Shown in pieces: positions 1 through 64,000 of a stretch of DNA of 64,000 nt (positions are counted from its first letter, which is position 1; each line of letters begins with the position of its first letter). Source of the stretch: Vulcanimicrobiales bacterium (GTDB taxonomy: Bacteria > Vulcanimicrobiota > Vulcanimicrobiia > Vulcanimicrobiales > Vulcanimicrobiaceae); NCBI GenBank assembly GCA_038231455.1, contig JBBRLI010000008.1, forward strand, positions 78,931 to 142,930, given 5' to 3'. The notes under the pieces were generated by a model that was not told where the DNA came from, searched no databases, and saw only the letters and a program-made list of their open reading frames with translations. Position numbers and translations under genes: made by a program.

Positions 1-9836: not shown

Positions 9837-10304
9837 TCAAACGCGCTGCTCGGCGCGACGGCCGCCGCGCAGGTAGCGGCCCAAAACGACCGCCGTTCCC
9901 TTGCCCGGACGGCTCCGTACGGTGAAGACATCCGTGCACGACTGCATGATCGGAAGTCCGCGACCGCGCTCCGAATCCGTCGGCGGCAAGGCCGGTCCTG
10001 CCGGAACATCCGGTGGCGCGAAGCCGATGCCGGTGTCGACAACGGTCGCCACCAGCTTATCGCCGTCCAAAAACCACGTCGCGACTTCGATCGCTTCTCG
10101 GCTCTGCGCGTGCTCGATGGCGTTTGCCAAAGCCTCGCCGACCGCGATCATGAATTCGCGCAGATCGGCCTCCGGCAGCTCATAGGTATTCGCAAAGCTC
10201 ATGAGGCGTTCACGGACGTATTTGCCGTAGCGCGCATCGGGCGGGACGCGAAGCCGAAGGATAGCGCCCGGTCGCATCCGGGTCTCATGAGTGCTTCTTT
10301 TCAT
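9837..10304 (-). CDS. RsbW-like anti-sigma factor/HATPase_c_2 domain protein
   Basis: EALANAIEHA, DTGIGF and ERGRGLPIM GHKL boxes. Confidence 0.85.
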   Translation of the reverse strand: MKRSTHETRMRPGAILRLRVPPDARYGKYVRERLMSFANTYELPEADLREFMIAVGEALANAIEHAQSREAIEVATWFLDGDKLVATVVDTGIGFAPPDVPAGPALPPTDSERGRGLPIMQSCTDVFTVRSRPGKGTAVVLGRYLRGGRRAEQRV

Positions 10305-10366
10305 GGTGAATCCGAGTTGGTTTGCCCACGCGCGGCAGGAGGTAAACCCTTTCGCATCCGGACGTG

Positions 10367-10393
10367 AAAAAGGACCCGGCGCTTGCCGAGTCC
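10367..10393 (-). terminator. Intrinsic terminator downstream of the cupredoxin gene
   Basis: GGACTCGGC-AAGC-GCCGGGTCC followed by TTTTT on the minus strand. Confidence 0.75.
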
Positions 10394-10417
10394 CCGTTCA
10401 ATTGGGTCGGGTGGGGC

Positions 10418-10768
10418 CTACTTGACGATGAACTTCATCGCCATGTTGGCGTGGCCCGCGCCGCACACGAGCGTGCAATGCGCGACGAAGGTTCCGGCCT
10501 TCTTCGGGGTCACTTTGACGGCCGTGTCGGGCGTCGCGATGACAACGTTATTGAGGCCGATTTCCGGCACGTTGAGGCCGTGGGCGCCGGCGAGCGACTT
10601 GAAGTGGATCGTGGTGGTCTGGCCCTTTTTGAGCATGACGGTGTCGGGCGCAAACTTGAAGTTGGTCGAGCTGGCCGTGACGGTGATGTCTTTGGCCGAG
10701 GCCGGTGCGACGGTTGCGGCGCCAACGAGGGCGGCGGCGACGGCGAGTCCGGTGATGAGGTTACGCAA
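10418..10768 (-). CDS. Secreted stand-alone CuA-type cupredoxin (about 116 aa)
   Basis: GGAGG RBS with TTG start; Sec signal ending ASA; upstream His plus CTLVCGAGHANM (C-x3-C-x3-H-x2-M). Confidence 0.8.
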   Translation of the reverse strand: MRNLITGLAVAAALVGAATVAPASAKDITVTASSTNFKFAPDTVMLKKGQTTTIHFKSLAGAHGLNVPEIGLNNVVIATPDTAVKVTPKKAGTFVAHCTLVCGAGHANMAMKFIVK

Positions 10769-10946
10769 GGAAGTTCCTCCGAAAAAATGTTGATGAGGGC
10801 GTGGCCCCGATGTCGTTTGACGCCGGAGGGCCAATCTATGAACGCATATCAAACGCAAATAGGTCCGCGATAAAGGTCGCACGCGGCGGACTTTCGTTCC
10901 TGCTCTTGCGAGGCACGCGCCGGGCGGAGGCGAATGGGGCCCGCCT

Positions 10947-11444
10947 ATGGCGACCAATACAGTACCAACCGGCGACGAACTCACGGCCCTTGCGGAGGAA
11001 GCGAAAACCGTTCGCGCCCGCATCAAGACGGCCAAAGGCGACATCGTCCTCAAATTTTACCCTGAAGTCGCGCCGCAACATAGCGCGGCGTTCATCAAGC
11101 TGGCGCGTGCCGGTTTCTACGATGGCCTCAAATTTCACCGCGTGGAGCCGGGCTTCGTGATCCAAGGCGGCGATCCGAGCGGGAACGGCACGGGCGGACC
11201 CGGCTACCAGATCGATGCCGAATTCAGCGACTACAAACACATCAAAGGCACACTTGCGATGGCGCGTAGCTCGAACCCGAACTCCGCGGGATCGCAGTTT
11301 TATATCTGCCTCGAGGAAGCGTCGTTCCTCAACAAACAGTACACGGTATTCGGCCACACGGTCGAAGGCCAAGATGTGGTCGATTCGATTCGCAAAGACG
11401 ATGTGATGGAGACGGTCACGATCGAGGACGGTCCGGCCGAGTAG
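10947..11444 (+). CDS. Cyclophilin-type peptidyl-prolyl isomerase
   Basis: FYDGLKFHRV, QGGDP and SAGSQFYI motifs. Confidence 0.95.
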   Translation: MATNTVPTGDELTALAEEAKTVRARIKTAKGDIVLKFYPEVAPQHSAAFIKLARAGFYDGLKFHRVEPGFVIQGGDPSGNGTGGPGYQIDAEFSDYKHIKGTLAMARSSNPNSAGSQFYICLEEASFLNKQYTVFGHTVEGQDVVDSIRKDDVMETVTIEDGPAE

Positions 11445-11453
11445 CGTGCCTGC

Positions 11454-12284
11454 GTGCTAGGCGCCGGAGCGATCCGCTTCGGCGCGCAAGGGTGGTCGTA
11501 CGCCGACTGGGTCGGCCCGATGTACGATGCGGATACGAAGCCCGATCGTTACCTGCGCGCGTACGCACGCGAATTCAATACGGTCGAGATCGACTCGACG
11601 TTTTATGGAACGCCGCCGATCGAACGCGTCGTGCGCTGGTGCGCGACCGTTCCGGCTGACTTTACGTTCGCAATCAAAGTCCCACGCGAAATCACGCACC
11701 AGCGGCACTTGCGCGGATGCGAGCGCGAGACGGCCGAGCTCTTCGCTAGCGCGGCTGCGTTCGGCGAGAAACTCGAAGCCGTCCTCGTGCAGCTCGGCCC
11801 CGATTTTTCGCCCGATGAATTCGAGGCCTTAGCGGCCTACGTCGCTATCGTCCCCTCCGATGCAATGCGAATCGCCGTCGAAGTGCGCGACGTGCGGTGG
11901 TTCGAGCCCGCGATGCTGCTACGGCTACGCGATCTGCTCGGGTCGCGCGGCATTGCGCTTGCGCTCTCCGATGGCATTTTCGTTCCGCTTGACGCGATGC
12001 TCGCCGAGATTGCGGAACCGACGGCGGATTTTTTGTATCTCCGCTGGCTCGGTGCGCGTGATGCCGTTGCACGATATCACACCGTGCAGATCGATCGAGC
12101 AAACCAGGTCGCACAGTGGGCGACGGCGATCAAGCGCGCCCCGGCGCGAATTCGCCGCGCGACCGGATATGTTAACAACCACTATTCCGGACACAGCCCG
12201 GCGACGGTGCGCGAGTTGCTCGCGGCGCTTGGCGTGTCGCACGTCCAGCCAAAGCGGATCGAGCAGACGTCGCTGTTTTCTTAA
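11454..12284 (+). CDS. DUF72 family protein
   Basis: GWSY, VEIDSTFY, KVPREITH and NNHY motifs. Confidence 0.9.
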   Translation: MLGAGAIRFGAQGWSYADWVGPMYDADTKPDRYLRAYAREFNTVEIDSTFYGTPPIERVVRWCATVPADFTFAIKVPREITHQRHLRGCERETAELFASAAAFGEKLEAVLVQLGPDFSPDEFEALAAYVAIVPSDAMRIAVEVRDVRWFEPAMLLRLRDLLGSRGIALALSDGIFVPLDAMLAEIAEPTADFLYLRWLGARDAVARYHTVQIDRANQVAQWATAIKRAPARIRRATGYVNNHYSGHSPATVRELLAALGVSHVQPKRIEQTSLFS

Positions 12285-12511
12285 GCCGACGCTTTGAGGC
12301 TGGTCTCCACGTCGAGAAATTCAACGATCGTCTCGGGCTGCGGCACTGGCTCGCCGTGTTTGTGAAGGCTTTCGATATGGTATTTGATCGCGCTCTCGAT
12401 ATTTTCGCGAGCCTCTTCAAGTGTTGCTCCGGCACCGATGCAGCCGGGAAGATCCGGGACTGAGGCACCGTATCCGGTTCCGGTCCGATCGAAACAAACC
12501 GCGTATTTCAT
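12281..12511 (-). CDS. hicB: HicB-family antitoxin
   Basis: VPDLPGC..GATLEEA motif; ATGA coupling to hicA. Confidence 0.9.
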   Translation of the reverse strand: MKYAVCFDRTGTGYGASVPDLPGCIGAGATLEEARENIESAIKYHIESLHKHGEPVPQPETIVEFLDVETSLKASA

Positions 12512-12699
12512 TTCAAACCTGCCTGTTTCTGAATTGAAGCCCACATCTTCGGCGAAAGATCGTCGGACTCTTTACCGGGGAGTGTGACAGTGCGGGGTTT
12601 TGAGGGGTGCCGGAACTGGCGATGTGACCCGTTCTGGCGGTCTCTGAACCAGCCGTCTTTGGCGAGGATACTGAGGGCTTTCCTGACGGTTGTCGGCAC
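12508..12699 (-). CDS. hicA: HicA-family mRNA interferase toxin
   Basis: DGW..RQNGSHRQFRHP and SIQKQAGL motifs. Confidence 0.9.
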   Translation of the reverse strand: MPTTVRKALSILAKDGWFRDRQNGSHRQFRHPSKPRTVTLPGKESDDLSPKMWASIQKQAGLK

Positions 12700-12827
12700 T
12701 GCTTTCGCTTCTTTCGTCGATGTGTTCTCGACTCACATCGTAGCATTTTGTTCGTGTGAGACTTGAGCGAAACGAAAGTGGATTCACCTTTGGCGGGCAA
12801 CAGATTGAACACCGCGAAGCGGCTCCC

Positions 12828-13547
12828 ATGAATCGACTATACGAACGAATTACCCTGACCGTTTGCGCCATTGCTTTAAGTGCAATTGCTCTTCATGTCG
12901 TCGTGGTACCGCATTCCGCGGAGGCGGCGTCTCGAGCGCCAATTGAAGAACTCACCGTAAAGCGTTTGCGCGTGGTCGATGCATCGGGCGTCGTGCGCTT
13001 GTTGCTTAGCGGAAAGCCACAGCCAGAGGGGATGATCGATGGCAAGGTTCTTTCAAATCCCGGCGAGCCACGATCGAGAGCTGGGTTACTCTTCTATAAC
13101 GAACATGGTGATGAACAAGGCGGGATATCTTTCGAGGGGTCTGATGGTCACCAGAGCGCCAATCTTTCGTTCGATGCTTGGCACCAAGATCAAGCCCTCG
13201 AAATTCAGCATGGCGACAACTCTTCGCAAAGTGATTCGTATATCGCGGGAAACGATCTGCCGAAAGCTTCAATAGTCAAAACGTCGCCGCTGGTGCTCGA
13301 AGCCCTTAAGAAAGCGTCAACGCAAGACGAACGCAACGCAGTCTTTAAAGAGCTGCGTGCCAAAGGCTTGTATCGAAACCGACGATTTGTTCTCGGGGAA
13401 ATCAACCACGTTTCTCAACTCGGTTTGAGCGACGATCAGGGACGCGCTCGCATCCGTCTCACCGTTACGCCCCAAGGCGACGCGGCGATCGAGTTCCTCG
13501 ACACTGAGGGGAAAGTCGTAAAGACCGTTTCGCCGGCGAACGGTTAA
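12828..13547 (+). CDS. Hypothetical membrane-anchored/secreted protein
   Basis: N-terminal hydrophobic helix; repeated beta-rich 'VVD..G.VR/FLD.EGKV' segments. Confidence 0.65.
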   Translation: MNRLYERITLTVCAIALSAIALHVVVVPHSAEAASRAPIEELTVKRLRVVDASGVVRLLLSGKPQPEGMIDGKVLSNPGEPRSRAGLLFYNEHGDEQGGISFEGSDGHQSANLSFDAWHQDQALEIQHGDNSSQSDSYIAGNDLPKASIVKTSPLVLEALKKASTQDERNAVFKELRAKGLYRNRRFVLGEINHVSQLGLSDDQGRARIRLTVTPQGDAAIEFLDTEGKVVKTVSPANG

Positions 13548-13635
13548 GGGTTTTGTCGGCCACCCGAGTTTTTAGCTACCGCGCTCCTCAATCCGACGCC
13601 GCGGCGTGGGCTGCATTTCTGTAATTCGGCCCCGC

Positions 13636-14499
13636 TCAGCTAGCGTGAAGATGCGCGAAGACGCGACGGGAGATCGCAGCGATGCCGGCGTTCCCGGCGC
13701 CTTCGTTGCGCAGACCTTTTGTCAGCACCACTAAGATATACGGAATCTCACCGGCCGGATCGACGATCGCAACGTCGTTACGGACGCCGTCGATTTCACC
13801 GGTTTTATTCGCAATCGCGATCCCCCGAGGAACGCCGCGCGGGATCTTCGTGCGGTCTTCCTGTCCGAGCATTGTTGCGATCATCGCGCGACATGACGCG
13901 ACGCTTGCAACCGTGTCGATCCCTTCGCGCGCACCGCGTTCGAGCGCGTGCACGAGCGATCCGAGGTCGCGGGCGGTAGTGACGTTTTCATTGTGTTTCA
14001 CGATAGCAAGATAGTCGAGAAAATGCCGTGCGAGTTTGGTGCGCGTCATTCCGGCTGATTGAATGGCCTGGTTGATCCGCGTAAAGCCAAAATGGGAAAT
14101 CAGCATGTTCGATGCGCCGTTGTCGCTCTGTTGGATCATGGCTTTGATCAAGAACGCCATCTGGTAATGCTGGCCGACGCGCGCATAGCCAAGCGACGGC
14201 GAGCCGCCAACGAGGTCGCCGGTATTGACGCGTACCGCCGTGTGCGGCGTCGCCGTCCCGTTCTCGTACGCGTGATAAGCGGTGAGCATGATCGCAAGTT
14301 TGATCGTCGACGCTGCCGAGAACCGCTCGTCTTGGCGAATCGTTGCGAGCGGCGGGCCTTCGTCCATCGTTCGCACGTAGACACTCGTCGTACCCGGGAT
14401 CTCCGCAATAAGATCCCCGAGCGGAATCGCTGCAGCGTCGGCGCGGTTGGGGAAGGCCAGTGCAGCAAGCGTGCCGCCGATGAAGAGCGATCGTTGCAT
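13636..14499 (-). CDS. Class A beta-lactamase-like serine hydrolase
   Basis: STIK (SxxK), SDN and KTG motifs; export signal. Confidence 0.85.
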   Translation of the reverse strand: MQRSLFIGGTLAALAFPNRADAAAIPLGDLIAEIPGTTSVYVRTMDEGPPLATIRQDERFSAASTIKLAIMLTAYHAYENGTATPHTAVRVNTGDLVGGSPSLGYARVGQHYQMAFLIKAMIQQSDNGASNMLISHFGFTRINQAIQSAGMTRTKLARHFLDYLAIVKHNENVTTARDLGSLVHALERGAREGIDTVASVASCRAMIATMLGQEDRTKIPRGVPRGIAIANKTGEIDGVRNDVAIVDPAGEIPYILVVLTKGLRNEGAGNAGIAAISRRVFAHLHAS

Positions 14500-14553
14500 G
14501 CGTGCCCGTTCGTGCGAGAAGGTCCACGTCCTTGAGACAGAAGCGAGTGCTCG

Positions 14554-15174
14554 ATGATCGGACTTGTATCACTTGTCCTAAGCGGCACGCTCTTCGTTGT
14601 CGATCCGGGGCACGGCACGCGCTACCCCGATGGTCGATCGCTGAACGTCGGCGCGGTTTCCAAAAGTGGGATTCGCGAAGCCGCGGTTACGCTCGCGGTT
14701 GGCGAACGGCTTGCGGCATTGCTGCGCGAGCGCGGAGCGAAGGTCGTGCTCACGCGCAGCTTCGCGGAGCCGTACCGGATTGCGACGAACAAAAATCGCG
14801 ATAATCGGGCACGTGCGGCACTGGCGAACAAAATCGGTGCGACCGCGTTCATCGCCGTGCACTGCGATGCATCGCTCGACCCCCGCGCACGCGGCACGTC
14901 GGTCTTTTGGCTTAAGTCAAACGGCGCCGGTCTTGCCAACGCCATCCGTCATCGGCTTGCGCCGCTCGCACTTGGCGAGTCCCAGTTTCGCGCCCGCGAC
15001 CTCGCCGTGACGAGCGAAGCAACCGTGCCGGCGGTCCTTGTGGAACTCGGCTTTATTACCAACCCAACGCAAGCACGTACGCTTACCGATCCCATTTTTC
15101 AAGCGCGCGAAGCGCGGGCGCTCGCGGACGCGCTCGCCGAGCGTTTCGGCGCGCACCCGGAGGCAGCTCACTAG
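14554..15174 (+). CDS. N-acetylmuramoyl-L-alanine amidase (Amidase_3)
   Basis: DPGHG, E, VHCD and LVELGFITN motifs. Confidence 0.9.
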   Translation: MIGLVSLVLSGTLFVVDPGHGTRYPDGRSLNVGAVSKSGIREAAVTLAVGERLAALLRERGAKVVLTRSFAEPYRIATNKNRDNRARAALANKIGATAFIAVHCDASLDPRARGTSVFWLKSNGAGLANAIRHRLAPLALGESQFRARDLAVTSEATVPAVLVELGFITNPTQARTLTDPIFQAREARALADALAERFGAHPEAAH

Positions 15175-17198
15175 TGGCTCTCACACCAAGCGATCTCTAT
15201 GCGTTCGTCGGCGTCTCCGATCCGAATATCGTGCGCGTGGGTTCGACGGTGTATTACGCGCGCACGACGTTCGATCGCGCAGCCGACGCGCAGTTCTCGA
15301 CGATCTGGCGCGTCGATCACGATGCATCGACGGCGCGCGCGTTTACCTCGGGCACCAAAGATCGTCTGCCGCGGCCATCGCCGACGGGGACGACGCTTGC
15401 CTTCGTCGCCGAACGCGATGGTAGCACGCGCATCCATCTCATGCCGACCAGCGGCGGCGAAGCGCGTCCGCTCGGTGAATCGTACAAGACGGTGACGAGT
15501 CTTGTCTGGTCGCCGGATGGCACAAAACTCGCGTTCACCGCGACGACCGCACACGAACCGACGACCGCCAAGATCTTTCACGACGAGGTCTCCGGAGCGC
15601 GACACATTCGCGCGCTACCCTTTAAGAGTGATGACGATGGGTTGCTCGACGGCACGCGCAAACATCTCTTTGTCTTCGACGTCGCGAGCGGTGCGTGCGA
15701 ACGCATAACCAGCGGCGACTTCGATGTTAGCGCACCGGCGTGGTCGCCCGATGGTACGCGCATCGCCTTCGGCGCGTCGATCGGCCTGCCCGAGTGGAGT
15801 TTCCGCTCCGACGTCCACGTTGTAACGCTCGCGAGCAAAGCGATCGTCGCGATCACGCATGGCGAAGGACAACAGTCCGACCCGGCATTTTCGAACGACG
15901 GCGAGCAGATCGCGTTCGTCGGGCATCGACACGGGGATGCGGGCGGTCGGGTCGATACCGAACTCTATGTCGTTCCGGCAACCGGCGGCGAACCGGTGTC
16001 GCTCTCGCCTTCGCGCGGGCGCACGATGGGCTTTGTGATCGCAAGCGATCTCCGCGCAGGCCCGGTAACGACGGCTCCCGTCTGGTCGCCTGATGACCGC
16101 GAGGTTTTCGTTCTGGTCAGCGATGAAGGCACCACGGCGATCGAAGCGTATCCGCGCGCGGGTGGCGCGCATCGGACCGTTGCCGGCGGAGAGCGTGCGG
16201 TGGCGGCTTTTTCATGTGCCGATGACGGATCGGTGGCACTCGCTTACGTGACGCCGACGATCCCATGCGATCTTGCGCTCGTGCGCGCGGGGCGCGAGAC
16301 GCGGCTCACGCACGTCAACGACGCACTCCTCGAAGAGAAAGGCGTGATCGCGCCGACACGCCTGCGTCCGATGACGCCCGACGGCGTGAAACTTGACTTG
16401 TGGATTCTCCAACCGCCACATGCGGAGTCACCACCGCCGTTCGTGCTAGAAGTGCACGGTGGTCCACATGCTGCGTATGGGTACGCATTCTTCCTAGAAT
16501 TTCAAATTCTCGCCGCGATGGGATTCGTCGTGGCATACGGTAACCCGCGCGGTGGACAGAGTTACGGCGCCGCATTCTCCGATGCGATTACCGGCGACTG
16601 GGGCGGGATAGACGTTGCCGACGTGCTCACGATTCTCGACGCCGCGATCGCCCACACGAGCCCCGATCCCAAGCGGATCGGCATCGCCGGCGGCTCGTAC
16701 GGCGGCTTCATGACGACGTGGTTGCTCGGACATAGCGATCGTTTTGCCGCCGGTGTCTCAATGCGCGCCGTCAACGATTTTGTCAGCGAAGTCGGCGCCT
16801 CGGACCTCGGTTGGTTTTTGGAACCGGAAGTCGGTGCGCCGTACGAAGCCGACATGGGCCGCAAGCTCTTCGAGAATTCACCGATGCGTGCGGCCGACAA
16901 GATTACCGCTCCGCTCCTGGTGGAACATTCCGAACGCGACTATCGCTGTCCGATCGATCAAGGCGAGCAACTCTTCACGCTGCTTCGCCGGTTCGGACGC
17001 TCGAACGTCGAGTTCGTGCGCTTCACGGGCGACGGGCACAATCTCTCGCGCACCGGCAAACCGCGCAACCGCGTCCTGCGCTTGCGGGCGATCGCGCACT
17101 GGTTTCTGCGGCATCTGAGGCCCACGGGAATCGACGTCCCCGCCGACTCCGCAGGCGTGCTGTTCGCTGCGCTCCCCGGCGAGGTCGAACCGGTTTAG
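15174..17198 (+). CDS. S9-family (acylaminoacyl/dipeptidyl) peptidase
   Basis: WSPDG propeller repeats, HGGPH, GGSYGG, DYRC and GH catalytic residues. Confidence 0.92.
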   Translation: MALTPSDLYAFVGVSDPNIVRVGSTVYYARTTFDRAADAQFSTIWRVDHDASTARAFTSGTKDRLPRPSPTGTTLAFVAERDGSTRIHLMPTSGGEARPLGESYKTVTSLVWSPDGTKLAFTATTAHEPTTAKIFHDEVSGARHIRALPFKSDDDGLLDGTRKHLFVFDVASGACERITSGDFDVSAPAWSPDGTRIAFGASIGLPEWSFRSDVHVVTLASKAIVAITHGEGQQSDPAFSNDGEQIAFVGHRHGDAGGRVDTELYVVPATGGEPVSLSPSRGRTMGFVIASDLRAGPVTTAPVWSPDDREVFVLVSDEGTTAIEAYPRAGGAHRTVAGGERAVAAFSCADDGSVALAYVTPTIPCDLALVRAGRETRLTHVNDALLEEKGVIAPTRLRPMTPDGVKLDLWILQPPHAESPPPFVLEVHGGPHAAYGYAFFLEFQILAAMGFVVAYGNPRGGQSYGAAFSDAITGDWGGIDVADVLTILDAAIAHTSPDPKRIGIAGGSYGGFMTTWLLGHSDRFAAGVSMRAVNDFVSEVGASDLGWFLEPEVGAPYEADMGRKLFENSPMRAADKITAPLLVEHSERDYRCPIDQGEQLFTLLRRFGRSNVEFVRFTGDGHNLSRTGKPRNRVLRLRAIAHWFLRHLRPTGIDVPADSAGVLFAALPGEVEPV

Positions 17199-17992
17199 CT
17201 TCCCGTGCCTTGGTACTTATCGAGTCCGACGCGCCACAGCAGATATGCGGCCCCAAGCCAGATCGCGCCGACGATTGGTGTCAGCAGGCCGACGGCGGGG
17301 TTGAGCTGCAAGCCGGATTCGACTTTGTGCAAGAGATACGTTGCCGGGAAATAGTTCATGAAGGCAAACGGGAAGATGAACGCCATGACCACGCGCACGC
17401 CACGGTTGTAAATCGAGATCGGATAGCGCGAAAAATCTTGCTCGAGTGACATCATCACCCACGTGAGTGCGTCGATCTTCACAAACCAAAACGATGCCGC
17501 AGCGATTGCGACGCCGATACCGGCATCGATGAGCGCGCCTCCGAGCGCGACGAGCGGCACGTACAAGACAAAGATCGCATCGACGTGTACCTGACTATAC
17601 ACCGTGACGACGCAGAAATAGACGATCGCTAAGATCAACTCGTCCGGAAAGATTTGTTGTGGAACGGTGATCGTTTGGAAAAGCGTATCGAGCGGGCGTA
17701 CGAGGAAGCGATCGAAACGTCCCTCGCGCACGAATTCCGGCACGTTTCTTACGCTCGCGAAGAGCGTGTTGTTGAGCGAGTGCCCGAGCATCCACAAACC
17801 GTACATGAACGCCGACTCTTTAAAGCTCCAACCGTTGAGCGAAGGGAACTGATGGAGCGTCACCCACAGCGCGAACACGGCCGTCGCATGGTAGATGATC
17901 GAGAAGCCGAACCACATGATGAAGTTGGCCCGGTATTCGAGCATCGTCAGGAGGTTAATACGCCAATATTGGATGTAGGCGGCGAGGCTCAC
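17195..17992 (-). CDS. ABC-2 family (DUF990-type) permease
   Basis: EYRANF, GRFDRFLVRP, YPISIY and C-terminal YQGTGS. Confidence 0.85.
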   Translation of the reverse strand: MSLAAYIQYWRINLLTMLEYRANFIMWFGFSIIYHATAVFALWVTLHQFPSLNGWSFKESAFMYGLWMLGHSLNNTLFASVRNVPEFVREGRFDRFLVRPLDTLFQTITVPQQIFPDELILAIVYFCVVTVYSQVHVDAIFVLYVPLVALGGALIDAGIGVAIAAASFWFVKIDALTWVMMSLEQDFSRYPISIYNRGVRVVMAFIFPFAFMNYFPATYLLHKVESGLQLNPAVGLLTPIVGAIWLGAAYLLWRVGLDKYQGTGS

Positions 17993-17994
17993 AC

Positions 17995-18885
17995 GTGGTG
18001 AGTTCGACGAGGATCGCCGTGCGACCGCCGTACCGCCTCGACCTCACCGCGACGGCACTGCGCCGCCTCTCGACGAATGTCGTGGACGTCTTCGGCGAGG
18101 ACGGCCGCTACCGGCGCGCCTTCGCCGATACGCACGGCCGCTCTCTCGTTACCGTGCATCAACCGAACCCGACCGAACTCGTCGTCGCATGCGAAGGCGA
18201 CGCGCACGTCGATGCCGTTGCGCTGGCCCAGCGCATGCTCGGCGTCAACGTCGACCTCGAACCGTTTTACACGGCGAGCGCGGCCTATCCGTGGCTGCAC
18301 CGGCTCGTCGTGCAAATGCGCGGCGTGAAATCGCCGCGCTATCCGACGCTCTGGGAGGCGATCGTGAACGCGATCGTTTTCCAGCAAATCTCGATTCACG
18401 CTGCCGGTGCGATTCTGCGCCGCATCATCGAGCGCTACGAAACGCCAACACTGGTCGGCGAGGTACGTTTGTACCCGTTCCCCGAACCGCACATCATCGC
18501 CGATGCGGATGCAGAAGAGCTGCGCGCGCTCGGTCTCTCGATCAATAAAGTCATTGCGCTGCGCGGGCTTGCGCGAGCGCTCATCGACGGAGCAATCGTC
18601 GAAGCGGATTTGACCCCGCTACGCACGCCGGAGGTGATCGAGCGCCTTATCATCCACCGCGGAATCGGTCCGTGGACCGCGGCGGTCATCTCGCTGCGGG
18701 GCCTCGGGCGGCTCGATATTTTCCCCGAGAAAGACTCGGGCGTCGCGGTCAGCCTCAAAGCGCTCTCGGGTGAGGCGGAGGTGGACGCGCCGGGGATTCT
18801 GGCGACGCTCGGCAGCCAGCGCGGCATGCTCTACTACCACTTGCTCCTTGGACGCCTCGCCGCACGTGGAGAGATCGTCCCGTAG
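17995..18885 (+). CDS. alkA: AlkA-family DNA-3-methyladenine glycosylase
   Basis: QQIS, HhH RGIGPWTA and catalytic D in FPEKD. Confidence 0.85.
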   Translation: MVSSTRIAVRPPYRLDLTATALRRLSTNVVDVFGEDGRYRRAFADTHGRSLVTVHQPNPTELVVACEGDAHVDAVALAQRMLGVNVDLEPFYTASAAYPWLHRLVVQMRGVKSPRYPTLWEAIVNAIVFQQISIHAAGAILRRIIERYETPTLVGEVRLYPFPEPHIIADADAEELRALGLSINKVIALRGLARALIDGAIVEADLTPLRTPEVIERLIIHRGIGPWTAAVISLRGLGRLDIFPEKDSGVAVSLKALSGEAEVDAPGILATLGSQRGMLYYHLLLGRLAARGEIVP

Positions 18886-18918
18886 AACCGGTGCAACCGT
18901 GCCCGGGTTATAGAGAGC

Positions 18919-19641
18919 ATGAGCACCACGGCATCGTCTTTTATCGTCCAGCGGAGCGCGGAGCGCTACCACGGGGACCACGGCTGGCTGAGCACCTACC
19001 ATTCGTTCAGCTTTGCCGACTACTTCGACCCGAACAACCTGAATTGGGGCGCGCTTCGCGTCTTCAATGACGACCGTGTGCTCAAAGGCAAGGGCTTTGG
19101 GACCCATCCGCACCGCGACATGGAGATCGTCACCTACGTCATCGACGGTGAACTCGAACACAAAGATTCGATGGGCAATCACGGCGTTGTGAAGCCGGGC
19201 GGCATCCAGTATCTGAGCGCCGGTACCGGGCTCACCCATAGCGAGTTCAATCATTCGAAAGATAACGACGTACACTTCGTGCAGATGTGGGTGCTGCCGC
19301 GCTCGGCGGGTCTCAAACCCAACTACGGTCAGCAGCAGTTCGAACGCGCCGACCGCCTCAATGCGTGGTTGACGGTCGCAAGCGGTCAACCGGACGTCCT
19401 CGCGCCGGTCGCGTTGCTTGCCGATGCCTCGATGCACGTCACGCGTTTGGAGAACGGCGATGTCACCTATCACTACGGTGCGGACCGTTTTGGATTCGTC
19501 TTTGTCGCCGAGGGCGAGGTGGAAATCAACGGCGAGAAACTCTCGGCTGGTGATAGCGTGCGCGTGCACGGTGTCGAGACGGTAACGGCAAGAGGCAACG
19601 GTGAACTCGTGCTCTGGGATGTCCCGCCGGCGGCCGCGTGA
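18919..19641 (+). CDS. Pirin-family protein
   Basis: GFGTHPHRDMEI and HSE metal ligands. Confidence 0.93.
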   Translation: MSTTASSFIVQRSAERYHGDHGWLSTYHSFSFADYFDPNNLNWGALRVFNDDRVLKGKGFGTHPHRDMEIVTYVIDGELEHKDSMGNHGVVKPGGIQYLSAGTGLTHSEFNHSKDNDVHFVQMWVLPRSAGLKPNYGQQQFERADRLNAWLTVASGQPDVLAPVALLADASMHVTRLENGDVTYHYGADRFGFVFVAEGEVEINGEKLSAGDSVRVHGVETVTARGNGELVLWDVPPAAA

Positions 19642-19898
19642 ACTCGGCCTGCACGCACACTGCAACGATTCACAAGGTGAAGCCGAGCGCGGATGGGTGC
19701 GCGGAGTGTCTCAAACTCGGCGATACCTGGGTGCATCTTCGTATGTGCCTCGAATGCGGTAACGTCGCGTGCTGCGACTCGAGTAAGAACAAGCACGCGA
19801 CCAAACACTTCCACGCATCCAAACACCCGATCATCACCTCGCGCCAGCCCGGCGAGACGTGGAAGTGGTGTTACGTTGACGAGATCGGCTGGGAATAG
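19638..19898 (+). CDS. Stand-alone UBP-type zinc-finger protein
   Basis: CTH, CAEC, CLECG..CCDSS..KHA..H and W.WCY pattern. Confidence 0.9.
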   Translation: MNSACTHTATIHKVKPSADGCAECLKLGDTWVHLRMCLECGNVACCDSSKNKHATKHFHASKHPIITSRQPGETWKWCYVDEIGWE

Positions 19899-19965
19899 GG
19901 CCCTTCGCCAATTGGCGCAAGGGAGAAGGCGTCGCAAGCGAGCAACTCGCCGAATGTTTTTGACG

Positions 19966-21570
19966 ATGTCGCGCGTTGTTGCGCTCGGGCTTCTCACATC
20001 GCTTGCCGCGTGCAGCGCGGTCTCGACGACCACGACCAGCGCGAGCGGACGTCACTCCTGGACGATCCCCGATACACTGCGGATTGGAACGGGCGTCGTG
20101 CCGCGTACGCTCAACCCCATTCTCGCAACGCAAACAATCGAATCGTCGCTCTCGCGTCTCTCAACCGACATCCTCGTCTCGGTCGATGACAAAGGCAACT
20201 TCGTCCCCACGCTTGCGAGCGTCGTGCCGACGCAGCAGAACGGCGGCATTAGCGCCGACGGACGCACGATCACCTATCATCTCCGCAGCGGCGTAAGGTG
20301 GCACGACGGCGTTCCGTTTTCCAGTAAAGACGTCAAGTTCACGTACGATGCGATCATGAATCCGAACAACGACGTCGTATCGCGACACGGCTACGATTTG
20401 ATCGATCGCGTGCTAACGCCCGATGCGAACACCGTGACGTTTCACTTGAAGACGGCATTTGCGCCCGCGATCGGGACGATCTTCGGCGAGAGCGATTCAC
20501 CGTACGGCATTCTGCCCGAACATGTTCTGGCGAAGTACAAGAGCATCAACGACGTGCCGTACAATTCTGCGCCGATCGGGACGGGGCCGTTCAAATTCGT
20601 TTCCTGGCAGCGCGGCGATCGCATCACCTACACGCGCAATGACGACTATTTCCTCGGCAAACCCAAGCTCAAGTCGGTGGTCGTGCGCCTGGTTCCCGAT
20701 GAGAATACGCTGGTCACCCAGTTGCGCACGCACGAAATCGACTGGTTCTATGAGCCGACCGTGAACGCGTATCGCTCGATCAAAACGCTCCAAGATACAA
20801 AGATCGTGCTCACGCCGTTCAACGGCTATCAGTCGGTAATGTTCAACAATGGAAAAGGCCCGGCAAGCGATCCACGAATCCGGCGCGCGATTACGATGGC
20901 AATCGACAAGAAGCGGCTCGCCGATACGATCACCTTCGGCACGGCCGTGCAAGCGACGGAAGATTTACCGTCGTTCCTGTGGGCATACGATCCGACGGTG
21001 CCGGAGATCAAATACGATTTGGTCGGCGCCAAGGCGCTCTTGGCGCAGGCCGGATACGGTCCCGGGCTCAAACCGCTCGATCTGAATTTGGTCTTCGAAC
21101 AGAGTTCGGCGACGAACAAAACGCTCGCCGTTCAGTTGCAGTCGACGCTCAAAGCGCTCAACATCAATCTGAATCTCCGTTCGGAACTGAGTTCGGTGAT
21201 CTACGGCGGCTACGGTGCCGGCGGCACGCTCGCGCGAGGCAAGTACGACCTTGCAATCTACCTCTGGATCGCGGGTATCGATCCCGATAACTCGGCGCAG
21301 TTCACGTGCGCGAACCGTCCGCCCGCGGGATTTAATCACAGCTACTTCTGCGCGAAAGCCATGGACGACGCCCAGGCGATTGCGCTGGGCTCGTTCGACC
21401 AAGCGAAACGCAAAGCTGCGTACCGCACGATTGAGGCGACGCTTGCGAAGGATGCCGGTCAGGATTTTCTCTGGTGGCCGCGCTGGCCGCAGGCGATCAA
21501 CCCGGATCTCAAACATTTCGATCCGAATCCCGTCGTTGAGACCTGGGATATCCGGCAGTGGGAGATTTAG
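19966..21570 (+). CDS. Peptide/nickel ABC transporter substrate-binding lipoprotein (family 5)
   Basis: Lipobox LAAC; LRSGVRWHDG and PIGTGPF motifs. Confidence 0.9.
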   Translation: MSRVVALGLLTSLAACSAVSTTTTSASGRHSWTIPDTLRIGTGVVPRTLNPILATQTIESSLSRLSTDILVSVDDKGNFVPTLASVVPTQQNGGISADGRTITYHLRSGVRWHDGVPFSSKDVKFTYDAIMNPNNDVVSRHGYDLIDRVLTPDANTVTFHLKTAFAPAIGTIFGESDSPYGILPEHVLAKYKSINDVPYNSAPIGTGPFKFVSWQRGDRITYTRNDDYFLGKPKLKSVVVRLVPDENTLVTQLRTHEIDWFYEPTVNAYRSIKTLQDTKIVLTPFNGYQSVMFNNGKGPASDPRIRRAITMAIDKKRLADTITFGTAVQATEDLPSFLWAYDPTVPEIKYDLVGAKALLAQAGYGPGLKPLDLNLVFEQSSATNKTLAVQLQSTLKALNINLNLRSELSSVIYGGYGAGGTLARGKYDLAIYLWIAGIDPDNSAQFTCANRPPAGFNHSYFCAKAMDDAQAIALGSFDQAKRKAAYRTIEATLAKDAGQDFLWWPRWPQAINPDLKHFDPNPVVETWDIRQWEI

Positions 21571-22415
21571 CCGCCCTGCACCACGACGCGTCGTGACGCC
21601 GCGCGCCACACGATGAGTGCCACGACGCTAAAGACGGCGAGCCACACGCACTGCACGAGCAGCGTGCGCGCGTAGTCGGCCGGTTTGATCACGCCGACGT
21701 AGATGAGTAGCGGTGCCGAGTAAATCGCGGCAAATGGCAAATCGAGTACGATGCGCTGGAAGATCCCGGGGAAGAAGATGAGCGGGATGATCTGACCGCT
21801 CAGCAGGTCGGAGACCCAGCGCACCATCAGTTGGATCGCGAACGTCTCGAGCGTCCAAAACGCGATCGAATTCATCAAGAAATTCAGCAAGAAATTGACG
21901 AGATATCCGATCGCAAAACTCAACACGAAGACGGCGAAGGCAAGCGGTGATGGGATGTCGACGTGAACGATGAAGAGCGCGAAGAGCAACGTTGGGAAGA
22001 TCATGAGCGCGTGGAACGCCGTGCTGCCGAAGCCGTCGCTAAAGAAGTAGAACGGCAGACTGATCGGCTTCATCAAATCCGTTGCGATCGTACCTTCTCG
22101 GACTTTCTCGCGGATCGCACGCGTGCCGTCGATTTCCAAGACGAGCGACATGAGTAGTGCGACGGTCGCATAGGTAATCATCGCGTGCAGCGGGACGCCG
22201 GTTGGCGCCGCGTTCTGCGCGTACAGCGCGACCCAAAGCATGCGCAGAAGGTAGACACGGACCAGGACCGAGGCGATGTTGGTGAAGACGTCCATTCGGT
22301 ACGTCGCTTCGCGCGCGAACGCTTTCTTCGCAAACTCGAGGTACGGTTCAAGCCGCCATGCCGGTAATCGTGGGCGGAACGGCCCGGGTCGTTCGCGCGT
22401 CTCGATGGTAGGCAT
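21567..22415 (-). CDS. ABC-2 family (DUF990-type) permease
   Basis: TYRMD, GTIATDLMKP, LSGQIIPL and C-terminal VVQGG. Confidence 0.85.
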   Translation of the reverse strand: MPTIETRERPGPFRPRLPAWRLEPYLEFAKKAFAREATYRMDVFTNIASVLVRVYLLRMLWVALYAQNAAPTGVPLHAMITYATVALLMSLVLEIDGTRAIREKVREGTIATDLMKPISLPFYFFSDGFGSTAFHALMIFPTLLFALFIVHVDIPSPLAFAVFVLSFAIGYLVNFLLNFLMNSIAFWTLETFAIQLMVRWVSDLLSGQIIPLIFFPGIFQRIVLDLPFAAIYSAPLLIYVGVIKPADYARTLLVQCVWLAVFSVVALIVWRAASRRVVVQGG

Positions 22416-22422
22416 GAACAAC

Positions 22423-23976
22423 ATGAGTTCGGCGGCGGAGGGCGATTCGCTTCGTACGACGGTCTGGATCACGGGCGATCAGTGCTCGCCGTTCAACTCG
22501 GCTCTGGTGGGCGCCGATCCGGCTCGCACCCGCGTGCTGATGATCGAATCGACGACCCGCGCTCGCATCCGGCCGTACCACAAGCGCAAGCTCGTGCTCA
22601 TCTATGCGGTGATGCGCCATTTCGCAGGCGACCTGCGTGCGGCTGGCTGGACGGTGGATTACTACGCCGAGTGTGCCGACTATCTCGGCGCACTCGATGC
22701 GCACCTTGCCGCCTGGCAGCCCCGGCAGCTGCGAATGATGGCACAGTCCGAATTCGGCGTCACCGAGAGGCTTCTCGCGCTTGCAACGGAGCGAGGCCTG
22801 CCGTACGAGGTTCTGCCGCATTGCAACTTCATCTCGGAGGCAAGCGACTTCGACCGCCTGGCCAAAACGGAATCGTCTCGCGTGACGATGGAAAATTTCT
22901 ATCGCGGCATGCGCAAGAAAACGGGCTTCCTGATGGACGGGGGCGCGCCCATTGGAGGGGCGTGGAACTACGACGCCGAGAATCGCGAACCGCCCAAAGC
23001 CGGGATGCGATTTCCCGCAGCGCTCGCCTTCAAACCCGACGAAATCACCCGCGATGTCATCGCGATGGTCGAGCGTCAATTTGCCGACCACCCCGGTACC
23101 ATCGGCATGTGGAGCCTACCGGTTACACGGCGCGATGCGCTCGAGCTGCTCGATGATTTTATCGCCAACCGGCTCGACGGATTCGGTCCGCACCAAGACG
23201 CGATGATCCTCGGCGAACGCACGATGAATCACTCCTTGCTTTCCGCCGCGATCAATGTCGGTTTGCTGCATCCGCTCGAATGTTGCGAGCGCGCGGAGCT
23301 TGCCTACCGTAGCGGCGATGCGCGGCTGCAGTCGGTCGAGGGGTTCATCCGCCAGGTCATCGGTTGGCGCGAATACATCTGGCGTATTTACTGGAAGATG
23401 ATGCCGGAGTACCGCACACGCAACGTCCTCGGCGCCACGTTGCCGTTGCCGAGATTCTTTTGGACCGGCGAGACCGACATGAATTGCCTGCGCGAGTCGC
23501 TCGCGCACGTACGCGAAACGGCCTACGCGCACCACATCTTACGACTGATGATCCTTGGCAACTTCGCCCTGATCGCCGGTTTCGAACCGCAAGAAACCAA
23601 CGACTGGTTTTGGGCGATGTTCGTTGACGGCTACGACTGGGTGATGGTCCCCAACGTCATCGGGATGACCTTGCATGCCGATGGCGGTTACGTCGGCACG
23701 AAGCCGTACGCGGCCTCGGCCAATTATATCAACAAGATGTCCAACTATTGCCGCCCGTGCCGCTACGACCCAAAACAGACGACGGGCGACGACGCGTGCC
23801 CGTTCAACAGCCTCTACTGGGATTTTCTCGACCGCAACGATGTGCGCTTCTCCAAAAATATGCGCATGGCAATGGTGATGAAAAATTGGCAGCGTCGGCC
23901 GGACGCCGGGAAGGTCGCGGTGCGGTCGCAAGCCGCGCTCATCCGCGAGCGCTTGCGCAAAAACGATCCCGTCTAG
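22423..23976 (+). CDS. Fe-S bacterial cryptochrome/(6-4) photolyase (CryB/PhrB type)
   Basis: GDQ, HKRKL, GGAWNYD, YAHHI, KPYAAS.NYINKMSNYC..C and ACPFNSLYW motifs. Confidence 0.9.
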   Translation: MSSAAEGDSLRTTVWITGDQCSPFNSALVGADPARTRVLMIESTTRARIRPYHKRKLVLIYAVMRHFAGDLRAAGWTVDYYAECADYLGALDAHLAAWQPRQLRMMAQSEFGVTERLLALATERGLPYEVLPHCNFISEASDFDRLAKTESSRVTMENFYRGMRKKTGFLMDGGAPIGGAWNYDAENREPPKAGMRFPAALAFKPDEITRDVIAMVERQFADHPGTIGMWSLPVTRRDALELLDDFIANRLDGFGPHQDAMILGERTMNHSLLSAAINVGLLHPLECCERAELAYRSGDARLQSVEGFIRQVIGWREYIWRIYWKMMPEYRTRNVLGATLPLPRFFWTGETDMNCLRESLAHVRETAYAHHILRLMILGNFALIAGFEPQETNDWFWAMFVDGYDWVMVPNVIGMTLHADGGYVGTKPYAASANYINKMSNYCRPCRYDPKQTTGDDACPFNSLYWDFLDRNDVRFSKNMRMAMVMKNWQRRPDAGKVAVRSQAALIRERLRKNDPV

Positions 23977-24066
23977 GCCGAATCTTTACGGAGAATAAGC
24001 AAAAAGTCACCGTTTTGGTCGCTTGCATCCAGGGCGGCAAGCGCTGTCTGCCGATACCTCCAGTGT

Positions 24067-25902
24067 ATGGACGTCCGTCCTTCGTCCTCGCGATCGGTCA
24101 ATCGTGATGGGCTGAGTCTGCTTCTCGGAAATCTGGTCCCTTCGTTCGAGCTTTTCGAGGGCTTAAATGACGGTGTGGTTGTGTATGCTCCGGACGGTCG
24201 CTGGGCGGCTTGCAATCGGAAAGCGGCGCAACTCGTCGGATACGAGTCCGCCGACCTGATCGGACAGCAGCTCGGACGGTTCATTGCCGAGGTCGAGAAG
24301 CAGCGGATCGCGTCAATTTTCGAGACGACGCTGCGCGGCGAAGTACTTCCCGAGTTCGAAACGCATCTCGTCCACGCCGATGGCACGCGGGTCGAGATCA
24401 TGCTGCGCCTGCTCCCGGCGACCTTCGACGGCGAGATCGTTGGCATCTATGGAATCGCCACCGACCTGCGCGCCCAGCGTTCGATCGAACGCGTCTTTGC
24501 AAACAACGCGCAGAAGTATCGCTCGCTGTTCGAACATCATACCGACGCGATCGTCATCGTTGATTCCAAAGGACGCTTTGCAGCGATCAACATCGCGGCG
24601 GAAGAGATGACGGGCTATCTCAACGAGGAAGTCGTCCACCAGCCGGTCGCGATGTTGTTTGATTCGGACGTCCCCGGCGTCACCGCCGGCGTTCTTGCCG
24701 CCACAACCCATACCGAGTCGACGCGCTACGTGCTGCCGCTGCTGCGCAAAGACGGAACGCACATCGACGTCGAGGGGGAGACGATCCCGATCATCATCGA
24801 CGGTGTTGTCACGGGCTTCTTCGCCGTGTCGCGCGACGTAACCGAACGCGAGATCTTGGCAGAAGAGATTGCCACCAAGAGCCGCCGCATCCACCAACTC
24901 TATCGCATCGCATCCTCGGTCAAGGCGACACCGGACGAACAAATCGCCCGCGCGCTCGAGCTGGGTCTCGAAGAGCTTGGATACGAGTGGGGCGAAATCG
25001 GACGGGTCGGAGACGGCGTCCTTACCGTTACGCATAGTGTCGGTAAGGATAACGAATTTCAAGTCGGCTTTACGGCGCCGATCGGCCAGACGCTCGCGCG
25101 CCACGTGATCGCGAACGATGAAATGCTGGTGATCGAAGACCTTTCACAGCCGCCGTGGTTGACCGACCGTTCCGGACGTGCAAAAAAATACAGCTCGTTC
25201 GTCGGCGTTCCGATTCACTACGATGGCGCACCCGGTGTCGTTTCGCTCTACGGCTCGAAGCCGCGCTCGCTCACGGAAACCGACCGCGATTATATCGCCG
25301 CAATCGTCGCGCTTGCGACGACGTCGGTCGCGCGCAGTCTCCACCACGAACGACTCGATGCGCTCGCTTTTGCCGATACGCTCACCGGTTTACCGAACCG
25401 GCTGCTCTTCATGGACCGGCTCGAACAGCAACTGAATTTTGCGAAACGCCAGAAGCGTTCGTTTGCCGTGCTCTACGTCGATTTCGATCACTTCAAATCC
25501 GTCAACGATACCTACGGTCATGCGATCGGCGATGCGTTTCTCATCGAGATGGCAAAACGATTCCTCGCCGTCGCACGCGAGAGCGACACCGTCGCGAGAA
25601 TCGGCGGCGACGAGTTCGTTATTCTCCAGCCGGAGATTACCGATGCCGAACGCGCAACGGAGTTTGCCACGCGCCTCCTCGAGGCCACGCGCAAACCGCT
25701 GATCTTCGACACCGTCACGATCGTACCGTCGATCAGCATCGGGATTTCCGTCTATCCGCACGATGGCGTACGTTCGGAGTCGCTCCTGGGCAATGCCGAC
25801 ACGGCACTCTATTGCGTCAAGGCTGCGGGGCGCAACAATTTTGCGCTCTACGATCCGAAAATGGAGGCGCGTCCGCGCCCCCGAGGGATGACGACCGGCT
25901 AG
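24067..25902 (+). CDS. PAS-PAS-GAF diguanylate cyclase
   Basis: [14 protein letters not shown]-site and GGDEF motifs. Confidence 0.9.
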
Positions 25903-26735
25903 ACGGCCATCGCCGGTGCCGGAATATCCGGCGAGCGGACGTAGTCGGCACCGAGCTGGGTGAAGAGTTCGCGCTCGGGGATCGGTGTCGGAATAACGAG
26001 CGGCACGCCATCGAGCATGCGCTGCGCCAGATCCATCCACGGCGCGCCGATGAAGCCTGTCGGGTCCTGTTCGAACACCGTCTGCGCCGTCAGACGCGAC
26101 TTCCGTACGCCGTCGTTTTCCGGAATACACAGCAGGCACGTCGATCCAATGCGCTCGGCGAACGGTCCGACGAGTTCGGCGTTCGAGGCGCGGTTGGCCA
26201 CGATACCGGCAAGCGTTCCGCCACCGGTCTTTTGTTTGATGGTGATCGCCGTAGCGATGCGGTTCGCCGCGAAAATCGAGTCGAAGTCGTTGGTCGCAAC
26301 GATGATGACTTGCTCCGAATGCTGGAGCGGTGCGGAGAAACCGCCGCACACGACGTCACCGAGAACATCGAAGATCATCACTTCGTAGTCTTTGTAGACG
26401 CCGAATTTTTCGAGCAGCTTGACGGTCTCGCCGACGACGTAGCCGCCGCAACCGGCGCCCGCCGGCGGTCCGCCCGCCTCGACGCAATCGACGCCATATT
26501 TGCCTTTGAAGATGATCTCGTCTTTTTCGATCTCTTCGCTCTTGAACTTATAGGAGCTGAGGACTTCGACGACCGTCGGGATGAGGTTTCCCGTGAGCGT
26601 GAACGTCGAGTCGTGCTTCGGGTCGCAACCGACTTGGATCGTCTTTTTGCCTAAGATTCCGAACGCGGCCGAGAGGTTCGATGAGAACGTGCTCTTCCCG
26701 ATCCCGCCCTTGCCATAGACCGCAATTTTCAGCAT
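25899..26735 (-). CDS. bchL: Dark-operative protochlorophyllide reductase Fe protein
   Basis: [43 protein letters not shown] and [11 protein letters not shown] motifs. Confidence 0.93.
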
Positions 26736-26813
26736 ACCGGACTCCCAACCGTCGACGGACACGGCGATGCCGCGTCTTACAGTGGACCGTACACCTCTTG
26801 AGGCTCGGGGGAC

Positions 26814-26829
26814 GGTGATAAACGTCACC
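26814..26829 (-). promoter_or_regulatory. Crp/Fnr-type palindrome upstream of bchL
   Basis: GGTGAcgtttaTCACC, 22 nt from TACGGT at 26786-26791. Confidence 0.8.
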
Positions 26830-26884
26830 CAGGCGAAGTCCACGCCTCGATACCCCACACATCACGCTCGAATGGAGCCACTTC

Positions 26885-27016
26885 GTGAGCAACGTCCCGG
26901 TCGTTTTTTGGATCCTCGGCATCTTTCTTGTCGGCGCCCTCGGTGGATTTTTCGTGATGCCGCCGCTGCTCGATCGGATCGATCGCGTCGGCAAAGTCGG
27001 GATCATGGGCTGGTAG
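26885..27016 (+). CDS. Small 43-aa membrane protein (absent from the ORF track)
   Basis: GGAG RBS with GTG start; MSNVPVVFWILGIFLVGALGGFFVMPPLLDRIDRVGKVGIMGW. Confidence 0.6.
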   Translation: MSNVPVVFWILGIFLVGALGGFFVMPPLLDRIDRVGKVGIMGW

Positions 27017-27032
27017 TCGCGAAGCCCGCGCG

Positions 27033-27653
27033 GTGATCGTCACCATCTCGCGGGCCTACGGTGCGGCGGCAAACGCCGTCGCCGCGGAACTGGCCGCCCG
27101 CCTCGACTACCGGGTCGTCGCCGACCAGCTCCCGCGCGTGATCGCGGAGCGCCTGGGCTCCTCGGCCGGCATGGTCGAGGGGATCGAGGCGACCACGCCG
27201 CCCCTTGGCGAGCGTCTGCTGCGTGGGCTCGTTGCGGTGCCCGAGATGGGGATTGCGCTTGCGGCGCCGACCGACGCGTATACGACGGCGTATCGGCGTG
27301 AAATCGAGCAGCTCGTCCGCGAAGAAGCGGATCGCGGAGATGCGATCATCGTCGGCCGCGCAGCGAACGTTATCCTCGGACGCCGACCGGAGATCCTCAG
27401 CGTCTTTTTGACCGCGCCGCTCGAGTGGCGCACCCAGTACGTCGCAGAATCCCTCGGCATTCCGCCCGCACGGGCGTCCGCCGAGATCGCGCGCATCGAC
27501 AAGGCACGCCGGGCATACACGCGCGACCAATATAAACTCACCTGGGGCGATCGTCGCAATTACGATCTCATGCTGGATACGGCGCGCTTTGGGATCGACG
27601 GCGTAGCCGAGCTCATCGTTGCCGCCGTACGTTTGGCGCAGAGCGCACGATGA
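27033..27653 (+). CDS. Cytidylate kinase-like family protein
   Basis: VTISRAYG, IVGRAA and YDLMLDT motifs. Confidence 0.85.
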   Translation: MIVTISRAYGAAANAVAAELAARLDYRVVADQLPRVIAERLGSSAGMVEGIEATTPPLGERLLRGLVAVPEMGIALAAPTDAYTTAYRREIEQLVREEADRGDAIIVGRAANVILGRRPEILSVFLTAPLEWRTQYVAESLGIPPARASAEIARIDKARRAYTRDQYKLTWGDRRNYDLMLDTARFGIDGVAELIVAAVRLAQSAR

Positions 27654-28912
27654 AGAGTCTTCCGCCGCCGCGCACGGCCGAACCACGCATTTCCTCAGAA
27701 CGGCCGGCGTTACTGGGCGCGTTTCAATTTCGCGATTTTCGGCTCTTGTGGTTCGGGCTGCTCGTGAGCAATCTTGGCACGTGGATGCAATTTACCGCAC
27801 TCGGTTATTATGTTGTCAAAATCGCGCCGACGCCGTCGCTCGCGCCGCTCTACGTCGGTCTCATCGGTGCCTCGCGCGCGATTCCCGTGTTGCTGCTCTC
27901 GCCGATCGCCGGCGTCATCGCCGATCGTTATCCACGGCGGCGCGTGCTGCTGATCACCAATGTCGTCATCGCGCTGCTCGCGCTGTTGCTTGCCGTAGTG
28001 ATGGCCCGAAACGAGGCATCGATCGGCGTGCTTATGGCGATCTCGACGTTGCAGGCGGGGACGCAGGCGTTCGATTCGCCCGCGCGCCAGAGTTGGATTC
28101 CCCTGATGGTCGGGCGCGAATACGTCGGCAATGCGATCGGTCTGAATTCGTTTGCGTTCAATTCACCGAGCATCGTCGGACCGCCGATCGCGGGTATTCT
28201 CATCGCATCGGCGGGCGTGGCAACGTGCGCCTTCATCAACGCCGCGGCCACGCTTGCCGTCGTCGCGGCGCTGCTGTTGATGAAACCGGTCGGCGTACTC
28301 GAAGGCAAGCGCGAGCCGTTCGTTCGGCAGATTCTCGATGGCGTGCGGTTTCTTGCACGCGATCCGGTGCTGCGTTGGGTCGTGCTCTCGCTCGTCGTGA
28401 CGTCGCTTTTTGTCCGGCCGTATACGTTCTTGATGCCGGCGTACGCCGCGCACATCGTTCACACCGATGCGCGCGGCCTTGGGATTTTGCTTGCAGCAAG
28501 CGGCCTCGGCGCGATCGGCGGCGCATTCGTAACGGCGATGATTCGCGGCGAACGGCGCTCGGCGATTTGGTTCTGGTCGTGCGCGACGATGTCGCTGCTC
28601 TTCGCGGTGCTCGGGACGATCGATAACGTCCCCTTCGCGCTGCCCGTGCTCGTCGTGCTGGGTAGCGCATCGCTCACGTACATCGGAACGGCGAACTTTC
28701 TCTTGCAGACGCTCGCACCGGATGAGATGCGCGGTCGCGCGATCTCCGTCTACTCGATGATCCTTTTGGGACTCGTGCCGGCCGGCTCGCTGCTCCTCGG
28801 CGCCATCGCCTCGATCTTCGATCTACACGTGTCGATGATCGGTGGCGGGGCGATCTCGCTTGTCTGCGCGCTCTGGTTCTATCTTGCGCACCCACGACTG
28901 CGCGAGGCCTAG
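27650..28912 (+). CDS. MFS transporter
   Basis: GVIADRYPRR motif A; about 12 TM segments. Confidence 0.9.
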   Translation: MKSLPPPRTAEPRISSERPALLGAFQFRDFRLLWFGLLVSNLGTWMQFTALGYYVVKIAPTPSLAPLYVGLIGASRAIPVLLLSPIAGVIADRYPRRRVLLITNVVIALLALLLAVVMARNEASIGVLMAISTLQAGTQAFDSPARQSWIPLMVGREYVGNAIGLNSFAFNSPSIVGPPIAGILIASAGVATCAFINAAATLAVVAALLLMKPVGVLEGKREPFVRQILDGVRFLARDPVLRWVVLSLVVTSLFVRPYTFLMPAYAAHIVHTDARGLGILLAASGLGAIGGAFVTAMIRGERRSAIWFWSCATMSLLFAVLGTIDNVPFALPVLVVLGSASLTYIGTANFLLQTLAPDEMRGRAISVYSMILLGLVPAGSLLLGAIASIFDLHVSMIGGGAISLVCALWFYLAHPRLREA

Positions 28913-28915
28913 GAC

Positions 28916-30508
28916 ATGTCCGCGCTGATCGTACTGTTCCTCACCTCGATCGTTGTCCTCGCACTCCTGGCAAAACGCATTGCGATACCGTATCCGATCG
29001 TCTTGACGCTCGGCGGTGCCGCGATCGGCATGATCCCCGGCATTCCGAAAATAGAACTGAAGCCGGAATTGATCTTTACCATTTTTCTCCCTCCGCTTCT
29101 CTATGGCGGCGGATGGGCAACCGATTGGGGGGCTTTCCGCGCGAACCTCAGACCCATCGGCTTGCTCTCAACCGGATGCGTGATCTTCACGACGATCCTC
29201 GTCGCCGTCGCCGCGCATGCCGTCGTTCCGGAAATGCCGTGGGCCGTCGCCTTCGTCCTGGGCGCAATCGTCTCGCCGACCGATACCATTGCGGCCCTGA
29301 CCGTTCTTGAATCGTTCGAAATCCCACGTCGGATTGTAACCATTCTCGAAGGCGAGAGTTTGGTCAACGATTCAAGCGCGCTCGTGCTCTACCGGTTCGC
29401 CGTCGCTGCAGTCATGACGGGTACGTTCACCTGGTGGCAAGCCGGAGCCCAGTTCGTCTTCGTGAGTGTCGGCGGCATCGCAATCGGTTTACTCATCGGT
29501 TTTCTCAGCGTCGCTCTTTTGCGGTTCATCAATCGCAAGCATTTGACCGACCGTCTGATCGACAACGTTCTGTATTTTGTCTTTCCCTATGCGGCGTATC
29601 TTTCGGCCGAGGAACTTCACGTTTCCGGCGTCCTCGCGGCCGTCGTTGCCGGCATCTACGCCAGCCGCAACCGTGCGAAATTCCAAAATGCGGAGGCTCG
29701 ACTCATCGCCTTCGCGATTTGGGATATGCTGCTGTTCTGCATCAACGCCACGCTCTTCGTTCTTTTGGGAATGCAGCTGCCGCGCATTATCGCAAGCCTC
29801 CACGGATACACCCCAAGTCTGCTCATCATCGAAGGCCTCGCGGTCGTTGCGGCGGTTGCGATCACGCGCCTGATCTGGATTTATCCGGCGTCGTATTTCT
29901 CTCGGCTTGCCGTCGCAGTTGTGCGACGCGCTCCGATGGAAAGCGTCGCTTGGCAATCGACGACGCTCATTGGCTGGACCGGGATGCGCGGGATCATTTC
30001 CCTTGCCGCGGCCCTCGCCATTCCCGAAACGATCGGCGGCTCGACGCCGTTTCCGGCGCGCGGAATCGTCATCTACCTGACCTTCTGCACCATCTTCGGC
30101 ACGCTTATCGTCCAAGGGCTGACGCTCGGTCCGCTGATCCGCGCGCTCGGCATCAAACCCGATGGCGACCCCGAGCGGGAGATCACCGAGGCGCGCGCGC
30201 GTATCGCGGAAGCCGGCATGCGGCGTCTCCACGACATGGAGCCCGAGTTCACGACCCCGCATCACTGGGAAGTCGCCGGGAATATTCGCGCCGACTACGA
30301 GCAGCGAATCGAGCACTTTCAATCGCATACCGGGCGCGTACTCTCGGATGATGAAGAAGCGCTCGCGGTGTATCACCGGTTGCGTCGGTCGACGCTCGAT
30401 GCCGAACGCTCGTCCGTGATCGCGATGCGTGAGAGCGGCGAAATCAACGACGATGTGTATCGTGCCCTCGAATACGATCTGGACCTCGCCGAATCCCAAA
30501 TCGAATAA
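28916..30508 (+). CDS. CPA1 Na+/H+ antiporter
   Basis: FLPPLLY, SPTD, LEGESLVND and GMRG motifs. Confidence 0.92.
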   Translation: MSALIVLFLTSIVVLALLAKRIAIPYPIVLTLGGAAIGMIPGIPKIELKPELIFTIFLPPLLYGGGWATDWGAFRANLRPIGLLSTGCVIFTTILVAVAAHAVVPEMPWAVAFVLGAIVSPTDTIAALTVLESFEIPRRIVTILEGESLVNDSSALVLYRFAVAAVMTGTFTWWQAGAQFVFVSVGGIAIGLLIGFLSVALLRFINRKHLTDRLIDNVLYFVFPYAAYLSAEELHVSGVLAAVVAGIYASRNRAKFQNAEARLIAFAIWDMLLFCINATLFVLLGMQLPRIIASLHGYTPSLLIIEGLAVVAAVAITRLIWIYPASYFSRLAVAVVRRAPMESVAWQSTTLIGWTGMRGIISLAAALAIPETIGGSTPFPARGIVIYLTFCTIFGTLIVQGLTLGPLIRALGIKPDGDPEREITEARARIAEAGMRRLHDMEPEFTTPHHWEVAGNIRADYEQRIEHFQSHTGRVLSDDEEALAVYHRLRRSTLDAERSSVIAMRESGEINDDVYRALEYDLDLAESQIE

Positions 30509-30536
30509 AAAAATCCCGGCACGCGCCGGGATTTTT
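30509..30536. terminator. Bidirectional intrinsic terminator
   Basis: AAAAATCCCGGC-ACGC-GCCGGGATTTTT between convergent genes. Confidence 0.85.
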
Positions 30537-30541
30537 ATCGC

Positions 30542-31534
<993 letters not shown>

Positions 31535-31624
31535 GAAGCCTCCAGTTGATGATGGTCCGGCAAGCGAACGAGCGCTAGTCGTCCGGCAATAGGCGATCGT
31601 ACGACAAAGTTCCCGCTGGAGTTG

Positions 31625-31652
31625 AAAAACGACCGGGCATCGCTGCCCGGCC
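31625..31652 (-). terminator. Intrinsic terminator after bchH
   Basis: GGCCGGGCA-GCGA-TGCCCGGTC-GTTTTT on the minus strand. Confidence 0.7.
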
Positions 31653-31680
31653 GTTCCGCTTCTGCCTCTTTACGCGGGCG

Positions 31681-34600
31681 TTAATCCCCGGCGGAACCCG
31701 AGAGTTGACGACGGTAGGTCGTGAGTTCCACATCGGCGTCGAGCTCGTTGAGTTTGTCTTTGAGGGCTTGCTCGAGGTCGGCATCGGCCCACATGCCACG
31801 CCGCTGGGTATCGAGCAGAATGTTGCCGAGATCGCGCGTTTTGTGGACGTTGGCATCCGAGATGCGGTCCCACTCGGAGAGCGTGACTTCGACGGTGCGT
31901 TTCCACAGTTCGGGCGAGATCGTATTGCCGAGCGCGGCTTCGGTGGAACGCATCGCCTTAAAGATGTCGCCGAATTCCATGACGCCGGAATAGCCGTGTT
32001 CCATCATCTTGTCGCGCCACGCTTGCGAGTGGAAGCGCGTGAGCACGCCGTTGACGACGATGTTGCGGAAGTTCTTGACTTTGGGATCGCGACGTGTGAG
32101 GTCGCTGACGACGATCATCGTATCCTCGTGTCCCATCGTGCGTTTGGCCGCGCCGAACGCCGAGGTGAACGAGGCGAACATGTCTTCCTTGACCGGTCCG
32201 CCAGCCGCCATCTGGACGAGCGGCTGTTGGATAACCTCCACGGTCTCCACAAGATAGCGTTGAATGTCTGCGGCCGGTTTGATGAGGATGCTCGCAAACT
32301 CGGGGATATAGGCGTTGCTATTGTCGCTCATCCAGGCTGCACCGATGTCGTTGAAATCGGTGAAGTTGCCGGTGTCGAGCATCGCGCCGACCTGACCCAT
32401 GAATGCATCTTCACCCATGCCGAAGCAGCGGGCTTTCGCAAGCTCCGGATCCATGCCGTTTGCGATCATGTGGTCGGTATGCTTCTTGACGAAGTTCCAC
32501 TCGTACGGTTCGTCGGCGTTTGATGCAAGAACCGCGGCATCGTGGATCAACCGAATCGCCCCGGGGAACGTATTTTTGAAAACGGTCGACGTGTTGGCGA
32601 GGATGTCGATGCGCGGGCGACCGAGTTCGTCGAGAGAAATCAGCTCGACGCGTTCGGCGCGGTTGAAGCGGTCTTTCTGGACGCGTACGCCCATAAGATC
32701 GAGCGCCTGCGCGATGCCGACGCCGTCGCTTTCGAGGACTTCCGAGCCCCAGAGGACGACGCCGACGGTTGCCGGATAGTGTCCGCGCTCGGCGACGGCC
32801 GCTTCGAGAATTTGCTCGACGGTGCGGCGTGCTTTGCGGCAGGCAGCTTCCCGCGGCAGCATACGGACATCGGTCGAGGCCATGTTGCGGCCGGTCGGGA
32901 GCACGTTCCAATTGCCGACCGGTTCGCCGCCCGCTGAGGGCTCGAGGTACTTGCCGTCAAGGGCCGTGAGCAGGCCTTTGCGTTCGCCATCGCCGACGCG
33001 ACCGAGCTCCGCATAGAGCGTGCGCGCGCGTTCGATGAACGTCGTGAGCTCACCGAGTTCGTACGGGTTTTTCGCAAGCGTATGTCCGGCGATCGGACGC
33101 GTGCTCAAGATGCCGACAATCGCCGCTTGACCGACTTTGCCGCTGGGACGCAGCACTTCGGCCGAAACGATTTCTTTGCCGGCTTCTTTAATCTCATCGA
33201 GGATTTCGTGGTTGTAGAGACCGTCTGCCGTGCGGCCGTGTTGATCGGCCATCAGTTTGTCGTACGGGATGCCGTAGCAGCCCGCGATCAAGCGATAGAA
33301 GTCCACGTCCGAGAATTCGAGGCAAGCGTAGAACGTCGAGAGCTGATCTTCGGGTGAGAGGTTGCGGCCGAAGACGTGCTGACCCGCGGGCGCAAATTCG
33401 CCTTCGAGCGAGACGAGTTCGTCGTGGACGCGCGCGACGTACTTGCGCTGTTCGTCTTCGTTTGCCCAACGCACGTCGATACCGCCGCGTTCGTCCGGAA
33501 CGCGGGCCGGCGGAAGAAGCGGCTGTTGTCCCGCAGCTTCCGTCCGAATACCGCTGCGCTCGACAACTTCGACGACTTCCGAGGCGATGTCCGAGCGTTT
33601 CTCGACGTCGCTGGAGTTCGTATTGTAGTAGTCGTGCACGAGGCGATGCAGGTTACGCAAATCTTCGCTGCCGTCGACAGAGACGAGCGGCGGGCAGAGG
33701 TGCGAGAGAATCGTTGCATACGAACGGCGCCGCGCGATCGAGGCTTCGACCGGATCGACGACGTTGAAGATGTACGCGTGCGGCGTCGAGTCGACTAAGA
33801 ACTCCGGATAGTCGCCCGCAGCAGGGCACCACTCTTTGCCTTTCGCCCATTCGACGAGTCCGTGCGTGCCGACGTGGACGATCGCATCGGCGTTGAAGCG
33901 GCGCGTAGCGTAGCGATACGATGCGAGCAGCCACGGCGAAGGCGGTGCGCCTTTGTCGTGGATGGCGCTAAGGTCTTCCATGCCCTGCATGTCTTGCAGC
34001 AGCACCAGAATGTTGCCGAAGCGCAGACCTTTGATTGGAATCGTCGCCGGCGGTTGGCCCCACACGTCGTAAAAGTACGATTCGAACTTCGTCGGAAGAT
34101 CGTGCACCCAGTCGCGGATCTCCGCGCTCGAGACAGCGCCGACGGTGTGATACCCGGCGTACATGTCTTGCAGTTTTTTGGAGATTTCAAGATCCGTCGC
34201 GTCGATATCGCCCGTGCGGTAGCCGTTCTCTTGCAGCGTCTCGAGCATCGTACGAATGGAGCCGGCGATATCGAGGAAGAGCGCGACGCCGATGTTCCCA
34301 GGTCCCGGCGGGAAGTTGTAGATAAACGCCGCGATCTTCTTTTCGTCATTTTTGAGGTGGCGCAGCTTGAGCCAACGGGTCGAAATCTCAGCGAGGTTTT
34401 CGACGCGATCGGGGATCGGTTCGAGCGCACTAATATCGGCGTTTGTTGCTTCGCGCGAGCAGATCGGCGGCATCGGTTGAATGCCTTCGGTCTCGGGGGT
34501 GACGATGTTGCCGATGTATTCGAGCGATGCGACGCCGAATTTCGATGCCGCAAGATCGGCGCGCGACATCGCGGCGTTTACGGGTGAGGTGTAGACGCGC

Positions 34601-35649
34601 GGATCGCCGAGATCGTGAATGAGATCGATCGACGGCTCGGGTGCGCCCGCGAACATCGAACCCGCAAGATAGAGCGGAACGTTGTGATAGACGGCGTTGA
34701 CCAGCGGTTGCTGCGTTTTCGTCGCGAGCAAATGTTTACGCGAAACGATGTGCGCGTTGAACACCGCGGTCATCGAGGTGATAACGCCGAGGCCGCGCTT
34801 CTCCCACGCTTCGATTGCGGCGTTGAGCACGGGATGGTTCCACTCAACGAGGAAGAGATCGTGCGTAATGAAGCCGATGCGATCCCAGGGCTTCTTGCCG
34901 TACGTTTTTTCAAAATACGGTTCGTACCACGCGAGATACTCTTCCGGTGTTTGGAAGAGCCCCTTGTGTGCGGGGTGGTAGATGCCTTCGTTCTCGACCT
35001 TGGCGGGGAGCGGAACGACGCCTTTGTAGGCGTTGTTCATGAAGTTCTGCATCAGGTACAAGAACATGTTTTCCACGTTCTCGACGCTGCGGTTATTCCA
35101 GTAACCGATCATGACGAGATTTTTGAAGACCGGCTTCTTGAGAAGCTTGGCCATGAGCGGGGCCGCACCGACCATCTTCTGCATCCCGAGGAAACCTTGG
35201 CGCGCTTCCCAGAGCTCGTCGATGACTTCGTTCTTTGCTTTTGCCTGATAGCGTTTGATCGCCATCGACATCTCGCGCATTGGGTTGGACTTGTTCATGT
35301 CGAACTCGAAGCCCAGCGACTTGAACATCATGTTCTGCAGGCGCGGATCGGGAATGTCGTACCACAGGAATTTGACCTTGTTCAATTCCCCGGCGCGGTC
35401 CATCTCGACCACCAGCTGGGCCAGGCGCTCGACCGTATCGTGCGTCATCGCCTGCCAGCCGACGAAGATGTCGGCACCCTTGATCGACTCCCGCAGGCGC
35501 CCGAGGGCGGCGGGGTCGTTGAAGTCGGCCGCACCATAGTGCTCTAGCTCCCACGGCTGACCCGTCTTCTCGCGCAGATTGTGAAAGGCGAGACGCATAG
35601 CATTCGCGCGCTCGTCCGGGGCCCATGAGGAATAGCCGACAACCTTCAT
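31681..35649 (-). CDS. bchH: Magnesium chelatase H subunit (CobN/BchH family, divergent)
   Basis: 1322 aa; YNFPPG, HVGTHGLVEW, VLPTGRN and LGRPRID motifs; shares the upstream palindrome with other bch loci. Confidence 0.8.
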   Translation of the reverse strand: MKVVGYSSWAPDERANAMRLAFHNLREKTGQPWELEHYGAADFNDPAALGRLRESIKGADIFVGWQAMTHDTVERLAQLVVEMDRAGELNKVKFLWYDIPDPRLQNMMFKSLGFEFDMNKSNPMREMSMAIKRYQAKAKNEVIDELWEARQGFLGMQKMVGAAPLMAKLLKKPVFKNLVMIGYWNNRSVENVENMFLYLMQNFMNNAYKGVVPLPAKVENEGIYHPAHKGLFQTPEEYLAWYEPYFEKTYGKKPWDRIGFITHDLFLVEWNHPVLNAAIEAWEKRGLGVITSMTAVFNAHIVSRKHLLATKTQQPLVNAVYHNVPLYLAGSMFAGAPEPSIDLIHDLGDPRVYTSPVNAAMSRADLAASKFGVASLEYIGNIVTPETEGIQPMPPICSREATNADISALEPIPDRVENLAEISTRWLKLRHLKNDEKKIAAFIYNFPPGPGNIGVALFLDIAGSIRTMLETLQENGYRTGDIDATDLEISKKLQDMYAGYHTVGAVSSAEIRDWVHDLPTKFESYFYDVWGQPPATIPIKGLRFGNILVLLQDMQGMEDLSAIHDKGAPPSPWLLASYRYATRRFNADAIVHVGTHGLVEWAKGKEWCPAAGDYPEFLVDSTPHAYIFNVVDPVEASIARRRSYATILSHLCPPLVSVDGSEDLRNLHRLVHDYYNTNSSDVEKRSDIASEVVEVVERSGIRTEAAGQQPLLPPARVPDERGGIDVRWANEDEQRKYVARVHDELVSLEGEFAPAGQHVFGRNLSPEDQLSTFYACLEFSDVDFYRLIAGCYGIPYDKLMADQHGRTADGLYNHEILDEIKEAGKEIVSAEVLRPSGKVGQAAIVGILSTRPIAGHTLAKNPYELGELTTFIERARTLYAELGRVGDGERKGLLTALDGKYLEPSAGGEPVGNWNVLPTGRNMASTDVRMLPREAACRKARRTVEQILEAAVAERGHYPATVGVVLWGSEVLESDGVGIAQALDLMGVRVQKDRFNRAERVELISLDELGRPRIDILANTSTVFKNTFPGAIRLIHDAAVLASNADEPYEWNFVKKHTDHMIANGMDPELAKARCFGMGEDAFMGQVGAMLDTGNFTDFNDIGAAWMSDNSNAYIPEFASILIKPAADIQRYLVETVEVIQQPLVQMAAGGPVKEDMFASFTSAFGAAKRTMGHEDTMIVVSDLTRRDPKVKNFRNIVVNGVLTRFHSQAWRDKMMEHGYSGVMEFGDIFKAMRSTEAALGNTISPELWKRTVEVTLSEWDRISDANVHKTRDLGNILLDTQRRGMWADADLEQALKDKLNELDADVELTTYRRQLSGSAGD

Positions 35650-35683
35650 ATAAGGAGGCTACGCCCACGGGGGGGCCCGGGAC

Positions 35684-35699
35684 GGTGATAGCTATCACC
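35684..35699 (-). promoter_or_regulatory. Perfect Crp/Fnr-type palindrome upstream of bchH
   Basis: GGTGATAGCTATCACC, 22 nt from TAGCCT (35656-35661), which lies 6 nt before the ATG. Confidence 0.85.
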
Positions 35700-35851
35700 C
35701 AGCCGACTGCTGTGCCAGAAATTTTGGCATACCGACGCGACCCAACAGCCTCCGGACCGACTTTGAGGCACCGTTACGGGCGATGCATCGTTTTCGTCTG
35801 GGTGCGAGGTTGTACACTACGCCCCACCCGTTTTTCTGTCGAGGAGTTTTT

Positions 35852-36250
35852 GTGCCGTTCGTTCGTATCGATGTTGCTGAGGGAAAATCCGCTGAGGAGC
35901 TTACCGCGATTGGTGACGGCGTTCATTCCGCGCTGATCGAAGCGATCGACATTCCCAAAGACGATCGTTTCCAAGTGATCAACGTGGTACCCGCAGCGCA
36001 GCTGATCTACGATCGTGCGTATTTCGAGATCAATCGCAGCGATGCAACGGTGTTCGTTCAGATTACGCTGCGGCCCGGACGCACCGAGGATCAGAAGCGC
36101 AAACTCTATCATCTCATCGCAACGCAGCTCTGGCGCAAAGCCAAAGTGCGTGCGGAAGATGTGTTTATTACGCTTGTGGAGATTCCGGGTGAGAACTGGT
36201 CCTTTGGTGGCGGCATCGCACAGTATGCGCCGTCGGTCAAGTCCGAGTAG
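35852..36250 (+). CDS. Tautomerase-family protein
   Basis: GAGGAG RBS with GTG start, N-terminal Pro, ENWSFGGG. Confidence 0.85.
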   Translation: MPFVRIDVAEGKSAEELTAIGDGVHSALIEAIDIPKDDRFQVINVVPAAQLIYDRAYFEINRSDATVFVQITLRPGRTEDQKRKLYHLIATQLWRKAKVRAEDVFITLVEIPGENWSFGGGIAQYAPSVKSE

Positions 36251-36959
36251 GCCCACCGTTTTCGCGCGCGTGCCGCTTTGCTTGAAAGTAATAATCCGCT
36301 AGTCGAAATCCCGCGCGCTCGAGCGCGCTGCGATCGCGACCTTCAGGTGTTTCGGTTGCCGCGCACACGAGCCGTCCGCCGGCTTCGAGTTGATCCGCGC
36401 GTTTAGCGAGGATCGCCGCGCCGTGTCCGCGGCCGCGTTGCGCGGGATACACGAAGGTGCGCACTTCCGTCCAGTGACCGTCGAGCGGCTCGCTCATGAC
36501 CACACCGACGACGTCATCGCCCCGCTGTGCGAGCAAAACTTCGGGCGTGGAAAAACCGCGGCCGTATTCTTTTGCTATTTCATTGATCGAGATCCGGTCC
36601 AGCGCCGAGGGTGGTCGCAGCACCACATCGCTCCGGTCGATCGTCGACTCGGCATGATGGATGAACGCCGCGCCCGTCGGCGCGAAGGCGAGATTCAGAT
36701 CGCTGGCCCCGCGACGCGCGGCATGGTCGCCCCCATAGAACCAAATGCTACGCGCCCCGAGCGCCGCAAACGCTTCGGCCAGACGCCGGGCCGGATCCTC
36801 GGAGTCGGCGATGTCGAATCGCACGATACAGTCCGAGGCAAAGATGCTGCCATCGCTCTTGAAGGCGACGCCGACCGCGCGGCCATCGTCGCGCAGCGCG
36901 ATTCCGCGAGCGCTTTCGCGAACCATCCGGGCGAGTGAGAGAACCGGTAAACTATCCAT
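36237..36959 (-). CDS. GNAT-domain protein
   Basis: VYPAQRGRGHG acetyl-CoA motif; LERAGF. Confidence 0.7.
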   Translation of the reverse strand: MDSLPVLSLARMVRESARGIALRDDGRAVGVAFKSDGSIFASDCIVRFDIADSEDPARRLAEAFAALGARSIWFYGGDHAARRGASDLNLAFAPTGAAFIHHAESTIDRSDVVLRPPSALDRISINEIAKEYGRGFSTPEVLLAQRGDDVVGVVMSEPLDGHWTEVRTFVYPAQRGRGHGAAILAKRADQLEAGGRLVCAATETPEGRDRSALERAGFRLADYYFQAKRHARENGGPTRT

Positions 36960-36980
36960 GCTGCGATCTCGAGTCCGGGC

Positions 36981-37012
36981 AAAAAAAAGCGAGTCGATAT
37001 CTCACGACTCGC
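36981..37012 (-). terminator. Intrinsic terminator after the histone-like gene
   Basis: GCGAGTCG-N8-CGACTCGC followed by T8 on the minus strand. Confidence 0.8.
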
Positions 37013-37061
37013 ATTTCGAAAAAGTGTTACCCCGGCCTGCGCCGGGCTAACACGATCGACC

Positions 37062-37433
37062 TTAAGCGGAGGCTTTTGCCTTGCGGACGGTCTTCTTGCC
37101 CGAAGCCTTGCGGCGCGGCGACGCTTTACGCGCAGCCTTCTTCACGCCTTTTTTGCGACCGGCGGTCTTTTTACGACCGGCAGTCTTTTTGCGTGCCGTT
37201 ACTTTACGGGCGGTTTTCTTGCGACCAGCGGTTTTCTTTTTGGCTGTTTTCTTGCGGGTCGTCTTTTTGGCGCTCGTCGATTTGCGGGTTGAGGTCTTCT
37301 TACGAGCGGTCTTCTTGGCGGCCGTCTTCTTGCGCGGAGCCGCTTTGCGGGCCGTGCTCTTCTTACGGCTGGTGGACTTGCGCGTCGAGGTTTTCTTGGC
37401 CGCGCTCTTCTTGGCGGTACGTTTCACTGCCAT
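37062..37433 (-). CDS. Histone H1-like Lys/Arg-rich nucleoid protein
   Basis: Repeated KKTA/RKST/RKKTAG units; strong downstream terminator. Confidence 0.75.
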   Translation of the reverse strand: MAVKRTAKKSAAKKTSTRKSTSRKKSTARKAAPRKKTAAKKTARKKTSTRKSTSAKKTTRKKTAKKKTAGRKKTARKVTARKKTAGRKKTAGRKKGVKKAARKASPRRKASGKKTVRKAKASA

Positions 37434-37517
37434 TGTTTTGGTAGCTCAACTTTCTATCCGCGTCGCTATGGAGGCGGATGGAAACCGGCATGTGCCGGGG
37501 ATGTTACCAATGTTATA

Positions 37518-39404
37518 TCACCCGGAGGAAATTTTCGCAACAACGTCGGTTATTGCGTAGTACCGGCCGCGCGAATTTTCGGCCAATTCTCGCATCAACG
37601 GATAGGCTTCGAACTCGTCCAAATTCACAAATGTCATCGCCGCGCGACCCGCGATCGCGCCCGCAATCGCCCGGCATTGTTCGCCCGCAACGGCGACGAG
37701 TTGGCGCGGATCGCCGTTTTTGAGCGCTGCGGAAATCTCGTTTTCGGCACCGAGCGGAACGTTCGCGCGGCCGTCGGAGAAGATTGCGACGTCGACTTGC
37801 GCGCCGGAATTCGCTCGTAAAAAGCGTTCCGTGATCCGGCGCACGTGTTCGAGCGCACCCGCAAGCGGGGTCAGCGCTTTGCCCTCGCCGGCTTCTAAAT
37901 CGAGCAGACGCGAAGCGACGAGATCGATATTTCGGCCCGTGTTCTCATCAACGACGACCTCGGCGCTCGGCCCCCAACACGATACCAGCGCCGCGCGTTC
38001 GCGCTCCGTATAGATGGGTCGCAAGAGTTCGCGGCACGCCGCGCGGACGAGCTCCGCAGATTTTTTGGTGGAGAGCGATGCATCCACGACGAGTACCGTC
38101 AGCCGCGGCGGGACGGCCGCATCGACTTGTTCGCGCGGCTCGGCCGGCATTGCTGCGGCGCGCGCGACACTGCGATCGACCAGCGTAGCGGCGATGTCGA
38201 GCCGGCCGTTCGCGAGCGGCTGCGTCGCGATCGTTTGTCCCTCGATTGCGGACTGCGGTCGTTTTTTCAAACTCGCGCGCTGCGTTAACTCGGGCGAAAC
38301 AATCGTCGTTGGACCCTGCGGCGGCGGCTCGTTCTCGGCATCGCTCTCGCCTTCGCCCATCGTTTGATCGAGTGCCGCTTCGATCGCTGCATCTTCGGCC
38401 ATGTGCTCCGAGAGCGCTTCGACTTTGAGTCGCGAGCGGCGCAAGCGCGCAGCAAGCGGCAGGACGCGCGCGACGTCCTCGCGCGTTACTTCTTTGCGGT
38501 TCTCCCAGGCCGCATACGCCGCGGCCGCTTCCAGCGTGACGATCTCCGTGCGGTGCGAATCGATGCCGAGGCGCGCGATCGTCTCGATCGCCGTGCGCTC
38601 TGCGTCTTCGTTGATGCGCACGTTCGGCAAGAGCTTGATCGCGCGCGCCAGGCGCGTGCGCAGCGCTTTTGTTTTGCTTTCGTAAAGCGCGGCAAAACCG
38701 CGTGGGTCGCGGGCGAACGCCGCGTTGCGGCGATAAATCTCGACGCGTTCGTCATAGCTGCCGGCCGCGCGAATGAAGACGCGCAGGCCGATACGGTCCG
38801 TGATCTGCGGACGCAGTTCGCCTTCTTCGGGATTCATCGTGCCGATGAGCGTGAAGCGCGAGGGGTAGTCGATCGCGTGCTGACCGCGCTTGACGTGCAC
38901 GACGCCTTGCGCTGCGGCATCGAGCAGCGCATCGACCGCAACGTCCGCGAGCAAGTTGATTTCATCAACGTAGAGCACGTTGCGATTCGCGCCTGCGAGG
39001 AGACCAGGACGGAAACCGACGGCATTCTTCTCGAGCGCCGCGCGCAAGTCGATCGCACCCACGAGATCGTCGAGTTGGACGCTTGCGGGAAGTTCGACGA
39101 TCTCGCCGCGCGTTTTACGCGTCTTCGGCCGTTCGCCGCGTTCGATCTGCGCCGCGCATGCCTCGCACAGATTGGCGCCGTCGGGGTCGCAGCCGTACGC
39201 GCACGTCGCGCGTTCGAGGACCGGCAAGAGTTCTGCGGCGCTGCGAACGAGCGTCGTCTTGCCCGTTCCTTTGGGGCCGGAGAAGAGCACGCCCCCGACG
39301 CGCGGATTGATCGCGGCAAGGGTGAGAGCGAGTTTGGGTTCGTCTTGACCGACGATTGCAACGAATGGGAACGGGATGTAAGCGGCTCGACTGGATTGCG
39401 GCAT
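37518..39404 (-). CDS. bchD: Chelatase AAA+/VWA subunit (BchD/ChlD architecture with intact BchI-like ATPase motifs)
   Basis: FPFVAIVGQ, GPKGTGKT, LYVDEINLL, MNPEEGELRPQ, Pro/acidic linker, DASLS MIDAS and SDGRANV. Confidence 0.75.
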   Translation of the reverse strand: MPQSSRAAYIPFPFVAIVGQDEPKLALTLAAINPRVGGVLFSGPKGTGKTTLVRSAAELLPVLERATCAYGCDPDGANLCEACAAQIERGERPKTRKTRGEIVELPASVQLDDLVGAIDLRAALEKNAVGFRPGLLAGANRNVLYVDEINLLADVAVDALLDAAAQGVVHVKRGQHAIDYPSRFTLIGTMNPEEGELRPQITDRIGLRVFIRAAGSYDERVEIYRRNAAFARDPRGFAALYESKTKALRTRLARAIKLLPNVRINEDAERTAIETIARLGIDSHRTEIVTLEAAAAYAAWENRKEVTREDVARVLPLAARLRRSRLKVEALSEHMAEDAAIEAALDQTMGEGESDAENEPPPQGPTTIVSPELTQRASLKKRPQSAIEGQTIATQPLANGRLDIAATLVDRSVARAAAMPAEPREQVDAAVPPRLTVLVVDASLSTKKSAELVRAACRELLRPIYTERERAALVSCWGPSAEVVVDENTGRNIDLVASRLLDLEAGEGKALTPLAGALEHVRRITERFLRANSGAQVDVAIFSDGRANVPLGAENEISAALKNGDPRQLVAVAGEQCRAIAGAIAGRAAMTFVNLDEFEAYPLMRELAENSRGRYYAITDVVAKISSG

Positions 39405-39456
39405 ATCGCGAACTTTGTGGATGGGATGCCGTCGCCCTCGCGCGAAGTGCCGCTTG

Positions 39457-40266
39457 ATGAACATTCCGATCGACGGCGGGTCCTTAAACTTCACCGATGC
39501 CGGCAGCGGCGAGGCACTGGTATTACTCCACGGATTCCCGCTCGATCATCGCTCGTGGCAAGCACAAGCAGACGACCTTTCGAAAACATACCGCGTGATC
39601 TGTCCCGATCTGCGCGGTTCCGGACGCTCGTCCGTCACGCCGGGTCCGTATTTGATGGAGACGCTCGCCGGGGATCTTCTCGATCTGCTCGATGCGCTTC
39701 ATATCGAACGCGCCGCGTTTGCAGCGCCCTCCATCGGCAGTTACGTCCAGGCCGCGTTCTTTCGGATGTACAGCGAACGGGTGAGCGGCTTCGCGCTCGT
39801 TGCGGGAAACACGTTTGCCGATACGCCGGCGATTCTCGCCGGGCGCGGACCGCTTGCGGATCGCGCCGAGCGCGACGGTATGCAGCCGGTGATCGATGCG
39901 TATCTCCCGCGTTACTACGCCAAACATTTTTATCGCGACCAGCCCGAGATGATCGAAGAAGGCCGCCGCTGGATGAGCGAGCAGAACCCGCTCGGCGTCG
40001 CCGCGCAGATTCGCGGTATGGCCGAACGCGTCAGCGCCGACGATCTTCTCGAAGACATTCACGTCCCGGCGCTGGTGCTTGCGCCAAGCGAAGATTCCTG
40101 GATTCCGGTCGCCCATCTGCGCGGGGTTGCGGGCCACCTTGCCGATTGCGAATTCCTCGAAGTCCCCGCCTGCGGACATATGCCGATGCGCGAACATCCC
40201 ACGATCGTTACCTCGGCGCTCCGCCGCCTCATGGAGCGCGTGAGCGCTCACGAACGCGCGATGTAG
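39457..40266 (+). CDS. Alpha/beta hydrolase
   Basis: LLHGFP, DLRGSG, SIG nucleophile elbow and GH. Confidence 0.85.
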   Translation: MNIPIDGGSLNFTDAGSGEALVLLHGFPLDHRSWQAQADDLSKTYRVICPDLRGSGRSSVTPGPYLMETLAGDLLDLLDALHIERAAFAAPSIGSYVQAAFFRMYSERVSGFALVAGNTFADTPAILAGRGPLADRAERDGMQPVIDAYLPRYYAKHFYRDQPEMIEEGRRWMSEQNPLGVAAQIRGMAERVSADDLLEDIHVPALVLAPSEDSWIPVAHLRGVAGHLADCEFLEVPACGHMPMREHPTIVTSALRRLMERVSAHERAM

Positions 40267-40751
40267 AACGCGATCCGCGGATCGGGGTGCGGCTCGCGCC
40301 GCATGCCAACGCGCTCGGCCGTCGCGATCGACGCGAGGTTCTCGCGTTCGATCGGCGCGATCACTTCGCTCACGGCCGTCTGCGCGAGCGCCCAGGTAAG
40401 GATCGTTCCGATCGCCTCCGCCGCGTATCCGCGACGACGCATCGAGGCAACGATCCCGTACCCGACTTCGACGCGACCGCGGTCATCTGGGAAGCCTTTG
40501 AGATTGACGAGCCCCACGACGATGCGTTTCTTGCGGTCGACGACGATGCGTCCTGAAAACGGTAAGACGGATGGGTCGCCCCGCAACCGCGCGAGTTGAA
40601 TAGGGAACACGCGTTCGATGAGAATCGCATCGGGCCACTCGACGGGCAGATCGGCGCCGATGAGGCGGCGCGCGTCTTCACGTTTTCCCGCAAGCAGTGA
40701 TTCGAGAATCGGGAGATCGGCGAGGACGAAGTCGAGGCGGGCCGATTGCAT
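40248..40751 (-). CDS. RimJ/RimL-type GNAT acetyltransferase
   Basis: EVGYGI..RRRGYA and N.AS...ERVG motifs. Confidence 0.85.
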   Translation of the reverse strand: MQSARLDFVLADLPILESLLAGKREDARRLIGADLPVEWPDAILIERVFPIQLARLRGDPSVLPFSGRIVVDRKKRIVVGLVNLKGFPDDRGRVEVGYGIVASMRRRGYAAEAIGTILTWALAQTAVSEVIAPIERENLASIATAERVGMRREPHPDPRIAFYIARS

Positions 40752-40753
40752 CG

Positions 40754-41473
40754 CTAGGCGTCCACGGATCCGCCAAGATAAATCGCGCGCACGCGCGGAT
40801 CCTCGGCGAGTTCTCCGGCGCTGCCCTTGAGTGCGATCTCGCCATTCTCCATGACGTAGGCGCGGTTGGCGTGTTTAAGGGTGAGAAACGCGTTCTGCTC
40901 GACCAGCAGCACGGCCGTTCCATCGGCGACGAGTGAAGCGATCAGCGCGAAGAGCTGCTCGACGATGAGCGGCGCAAGGCCGGTCGATGGTTCGTCCAGG
41001 CACAACAGCTTGGGCTTGGCCATAAGGGCGCGCCCGATCGCGAGCATCTGCTGCTCGCCACCGGAGAGCGAGAAGGCTGTTGCGTTCTTGCGTGCGGCAA
41101 GGGCCGGGAACCGTTCGTACATCGCGCGGAGTTCCGCCTCGATGTCGCGGCGATCGCGCGCGTATGCACCGAGGCGCAAGTTATCGTCGACCGAGAGTTC
41201 GGTGAAGAGCTGACGACCTTCGGGGACGTGCGAGAGTCCGTAGCGCACGACGCTCTCAACCGATGCCGCGATCAGGTCGTGACCATCAAAGCTGATGCTC
41301 CCGGACCGTACGCGCGTCTCGTACCGCGAGATCGTCCGCAGGAGCGTGCTCTTGCCGGCACCGTTCGCACCGAGCACGGCGACGATCTCGCCCGCCGCGA
41401 CATGCAGTGAAACGCCGCGTAACACATCGATCGCGCCATAGCCGGCGTGCAGGTCGTCGATCGCAAGCAACAT
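40754..41473 (-). CDS. livF: Branched-chain amino acid-type ABC ATPase (LivF-like)
   Basis: GANGAGKS, LSGGEQQM and VEQN motifs. Confidence 0.9.
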   Translation of the reverse strand: MLLAIDDLHAGYGAIDVLRGVSLHVAAGEIVAVLGANGAGKSTLLRTISRYETRVRSGSISFDGHDLIAASVESVVRYGLSHVPEGRQLFTELSVDDNLRLGAYARDRRDIEAELRAMYERFPALAARKNATAFSLSGGEQQMLAIGRALMAKPKLLCLDEPSTGLAPLIVEQLFALIASLVADGTAVLLVEQNAFLTLKHANRAYVMENGEIALKGSAGELAEDPRVRAIYLGGSVDA

Positions 41474-43233
41474 TATCCGGTCGTTCCCAAATAGGCGGAG
41501 ACCACGGCGGGATCGTTGCGAACGCTCGTTGCATCACCATCCGCGATCTTCACGCCGAATTTGAGCACCATCACGCGGTCGCTGATCGCCATCACGAGTT
41601 TCATGTCGTGCTCGATGAGCAACAGGGTCATACCGCGCTCGCGCAGCGCGAGAAGATCGTCTTGCAACATTGCGCGTTCGCGGGCGTTGAGGCCGGCGGC
41701 GGGTTCGTCGACGAGCAGCATCCACGGATCGGCGGCAATCGCGCGCGCGAGTTCGACGCGCCGCCGTTCGCCAAATGGTAAATCGCGCGCTTCCATTCCG
41801 GCGATCGATTCGAGCCCCAGTCGCGCGAGCGTCGCGCGAGCACGATCCGTCGATTCGCGTTGCGCGTGTCGCGATGCAGGGAGCGCGAGCAGATCGGCGC
41901 CGAACGATGTCCGCTCGCTGCGAATGAGTCCGGCGACGACATTTTCGAGGACCGTCATCTCATCGAAGAGACGCGCGTTTTGAAACGTGCGACCAACGCC
42001 GAGCGAGGCGATCCGGTGCGGCTGCCAGCCCGTGACATCGCGACCGGCGATGTTCACGTTGCCTGCGCTGAGCTTGCCGACCCCACAAATCGCATTGAAG
42101 AGCGTGGTCTTCCCCGCGCCGTTCGGCCCGATGAGCGATGTGAGCGATCCCCGTTCGAGCGTGAAGTTTACCGCATCGACGGCTGTCAGTCCACCGAAGC
42201 GTTTGGTCACGTCGTGGACGACGAGCGGCGAATCCAAATTTAGCGGACGAACGGGAGCTGCAGCAACCGGGAGCGTGGTAAGACCGGGAGCGGCGCGCGC
42301 TTCGCGCTTGGTGCGACGGAAGAGACCGATCACGCCACCCGGCGCGGCGATCACGACGATGATGACGAGTACGCCATAGGCGACTTCGCGCCAATTTTCG
42401 TATGCGTGGCCGGAGATATCGAGAAAGCCGATGAGAGCGGCGCCGATGAGGGCGCCGCTGACGCCACCTTGTCCGCCGAGCACCACCATCAAGAGAATGT
42501 CGATCGAGAGCGCGGCGCCGACGGCGTCGGGTACGATCAATCCGAGATACGCGGCATAGATCGCGCCGCTCAGTCCCGCCAGTGCCCCGGCGTAGGCGAA
42601 CGCGAGAATCTTATAGCGCCGGGTAGCAACACCGATGACGTCGGCGGCGAGTTCGTCGTTGCGAATCGTTTCAAATGCGCGCCCGGTGCGGCCCCGTAGC
42701 AGGTTGAGCGTGAGAAAAGCCGCGATCAGTGCAACGGCCCAGGCGAACCAGTAGGCGGCGTAACCGGAGAGCGAAAGCGAACCGATCGTCGCATACGGAA
42801 TCGAGCTGATCCCGCTTGCTCCGCCAAAGAGTTTGGACTCATGAAAGAGACCGACGACGATCAGCCCAAAGCTGAGCGTTGCCATAGCAAGATAGTGGCC
42901 GCGAAAACGGAGCGCGATGAAGCCGACGCCGAGGCCCACCAGCGTCGCCGCGAACACACCGACGATTGCGGCCGGCCAAAACGGCCAGTTCAACGTGGAC
43001 GTGAGATAGCCGACGACGTAGGCCCCGATCCCGAAGAAGCCCGCCTGCCCGATCGAAATCTGTTTGACGTTGCCGAGCAAGAGCGAGAGTCCGATCGCTG
43101 CAATCGCGTAGATCGCCGCATACGTGCCGGCTTGCGCGTAGGTCGCGTTGCGCGCGAGCGTTATTCCGAAGATGGCAACGATCAGCGCGAGGATCGGCAG
43201 TGCGCGGGCATCCGCGCGTAAACGCGCGATCAA
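41473..43233 (-). CDS. Fused LivM permease-LivG ATPase
   Basis: RFRGHYLAMAT permease motif followed by GPNGAGKTT, DEPAAG and IEHDM. Confidence 0.9.
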   Translation of the reverse strand: MIARLRADARALPILALIVAIFGITLARNATYAQAGTYAAIYAIAAIGLSLLLGNVKQISIGQAGFFGIGAYVVGYLTSTLNWPFWPAAIVGVFAATLVGLGVGFIALRFRGHYLAMATLSFGLIVVGLFHESKLFGGASGISSIPYATIGSLSLSGYAAYWFAWAVALIAAFLTLNLLRGRTGRAFETIRNDELAADVIGVATRRYKILAFAYAGALAGLSGAIYAAYLGLIVPDAVGAALSIDILLMVVLGGQGGVSGALIGAALIGFLDISGHAYENWREVAYGVLVIIVVIAAPGGVIGLFRRTKREARAAPGLTTLPVAAAPVRPLNLDSPLVVHDVTKRFGGLTAVDAVNFTLERGSLTSLIGPNGAGKTTLFNAICGVGKLSAGNVNIAGRDVTGWQPHRIASLGVGRTFQNARLFDEMTVLENVVAGLIRSERTSFGADLLALPASRHAQRESTDRARATLARLGLESIAGMEARDLPFGERRRVELARAIAADPWMLLVDEPAAGLNARERAMLQDDLLALRERGMTLLLIEHDMKLVMAISDRVMVLKFGVKIADGDATSVRNDPAVVSAYLGTTG

Positions 43234-44108
43234 TCGCGCACCGCGGCGCGCGAACCAAAGAGTCCTTGCGGTCGCACGAGGAGCCCGATGAGCAGCAGCG
43301 AGTAAATCAGTGGATCGGCAACTCCGTACGAAAACTGTCCCTGAAGCAGTTTCTCGATAGTGCCGACGAGCAAACCGCCGACAACGCAGCCGACGGGTGA
43401 TTCGAGACCACCAACAATCGCCCCGACGAAGCCCTTGATGGAGATTGCGACGCCGCCCGCGCCTCCCACGAGCGTGATCGGCCCGATGATCGTTCCGCCA
43501 AATGCCGCAAGTGCAATCGCAATCCCGACCGAAATCGCGCGCGCGCCGGTGATATCGATGCCGACCAGGCGCGCTCCCAGTGGATTGTTCGCCGCTGCAC
43601 GGATTGCTTTTCCGTAGTATGTCTTCTCAAAGAAGAGATACATTGCGGCGAGCGCCGCGAGTAAGAGAACGAAGACCCAGATCGATTGATAAGGAATCGA
43701 GAGGCCGCCGAGATTGAGCGCATCGGAGGCCTCGCCGGTAAACGCCGGGAGCGGCTGCGGCAGGCTTCCCCACCCCGGCACGAGCGCATGACCGTATAGT
43801 AAGATGAAAATCGTGCCGATCGTCGCGATGGTTAGCGAAATTTCGCCAAAGCGGGCGGCGGGTCGCAGAATAACGCGTTCGTAGATCAGGCCAAGTCCGA
43901 AGCCGAGGATCGTTGCACCGGCAAGCGCCACCCAGGCGTTGACGTGGAACAACTGAACGATCGAGAGTGCGAAGAGGCCGCCGACGATCACGAACTCGCC
44001 CTGCGCGAAGTTCACGATGCGCGTGGCGCGCAAGATGATGTGTATTCCGAGTGCGACGAGGGCGTAGCCGCTGCCCACGGTTACGCCTGCCACAAGGAGT
44101 TGGAGCAT
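43230..44108 (-). CDS. livH: LivH-like ABC permease
   Basis: VNFAQGEF and RPQGLFG motifs. Confidence 0.9.
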   Translation of the reverse strand: MLQLLVAGVTVGSGYALVALGIHIILRATRIVNFAQGEFVIVGGLFALSIVQLFHVNAWVALAGATILGFGLGLIYERVILRPAARFGEISLTIATIGTIFILLYGHALVPGWGSLPQPLPAFTGEASDALNLGGLSIPYQSIWVFVLLLAALAAMYLFFEKTYYGKAIRAAANNPLGARLVGIDITGARAISVGIAIALAAFGGTIIGPITLVGGAGGVAISIKGFVGAIVGGLESPVGCVVGGLLVGTIEKLLQGQFSYGVADPLIYSLLLIGLLVRPQGLFGSRAAVRD

Positions 44109-44169
44109 GCCCGGCCTAGAATCCGTATGGGGATTTGTTTCTCCTGTCGCTACAGACTAAGGAGTTTTT

Positions 44170-45318
44170 ATGGTTCGCATCGCCCGCGCGGCTCTTGCCG
44201 CCGCCGCCCTCATCGCGCTCGTCGCCCCACCGGTCACGGCAGCTCCGGCGGCACCCTCCGGAACGCCGATCGTAATCGGAGCCGTGCTCTCGATTACCGG
44301 CAACTACGCGCCGCTCGGCGAGCCCGAGCGCAATGCACTCAAAATCGCCGAAGCCGAGATCAACGCCAGCGGCGGCGTTGCGGGTCATCCGCTTTCCATC
44401 AAGATCCTCGATGATGAAGGCAAGCCCGATACGGCGCAGCAGCTCACAACGCAACTCGTCGGCGAACATGTGGCGGCGATCATCGGTGGCACGCTCACGC
44501 CGACGACCCTTGCCATGACGCGCGTGACGAATGATGCAAAGATCGTCGAGATCTACATGAACCCGACAGATTCGCTCTGGAATACGAAGAACGGCGTGAT
44601 GAAGTATCTCTTCGAGTCAACGCCGCGCAACGAACTCGAAGCAACGAAGCTCATGGGCTATCTTAAGAACAAACTCAAGCGAACGAAAATTGCGATCATG
44701 CACGATGAGGCACCGTACGGGACGACCGGCGCGCCGATCGTGGCCGCGGTTGCAAAATCACTCGGCCTTGAGGTAGTCGACGATGAATCGTACCCGGTCG
44801 CTGCGACCGACATGACGGCCCAACTGCAGAAGGCGATGAAGGCGGGCGCCGATGCGCTCGTGATCTGGACGGCCGGGCCGGCGGCACCGATTCTCGTACG
44901 CCAGGCAAAACAATTCGGTTTCAAAGGCACGATAATGGGCTCGACCGGGATCGCATCGGATAACTTCCTCAAAGTTTCCGGCCGCGACGGTTACGACGTG
45001 TACGCCGATCTCGATCTGAACTACACGCATCCCGACGCCGGTCAGCGCAAATTCCTCGACCTCTATCGCAAAGCATATAACGCGCGCCCCTCCAACTTTG
45101 CTTCGTTTGCGTGGGACGCCGCGCACCTCTTGGCGTTTGCCATCGGAAAAACCAAAGGCGACGTCAGCGGCGATTCGCTCAGCGCTGCGCTCACGACGAT
45201 GCATCCGTACCGGGGCACGACGGGGGAATTCAAGTTCACCGCGACCGACCACAACGGTTTGAAAATCGAGGCCGTCAAAATGTGTATCGAGCACGGTGCC
45301 TGGGTCATTATTGAATAA
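44170..45318 (+). CDS. LivK-like ABC substrate-binding protein
   Basis: Signal peptide; EINASGGVAG motif; divergent from liv permeases. Confidence 0.88.
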   Translation: MVRIARAALAAAALIALVAPPVTAAPAAPSGTPIVIGAVLSITGNYAPLGEPERNALKIAEAEINASGGVAGHPLSIKILDDEGKPDTAQQLTTQLVGEHVAAIIGGTLTPTTLAMTRVTNDAKIVEIYMNPTDSLWNTKNGVMKYLFESTPRNELEATKLMGYLKNKLKRTKIAIMHDEAPYGTTGAPIVAAVAKSLGLEVVDDESYPVAATDMTAQLQKAMKAGADALVIWTAGPAAPILVRQAKQFGFKGTIMGSTGIASDNFLKVSGRDGYDVYADLDLNYTHPDAGQRKFLDLYRKAYNARPSNFASFAWDAAHLLAFAIGKTKGDVSGDSLSAALTTMHPYRGTTGEFKFTATDHNGLKIEAVKMCIEHGAWVIIE

Positions 45319-46399
45319 GGACGCGGTGCGCGTTCACGAAGCCGACGAGCGCGCATATATCGAACGCGCGCTCACACACATCGGCGTGAGCGCTCAGCAG
45401 GCACGCGAGGTCGCAGACGTGCTCGTTGCCGCCGATATTCGCGGCATCGAATCGCACGGAATCGCACGGCTACGGTGGTTCTATGTGGATCGGATTCGAC
45501 TTGGTACGATCAATGCGAATCCGAACTACATCGTCCTCAAGGATACGCCGACGTCGTATCTGCTCGATGCCGATAACGGTCTCGGGCACCCGGCTTCGAT
45601 TCAAGCGATGCGCGCGGCGATCGAGAAAGCGCGCGATAGCGGGATCGCGTTCTCGGCCGTACGCAATTCCAATCACTACGGCATCGCCGCATACTATGCC
45701 ATGATGGCGCTACCCGAGGATATGATCGGGATTTCGTCGACCGATTCCGCGCATTTCGCGGTGCCGACGTACGGGCGCGAGAAGATGCAGGGCACGAACC
45801 CATTCGCATTCGCAATCCCAGCGGGCGAAGAGCCCGCGTTCGTCCTCGATTTTGCAACGACAACCGTAACGTACGGAAAACTCGAAGTGTACGAACGTAA
45901 AGGCCTCAAACTCAAACCCGGTTGGGCAGTCGATCGCGACGGCAAAAGCACGGACGATCCGACGGAAGCGCGTTTCCACGGCGCGCTAACGCCACTCGGC
46001 GGGATCGGCACCGAGAACGGCGGTCACAAAGGCTACGGCCTAGGTGCACTCAGCGAAATCCTCACCGGCGTACTCGCCGGCGGCCTCTTTGGAATAGACT
46101 TGAGTATCCCCGAGGGGCCGAAGTCGCGCGGCGGGATCACCTCGCACTGGTTCGGCGCGCTGCGCATCGACCGGATGCGCGACATCGCCGAATTCAAAGC
46201 CGACCTCGACCGCGAACTACGCCAATTCAAAGACAGCGTGAAGGCACCCGGCCAGGACCGCATCTACGTCGCAGGTGAAATCGAACACGAGACCACGATC
46301 GCTTACAAGCGCGACGGAATTCCACTCGTCGAAAAAATCTGGGAAGACCTCGATGCGATGGCGGGCGAAATCGGTATTTCGAAACTCGCGCGGTTCTAG
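45311..46399 (+). CDS. Ldh_2 (malate/L-lactate/ureidoglycolate-type) oxidoreductase
   Basis: GIESHG, NSNHYG, GTNP and GHKGYGL motifs. Confidence 0.9.
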   Translation: MNKDAVRVHEADERAYIERALTHIGVSAQQAREVADVLVAADIRGIESHGIARLRWFYVDRIRLGTINANPNYIVLKDTPTSYLLDADNGLGHPASIQAMRAAIEKARDSGIAFSAVRNSNHYGIAAYYAMMALPEDMIGISSTDSAHFAVPTYGREKMQGTNPFAFAIPAGEEPAFVLDFATTTVTYGKLEVYERKGLKLKPGWAVDRDGKSTDDPTEARFHGALTPLGGIGTENGGHKGYGLGALSEILTGVLAGGLFGIDLSIPEGPKSRGGITSHWFGALRIDRMRDIAEFKADLDRELRQFKDSVKAPGQDRIYVAGEIEHETTIAYKRDGIPLVEKIWEDLDAMAGEIGISKLARF

Positions 46400-46517
46400 T
46401 ATCGGGGAGGCGCCGGCGTATCGTCTCGACGTAGCTTCATGAGATTCTGGTGAAGGAAGCGCGTTTTGCGGTCCTGGCGGCGAACAATCGCAGCACCGGG
46501 TACGTTGGAGGATCGAC

Positions 46518-47201
46518 ATGAACAAATCACTCGCGCTCTTTTGCGGCCTTGTTTTGCTTAGCGGATCCCTAGCGGGCGCCGCGCGTGCAGACGAAATGCC
46601 CGGGATGACGATGGCATCCGGGCCGATGTCGCATATGTCGATGACGACGCTTCGAGCCTCGAACGCGGCCGACCGCGAGCGGGCCGCGGCGATCGTCGTT
46701 TCGGCGAAAGCCGTCATGGCGCAGTATACCGATGTCGCTAGCGCCACGCGCGATGGCTATAAGAAGTTTCTCCCGACGATCGAGCTGCCAATGGAGCATT
46801 TCACGAACGACGCGTATGCCGTGGAGGCGTACGGCGGACATTTGAATCCGGCCCATCCAACCTCGCTCATCTACGAGCGGAAAGGCGCCCAGCTCCGCTT
46901 AGTCGGCGTGATGTATACCGCCGCGCGGACGGCAAGCGACGATCAACTCAATGCGATGGTCCCCTTGAGCGTAGCGCAGTGGCACAAACACGTGAATTAC
47001 TGCTTCCCGCCCGCCGGTACCAAAGGCGATGCGCGATTTGGTCTTGGCGGGACGATCGCCTCGAAAGACGCCTGCGACGCCGTCGGTGGCCGTTGGATGC
47101 CGCAACTCTTCGGCTGGATGGTCCACGTCTGGCCGCTTGAATCCGATCCCAAAACACAGTGGGCCGTCGACCATCCCGGCGACAGCCATCATTCGATGTA
47201 G
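46518..47201 (+). CDS. Secreted hypothetical protein (Met/His-rich)
   Basis: GGAGG RBS, signal peptide, MEHF / WHKH / WMVHVW segments. Confidence 0.75.
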   Translation: MNKSLALFCGLVLLSGSLAGAARADEMPGMTMASGPMSHMSMTTLRASNAADRERAAAIVVSAKAVMAQYTDVASATRDGYKKFLPTIELPMEHFTNDAYAVEAYGGHLNPAHPTSLIYERKGAQLRLVGVMYTAARTASDDQLNAMVPLSVAQWHKHVNYCFPPAGTKGDARFGLGGTIASKDACDAVGGRWMPQLFGWMVHVWPLESDPKTQWAVDHPGDSHHSM

Positions 47202-47207
47202 TCCCGC

Positions 47208-47663
47208 TTAGAGTTTGAGCACCATCTCGGTGCTCGGTCGAAAACCGAGCGCTGTGTAAAGTGGCCTCGCCTCATCGGTCGGCGAGAGCACGATCCGGTA
47301 CGGAGCGCGTGCGCGCAAGTCGTCGATGAGTGCGTTGACCATTGCTTTGCCCACACCGCGTCTTCGATGAGGGGGGTCGACAAAGACGTTGTGTACGCGT
47401 GCTTCGGAGGTGTTGTGGTATCCCTCGCGCGGCAAGTACGGGCGCAGATACCCAACCGCGACAGCGATGGGATTCGCGCTCGATTCGGCGACCCACGCGA
47501 TCACCTCGCCGGTCTGCATTCCCGCGAGAAAGAACGCTAGCCAACGGGCTTGAATCTCGACGTCCGATTCTTCGCCGTGGACTTCGCGTTGCAGACGAAC
47601 GCGAAAGTTGACCAGCGTCGCGCAGTCCTCGGGCGACGCACGCCGAAGCGCGCCGATGTTCAC
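47208..47663 (-). CDS. GNAT acetyltransferase
   Basis: VFVDPPHRRRGVG and LYTALGF motifs. Confidence 0.85.
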   Translation of the reverse strand: MNIGALRRASPEDCATLVNFRVRLQREVHGEESDVEIQARWLAFFLAGMQTGEVIAWVAESSANPIAVAVGYLRPYLPREGYHNTSEARVHNVFVDPPHRRRGVGKAMVNALIDDLRARAPYRIVLSPTDEARPLYTALGFRPSTEMVLKL

Positions 47664-48448
47664 GCGCCGGTGAACATCGGCGGACGCTTGTTGCGGAATG
47701 CGTCGAGGCCTTCGGCAAAGTCACTGGTCGCCGCGGCGATCCCTTGCATCTCCGCTTCGAATGCAAGAGCGTCGGCGAGTTCGCCGATCCCGTTGTGCAC
47801 GAGTTCCCGTTTGATGTAGCCGAGGGATTTCGGTCCGTGTGCGAGGGCATCGGCGAGCGCGCGCGCTTCGGTCATCAGGTTTTCAGGCGCGACAAGTTTG
47901 GTTGCGAGGCCGAGCAGGTCGGCTTTTTTCGCGTCGATTTTTTCTGAGAGCATCGTGAATTCCATCGCGCGACCGTAGCCGACGAAGCGCGGTAAGAGAT
48001 AGGACGTGCCGCTATCGGGGACGAGGCCGATCTTCGCAAAGGCGGTCGTGAACGACGCTGCCTCGCTGACAATGCGAAAATCGCACGCAAGCGCGATGCC
48101 GAATCCCGCGCCCGCCGCTACGCCGTTAACCGCAGCAACAACGGGCTTTTCGATGGTGAGAATTTCTAGGAGCAGCGGGTTAAAGCGGTCCGTCACGGAG
48201 CTTGCAAGTGCGCCGTCATTGCGTTCACCGAGCGTTCGTTCGTCATCGAGCGCTTGGCCCGCACAGAACCCTTTGCCGTTACCCGTCACGATGATCGAGC
48301 GCACGGTGTCGTTCGACTTTAACTGCTTGAACGTTGCGATGAGCGATTCGAGCAGATCGGCGGTCAGCGCGTTGTACGATGCCGGCCGGTCGAACGTGAT
48401 CGTGGCGATAGCGCCGTCGATTGAGAGCGTGTGCTGAATGGTGGTCAT
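47660..48448 (-). CDS. paaG: Enoyl-CoA hydratase/isomerase (PaaG-like)
   Basis: FCAGQ, NGVAAGAG and IGLVPDSG motifs; operon with paaK. Confidence 0.75.
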   Translation of the reverse strand: MTTIQHTLSIDGAIATITFDRPASYNALTADLLESLIATFKQLKSNDTVRSIIVTGNGKGFCAGQALDDERTLGERNDGALASSVTDRFNPLLLEILTIEKPVVAAVNGVAAGAGFGIALACDFRIVSEAASFTTAFAKIGLVPDSGTSYLLPRFVGYGRAMEFTMLSEKIDAKKADLLGLATKLVAPENLMTEARALADALAHGPKSLGYIKRELVHNGIGELADALAFEAEMQGIAAATSDFAEGLDAFRNKRPPMFTGA

Positions 48449-49197
48449 TGATTTCTCCAAGTCGGCGAACGGCGTTCGACAAATGCGGCGATCCCTTCGC
48501 GCGCGTCGTCAGTGGTGAGTAAGGCGAGGAAGTCGGCGCGTTCGGCCTGCAGGTTTTCGCCGAGCGAGGCTTCATAGGCACGGTCGAGCGCGTGTTTTGC
48601 AGTACGGATCGCGATCGGCGCTTTGGCGGCGATTTCGGCAGCCAGATCGAGAGCGGTCGAAAGCGTTTGGTCGGATGGAACGGATCGATTCGCGAGACCT
48701 CGCTCGCACGCTTCCCGGCCGCTGAGTTCGCGACCGACGAGGACCATCTCCATTGCGATGGTCTTGCCAACCGCGCGGATGAGACGCTGGGTGCCTCCCG
48801 CGCCCGGCATGACGCCAAGATTGATCTCGGGCTGACCGAGCCGCGCGTCATCGGCGACGATGAAGAGATCGCAGCTCATGGCTAGCTCGAGGCCGCCTCC
48901 AAGTGCCAGACCGCGCACGGCGGCGATTCGCGGGAGCGGCGATGCCCAGAGGCGATCCCACTGCGTGAGATCGGGTCCTTCGGTTTGAAATTCGACGATG
49001 TCGGCGCCGGCGGCAAAGGCACGTTCGTCGCCCGTAATCACCACCGCACGGGCCGTGCCGTCGGCGGCAAACGTCTCGAGCGCATCACCGAGCGCGCGCA
49101 GCAGTTCGTTATTCAGGGCGTTGAGGCGTTTTGGACGGTTGAGTTCGACGAGCGCGACGCCTGCGCGCGGGAAGCTGATGCGCAGCGTATCGCTCAT
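48445..49197 (-). CDS. paaF: Enoyl-CoA hydratase (PaaF-like)
   Basis: FAAGADI, GGGLEL and QPEINLG..PGAGGTQRL motifs. Confidence 0.75.
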   Translation of the reverse strand: MSDTLRISFPRAGVALVELNRPKRLNALNNELLRALGDALETFAADGTARAVVITGDERAFAAGADIVEFQTEGPDLTQWDRLWASPLPRIAAVRGLALGGGLELAMSCDLFIVADDARLGQPEINLGVMPGAGGTQRLIRAVGKTIAMEMVLVGRELSGREACERGLANRSVPSDQTLSTALDLAAEIAAKAPIAIRTAKHALDRAYEASLGENLQAERADFLALLTTDDAREGIAAFVERRSPTWRNQ

Positions 49198-50471
49198 GTA
49201 ACGCGTCGGTCGATCACGCGTTTCGCTTTGCCGACTTCGATGCGTTCGATCGTGTGCGGTGCGACGACGCGCGCTTCGCATGTGACGAGTAGGCTTTCAT
49301 TTAGCCGTTCGGCGACCCGTTTTGAGAGCGCGGTAAAGTCGATAGCAACGCCTTCGTGATACTCGACTTCGACCAGCATCTCATCGAGCGCGCCATGCGG
49401 ACGGTCGACGAAGATCCGATAATTCGAGGAAAGTTCGGGGAAGCCGAGCAACACTTCTTCGATGGCGGTGGGGAAGACGTTGACGCCCCGAATGACGAGC
49501 ATGTCGTCGACGCGCCCGGTCAGCCAATCGATGCGCGCCGTCGTGCGGCCGCATCGACACGGTTCGCGCGTGATCGAGGTAAGATCGCCGGTGCGGTAAC
49601 GGAGCACCGGCATCGCTTCGCGCGTGAGGGTTGTAAGGACGAGTTCGCCGCGCATCCCGTCTGCAAGGGGCTCGTGCGTGGTCTCATCGAGAATCTCGGC
49701 CAGAAAATGATCTTCTTGCACGTGCATTCCCGCTTGCGCATCGACGCACTCCGAGGCAACGCCGGGACCGATGATTTCGGTCAATCCGTAGATATTCGTC
49801 GCCCGCACGCCGAGCTGCGATTCGAGTTCGGCGCGCATTTCTTTGGTCCACGCTTCAGCGCCGCAGATCGCATACCGCAGGGCCATCGGCGTGCGGTGCT
49901 CGGTACGGAAACGCTCGGCAAGCAACATTGCGTAGCTCGGCGTCGCGCCGATGCCGACGATCGGTAGGGCTTCGAGTAACTGCATTTGCCGCGCCGTGTT
50001 GCCACTCGATGCGGGGATCACGCATGCGCCGAGCGCTTCGCCCCCACCGTGCATCCCGAGTCCGCCGGTGAAGAGCCCGTAGCCCCACGACACTTGGAAC
50101 ATTTCGCCGGGCATGACGCCCGCAAGTGCGAGACTACGCGCGTTGACCTCGGCAAAGATCGTAAGATCACGCTTGGTGTAGGCGCCGATCGTCGGGTTGC
50201 CGGTCGTGCCGGATGAGGCGTGTATGCGCGCGAGCGATGCTTGCGGTACGGCAAGCATCCCGAGCGGATAGGCATCGCGCAAATCGCCCTTCATCGTGAA
50301 CGGAAGGCCGGGGAGATCGGCAAGCGAGAGCGGTACCGCGACCCCCGCGAGTCGTTCGCGATACAGGGGTACGTTCTCGCGTAGTCGGCTCACGAGCGCC
50401 TTGAGACGCTCTGCCTGCAATGCTTCGAGGGCGCTGCGCTCGAGCTGTTCGAACGCCGGCTGGAAGATCAT
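49194..50471 (-). CDS. paaK: Phenylacetate-CoA ligase
   Basis: HASSGTTG, YGLFTGGLG, YGLTE, RYRTGD and RGVNVFP motifs. Confidence 0.88.
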   Translation of the reverse strand: MIFQPAFEQLERSALEALQAERLKALVSRLRENVPLYRERLAGVAVPLSLADLPGLPFTMKGDLRDAYPLGMLAVPQASLARIHASSGTTGNPTIGAYTKRDLTIFAEVNARSLALAGVMPGEMFQVSWGYGLFTGGLGMHGGGEALGACVIPASSGNTARQMQLLEALPIVGIGATPSYAMLLAERFRTEHRTPMALRYAICGAEAWTKEMRAELESQLGVRATNIYGLTEIIGPGVASECVDAQAGMHVQEDHFLAEILDETTHEPLADGMRGELVLTTLTREAMPVLRYRTGDLTSITREPCRCGRTTARIDWLTGRVDDMLVIRGVNVFPTAIEEVLLGFPELSSNYRIFVDRPHGALDEMLVEVEYHEGVAIDFTALSKRVAERLNESLLVTCEARVVAPHTIERIEVGKAKRVIDRRVT

Positions 50472-50524
50472 CGAGCGCGGGGGGCGGGTGCGAACGTCCA
50501 CGTTTGTGGGTACTGATGAGCATC

Positions 50525-50653
50525 ATGGCTCTCCTCGCCGAATATCAAATTCCCGAACAAGTCCCGGACGTGCCGAGCGGCCCCGACGCTCCGTCGTTCC
50601 CGACAACGCCCGCCGATCCGACGATGCCTGAGGGCGACCCGGCGCAAGGCTAG
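50525..50653 (+). CDS. Possible small Pro/acidic peptide
   Basis: MALLAEYQIPEQVPDVPSGPDAPSFPTTPADPTMPEGDPAQG fills an intergenic gap with genome-like codon use. Confidence 0.35.
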   Translation: MALLAEYQIPEQVPDVPSGPDAPSFPTTPADPTMPEGDPAQG

Positions 50654-50693
50654 CGAAGGCGGCCCGGATGCGCCACCGCGAACCTCGGCAGCC

Positions 50694-51734
50694 ATGAGTT
50701 CTGTGCAGCCGCTGATCCTTGAACCGACGCTGACGCCCGCGATTTGGGGCGGTGATGCGCTCGTTAAAACGTACGGAAAAACCGGTGACGCCAGCGCTCT
50801 TATCGGTGAGGCGTGGGAATGCTGGGACGAGAATCGTCTGGTGCGGACCGACGGGCAGACCGAAACGCTGGCACAAGCGCGCGTGCGGATGGGAGCGGTG
50901 CTCATGGGCGCGCTCGATCCGCGCGAACCGTTCCCTATTCTCACCAAGATCATCGATGCAAAACAGGCGCTTTCGGTGCAAGTGCATCCCGACGACGCCT
51001 ACGCGCAGCGCGTCGAGCATCAGCGCAATGGAAAAGCAGAGTGCTGGTACATCCTCTCTGCAGAACCCGGCGCGGAGCTGGTCTTAGGTTGGACGCGAGA
51101 TACGACGCGAGAAGAATACGAACGCCGCGTCGGCGACGGAACGCTCGGTGAGATCTTACGCCGTGTTCCCGTCGCTGCGGGCGATGCGTTCTATCTCCCC
51201 GCCGGGACATTACATGCGATCGGCGCGGGCATCCAACTTTTCGAGACCCAGCAGACAAGCGACCTCACCTATCGGATCTTCGACTGGAACCGCGTCGGCG
51301 CCGATGGCAAACCGCGCGAACTGCACGTTGAGAAGGCCGCGGACGTACTCGACTTTCACGCGCGCGGCCAAATTGCGATACAACCGCTTCAACACACGGA
51401 AGACGGCATCGAGCGAACACTCCTCATCGCCGACCGCCGCTTTCTTGTCGAGCGACTTCGTATGGTCGGTGCGTCCGGAATGTATTACACGAACGGACGG
51501 CCGATTGCGATGACCGCGCTTGCGGGCGAAGTCTTCGTGCGCGTCGGCGGCGTAGCGAGCACGATTGCGCCGTATCAAACGATCGTGATTCCCGCGGAAG
51601 CCGAGCGCATTGAATTTATTCCCCACAGCGTCGTTGCCGACGTCATCGCGGCGACGCCCGCCCCCGACCTTTCAGCGCTACAGGCGCAAATCGGCGACGG
51701 CGCGGCATTTTTCGCGCAATTTGCCGGACGCTAA
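50694..51734 (+). CDS. Type I mannose-6-phosphate isomerase
   Basis: IWGG, LSVQVHPDD, ECWY, GTLHA and SDLTYR motifs. Confidence 0.9.
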   Translation: MSSVQPLILEPTLTPAIWGGDALVKTYGKTGDASALIGEAWECWDENRLVRTDGQTETLAQARVRMGAVLMGALDPREPFPILTKIIDAKQALSVQVHPDDAYAQRVEHQRNGKAECWYILSAEPGAELVLGWTRDTTREEYERRVGDGTLGEILRRVPVAAGDAFYLPAGTLHAIGAGIQLFETQQTSDLTYRIFDWNRVGADGKPRELHVEKAADVLDFHARGQIAIQPLQHTEDGIERTLLIADRRFLVERLRMVGASGMYYTNGRPIAMTALAGEVFVRVGGVASTIAPYQTIVIPAEAERIEFIPHSVVADVIAATPAPDLSALQAQIGDGAAFFAQFAGR

Positions 51735-52624
51735 TTGATCGGGCTCGAGAGGATGTCCGGTAGCGTGAACGTTCCTTCGATAATCGGAACGACGCTGCCG
51801 CCGACTTGATAGAGCGGTCCGCCATCGGTTGCAACAATGCGAACGTGGAGCACGCTGCGACGACCCATCTTCACGCCTTGCTCGCTCACGAACGCCGTCG
51901 TACCGGCTGGCAGAAGATTGTAGTGGCGCATATACGCTGCAAGAGGTCCCGTTGCCGAACCCGTTGCGGGATCTTCCACAATTCCATGCTCCGGGGCGAA
52001 CATGCGTGAATATGCGCCGCCGTCGTTTGGTGCGAAGACAAACACGCCGCCTGCTGCATCGTTCCCGCACACCGTCTGTAAGCGCGGATAATCGAGCCAA
52101 GCGCGATCGACGGTCGCGCGGTCGTGCACGCCAACGTACACGAAGTCCGGTCCCGCCGTGAGGCACTGCACGGGCGAATCGAGCAAATCGCGCTCGTCGA
52201 GTCCGAGTGCAGCGGCGGCACCGGCGCGATCGTATTCTTTCTTAAACGTGATCGGCGGCGTTGTTAGAAAGGCCATAAACGGGTCCGTTGAGAGAATGCT
52301 TACCGCAACCGGCCCGACTTCTTCCTGAAAGACGAAGTCGTCTTTGGTGACGATCCCTTCGTGATGTGCGGCCCATGTCGCGCCGATCGTTGGATGGCCC
52401 GCAAACGGAATCTCGGCCATCGGCGTAAAGATCCGAAGCCGCGCATCGCATCCCGCAAGCGTCGGCTTGAAGAAGAAGACCGTCTCCGAGAGATTCATCT
52501 CGCGTGCGATGCGCTGCATGATCTCGGGTTCGAGATCGCGCGCATCGGGGAAGACCGCCAACTGATTCCCTTCGAGCGCGCGGTCGGTGAAGACGTCGAG
52601 ATGGAGCAGACGGTACGATGCCAT
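51731..52624 (-). CDS. PhzF-family isomerase
   Basis: NLSET, PFAGHPT and EDPATGSA motifs. Confidence 0.92.
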   Translation of the reverse strand: MASYRLLHLDVFTDRALEGNQLAVFPDARDLEPEIMQRIAREMNLSETVFFFKPTLAGCDARLRIFTPMAEIPFAGHPTIGATWAAHHEGIVTKDDFVFQEEVGPVAVSILSTDPFMAFLTTPPITFKKEYDRAGAAAALGLDERDLLDSPVQCLTAGPDFVYVGVHDRATVDRAWLDYPRLQTVCGNDAAGGVFVFAPNDGGAYSRMFAPEHGIVEDPATGSATGPLAAYMRHYNLLPAGTTAFVSEQGVKMGRRSVLHVRIVATDGGPLYQVGGSVVPIIEGTFTLPDILSSPIN

Positions 52625-52666
52625 CGTGCAAGCTTAGGCTCACATCGAACGAGCCCTCGTCCGGCG

Positions 52667-53020
52667 CTAGCGACAGTTGGTCGCGGTGTTACCGAGCACG
52701 AATGCGGAGACAAGGGCCACGAGCCACACGGCTACGGCGACCAGCGCACGGCGGCGGAACGTGCGTTTGCGCGCCGCGAGTGCACCGATGAGAAAGAGGA
52801 CGAGCCCCGCGACGCCGGACGTCCACGGAAACATCAGGATCGGATCCCTTACCCATGCGCGCCCCGCGGCGAGTGCAATTCGCGGATCGATCGGCGTGCC
52901 CGCGGGATGGCACGCGAGCGTCGCGTAGGTCGCGCCAAATAGCGACCACGCGACGAGCGCACTTAGGACCCACCCAAGGCCGCTGATGATGCGATCAACC
53001 CGCGTAACGCGGGTCGTTAT
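52667..53020 (-). CDS. Hidden 3-TM membrane protein downstream of acsF (apparent ATA start)
   Basis: 117-codon open frame with three hydrophobic segments; ATA overlaps the acsF TAA; first ATG is only at about codon 63. Confidence 0.55.
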   Translation of the reverse strand: MTTRVTRVDRIISGLGWVLSALVAWSLFGATYATLACHPAGTPIDPRIALAAGRAWVRDPILMFPWTSGVAGLVLFLIGALAARKRTFRRRALVAVAVWLVALVSAFVLGNTATNCR

Positions 53021-54162
53021 GCGGGGACCGGTTCCCGTGTTGGTGCGGACGGCGGCGCGGCAGGTCCGCGTAGCGACGTGGGCTTAGCGCCAGCGAGAAA
53101 GAGCCCTGAGACCTCTGATGGATCGGCGGCGGTTTCGGTCCAGCGTTCGCGCGGCAGCGGTTCAACGAAGTCGTGCGGCTGGAAGACGAGCTTGAAGAAC
53201 TGGATGAGGTTGCTCGCGTAACGCGCGTTGCGCATGATCAGCGCCGGGATGCGTGCAAGGCCTTTTTTGCCGCGGTTGGCTTTGTTGGCGAAGTTGTTGC
53301 GCATCATCGTGCGCAGCGTGTTGATGAAGAAGTCGGACTCCGTACGGATCGCAAGACCCCATACGCCGCGCGCGGCCTTTTCGGTTTCGTTGATGACCTT
53401 GCGGTCGTACTTTTCCCAATCGAGGCCAAGCTTCGAGTAGATCGTCGATTCGCAGTCGCGCAGATACATCGTGACGTAGACGGCCAGCGTGAACATCTTA
53501 ATCGCGAAGTGATTCTTGAAGCCAACCAGATACTGCGGCTGGCTGCGCAGCATGAGCGCGAAAAAGCGGCTGTGCCGGCGCTCGTCGTTGCACCATTCGT
53601 GAAAGTACTTGAAGATCGGGTGGAAGCCGAACTCCGGATGCATCTTGAGATGATCGCTGATGTTCTGGTAGCGGTAGAAGCCGATGATCTCCGAGAGATA
53701 CGTCGTGATGAAGATCAGCTTCGGGTGCATGTGGGTGAGCTTTTCCATCTTCGGCAGAATCGCCAAATCGAACGGCCGGCCCATGTGGCGCATCACCCAC
53801 GAGAGGAACGATGAATGACGCCCTTCATCGCGGCCCATCAGACGATAGATCATCGCAACGTCGGGGTCGGTAATTTTTTTCTGGACGTCGCTGTAGAGCA
53901 GACAGCCTGAGAATTCCCCAATCGACGAACGATTGAGGAACTCATAGAACTCGTCCCACAGCGGACGGTAGTCGAGGTTGTTGACCTCGTCGTCCCATTT
54001 GAAGTGCGCGCGATTCCAATCGCGTTCGAAGTCTTCGCGGAGCGCTTTGAATTCCGGACGGCACCACTCGACATCGAGCGAGTTGAGGATGTTGATGTCG
54101 GTTTTGTAGAGACGCGGCTTCAGTAAGTCCGGGGCGCCGGTTTTGGTGCGAGCGATCGCCAC
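53017..54162 (-). CDS. acsF: O2-dependent Mg-protoporphyrin IX monomethyl ester cyclase
   Basis: PRLYKTD, EFSGCLLY, DEGRH, YLSEIIG and WCNDERRH di-iron motifs. Confidence 0.93.
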   Translation of the reverse strand: MAIARTKTGAPDLLKPRLYKTDINILNSLDVEWCRPEFKALREDFERDWNRAHFKWDDEVNNLDYRPLWDEFYEFLNRSSIGEFSGCLLYSDVQKKITDPDVAMIYRLMGRDEGRHSSFLSWVMRHMGRPFDLAILPKMEKLTHMHPKLIFITTYLSEIIGFYRYQNISDHLKMHPEFGFHPIFKYFHEWCNDERRHSRFFALMLRSQPQYLVGFKNHFAIKMFTLAVYVTMYLRDCESTIYSKLGLDWEKYDRKVINETEKAARGVWGLAIRTESDFFINTLRTMMRNNFANKANRGKKGLARIPALIMRNARYASNLIQFFKLVFQPHDFVEPLPRERWTETAADPSEVSGLFLAGAKPTSLRGPAAPPSAPTREPVPA

Positions 54163-54172
54163 CGAGTAGCGC

Positions 54173-54934
54173 CTAGCGCCGGACCGCTTCGAACACGAAG
54201 CTGTCGTAGAAGAAGAACTTCACGCGCTCGGTCCGGGTGATCTTGTAGCCCGCGCGATACATGATGCGCTCGACTTCGTCGTAGCTGAACATGAAGAGAT
54301 TGGTCATGCGATTCTTCGCATGGAATTTCGTGCCCATCTTCATCCAGAAATCGTTGAACGGCGTGCGCAGTGCGAACGACGCGACGAGTTTATGCGAGGA
54401 GAGATTAGCAAGGCGCGAGAGCATGTCTTGCACTTCGGCGAGCGGGTAGTGGAAGAGCACATCGAGGCAGCAGACGAGATCGTAGGTTTTCTCGGTGCCT
54501 TCAACGGCGCTGATATCGCCGACTTGGAAGTGCGGTGCGATGCCTTTGGTGCGGCCGCTATTGATGTACTTCGCGTAGTGGATCATCGGCGCTGAGACAT
54601 CGAATGCATCGACGTCGTAGCCGTGATTCGCGAGTTCCAGTGAGAGCGTTCCCGTACCGCAACCGGCGTCGAGCACGGTGTGCGAAGAATCGTCTTTCAC
54701 CCATTTGACCACTTGATCGAGCGCGCGCTGGTGACCGTCGCGGATGACTTTCCAGATCGGCGGAATGTCGCCGGCTCCGTAAATGGCCGTCCACCGCGAG
54801 AAGCCCGAGGTCTCGAAATATTTACGGACTTTTTGTCCGACGGGCGAGGCGTTGTCGCCACCGAAAAGCGGTTTGCGCGCCGGCGCTGCGACGCCAGGTT
54901 GGGCGATCGTCCGGGTCAGCTGCTCTTGTTGCAT
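54173..54934 (-). CDS. bchM: Mg-protoporphyrin IX methyltransferase
   Basis: VRKYFETSGFSRW..IYG, DAGCGTG and CLDVLFHYP motifs. Confidence 0.92.
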   Translation of the reverse strand: MQQEQLTRTIAQPGVAAPARKPLFGGDNASPVGQKVRKYFETSGFSRWTAIYGAGDIPPIWKVIRDGHQRALDQVVKWVKDDSSHTVLDAGCGTGTLSLELANHGYDVDAFDVSAPMIHYAKYINSGRTKGIAPHFQVGDISAVEGTEKTYDLVCCLDVLFHYPLAEVQDMLSRLANLSSHKLVASFALRTPFNDFWMKMGTKFHAKNRMTNLFMFSYDEVERIMYRAGYKITRTERVKFFFYDSFVFEAVRR

Positions 54935-55009
54935 CGGGGCTACCTCTGAAGGGGGACGAGATAAAGCCCGTCCGGTGTCCTTACTGTAGCCGCTACCGGG
55001 TCAATGTAC

Positions 55010-55025
55010 GGTGACGACTATCACC
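55010..55025 (-). promoter_or_regulatory. Crp/Fnr-type palindrome upstream of bchM-acsF
   Basis: GGTGAtagtcgTCACC, 21 nt from TACAGT (54983-54988); overlaps the stop codon of the upstream small gene. Confidence 0.8.
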
Positions 55026-55209
55026 CACGCCGGACGATCGGCGCTACGGGACCCATCCGACGCTGAATTTGGCGGTACGCGACCACGACGCCGAAGGCGA
55101 TCGCCGCCAGAATCACGGCCACGAAAACGATTTTAAGAACGAAAGCAAGGACGATCAGCGCCACGATGGCGCCGGCAGCGAGCACGGCGAAGCGGATAAA
55201 GAGCGACAT
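55021..55209 (-). CDS. Small 62-aa hydrophobic membrane protein
   Basis: GGAGG RBS with ATG; about 40 contiguous hydrophobic residues. Confidence 0.7.
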   Translation of the reverse strand: MSLFIRFAVLAAGAIVALIVLAFVLKIVFVAVILAAIAFGVVVAYRQIQRRMGPVAPIVRRG

Positions 55210-55257
55210 GACAACCTCCACCCACACGTACTGCGCGGGGTGGCCCGGAGTTTCGCG

Positions 55258-56340
55258 CTACGTTTCGGCGCCGCTCGTGGCAAGCTCGGCCAGCTTCGAG
55301 GCATCCAGAATGACGATCGTCGCGCCTTTGCGCGTTTCGATGAAGCCGCGGTCCTGCAGCTCGTGCAGTTTCCTTGTGACCGTCACGCGGTTCGAGCCGA
55401 TCATATCCGCCAGACGCTGGTGGGTGAGCGGGACGTCGATCGCACCGTCGGGTTTCCCAAACTGCTTGCCAAGTTCCAGGAGCGTTCGGTAGAGGCGCAA
55501 GTTGACGCTGTTGTTGAGCAGATCTTCGATGAGGACTTGCGACTCGGTCATCCGGCGCGCGAAATTCGTGATCACGTCGATTGCGGCCATCGGCTGCTGC
55601 GCGATCACGTCGGCAAGCTCGGTATCGCTCACCGCGACGAGCGACGAATCGGCCATCGCCTCCGCGCACAGGCACGAGAGGCTGCCCGATTCGGCGCGCC
55701 ACTGGAGAAAGACGTCGTTCGGTCCGAGGATCGAGAGCGTGATGCAACGGCCGTTGGGAAGTAAGTTGTAGAGCCGCAGCTTCCCCGTCTCGACAAAATA
55801 GAAGCGCATGCCCGAGTCGTAGAGAGGCGTGATTTCCTCACCGACTTGCAGGCTAATCGAGGTCGACCCGGCCTTGTTGCGCAGCAGTGCCGCGAGGCGC
55901 TCCTTGGCGACGATCTTTGCCGAGGGGTCGATATTTTTTTCACGGTCGGACTCGAGCTTGTAGCCCTCGGCGACGGCCATGACGATCATCGAGCGCAACT
56001 CGGCGATTTCGTTAATGATGTCCAGCGGCGGGATCATGCCGTCGTTGGCCTCGAGCAACGCTAGCTCGATCATGTTGGTGGCCTCGACGTTGCGGCGGAT
56101 CGCATCGGAGAGATCCATCCCCGAGCGCGCTTGGAAAACGCCGGCGTCCCGCGAGTAGCCCATGAGTTCTTCGAAGTCCGCGGTCTCGACGGCGCGAACG
56201 ATCGCATCCCAGTACTGGGTGTGCTTCGAAATCAGCTCCGGCCGTGGGGGGGTCGAGAACGTCGAAACGCTCTGATTTACCCACCGGTCGGTGTACATCT
56301 GCGTACTCTTACGAAGCATCGCAGCGAGGGTAGCGGACAC
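55258..56340 (-). CDS. Crp/Fnr-family regulator with extra N-terminal helical (RsbRD_N/globin-like) domain
   Basis: cNMP-like barrel (FYFVETGKLRL..LGPNDVF); HTH LTHQRLADMIGSNRVTVTR; about 130-aa N-terminal extension. Confidence 0.88.
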   Translation of the reverse strand: MSATLAAMLRKSTQMYTDRWVNQSVSTFSTPPRPELISKHTQYWDAIVRAVETADFEELMGYSRDAGVFQARSGMDLSDAIRRNVEATNMIELALLEANDGMIPPLDIINEIAELRSMIVMAVAEGYKLESDREKNIDPSAKIVAKERLAALLRNKAGSTSISLQVGEEITPLYDSGMRFYFVETGKLRLYNLLPNGRCITLSILGPNDVFLQWRAESGSLSCLCAEAMADSSLVAVSDTELADVIAQQPMAAIDVITNFARRMTESQVLIEDLLNNSVNLRLYRTLLELGKQFGKPDGAIDVPLTHQRLADMIGSNRVTVTRKLHELQDRGFIETRKGATIVILDASKLAELATSGAET

Positions 56341-56409
56341 AGGAGCACCCTTTCCGGGAATGTGATGGTCTTCCGCTTCATATAGTGAGCCGAACTGCCG
56401 ACCACTGAA

Positions 56410-56425
56410 AGCGACCCAAGTCACC
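56410..56425 (-). promoter_or_regulatory. Degenerate copy of the palindrome upstream of the Crp/Fnr gene
   Basis: GGTGActtgggTCGCT (8/10 match), 22 nt from CACTAT (56382-56387). Confidence 0.55.
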
Positions 56426-56446
56426 GAAGCTGGAGTTTTTTACAAG

Positions 56447-56620
56447 ATGTCAGGCCTCGACTCGATCGGCTCAGCCGCCTCAGCCGCTCTCACCGCCGGA
56501 ACCGGCAACGCAACAATCGCGACCAGCTTGCTCGCTGGTGCGAATTCGTTCGAAAAAGATATCGTCAACCGCCTGTTCTCCTCGATCGGGCTCGGTTCGA
56601 ACGTTAACGCCCTCGCCTAG
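56447..56620 (+). CDS. Small 57-aa protein, YjfB-like C-terminus (absent from the ORF track)
   Basis: GGAG upstream; MSGLDSIGS...RLFSSIGLGSNVNALA. Confidence 0.6.
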   Translation: MSGLDSIGSAASAALTAGTGNATIATSLLAGANSFEKDIVNRLFSSIGLGSNVNALA

Positions 56621-56691
56621 GAAAGCGACGCGAACGTCTGTTCGTGTTTTGAGAGGTCCGACCCGCCCGAGGCCTTGAAGCCTCGGGGTCC

Positions 56692-59475
56692 GTGGACGAC
56701 ACTTTTGCCGCGCTCCATCCGACCGTCGCTGCCTGGTGCGACGAGAAGCTGGGCACCCCGACACCGCCGCAGGCGCAAGCGATCCCGCACGCGCTTGCTG
56801 GCCGCAGCACGCTGATTTGCTCGCCGACCGGGACCGGGAAGACGCTCGCAGCGTTTTTGCCCGTGATGTCGCGCCTTGCGTATCTGCGCGATGAAGACAA
56901 GCTCGTGCCGCGACCGGTCGCGCTGTACATTTCGCCGTTGCGGGCGCTCGGCTACGACGTCGAACACAACTTGCGCCGGCCGCTGCGCGAGATGGGGATT
57001 CTCGAACGCCCGAATACGGAACGCGCCGTTAAGCGACGCGGGCGCATTCGCGAAATGTTCGTTCGCACCGGCGTGCGCACGGGCGATACACCGGTAGAAG
57101 AACGGCGTTTGATGATGGCGCGCCCGCCGCACGTGCTCATCACGACGCCCGAATCGCTTGCGCTGATGATCGCGATGGAATCGTATCGCAAGACGCTCAA
57201 GTCGATCGAAACGGTGATCGTCGATGAAGTGCACGCGCTTGCAAATAACAAACGCGGCTCCCAACTCGCGCTCTTACTCGAATCGCTCGAGGGCATCGTG
57301 AAGCAACCGCTTCACCGGGTGGGACTCTCAGCGACGGTCGAACCGCTCGATGAGGTCGCGCAATTTCTTGTGGGCAGCGAGCGCGAATGCTCGATCGTCG
57401 ATTGTCGCGGTTTGCGTTCGATTCGGTTTTCTGTCGTCGCACCATTCGCCGGAGCGATGGCGCCGCTCGCGCGCGCCGCGCAGACGGCCTTTGCGCTCAG
57501 TGAGGACGTGCGCACGTCGCTGGTCTTCACCAACGTTCGATCGCAGGCGGAACGCGTCGCCCATGAGATGACGCTTGCTGGCGAATCGCCGGAGGAAATC
57601 ACGGTGCCCGAACACGTGCGCGAAAAGCCCGCGCGCGACCGCCGCATCGGCGTACACCACTCGGCACTCGAGAAAAACGTGCGGCATAAGGTCGAGGCGG
57701 GACTGCGCGACGGTACGCTACGGACCGTCGTGTGTAGTTCGTCGCTCGAGCTTGGCGTCGATATTGGCTTTATCGATCGCGTGCTCTTACTCGGCGGCGC
57801 GCGCGGCATGACGCCGACCTTACAGCGCGTCGGGCGCGCGGGGCATCGACCGGGGGCGGTCGCCGAGGGAATCGTGATCGCTCAGGATCGAGACGATATC
57901 ATCGAGGCGGCCGCGACGAAACGCTGCATTGCCGATGGGATCATCGAACCGCTCAATATCCCCGAGGCACCGCTTGACGTGCTCGCGCAGTGGCTGGTCG
58001 GAAGCGTCTGCTACGATCGCCGTTTTGCAATCGACGACGCGCTCGCAACGGCGCGGCGCGCGTATCCGTTTCGCAAACTTGAGGAACGCGATCTGCGCGC
58101 CTGTGTCGCGTATCTCTCGGGCGGCGGAGCGGGACCCGATGAGGCGCATGTGTCGCGCTTGGGCACCGACGGCGTTGCGATCTACGGCCTCGGTCGCGAG
58201 AAGAGCTCGGCGTTTTTCGAAAACGTCGGGACCATTCCCGACGAACGCACGATCGCCGTCGGCAGCAAAGGCGGGCCGCAGATCGGTCGGCTCGATGAGA
58301 GTTTTGCCTCCGGTCTTAAAGAAGGCGACGTGTTCTTGCTCGATGGTCGAACGTTGCGCGTGAAAGAAGTCGCGCCGGGCGGACTCAAAGTTGAGCCGTT
58401 CGCCGGTCGGCCAAACGTACCGCAGTGGTCCTCGCATCTCAAAGGCATTCCGCTTGTCCTTGCGCGCGAGGTCGGCGTGCTGCGGCGCGGCGTCGTCGCG
58501 GCACTTTCGGCGGGTGGACCGCAAGCGGCGCTACGGTACTGCGCGCAGCGCTACTCTCTCGATGGTGTCGAGGCAGCACATGTGGTCCGCTATATCGCGC
58601 AGCAGCATGCAATTTCTGCCGTCCCCGACGATCTCAATCCGATCGTCGAGATCTATCGGATGGATCAGCGGCAGACGGCGGTCTATCACACCGGCGTCGG
58701 TCGCCGGATCAATGAAGTGCTCGCGCGCATGGTGGGAGCGCGGGTCTCCAAACGCTATCGCGTACCGGCGCAGTTGAGTACCGATGACAACGGGTTTCTC
58801 GTCGCGCTTCCCCCGCGCGTGACGATTCCAGATGCCGAGTGGGCTTCGTTTCTGAGCGTCGCTGGATTCGACGAGGATTTGCTCGCGGGTTTGCGCGCGT
58901 CGTATCTCCTTCGGCAGCATTTCCGTTACGTCGCGAATACGGGGTTGCTCGTGCTGCGGCGCGCGGGCGGTGCGACGCTGCGGCGTGGTGCGCTCGCGTG
59001 GAACAGCCAGAAAATCTTCGATCGACTCTGGGAGGCCGATCGCAATTTCCCGCTGATCCGCGAGACGATGCGTGTCGTCACGCGCGATCTTATGGACGCG
59101 CCGGGGGCTCGCACCTACCTCGAATCACTTGCTGGCGAACCGCGCGTGCTCCATCCGGCTGCAGCCTCTCCGTTTACGTTTGGTATCGTCACCTCGTCGT
59201 TCGGTGACTCGGTTGTGATGGACGACCGCGCATCGATGGTGGAAGCCTTACACGAACGCGTCCTCGCACTGCTTGGCGAGACGCCCGACGACGAGATCGA
59301 TGTCCTAGCGGCGATGTCGAACGATGTCTCGCTCGACAAACGCTCGCTCTGGAAAGACGCGCTCGGTCCGACCTCGGCCGCTGCGCCTGCCCCGGTCGAC
59401 GCCGACGGTCAGCCGATGCTCATTGCAACAGCGAAGCCGCTCGTGCGTAAGCGTCGCGAACGCGCGGCGCGATGA
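56692..59475 (+). CDS. Lhr-family DEAD/DEAH helicase
   Basis: SPTGTGKT, TTPESL, DEVH, GLSAT, SSLELGVD and QRVGRAGH motifs. Confidence 0.92.
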   Translation: MDDTFAALHPTVAAWCDEKLGTPTPPQAQAIPHALAGRSTLICSPTGTGKTLAAFLPVMSRLAYLRDEDKLVPRPVALYISPLRALGYDVEHNLRRPLREMGILERPNTERAVKRRGRIREMFVRTGVRTGDTPVEERRLMMARPPHVLITTPESLALMIAMESYRKTLKSIETVIVDEVHALANNKRGSQLALLLESLEGIVKQPLHRVGLSATVEPLDEVAQFLVGSERECSIVDCRGLRSIRFSVVAPFAGAMAPLARAAQTAFALSEDVRTSLVFTNVRSQAERVAHEMTLAGESPEEITVPEHVREKPARDRRIGVHHSALEKNVRHKVEAGLRDGTLRTVVCSSSLELGVDIGFIDRVLLLGGARGMTPTLQRVGRAGHRPGAVAEGIVIAQDRDDIIEAAATKRCIADGIIEPLNIPEAPLDVLAQWLVGSVCYDRRFAIDDALATARRAYPFRKLEERDLRACVAYLSGGGAGPDEAHVSRLGTDGVAIYGLGREKSSAFFENVGTIPDERTIAVGSKGGPQIGRLDESFASGLKEGDVFLLDGRTLRVKEVAPGGLKVEPFAGRPNVPQWSSHLKGIPLVLAREVGVLRRGVVAALSAGGPQAALRYCAQRYSLDGVEAAHVVRYIAQQHAISAVPDDLNPIVEIYRMDQRQTAVYHTGVGRRINEVLARMVGARVSKRYRVPAQLSTDDNGFLVALPPRVTIPDAEWASFLSVAGFDEDLLAGLRASYLLRQHFRYVANTGLLVLRRAGGATLRRGALAWNSQKIFDRLWEADRNFPLIRETMRVVTRDLMDAPGARTYLESLAGEPRVLHPAAASPFTFGIVTSSFGDSVVMDDRASMVEALHERVLALLGETPDDEIDVLAAMSNDVSLDKRSLWKDALGPTSAAAPAPVDADGQPMLIATAKPLVRKRRERAAR

Positions 59476-60242
59476 TTCTGCCACCGAAGCCTGCGGCGCT
59501 CAGCCATGTGATCGCGGAAGGCGCCGTCGCTTTACCCGCGGGGTTTCTCTGGCTTGGCGCATCGCGAGCGCTCATCGTCGCCGACGCCCATCTTGGTTAC
59601 GAAGACGTCATGGGCGGTGCACTTCCGCTCTGGAGTACCGTTGAAGCGACGGCAGCGATCCTCGTTGCGGTCGAGCGAATGGCGGCGGAAGAAGTGATTT
59701 TCCTCGGCGATGTGATCCACGGCTCATCGATGAGTGAAGGCGCTGCGCGCGCGGTGATCGATTCGCTCGATGCGCTTCGCACGCGCGTACTCCTTACGTT
59801 AGTCGCCGGCAATCACGAAGGGCGTACGCGCGGTGCGCGAATTTTGGGCGAGACGGTAGAGTCGTGCGAACGCGATGGGTGGCTCTTGCTTCATGGCGAT
59901 AAAGCCGGGCCGGTCGGATCGCGTGCGATCATCGGACATCTGCATCCGAGTCTGCACATGGGCGGCGGCGCGCATGCACCTGCATTCCTCGCAAGCTCAA
60001 GCGTGATCGTGGTTCCGGCGCGCACGCCGTACTCCAGCGGCCTCGACGTCCTCTCGGATGATTGCATTGCGGCGCTCGCGCCGTGGAACGTGCAGCGCCG
60101 CGACTTGCATGTGGTCGCATCGACGAACGAGCGCGTTTACCCCTTCGGGTCGCTCAGTGTTTTGCGGCGCGAACTGCGCGGCACACCCAAACGCAGCGGC
60201 GCAAATCCGTATCGGCGAAAATTTCTGCGCCCGGACCGCTAG
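59472..60242 (+). CDS. Metallophosphoesterase (Lhr-associated, PdeM-like)
   Basis: DAHLG, GDVIH, GNHE, HG and GHLHP motifs. Confidence 0.85.
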   Translation: MILPPKPAALSHVIAEGAVALPAGFLWLGASRALIVADAHLGYEDVMGGALPLWSTVEATAAILVAVERMAAEEVIFLGDVIHGSSMSEGAARAVIDSLDALRTRVLLTLVAGNHEGRTRGARILGETVESCERDGWLLLHGDKAGPVGSRAIIGHLHPSLHMGGGAHAPAFLASSSVIVVPARTPYSSGLDVLSDDCIAALAPWNVQRRDLHVVASTNERVYPFGSLSVLRRELRGTPKRSGANPYRRKFLRPDR

Positions 60243-60245
60243 TTC

Positions 60246-61646
60246 TTACGGAGTGAAGGGCGCAAGATCGACGTTCGTGGTGGTCGACTGACCGGTAAAG
60301 GTCACATAGGTGCTCGTCCCACTCGTGCCGGCCGCGGTAATATAGCGATCGCCTGAGACCGTCGTTTGGAACAACGCCGCCTGCGTCGTGTTCGCATATG
60401 CCGCGACTTGAAATGAGATGGGGTTCTGATTCGATTGAAGCGGCACGTACGTGTAGCTGCCCCATCGTACTGAGGTATTGCTCGCGCATCCGAACATATA
60501 CAGAAAGCCGCCGTTTGGATCGACAGGCTTCAGCGCTGGATTCACACACACGACGGTTGATGGATATGCCGCGGGGTTGAATAGGATGCTCCCCGTTTTC
60601 GTTTGCGCGTAACCGTCGGTTGCAAGGACCGAACACGTTCCGCCTTTGGGGTCGGGATAGAGGTTCACGTTGCCGGAGCCGCCGCTCACCGCAACCGAAG
60701 ATGAATCGAGAACGCATCCCGTACCGCTCGCAGACACCGTCACCGAGCCCGTCAGTCCGCTTTCGGTCACACTGAATGCGTATGGAGCTGCGCCGTTTGC
60801 GATGCCGCTGCACGAGCCCGAACAACTAACGTTTAATGCCGCTGGCGTGAACGTCAGACTGCCGGATCCCGTAGCCGCTCCCGCGGTCGCGAAAATCGAG
60901 TCCGTGGTCGGGGTCGAGTTCCCGTTATAATTCAGCGTCACCGACGTTGTTGGAGCGGTCACGGTCGCCGGTGAGAACGAGATCGCCGGGTCCGATGAGG
61001 TCAGCGTAATCGGCGTTTCGTAGGGCGCGCTGCCGATGATGATGTTGTTGCCGTAGTCGCGGGCGATGACCGTGAGCGGGATCGTGTTCGAAACCCCGCC
61101 GATCAGTGAACTCGACGCGGGCGAGAGGGTGATCGTTGAAGCAATGCCGCTGAGCGTGAGCCCTAAAATCGTATTTGCGACCCCGGGCACGATGTTTCGC
61201 TCCGTGGCCGCGCTCGGATCGAGTTGCGAGACAATGGGCCCGCTCTGGCTAAGGCCAGCGTAGAGCTTTACACCAAAGGCAAAGAGACCCGGTGCGGATG
61301 ACATTTGAATGCTGCACGTGACGGGCGGACCAGCGAGGCAGCCCGGCGTCGTGGCGGAGAGATCTTGATTCGAGGTTGTCGAGGGTGTTGGGGAGATGAC
61401 GCTTGCGACGACCGGGTAGAGCGCGATGCTCGCCGAGAGCGCGCTCGGCGAGACGTATCTGGTCGAACGATTCGCACTTGACGTTGTCTTTGACGGGATT
61501 GCGATCGTGACGAGTACGCTCCCCGTTCCGCTGGCGAGAGGAAGCGGAATGCTCGCACCCGTCGATGCGTTTTGCGTTGACGTGCTTCCGCCGCTGCAAG
61601 CAGCGACCAGCGTGGCCAGAAACAAGATTGGGAGTCGCTTTGTCAT
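60246..61646 (-). CDS. Ser/Thr/Gly-rich surface lipoprotein (Ig-like)
   Basis: Lipobox VAAC; RYVSP motif; paired Cys; beta-rich composition. Confidence 0.75.
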   Translation of the reverse strand: MTKRLPILFLATLVAACSGGSTSTQNASTGASIPLPLASGTGSVLVTIAIPSKTTSSANRSTRYVSPSALSASIALYPVVASVISPTPSTTSNQDLSATTPGCLAGPPVTCSIQMSSAPGLFAFGVKLYAGLSQSGPIVSQLDPSAATERNIVPGVANTILGLTLSGIASTITLSPASSSLIGGVSNTIPLTVIARDYGNNIIIGSAPYETPITLTSSDPAISFSPATVTAPTTSVTLNYNGNSTPTTDSIFATAGAATGSGSLTFTPAALNVSCSGSCSGIANGAAPYAFSVTESGLTGSVTVSASGTGCVLDSSSVAVSGGSGNVNLYPDPKGGTCSVLATDGYAQTKTGSILFNPAAYPSTVVCVNPALKPVDPNGGFLYMFGCASNTSVRWGSYTYVPLQSNQNPISFQVAAYANTTQAALFQTTVSGDRYITAAGTSGTSTYVTFTGQSTTTNVDLAPFTP

Positions 61647-61683
61647 CGTGGAAACCTTCTCTGACCTTCACCTGCGGGGGCCA

Positions 61684-62715
61684 TCAATGGTGGCTCGCGA
61701 TTGGAACCGTGACGGTCGTTGCGGTCGCAGTGATAGAGACCGGCCCGCCAAGCGAATCGAGGAGGGTGATCGTGCCGCTGCCCGCAGAATTCGGGTAGGC
61801 GTTCAGCACGTTCCCAGCGATGCCGGTTGTCAAGAACGCCGGTGAAGCGGAAATGGTGAACGGTGCTACGCCGCCACTAATCGTAACCGACTGCTGTGCG
61901 GAAACGCCGAGCCCCGAGTTGAAGTTGAGCACGTTTGGGCTGGGCGAGGGGAACGAGACGACGTTAACGACCGCCGGCGAGAGCGTTGCGAGGCCGTCGC
62001 CAATCGTGATATTGCACGTTCCGGCGATTCCGCTCGAATGAATGTGGTAGCCGTCGGGCAGCAAGGTGAGTGTAAGGATCGATGGGGGACACGTTGCCGC
62101 GACGGCATACGCGCCGGTGCCGCCGGTCAGCGCGAGGAGCGCCGTCGCTCCCGGATCGGCGAGCATCGTCACGGTATTGCCCGCCGCGCTTGCGTACAGG
62201 CCGGCAGTGATCGTGTCTGCGAGGGCAGCCGGGAGTGCGAGACTGACCTTGTTTGTGGCGTTAAGATAAATTTGCTGGGTAACGGTCGACGAGACCAGAG
62301 GACTGCCCGTTCCGTTCAACCCCGTGTATGCGATCGCGGTGAACGTGTCGTTCCCGACCGGGACGCTCAGGAGTGTGCTGCACGTGCGTAGCGGGCCGAC
62401 GCCCACGCAAGACAGGCTCGTCGCCGACGTATCGAGGTTGAATGGGGAACCCGCTACCGGCGTACTCGTCGAGTCAAGGACGGCGATTCGAACCGACATC
62501 GTCCCAACCGGAATCGCTTGAGCGCGTCGAGCCGCGTTTTTGGAGCTTGAACTCGACACTTGCACGGAGAACGAAACGGCGACGGTATCTGGATTTTTTG
62601 GCGGCAGTATAGGAGCAGATAACGATCCGCCGCCGTTCGCCACTCCAGCGGCGCACGCGGGAAGAAGCACTGTTAGAAGTGCTGCCAGTCCTTTATTTCG
62701 CGGGTATCTGCTCAC
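61684..62715 (-). CDS. Ser/Thr/Gly-rich surface lipoprotein, paralog-like to its neighbour
   Basis: LPAC lipobox-like; similar C-x7/8-C segment. Confidence 0.7.
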   Translation of the reverse strand: MSRYPRNKGLAALLTVLLPACAAGVANGGGSLSAPILPPKNPDTVAVSFSVQVSSSSSKNAARRAQAIPVGTMSVRIAVLDSTSTPVAGSPFNLDTSATSLSCVGVGPLRTCSTLLSVPVGNDTFTAIAYTGLNGTGSPLVSSTVTQQIYLNATNKVSLALPAALADTITAGLYASAAGNTVTMLADPGATALLALTGGTGAYAVAATCPPSILTLTLLPDGYHIHSSGIAGTCNITIGDGLATLSPAVVNVVSFPSPSPNVLNFNSGLGVSAQQSVTISGGVAPFTISASPAFLTTGIAGNVLNAYPNSAGSGTITLLDSLGGPVSITATATTVTVPIASHH

Positions 62716-62913
62716 CCGACCGCCTCCGAATTGGCTTCACGATGGCCGGATCATCGGCAAAAAAATTGCCTGATAAAGCGTGCCGCTGCTTCCTATTGCG
62801 TGAGAGAGATAAGGTCCCTTTCCAACAGCATCGCGCGCCTGCACATGTGCGCGGAATCACTTGACCGCTATGGTTACCATAACCGGCTTGCTCGTTTGCC
62901 GGCTTGCCCTGTG

Positions 62914-63471
62914 TTAGCCGTTTTCGGCGAGGAAATCGAGCACGGTATAGATGCTCGCGACGTGCGAGTTGACGTTGATGCGGCCATCGCGGACCATCGC
63001 GCGCAGATCCGCCAGCGTGACGAGTTCGACGCGGATATCCTCGGTCGCATCGAAGTCCTGTGCCACGCGTACTTCGCAATCACGCGCCAAATACAGATGG
63101 AACCGGCTATCAGAATTGGTCGGATCGGTGATAAACGTCCGGACGAGTTCGAGTGGGCGGTCGCTCATGTAGCCGGTTTCTTCGGCGAGTTCGCGTGCCG
63201 CGCACGCGAGCGGATCCTCACCGGGATCGATGGCCCCCGCGGGAAGCTCCAGGACGTATTCGCCGATTCCGTGTTTGTACTGGTGGACCAGGACAACGCG
63301 GTTATCGGATGTGAGCGCAAAGATGATCGTGAAGCCGTGCGATTCGCGGACGTAGTAGTCCTCGATGATCGTGCCGTCGGGTAGCTCGATACGGTCGCGA
63401 CGCAGACGTAAGAACGGTGTCGCGACGAGATAGTCGGAGTGGAGCGTACGCCACGGCGCGGGTTTGGTCAT
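62914..63471 (-). CDS. NUDIX hydrolase (ADP-ribose pyrophosphatase-like)
   Basis: ELPAG.IDPGE....AARELAEETGY Nudix box. Confidence 0.92.
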   Translation of the reverse strand: MTKPAPWRTLHSDYLVATPFLRLRRDRIELPDGTIIEDYYVRESHGFTIIFALTSDNRVVLVHQYKHGIGEYVLELPAGAIDPGEDPLACAARELAEETGYMSDRPLELVRTFITDPTNSDSRFHLYLARDCEVRVAQDFDATEDIRVELVTLADLRAMVRDGRINVNSHVASIYTVLDFLAENG

Positions 63472-63542
63472 GAAATGGGAATACGACACCGGCGCGCAGA
63501 ATAATTGCCGGAATCCGCGCGCGGCCCAAGGAGCATGGCACG

Positions 63543-63863
63543 ATCGAGACGCTCAAAATTGGCACGCAGTACGACACGACCTACGGAACGCTTTGGAAAG
63601 ACGGCACCTACTTCGCCCGCGGGACGAAGGTAATGATCGTCGGACTCCACCTCGATCAGGGCTTCTGCGTCCGCTTCCCAGCCGACGTCGACGGCGAACC
63701 GCTCGAGACGTGGGAAGATTGGGAAGAGCTCGACTTCCTCGCCGAGGCAGGCTCGATCAGCTCTCCAATCGAGCCGACCGCCGAGGTTCTCGCTGAAGCG
63801 CGCGAAGTGCTCGATGACGCCGAAGACGGCTGTCACCTGCACTTACATGAGGGCGACGACTAG
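63543..63863 (+). CDS. Acidic hypothetical protein; start apparently ATC/ACG
   Basis: Frame is open 30 codons upstream of ATG 63633; AAGGAG at 63528-63533 precedes ACG/ATC. Confidence 0.55.
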   Translation: METLKIGTQYDTTYGTLWKDGTYFARGTKVMIVGLHLDQGFCVRFPADVDGEPLETWEDWEELDFLAEAGSISSPIEPTAEVLAEAREVLDDAEDGCHLHLHEGDD

Positions 63864-64000
63864 GGCAAGTCTGATTTAATCGACGTTTTTTGCTATAATG
63901 GGATACGATGGCAAACGAGCAAACGTCCTTCGCGAACGTGAACTTCGATCGATATGCGAAGACGACGCGACGAGCAGCTTTTCTCGATGAAATGGATCGC
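63864..64000 (+). mobile_element. Left end of an IS5-family (IS5 subgroup) insertion sequence
   Basis: CTAG target followed by GGCAAGTCTGATTTA terminus; TGcTATAAT promoter; transposase N-terminus. Confidence 0.75.
63908..64000 (+). CDS. IS5-family transposase (N-terminal fragment; runs off the window)
   Basis: MANEQTSFA..KTTRRAAFLDEMDR resembles the IS5-type N-terminus (Q.SFA...K.TRR..FL.EM). Confidence 0.8.
   Translation, partial: MANEQTSFANVNFDRYAKTTRRAAFLDEMDR

Follow-up and report, generated by a model that had tools for sequence, protein, structure and literature searches.

A Crp/Fnr-type protein encoded beside the pigment genes bchM-acsF, here named CrpL, is restricted to phototrophic Eremiobacterota (Vulcanimicrobiaceae); this 360-aa protein is a genuine transcription factor that carries a sensor domain of an unusual kind. 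We consider it moderately likely that CrpL heads a two-tier cascade: it would activate the puf-crpS operon via a GTA-N8-TAC operator, and CrpS, a second phototroph-specific Crp protein, would then activate bch operons via the palindrome GGTGA-N6-TCACC (the box). All coordinates are those of the window, the 64,000-nucleotide stretch of DNA that was analyzed.

The ORF list of the window gives an enclosing frame at 55258–56424 on the minus strand, within which the CrpL coding sequence occupies 55258–56340 (minus strand; 360 aa plus stop). The start, GTG 56340, was set by an N-terminus kept among 11 orthologous loci and 26 database homologs; its motif, (M/V)S-x-x-LA-x-MLRKST, is present in 11/11 of those loci. 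The original prediction had described an unusual Crp/Fnr regulator of about 360 aa near bchM-acsF, with its own copy of the box. The length counted from GTG 56340 agrees with this, and the protein, its architecture and its locus stand, but the box of its own does not (see below). In the cultured strain, Vulcanimicrobium alpinum, the CrpL ortholog is WPS_24930.

The distribution of CrpL was profiled against phototrophy, as had been proposed, in one sample of 301 Eremiobacterota genomes. Photo_RC (PF00124) was detected in 25 of them, and CrpL in 24/25 of these reaction-center genomes and 0/276 others. Rather than being equally common in non-phototrophs and unlinked to bch genes, the orthologs show the opposite pattern. 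The N-terminal domain was found in 23 genomes, all within the 25 with Photo_RC; in G274 the C-terminal part of CrpL lies at a contig edge, and in G283, where no CrpL was found, the contig ends 121 nt past the bchM promoter. The set of genomes with CrpS orthologs (E≤1e-71, 56–99% identity) coincides with the 25 that have Photo_RC.

Gene order was compared in 29 of the 30 loci returned. CrpL is followed by a box and bchM-acsF in 18 loci and by pufBALMC-crpS-box-bchF in 5, and crpS lies directly after CrpL in a single locus (L086). In the window, bchM (Mg-protoporphyrin IX methyltransferase; 54173–54934, minus strand) was identified by Pfam Mg-por_mtran_C (E 6.8e-21). The next gene (53017–54162, minus strand) encodes a protein with a rubrerythrin fold (Pfam Rubrerythrin, E 5.1e-21); its name, acsF-like, for the aerobic Mg-protoporphyrin monomethyl ester cyclase, rests on context and on the original prediction rather than on a specific model. 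In 22 loci the gene after bchM is acsF-like. Between CrpL and the bchM box, translation reveals a small hydrophobic ORF of 62 aa (55021–55209, minus strand) whose stop codon overlaps the box; tblastn matches at the corresponding place of 9 loci (E 3e-10 to 1e-4) were obtained with composition correction off and are weak evidence.

AlphaFold, run as the original prediction had suggested, gives six helices within residues 1–134 (55939–56340, minus strand), in line with the all-helical N-terminal domain of about 130 aa that had been expected. A linker helix (residues 139–154; 55879–55926, minus strand; AF2 full-length model), the stretch of lowest conservation in the CrpL alignment, joins this domain to the β-barrel. 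The models of the N-domain are of moderate confidence, with pLDDT values of 73 and 76 and a full-length pTM of 0.47. Structure comparison points to a globin/RsbR-N-like fold. With VIA-align, Z scores were 11.6 (3zta), 11.3 (3pmc), 10.7 (2bnl) and 10.7 (4uiq), and all 50 rows listed are globin-fold proteins, although at Z below ~13 a helical match may reflect merely a common arrangement of helices. Globins were also the best Foldseek matches (E 0.18–1), with no match to the PDB at E≤0.001, and the Atlas model of a homolog, P0075, used in place of the window's CrpL, aligned with a TM of 0.74 to a cluster with RsbRD_N in 64% of its members. Sequence searches were negative: Pfam returned no family for the N-domain alone even at E≤10, PF14361 (RsbRD_N) included, and no match over the first ~185 residues of a 388-aa frame, and a PDB sequence search with the N-domain gave nothing significant (best E 0.23). 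The RsbRD_N/globin-like character that had been predicted is a likeness of fold, seen with VIA-align (model pLDDT 73), Foldseek and the Atlas comparison of P0075, with the PF14361 sequence match absent.

Taken together, the models suggest that the N-domain is a non-canonical globin-like (RsbR-N-type) sensor. It resembles the RsbR-N, RsbRD_N and non-heme sensor globins of the stressosome and of pXO1-118/pXO2-61 in fold, with the Z scores extending over 118–134 residues; CrpL differs from these in its output, which is a Crp DNA-binding protein and not a STAS domain. An N-terminal globin-fold sensor joined to an output module is likewise the plan of the globin-coupled sensors HemAT, DosC, BpeGReg and AfGcHK, and Z scores to 4uiq, 4zva, 5ohe and 2w31 were 9.2–10.7. 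In an approximate mapping, no conserved His was seen in CrpL at the expected proximal heme position (F8); the sole near-invariant His of the domain is H40, on helix 3 of the full-length AF2 model. A limited literature search found no Crp/Fnr output on a globin-coupled sensor. The combination of a globin-like domain with a Crp architecture was found in 17 representative clusters of 1.84 billion. A distant homolog, P0137 (391 aa, E 9.4e-4), shares the architecture and helix of CrpL, and no relative turned up in a metagenome scan.

The remainder of CrpL has the Crp/Fnr layout, with strands at residues 160–238, a long dimerization helix at 250–294 (AF2 model) and a C-terminal winged helix-turn-helix (HTH), a β-barrel, dimer helix and HTH that it shares with E. 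coli CRP, GlxR and mycobacterial CRP. The cNMP-binding-like barrel (residues 160–238; 55627–55863, minus strand; AF2 strands) matches Pfam cNMP_binding PF00027 at 28.3 bits (cut-off 27.5), and the HTH (residues 307–330; 55351–55422, minus strand) matches HTH_Crp_2 PF13545 at 68.6 bits (cut-off 27) and Crp PF00325 at 24 bits (cut-off 21). The best full-length PDB sequence match for this half is GlxR 4cyd (E 2.3e-16).

Both barrel Cys motifs named in the original prediction, GRCIT and SCLC, are present. Only the Cys pair of SC[L/I]C is invariant (27/27 sequences), and the Cys of GRC varies (C/T/M/A). The invariant Cys-Leu-Cys (C223 and C225; 55666–55674, minus strand) was located in the CrpL alignment and in the alignment to GlxR 4cyd, in which L-S-C-L-C of CrpL faces R-T-S-S-A of GlxR, a stretch that we take to be cAMP-binding. 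Because of this replacement, binding of a cyclic nucleotide by CrpL is unlikely; Arg and Ser/Thr phosphate-binding residues of the cAMP type are absent from the barrel in that alignment. There is no FNR-type N-terminal Cys cluster, as had been noted: residues 1–165 of a 353-aa reading contain no Cys, the N-domain is free of Cys, and C223 and C225 are the only invariant ones.

The recognition helix, SNRVTVTRKL (55366–55395, minus strand), is invariant in 27/27 sequences. Its description as an NtcA-type helix is borne out by the HTH segment, whose top three PDB matches are the NtcA chains 2xgx, 8h3v and 3la2, each with an identical RVTVTR core, so that the base-contacting R, V, T and R are all present. 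Among the 8 Crp paralogs of the genome, R-V-x-x-T-R was found in CrpL alone. The best NCBIfam match is NtcA_cyano TIGR03697, at 66.8 bits against an equivalog cut-off of 244.95. CrpL differs from NtcA further in its extra globin-like N-domain of ~150 residues, in the CxC of its barrel, which stands in the place expected of effector-binding residues, in its host, which is not a cyanobacterium, and in its predicted target, a reaction-center operon and not nitrogen genes.

Four exact copies of the box lie in the window, each before a bch operon. A sequence scan placed them, all on the minus strand, at the bchM-acsF promoter (55010–55025; –10 TACAGT at 54988–54983, 21 nt downstream), upstream of bchH (35684–35699; –10 TAGCCT after a 22 nt gap, ATG 6 nt after), upstream of bchL (26814–26829; –10 TACGGT, 22 nt gap, true start ATG near 26735) and upstream of the bchN-bchB-bchG-bchP run (9817–9832; CACAAT, 22 nt gap). 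Both bchH and bchF appear to be leaderless. Genome-wide, 5/7 exact boxes fall within the 77.5-kb photosynthesis region, where 0.15 would be expected, and the box ranks first in a dyad enrichment of all 4–6-mer dyads with spacers of 0–12 nt. In 5 other genomes it is kept and clustered in the photosynthesis regions, with 0–1 matches to a reversed control pattern. Upstream of bchM, a box with ≤1 mismatch was found in 22/23 loci, and TAnnnT follows 21–22 nt downstream in 22/22 bchM boxes and 6/6 bchF boxes (background 0.86%). On these sequence data, GGTGA-N6-TCACC is a real operator of class-II type, conserved at bch operons and probably serving hemB as well.

The original prediction had CrpL itself bind these boxes, activate bch operons including bchM-acsF, and regulate its own gene through a degenerate copy, a model that we consider unlikely. 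The degenerate site, GGTGACTTGGGTCGCT (56425–56410, minus strand), exists and lies exactly 22 nt ahead of a –10-like hexamer read from the sequence upstream of CrpL, CACTAT (56387–56382, minus strand), the spacing of the true boxes, which speaks for that model. It carries two mismatches, however, a degree of match that the window contains 36 times (all matches, 40 vs 21.9 ± 5.0 in shuffles), and no comparable site occurs at the homologous position in the 11 orthologous CrpL promoters, where the best matches have 2–5 mismatches and are scattered. A sigma-70 consensus scan of 54900–56720 found no promoter. Thus GGTGACTTGGGTCGCT, at chance level and unconserved, is probably not functional, and box-mediated autoregulation of CrpL was set aside as unsupported. 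A different palindrome upstream of several CrpL orthologs, CGAACGTACGTTCG, which is presumably a LexA/Cheo-type box, was also rejected as a CrpL site, being a better fit to the divergent lhr helicase gene.

A second candidate reader of the box is encoded at the end of the reaction-center operon. crpS is the last gene of pufBALMC-crpS, between pufC and a box. In the genome of the window the pufC stop abuts the crpS start, and in 5 other loci the tblastn matches are 5–17 nt apart. Its recognition helix, RETVSR, is of the CRP type, R-E-x-x-x-R, and R-E-T-V-S-R is invariant in 11/11 sequences. The box, with its GTGA-N6-TCAC core, is CRP-like as well; CrpL departs from CRP in that Val replaces the base-contacting Glu. 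A third paralog, on contig C13, has the helix RETVNR and likewise R-E-x-x-x-R. That every phototrophic genome of the sample, and no other, has both CrpL and CrpS could also mean that the two share promoters, competing at boxes or mixing dimers (for example, an activator and a signal-dependent antagonist), with the puf site read by either. A first HTH helix motif common to both, THQ-LA-MIG, and the adjacency of the genes in L086 agree with such an arrangement, which is nonetheless quite improbable in our estimation, as full-length identity between CrpL and CrpS is only 27–33% and the operators differ exactly where the differing residues read.

That second operator is an NtcA-type site. GTAGC-N4-GCTAC (GTA-N8-TAC) is found about 80–90 nt upstream of pufB in 21/21 regions that reach far enough, and in 20/21 it lies 76–100 nt before the inferred pufB start and is then followed by a –10-like hexamer; the sequence of the pufB-promoter site is GTAGCAGTGGCTAC. 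GTA-N8-TAC is scarce elsewhere in related loci (19 sites in 302.6 kb). Support for the puf site comes only from positional conservation among related, non-independent genomes. No enrichment was seen genome-wide, with 3 exact GTAGC-N4-GCTAC sites in the genome of the window against 4.3 expected, and 5 other genomes have 7–20 loose matches each. This absence of enrichment speaks for a rival reading in which CrpL controls a target outside puf and bch, or is a co-regulator with no DNA binding of its own, and an unrelated factor reads the puf palindrome. We regard this as very unlikely, given an intact and invariant CrpL HTH and given that no other paralog has a helix suited to the single conserved NtcA-type site found in the photosynthesis cluster. 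NtcA-type sites within the window itself were discarded as candidates: there are 5 GTA-N8-TAC matches (2.2 expected), one of them inside the CrpL coding region and none in photosynthesis promoters.

The proposed pairing of proteins with operators applies to CrpL and CrpS the base-recognition rules of NtcA and CRP. According to the NtcA–DNA structure paper (PMC11850224), recognition of the NtcA box depends on R186, V187, T190 and R191: V187 and T190 clamp thymine 6, V187 packs on bases 5 and 6, and R191 bonds the guanine of position 3; the V187E substitution eliminates binding. E. coli CRP contacts bases through Arg180, Glu181 and Arg185 (PMC12531629); PMC3590769 contains no residue-level recognition code. 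The puf site reads G7 T6 A5, with G:C as its position-3 pair, and by analogy GTA-N8-TAC would fit the RVTVTR helix of CrpL. Box positions 7 and 6 are also G and T, the bases read by NtcA R186 and V187/T190, and in 18 of the 29 loci the operon directly downstream of CrpL is box-driven, two points in favor of binding of the box by CrpL; position 5, however, is always G, which is expected to be read by a CRP-type Glu, as in CrpS, and does not fit Val. Binding of the box by CrpL would furthermore leave the puf GTA-N8-TAC site without a reader, because no other paralog has R-V-x-x-T-R. By this reasoning CrpS, given its R-E-x-x-x-R contacts and the location of its gene between pufC and a box, is the probable binder of the pigment-gene box, and CrpL probably switches on the reaction-center operon. 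The caveat attached to the original prediction, that another Crp paralog could be the true binder, is the better reading in light of the CrpS contacts and the GTA-N8-TAC site at the puf promoter.

In the cascade that we favor, a CrpL dimer would bind GTA(G/A)(C/T)-N4-(G/A)CTAC, 22–23 nt upstream of a TAnnnT –10 at the pufB promoter, and from there activate the operon pufB-A-L-M-C-crpS. This is a class-II geometry like that of canonical NtcA promoters, whose site is centered near –41.5 (PMC3898017). The final gene, crpS, would yield a small Crp protein with CRP-type contacts, which would bind boxes in a class-II position and activate bchFCXYZ, bchNB.., bchL, bchH, bchM-acsF and probably hemB. 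Synthesis of apoprotein would in this way be coupled to synthesis of pigment, and CrpL, in the top tier, would sense the signal. The domain architecture, phototroph restriction, synteny, helix identities and both operators, with their promoter geometry and conservation, are observed, and the pairing of protein with operator, activation as the effect and the signal are inferences. CrpL may still top the hierarchy, as a master regulator of the bch regulon was expected to do, but indirectly and not by binding the box. Several observations weigh against the cascade: the G7 and T6 of the box make weaker binding by CrpL possible, the commonest neighbor of CrpL is box-driven bchM-acsF and not puf, the puf-type site lacks genome-wide enrichment, the C13 paralog shares R-E-x-x-x-R, and L086 has no GTA-N8-TAC between CrpL and the crpS directly after it.

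Dedicated regulators inside the photosynthesis cluster that act on bch and puf palindromes recall PpsR/CrtJ-AerR of purple bacteria. Those belong to other protein families and are repressors, whereas class-II activators are predicted here; the genome (93.67% complete) has no above-cut-off match to PpsR-CrtJ (best 31.4 bits vs 275.4). In the sole cultured member of the Eremiobacterota, bchM is up 2.9-fold and pufL 1.86-fold in light, and the words "regulator" and "crp" are absent from the accessible part of its description (PMC9758169). A full-text search of the published literature returned nothing relevant on the control of photosynthesis genes in Eremiobacterota/WPS-2.

As to the signal, we guess at redox or O2, at light-linked metabolism or at a tetrapyrrole, perceived by the globin-like domain, the CxC pocket or both. 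A more specific version, which is speculative and on balance doubtful, is that the globin-like domain is a binding site for a tetrapyrrole (heme, Mg-protoporphyrin or a precursor of bacteriochlorophyll) or a sensor of O2/redox, and so gates an NtcA-type activator atop the two-tier Crp cascade. If true, such a pigment- or O2-gated cascade would be the Eremiobacterota counterpart of PpsR/AerR control and an independently evolved circuit for anoxygenic photosynthesis. The locus offers a complete and directly testable model, comprising two phototroph-specific Crp proteins, two operators in class-II geometry, a defined regulon and a new sensor architecture, and it could reveal how, without the regulators of purple bacteria, a patchily phototrophic phylum links the synthesis of pigment with that of apoprotein.

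The minus-strand ORF at window positions 55258..56424 is real, and CrpL, the globin-fused Crp/Fnr-family regulator that it encodes, starts at the GTG at 56340 (360 aa), since the N-terminus (M/V)S-x-x-LA-x-MLRKST is common to 11/11 orthologous loci and 26 database homologs. The GTG start listed for the ORF is too far upstream, given this conserved N-terminus. On the 3′ side, same strand, CrpL is followed by a very hydrophobic 62-aa ORF (55021..55209, minus strand), whose stop codon overlaps the GGTGA-N6-TCACC box of bchM, then by bchM and an acsF-like gene. In 9 related loci tblastn places an ORF resembling the 62-aa ORF at the corresponding position (E 3e-10 to 1e-4, with composition correction switched off); the 62-aa product may act as a small membrane partner or be PufQ-like. 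Upstream of CrpL and divergent to it are an Lhr-type helicase gene (56692..59475) and, after that, a 256-aa gene without a Pfam match. A palindrome, CGAACGTACGTTCG, lies ~115-135 nt upstream of CrpL in L013-L015 and L021-L023, between CrpL and lhr, with a diverged counterpart, gcgaacgtctgttcg, at about 56628-56645; it looks like an SOS box of the LexA/Cheo type for lhr. Further bch genes are scattered over the window (bchP, G, B, N, L, H and a bchI/D-like gene). Two plus-strand genes adjoin bchL, one for a photolyase-related protein (Pfam DPRP, 22276..23976) and one for a PAS-PAS-GAF-GGDEF protein (24067..25902); both products are candidates for feeding light or redox signals into this region. 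Going by how its homologs are labelled, the source organism is a member of Candidatus Eremiobacterota / Vulcanimicrobiaceae.

The distribution of CrpL follows that of phototrophy. In one sample of 301 phylum genomes, reaction-centre genes (Photo_RC, pufL/M) were present in 25, orthologs of the smaller paralog CrpS (56-99% identity) in exactly those 25, and the CrpL N-domain in 23, all of them among the 25. The N-domain was found in 0/276 genomes without reaction-centre genes. In the two phototrophs lacking a match, the C-terminal part of CrpL lies at a contig edge (G274) or the contig ends 121 nt past the bchM promoter (G283). The pattern is patchy inside genera (e.g. 2/19, 1/2), which provides some independent contrasts, although related genomes remain non-independent. 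Among 29 of 30 related loci (L090, with a 34-residue match, was left out), what comes after CrpL is box-bchM-acsF in 18, pufBALMC-crpS-box-bchF in 5 and, directly, crpS in 1; Lhr is divergently upstream in 20. The original prediction staked CrpL on a link to bch genes and phototrophy, and this phyletic pattern and synteny clearly bear that link out; that CrpL has another role altogether appears the least probable of the readings considered here. Some public MAG records with this syntenic locus (L065, L066, L070, L072, L073, L088; 58-67% identity) bear the titles Rhodospirillales, Janthinobacterium or Alphaproteobacteria, labels that look doubtful.

Exact copies of the box occur four times in the window, one before each of the bchN.., bchL, bchH and bchM operons, with no one-mismatch copies in the window; a fifth lies just outside, before bchFCXYZ. 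Of 7 exact copies in the whole genome, 5 fall in the photosynthesis region (77.5 kb; 0.15 expected), and no other 4-6-mer dyad with a spacer of 0-12 nt ranked higher. Five other phototrophic genomes contain 6-10 exact boxes each (0-1 for the reversed control pattern), and in each genome 3-6 of these boxes are clustered in the photosynthesis region. Allowing up to one mismatch, the box is upstream of bchM in 22/23 loci and of bchF in 6/6, and in all 28 cases TAnnnT follows 21-22 nt after it (background 0.86%); the hexamers after the five boxes in the photosynthesis region of the source genome are TACGAT, CACAAT, TACGGT, TAGCCT and TACAGT. Judged from sequence, the box is in class-II activator geometry, standing in for a -35 element. 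At bchH (35647..35699) and bchF (L009:12635-12700) a gap of only 6-9 nt separates the predicted -10 hexamer from the ATG, and these mRNAs may be leaderless. Puf-operator half-sites with a 1-nt spacer, GTAGCCGCTAC (54986..54996), overlap the predicted -10 of bchM, an element not seen among the other bchM promoters listed. A box with a single mismatch, CGTGATAGCTATCACC, occupies the hemC-hemB gap on a different contig (C4:21777; L011:6778-6793). Behind it follow hemB, a MobA-like NTP-transferase gene, hemL, hemA and a hemD-fusion gene, so that the box regulon may extend into general tetrapyrrole synthesis.

A copy of the box had also been claimed for the promoter of CrpL itself. A site does lie at 56410..56425, 22 nt before CACTAT, but it has two mismatches and no equivalent in any of 11 orthologous CrpL promoters (0/11). 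Such two-mismatch sites number 36 in the window (all matches, 40 vs 21.9 +/- 5.0 in shuffles). We regard autoregulation of CrpL through the box as unsupported.

No box was found upstream of pufB. What stands there, 88 nt ahead of the gene and beyond the window (contig C8:67507), is GTAGCAGTGGCTAC, with TAACCT 23 nt after it. The palindrome GTA(G/A)(C/T)-N4-(G/A)CTAC is upstream of pufB in 21/21 regions reaching far enough (a contig end truncates a 22nd); in 20/21 its distance to the inferred pufB start is 76-100 nt, the inferred start in G238 being unreliable. A -10-like hexamer follows every one of the 21 sites; the sequences around them are diverged. Elsewhere GTA-N8-TAC is seldom met: 302.6 kb of related loci contain 19 sites, none of them conserved upstream of CrpL. 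Because this site is not enriched genome-wide, the argument for it is one of positional conservation only. Short pufB-like and pufA-like ORFs precede pufL (L009:8610-8995, on contig C8 upstream of the window). The CrpS gene (226 aa) begins right behind the stop codon of pufC, and ~70 nt separate its end from the bchF box; a hairpin and T-run (ggcgcc..ggcgcc-gctttt) between crpS and that box fits an operon boundary. Several phototrophic genomes (G045, G126, G130, G139, G105, G161; L055-L060) have extra CrpL paralogs and duplicated puf operons. Their N-domains are 34-45% identical to that of CrpL, 5/7 extra N-domain matches are near puf copies, where the sites read GTAAC-N4-GCTAC, and the helix RVTVTRKL is kept in 4/6 fetched loci (the pattern search found none in L057 and L058).

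Which regulator reads which operator can be approached through the recognition helices. Among the 8 Crp paralogs of the source genome only CrpL has R-V-x-x-T-R, and its RVTVTR core is identical to NtcA chains; CrpS has an HTH, with helix RETVSR, that is invariant in 11/11 sequences, and equivalents of all three residues, Arg180, Glu181 and Arg185, with which E. coli CRP reads its site (PMC12531629). In a study of the NtcA-DNA structure, NtcA-box recognition is reported to depend on R186 at guanine 7, R191 at guanine 3, and V187 and T190 at the methyl of thymine 6, with V187 packing against bases 5 and 6 as well; V187E abolishes binding (PMC11850224). In the puf site, positions 7 to 5 read G7 T6 A5 and position 3 is a G:C pair; the box has the CRP-type core G7 T6 G5 A4. 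The two operators thus differ, A5 against G5, at the one position that the Val/Glu difference would be expected to read. From this transferred code we infer that CrpL would bind the puf site and CrpS the box. Direct binding of the box by CrpL, as in the original prediction, would accord with the box-bchM synteny and is unlikely given a valine opposite G5; shared or competitive binding by CrpL and CrpS is slightly less likely again. Under the preferred pairing, CrpL would resemble NtcA at the DNA level, whereas it scores far below the NtcA family cut-off (top NCBIfam match NtcA_cyano, 66.8 bits vs 244.95) and differs in architecture.

In AlphaFold models (pLDDT 73 for the N-domain alone; pLDDT 76, pTM 0.47 at full length), CrpL comprises six helices (1-134), a linker helix (139-154), a beta-barrel (160-238), a long helix (250-294) and a winged HTH. 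Pfam matched HTH_Crp_2 (68.6 bits), Crp (24 bits) and, marginally, cNMP_binding (28.3 bits vs cut-off 27.5). The predicted RsbRD_N/globin-like domain is borne out by fold but not by sequence, the N-terminal part having no Pfam match. VIA-align paired the modelled N-domain with the stressosome MtR N-domain (3zta, Z 11.6), pXO2-61 (Z 11.3), RsbR-N (2bnl, Z 10.7) and haem sensor globins (4uiq, Z 10.7), globin-fold proteins making up 50/50 listed rows; the top Foldseek matches were also globins, at only E 0.18-1, and the Atlas model of a homolog, P0075, has TM 0.74 to a cluster with RsbRD_N in 64% of members. The resemblance to RsbR-N is one of fold only. Against 1.84 billion representative proteins the N-domain profile matched only 17 at E<=1e-3, each of them either a fragment or a protein of 348-391 aa carrying the same fusion to Crp. 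The N-domain lacks Cys, its sole near-invariant His is H40, and no His was recognised at the presumed place of a proximal haem ligand, as judged from the alignment of homologs and the full-length model. In the barrel both Cys of SC[L/I]C are invariant (27/27 sequences), and the GRC Cys varies. L-S-C-L-C stands opposite R-T-S-S-A of GlxR, which makes cyclic-nucleotide binding unlikely; the signal may be sensed at the invariant CxC and/or in the globin-like pocket.

No PpsR/CrtJ homolog above cut-off was found in the source genome (93.67% complete). Searches of open-access main texts turned up nothing on how photosynthesis genes are regulated in Eremiobacterota. We moderately favour a two-step model, built on analogy, in which signal-sensing CrpL would activate pufBALMC-crpS and CrpS would in turn activate the bch operons and hemB. 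In V. alpinum, bchM is reported to be up 2.9-fold and pufL 1.86-fold in light (PMC9758169), so that a light-linked or redox signal for CrpL is plausible.
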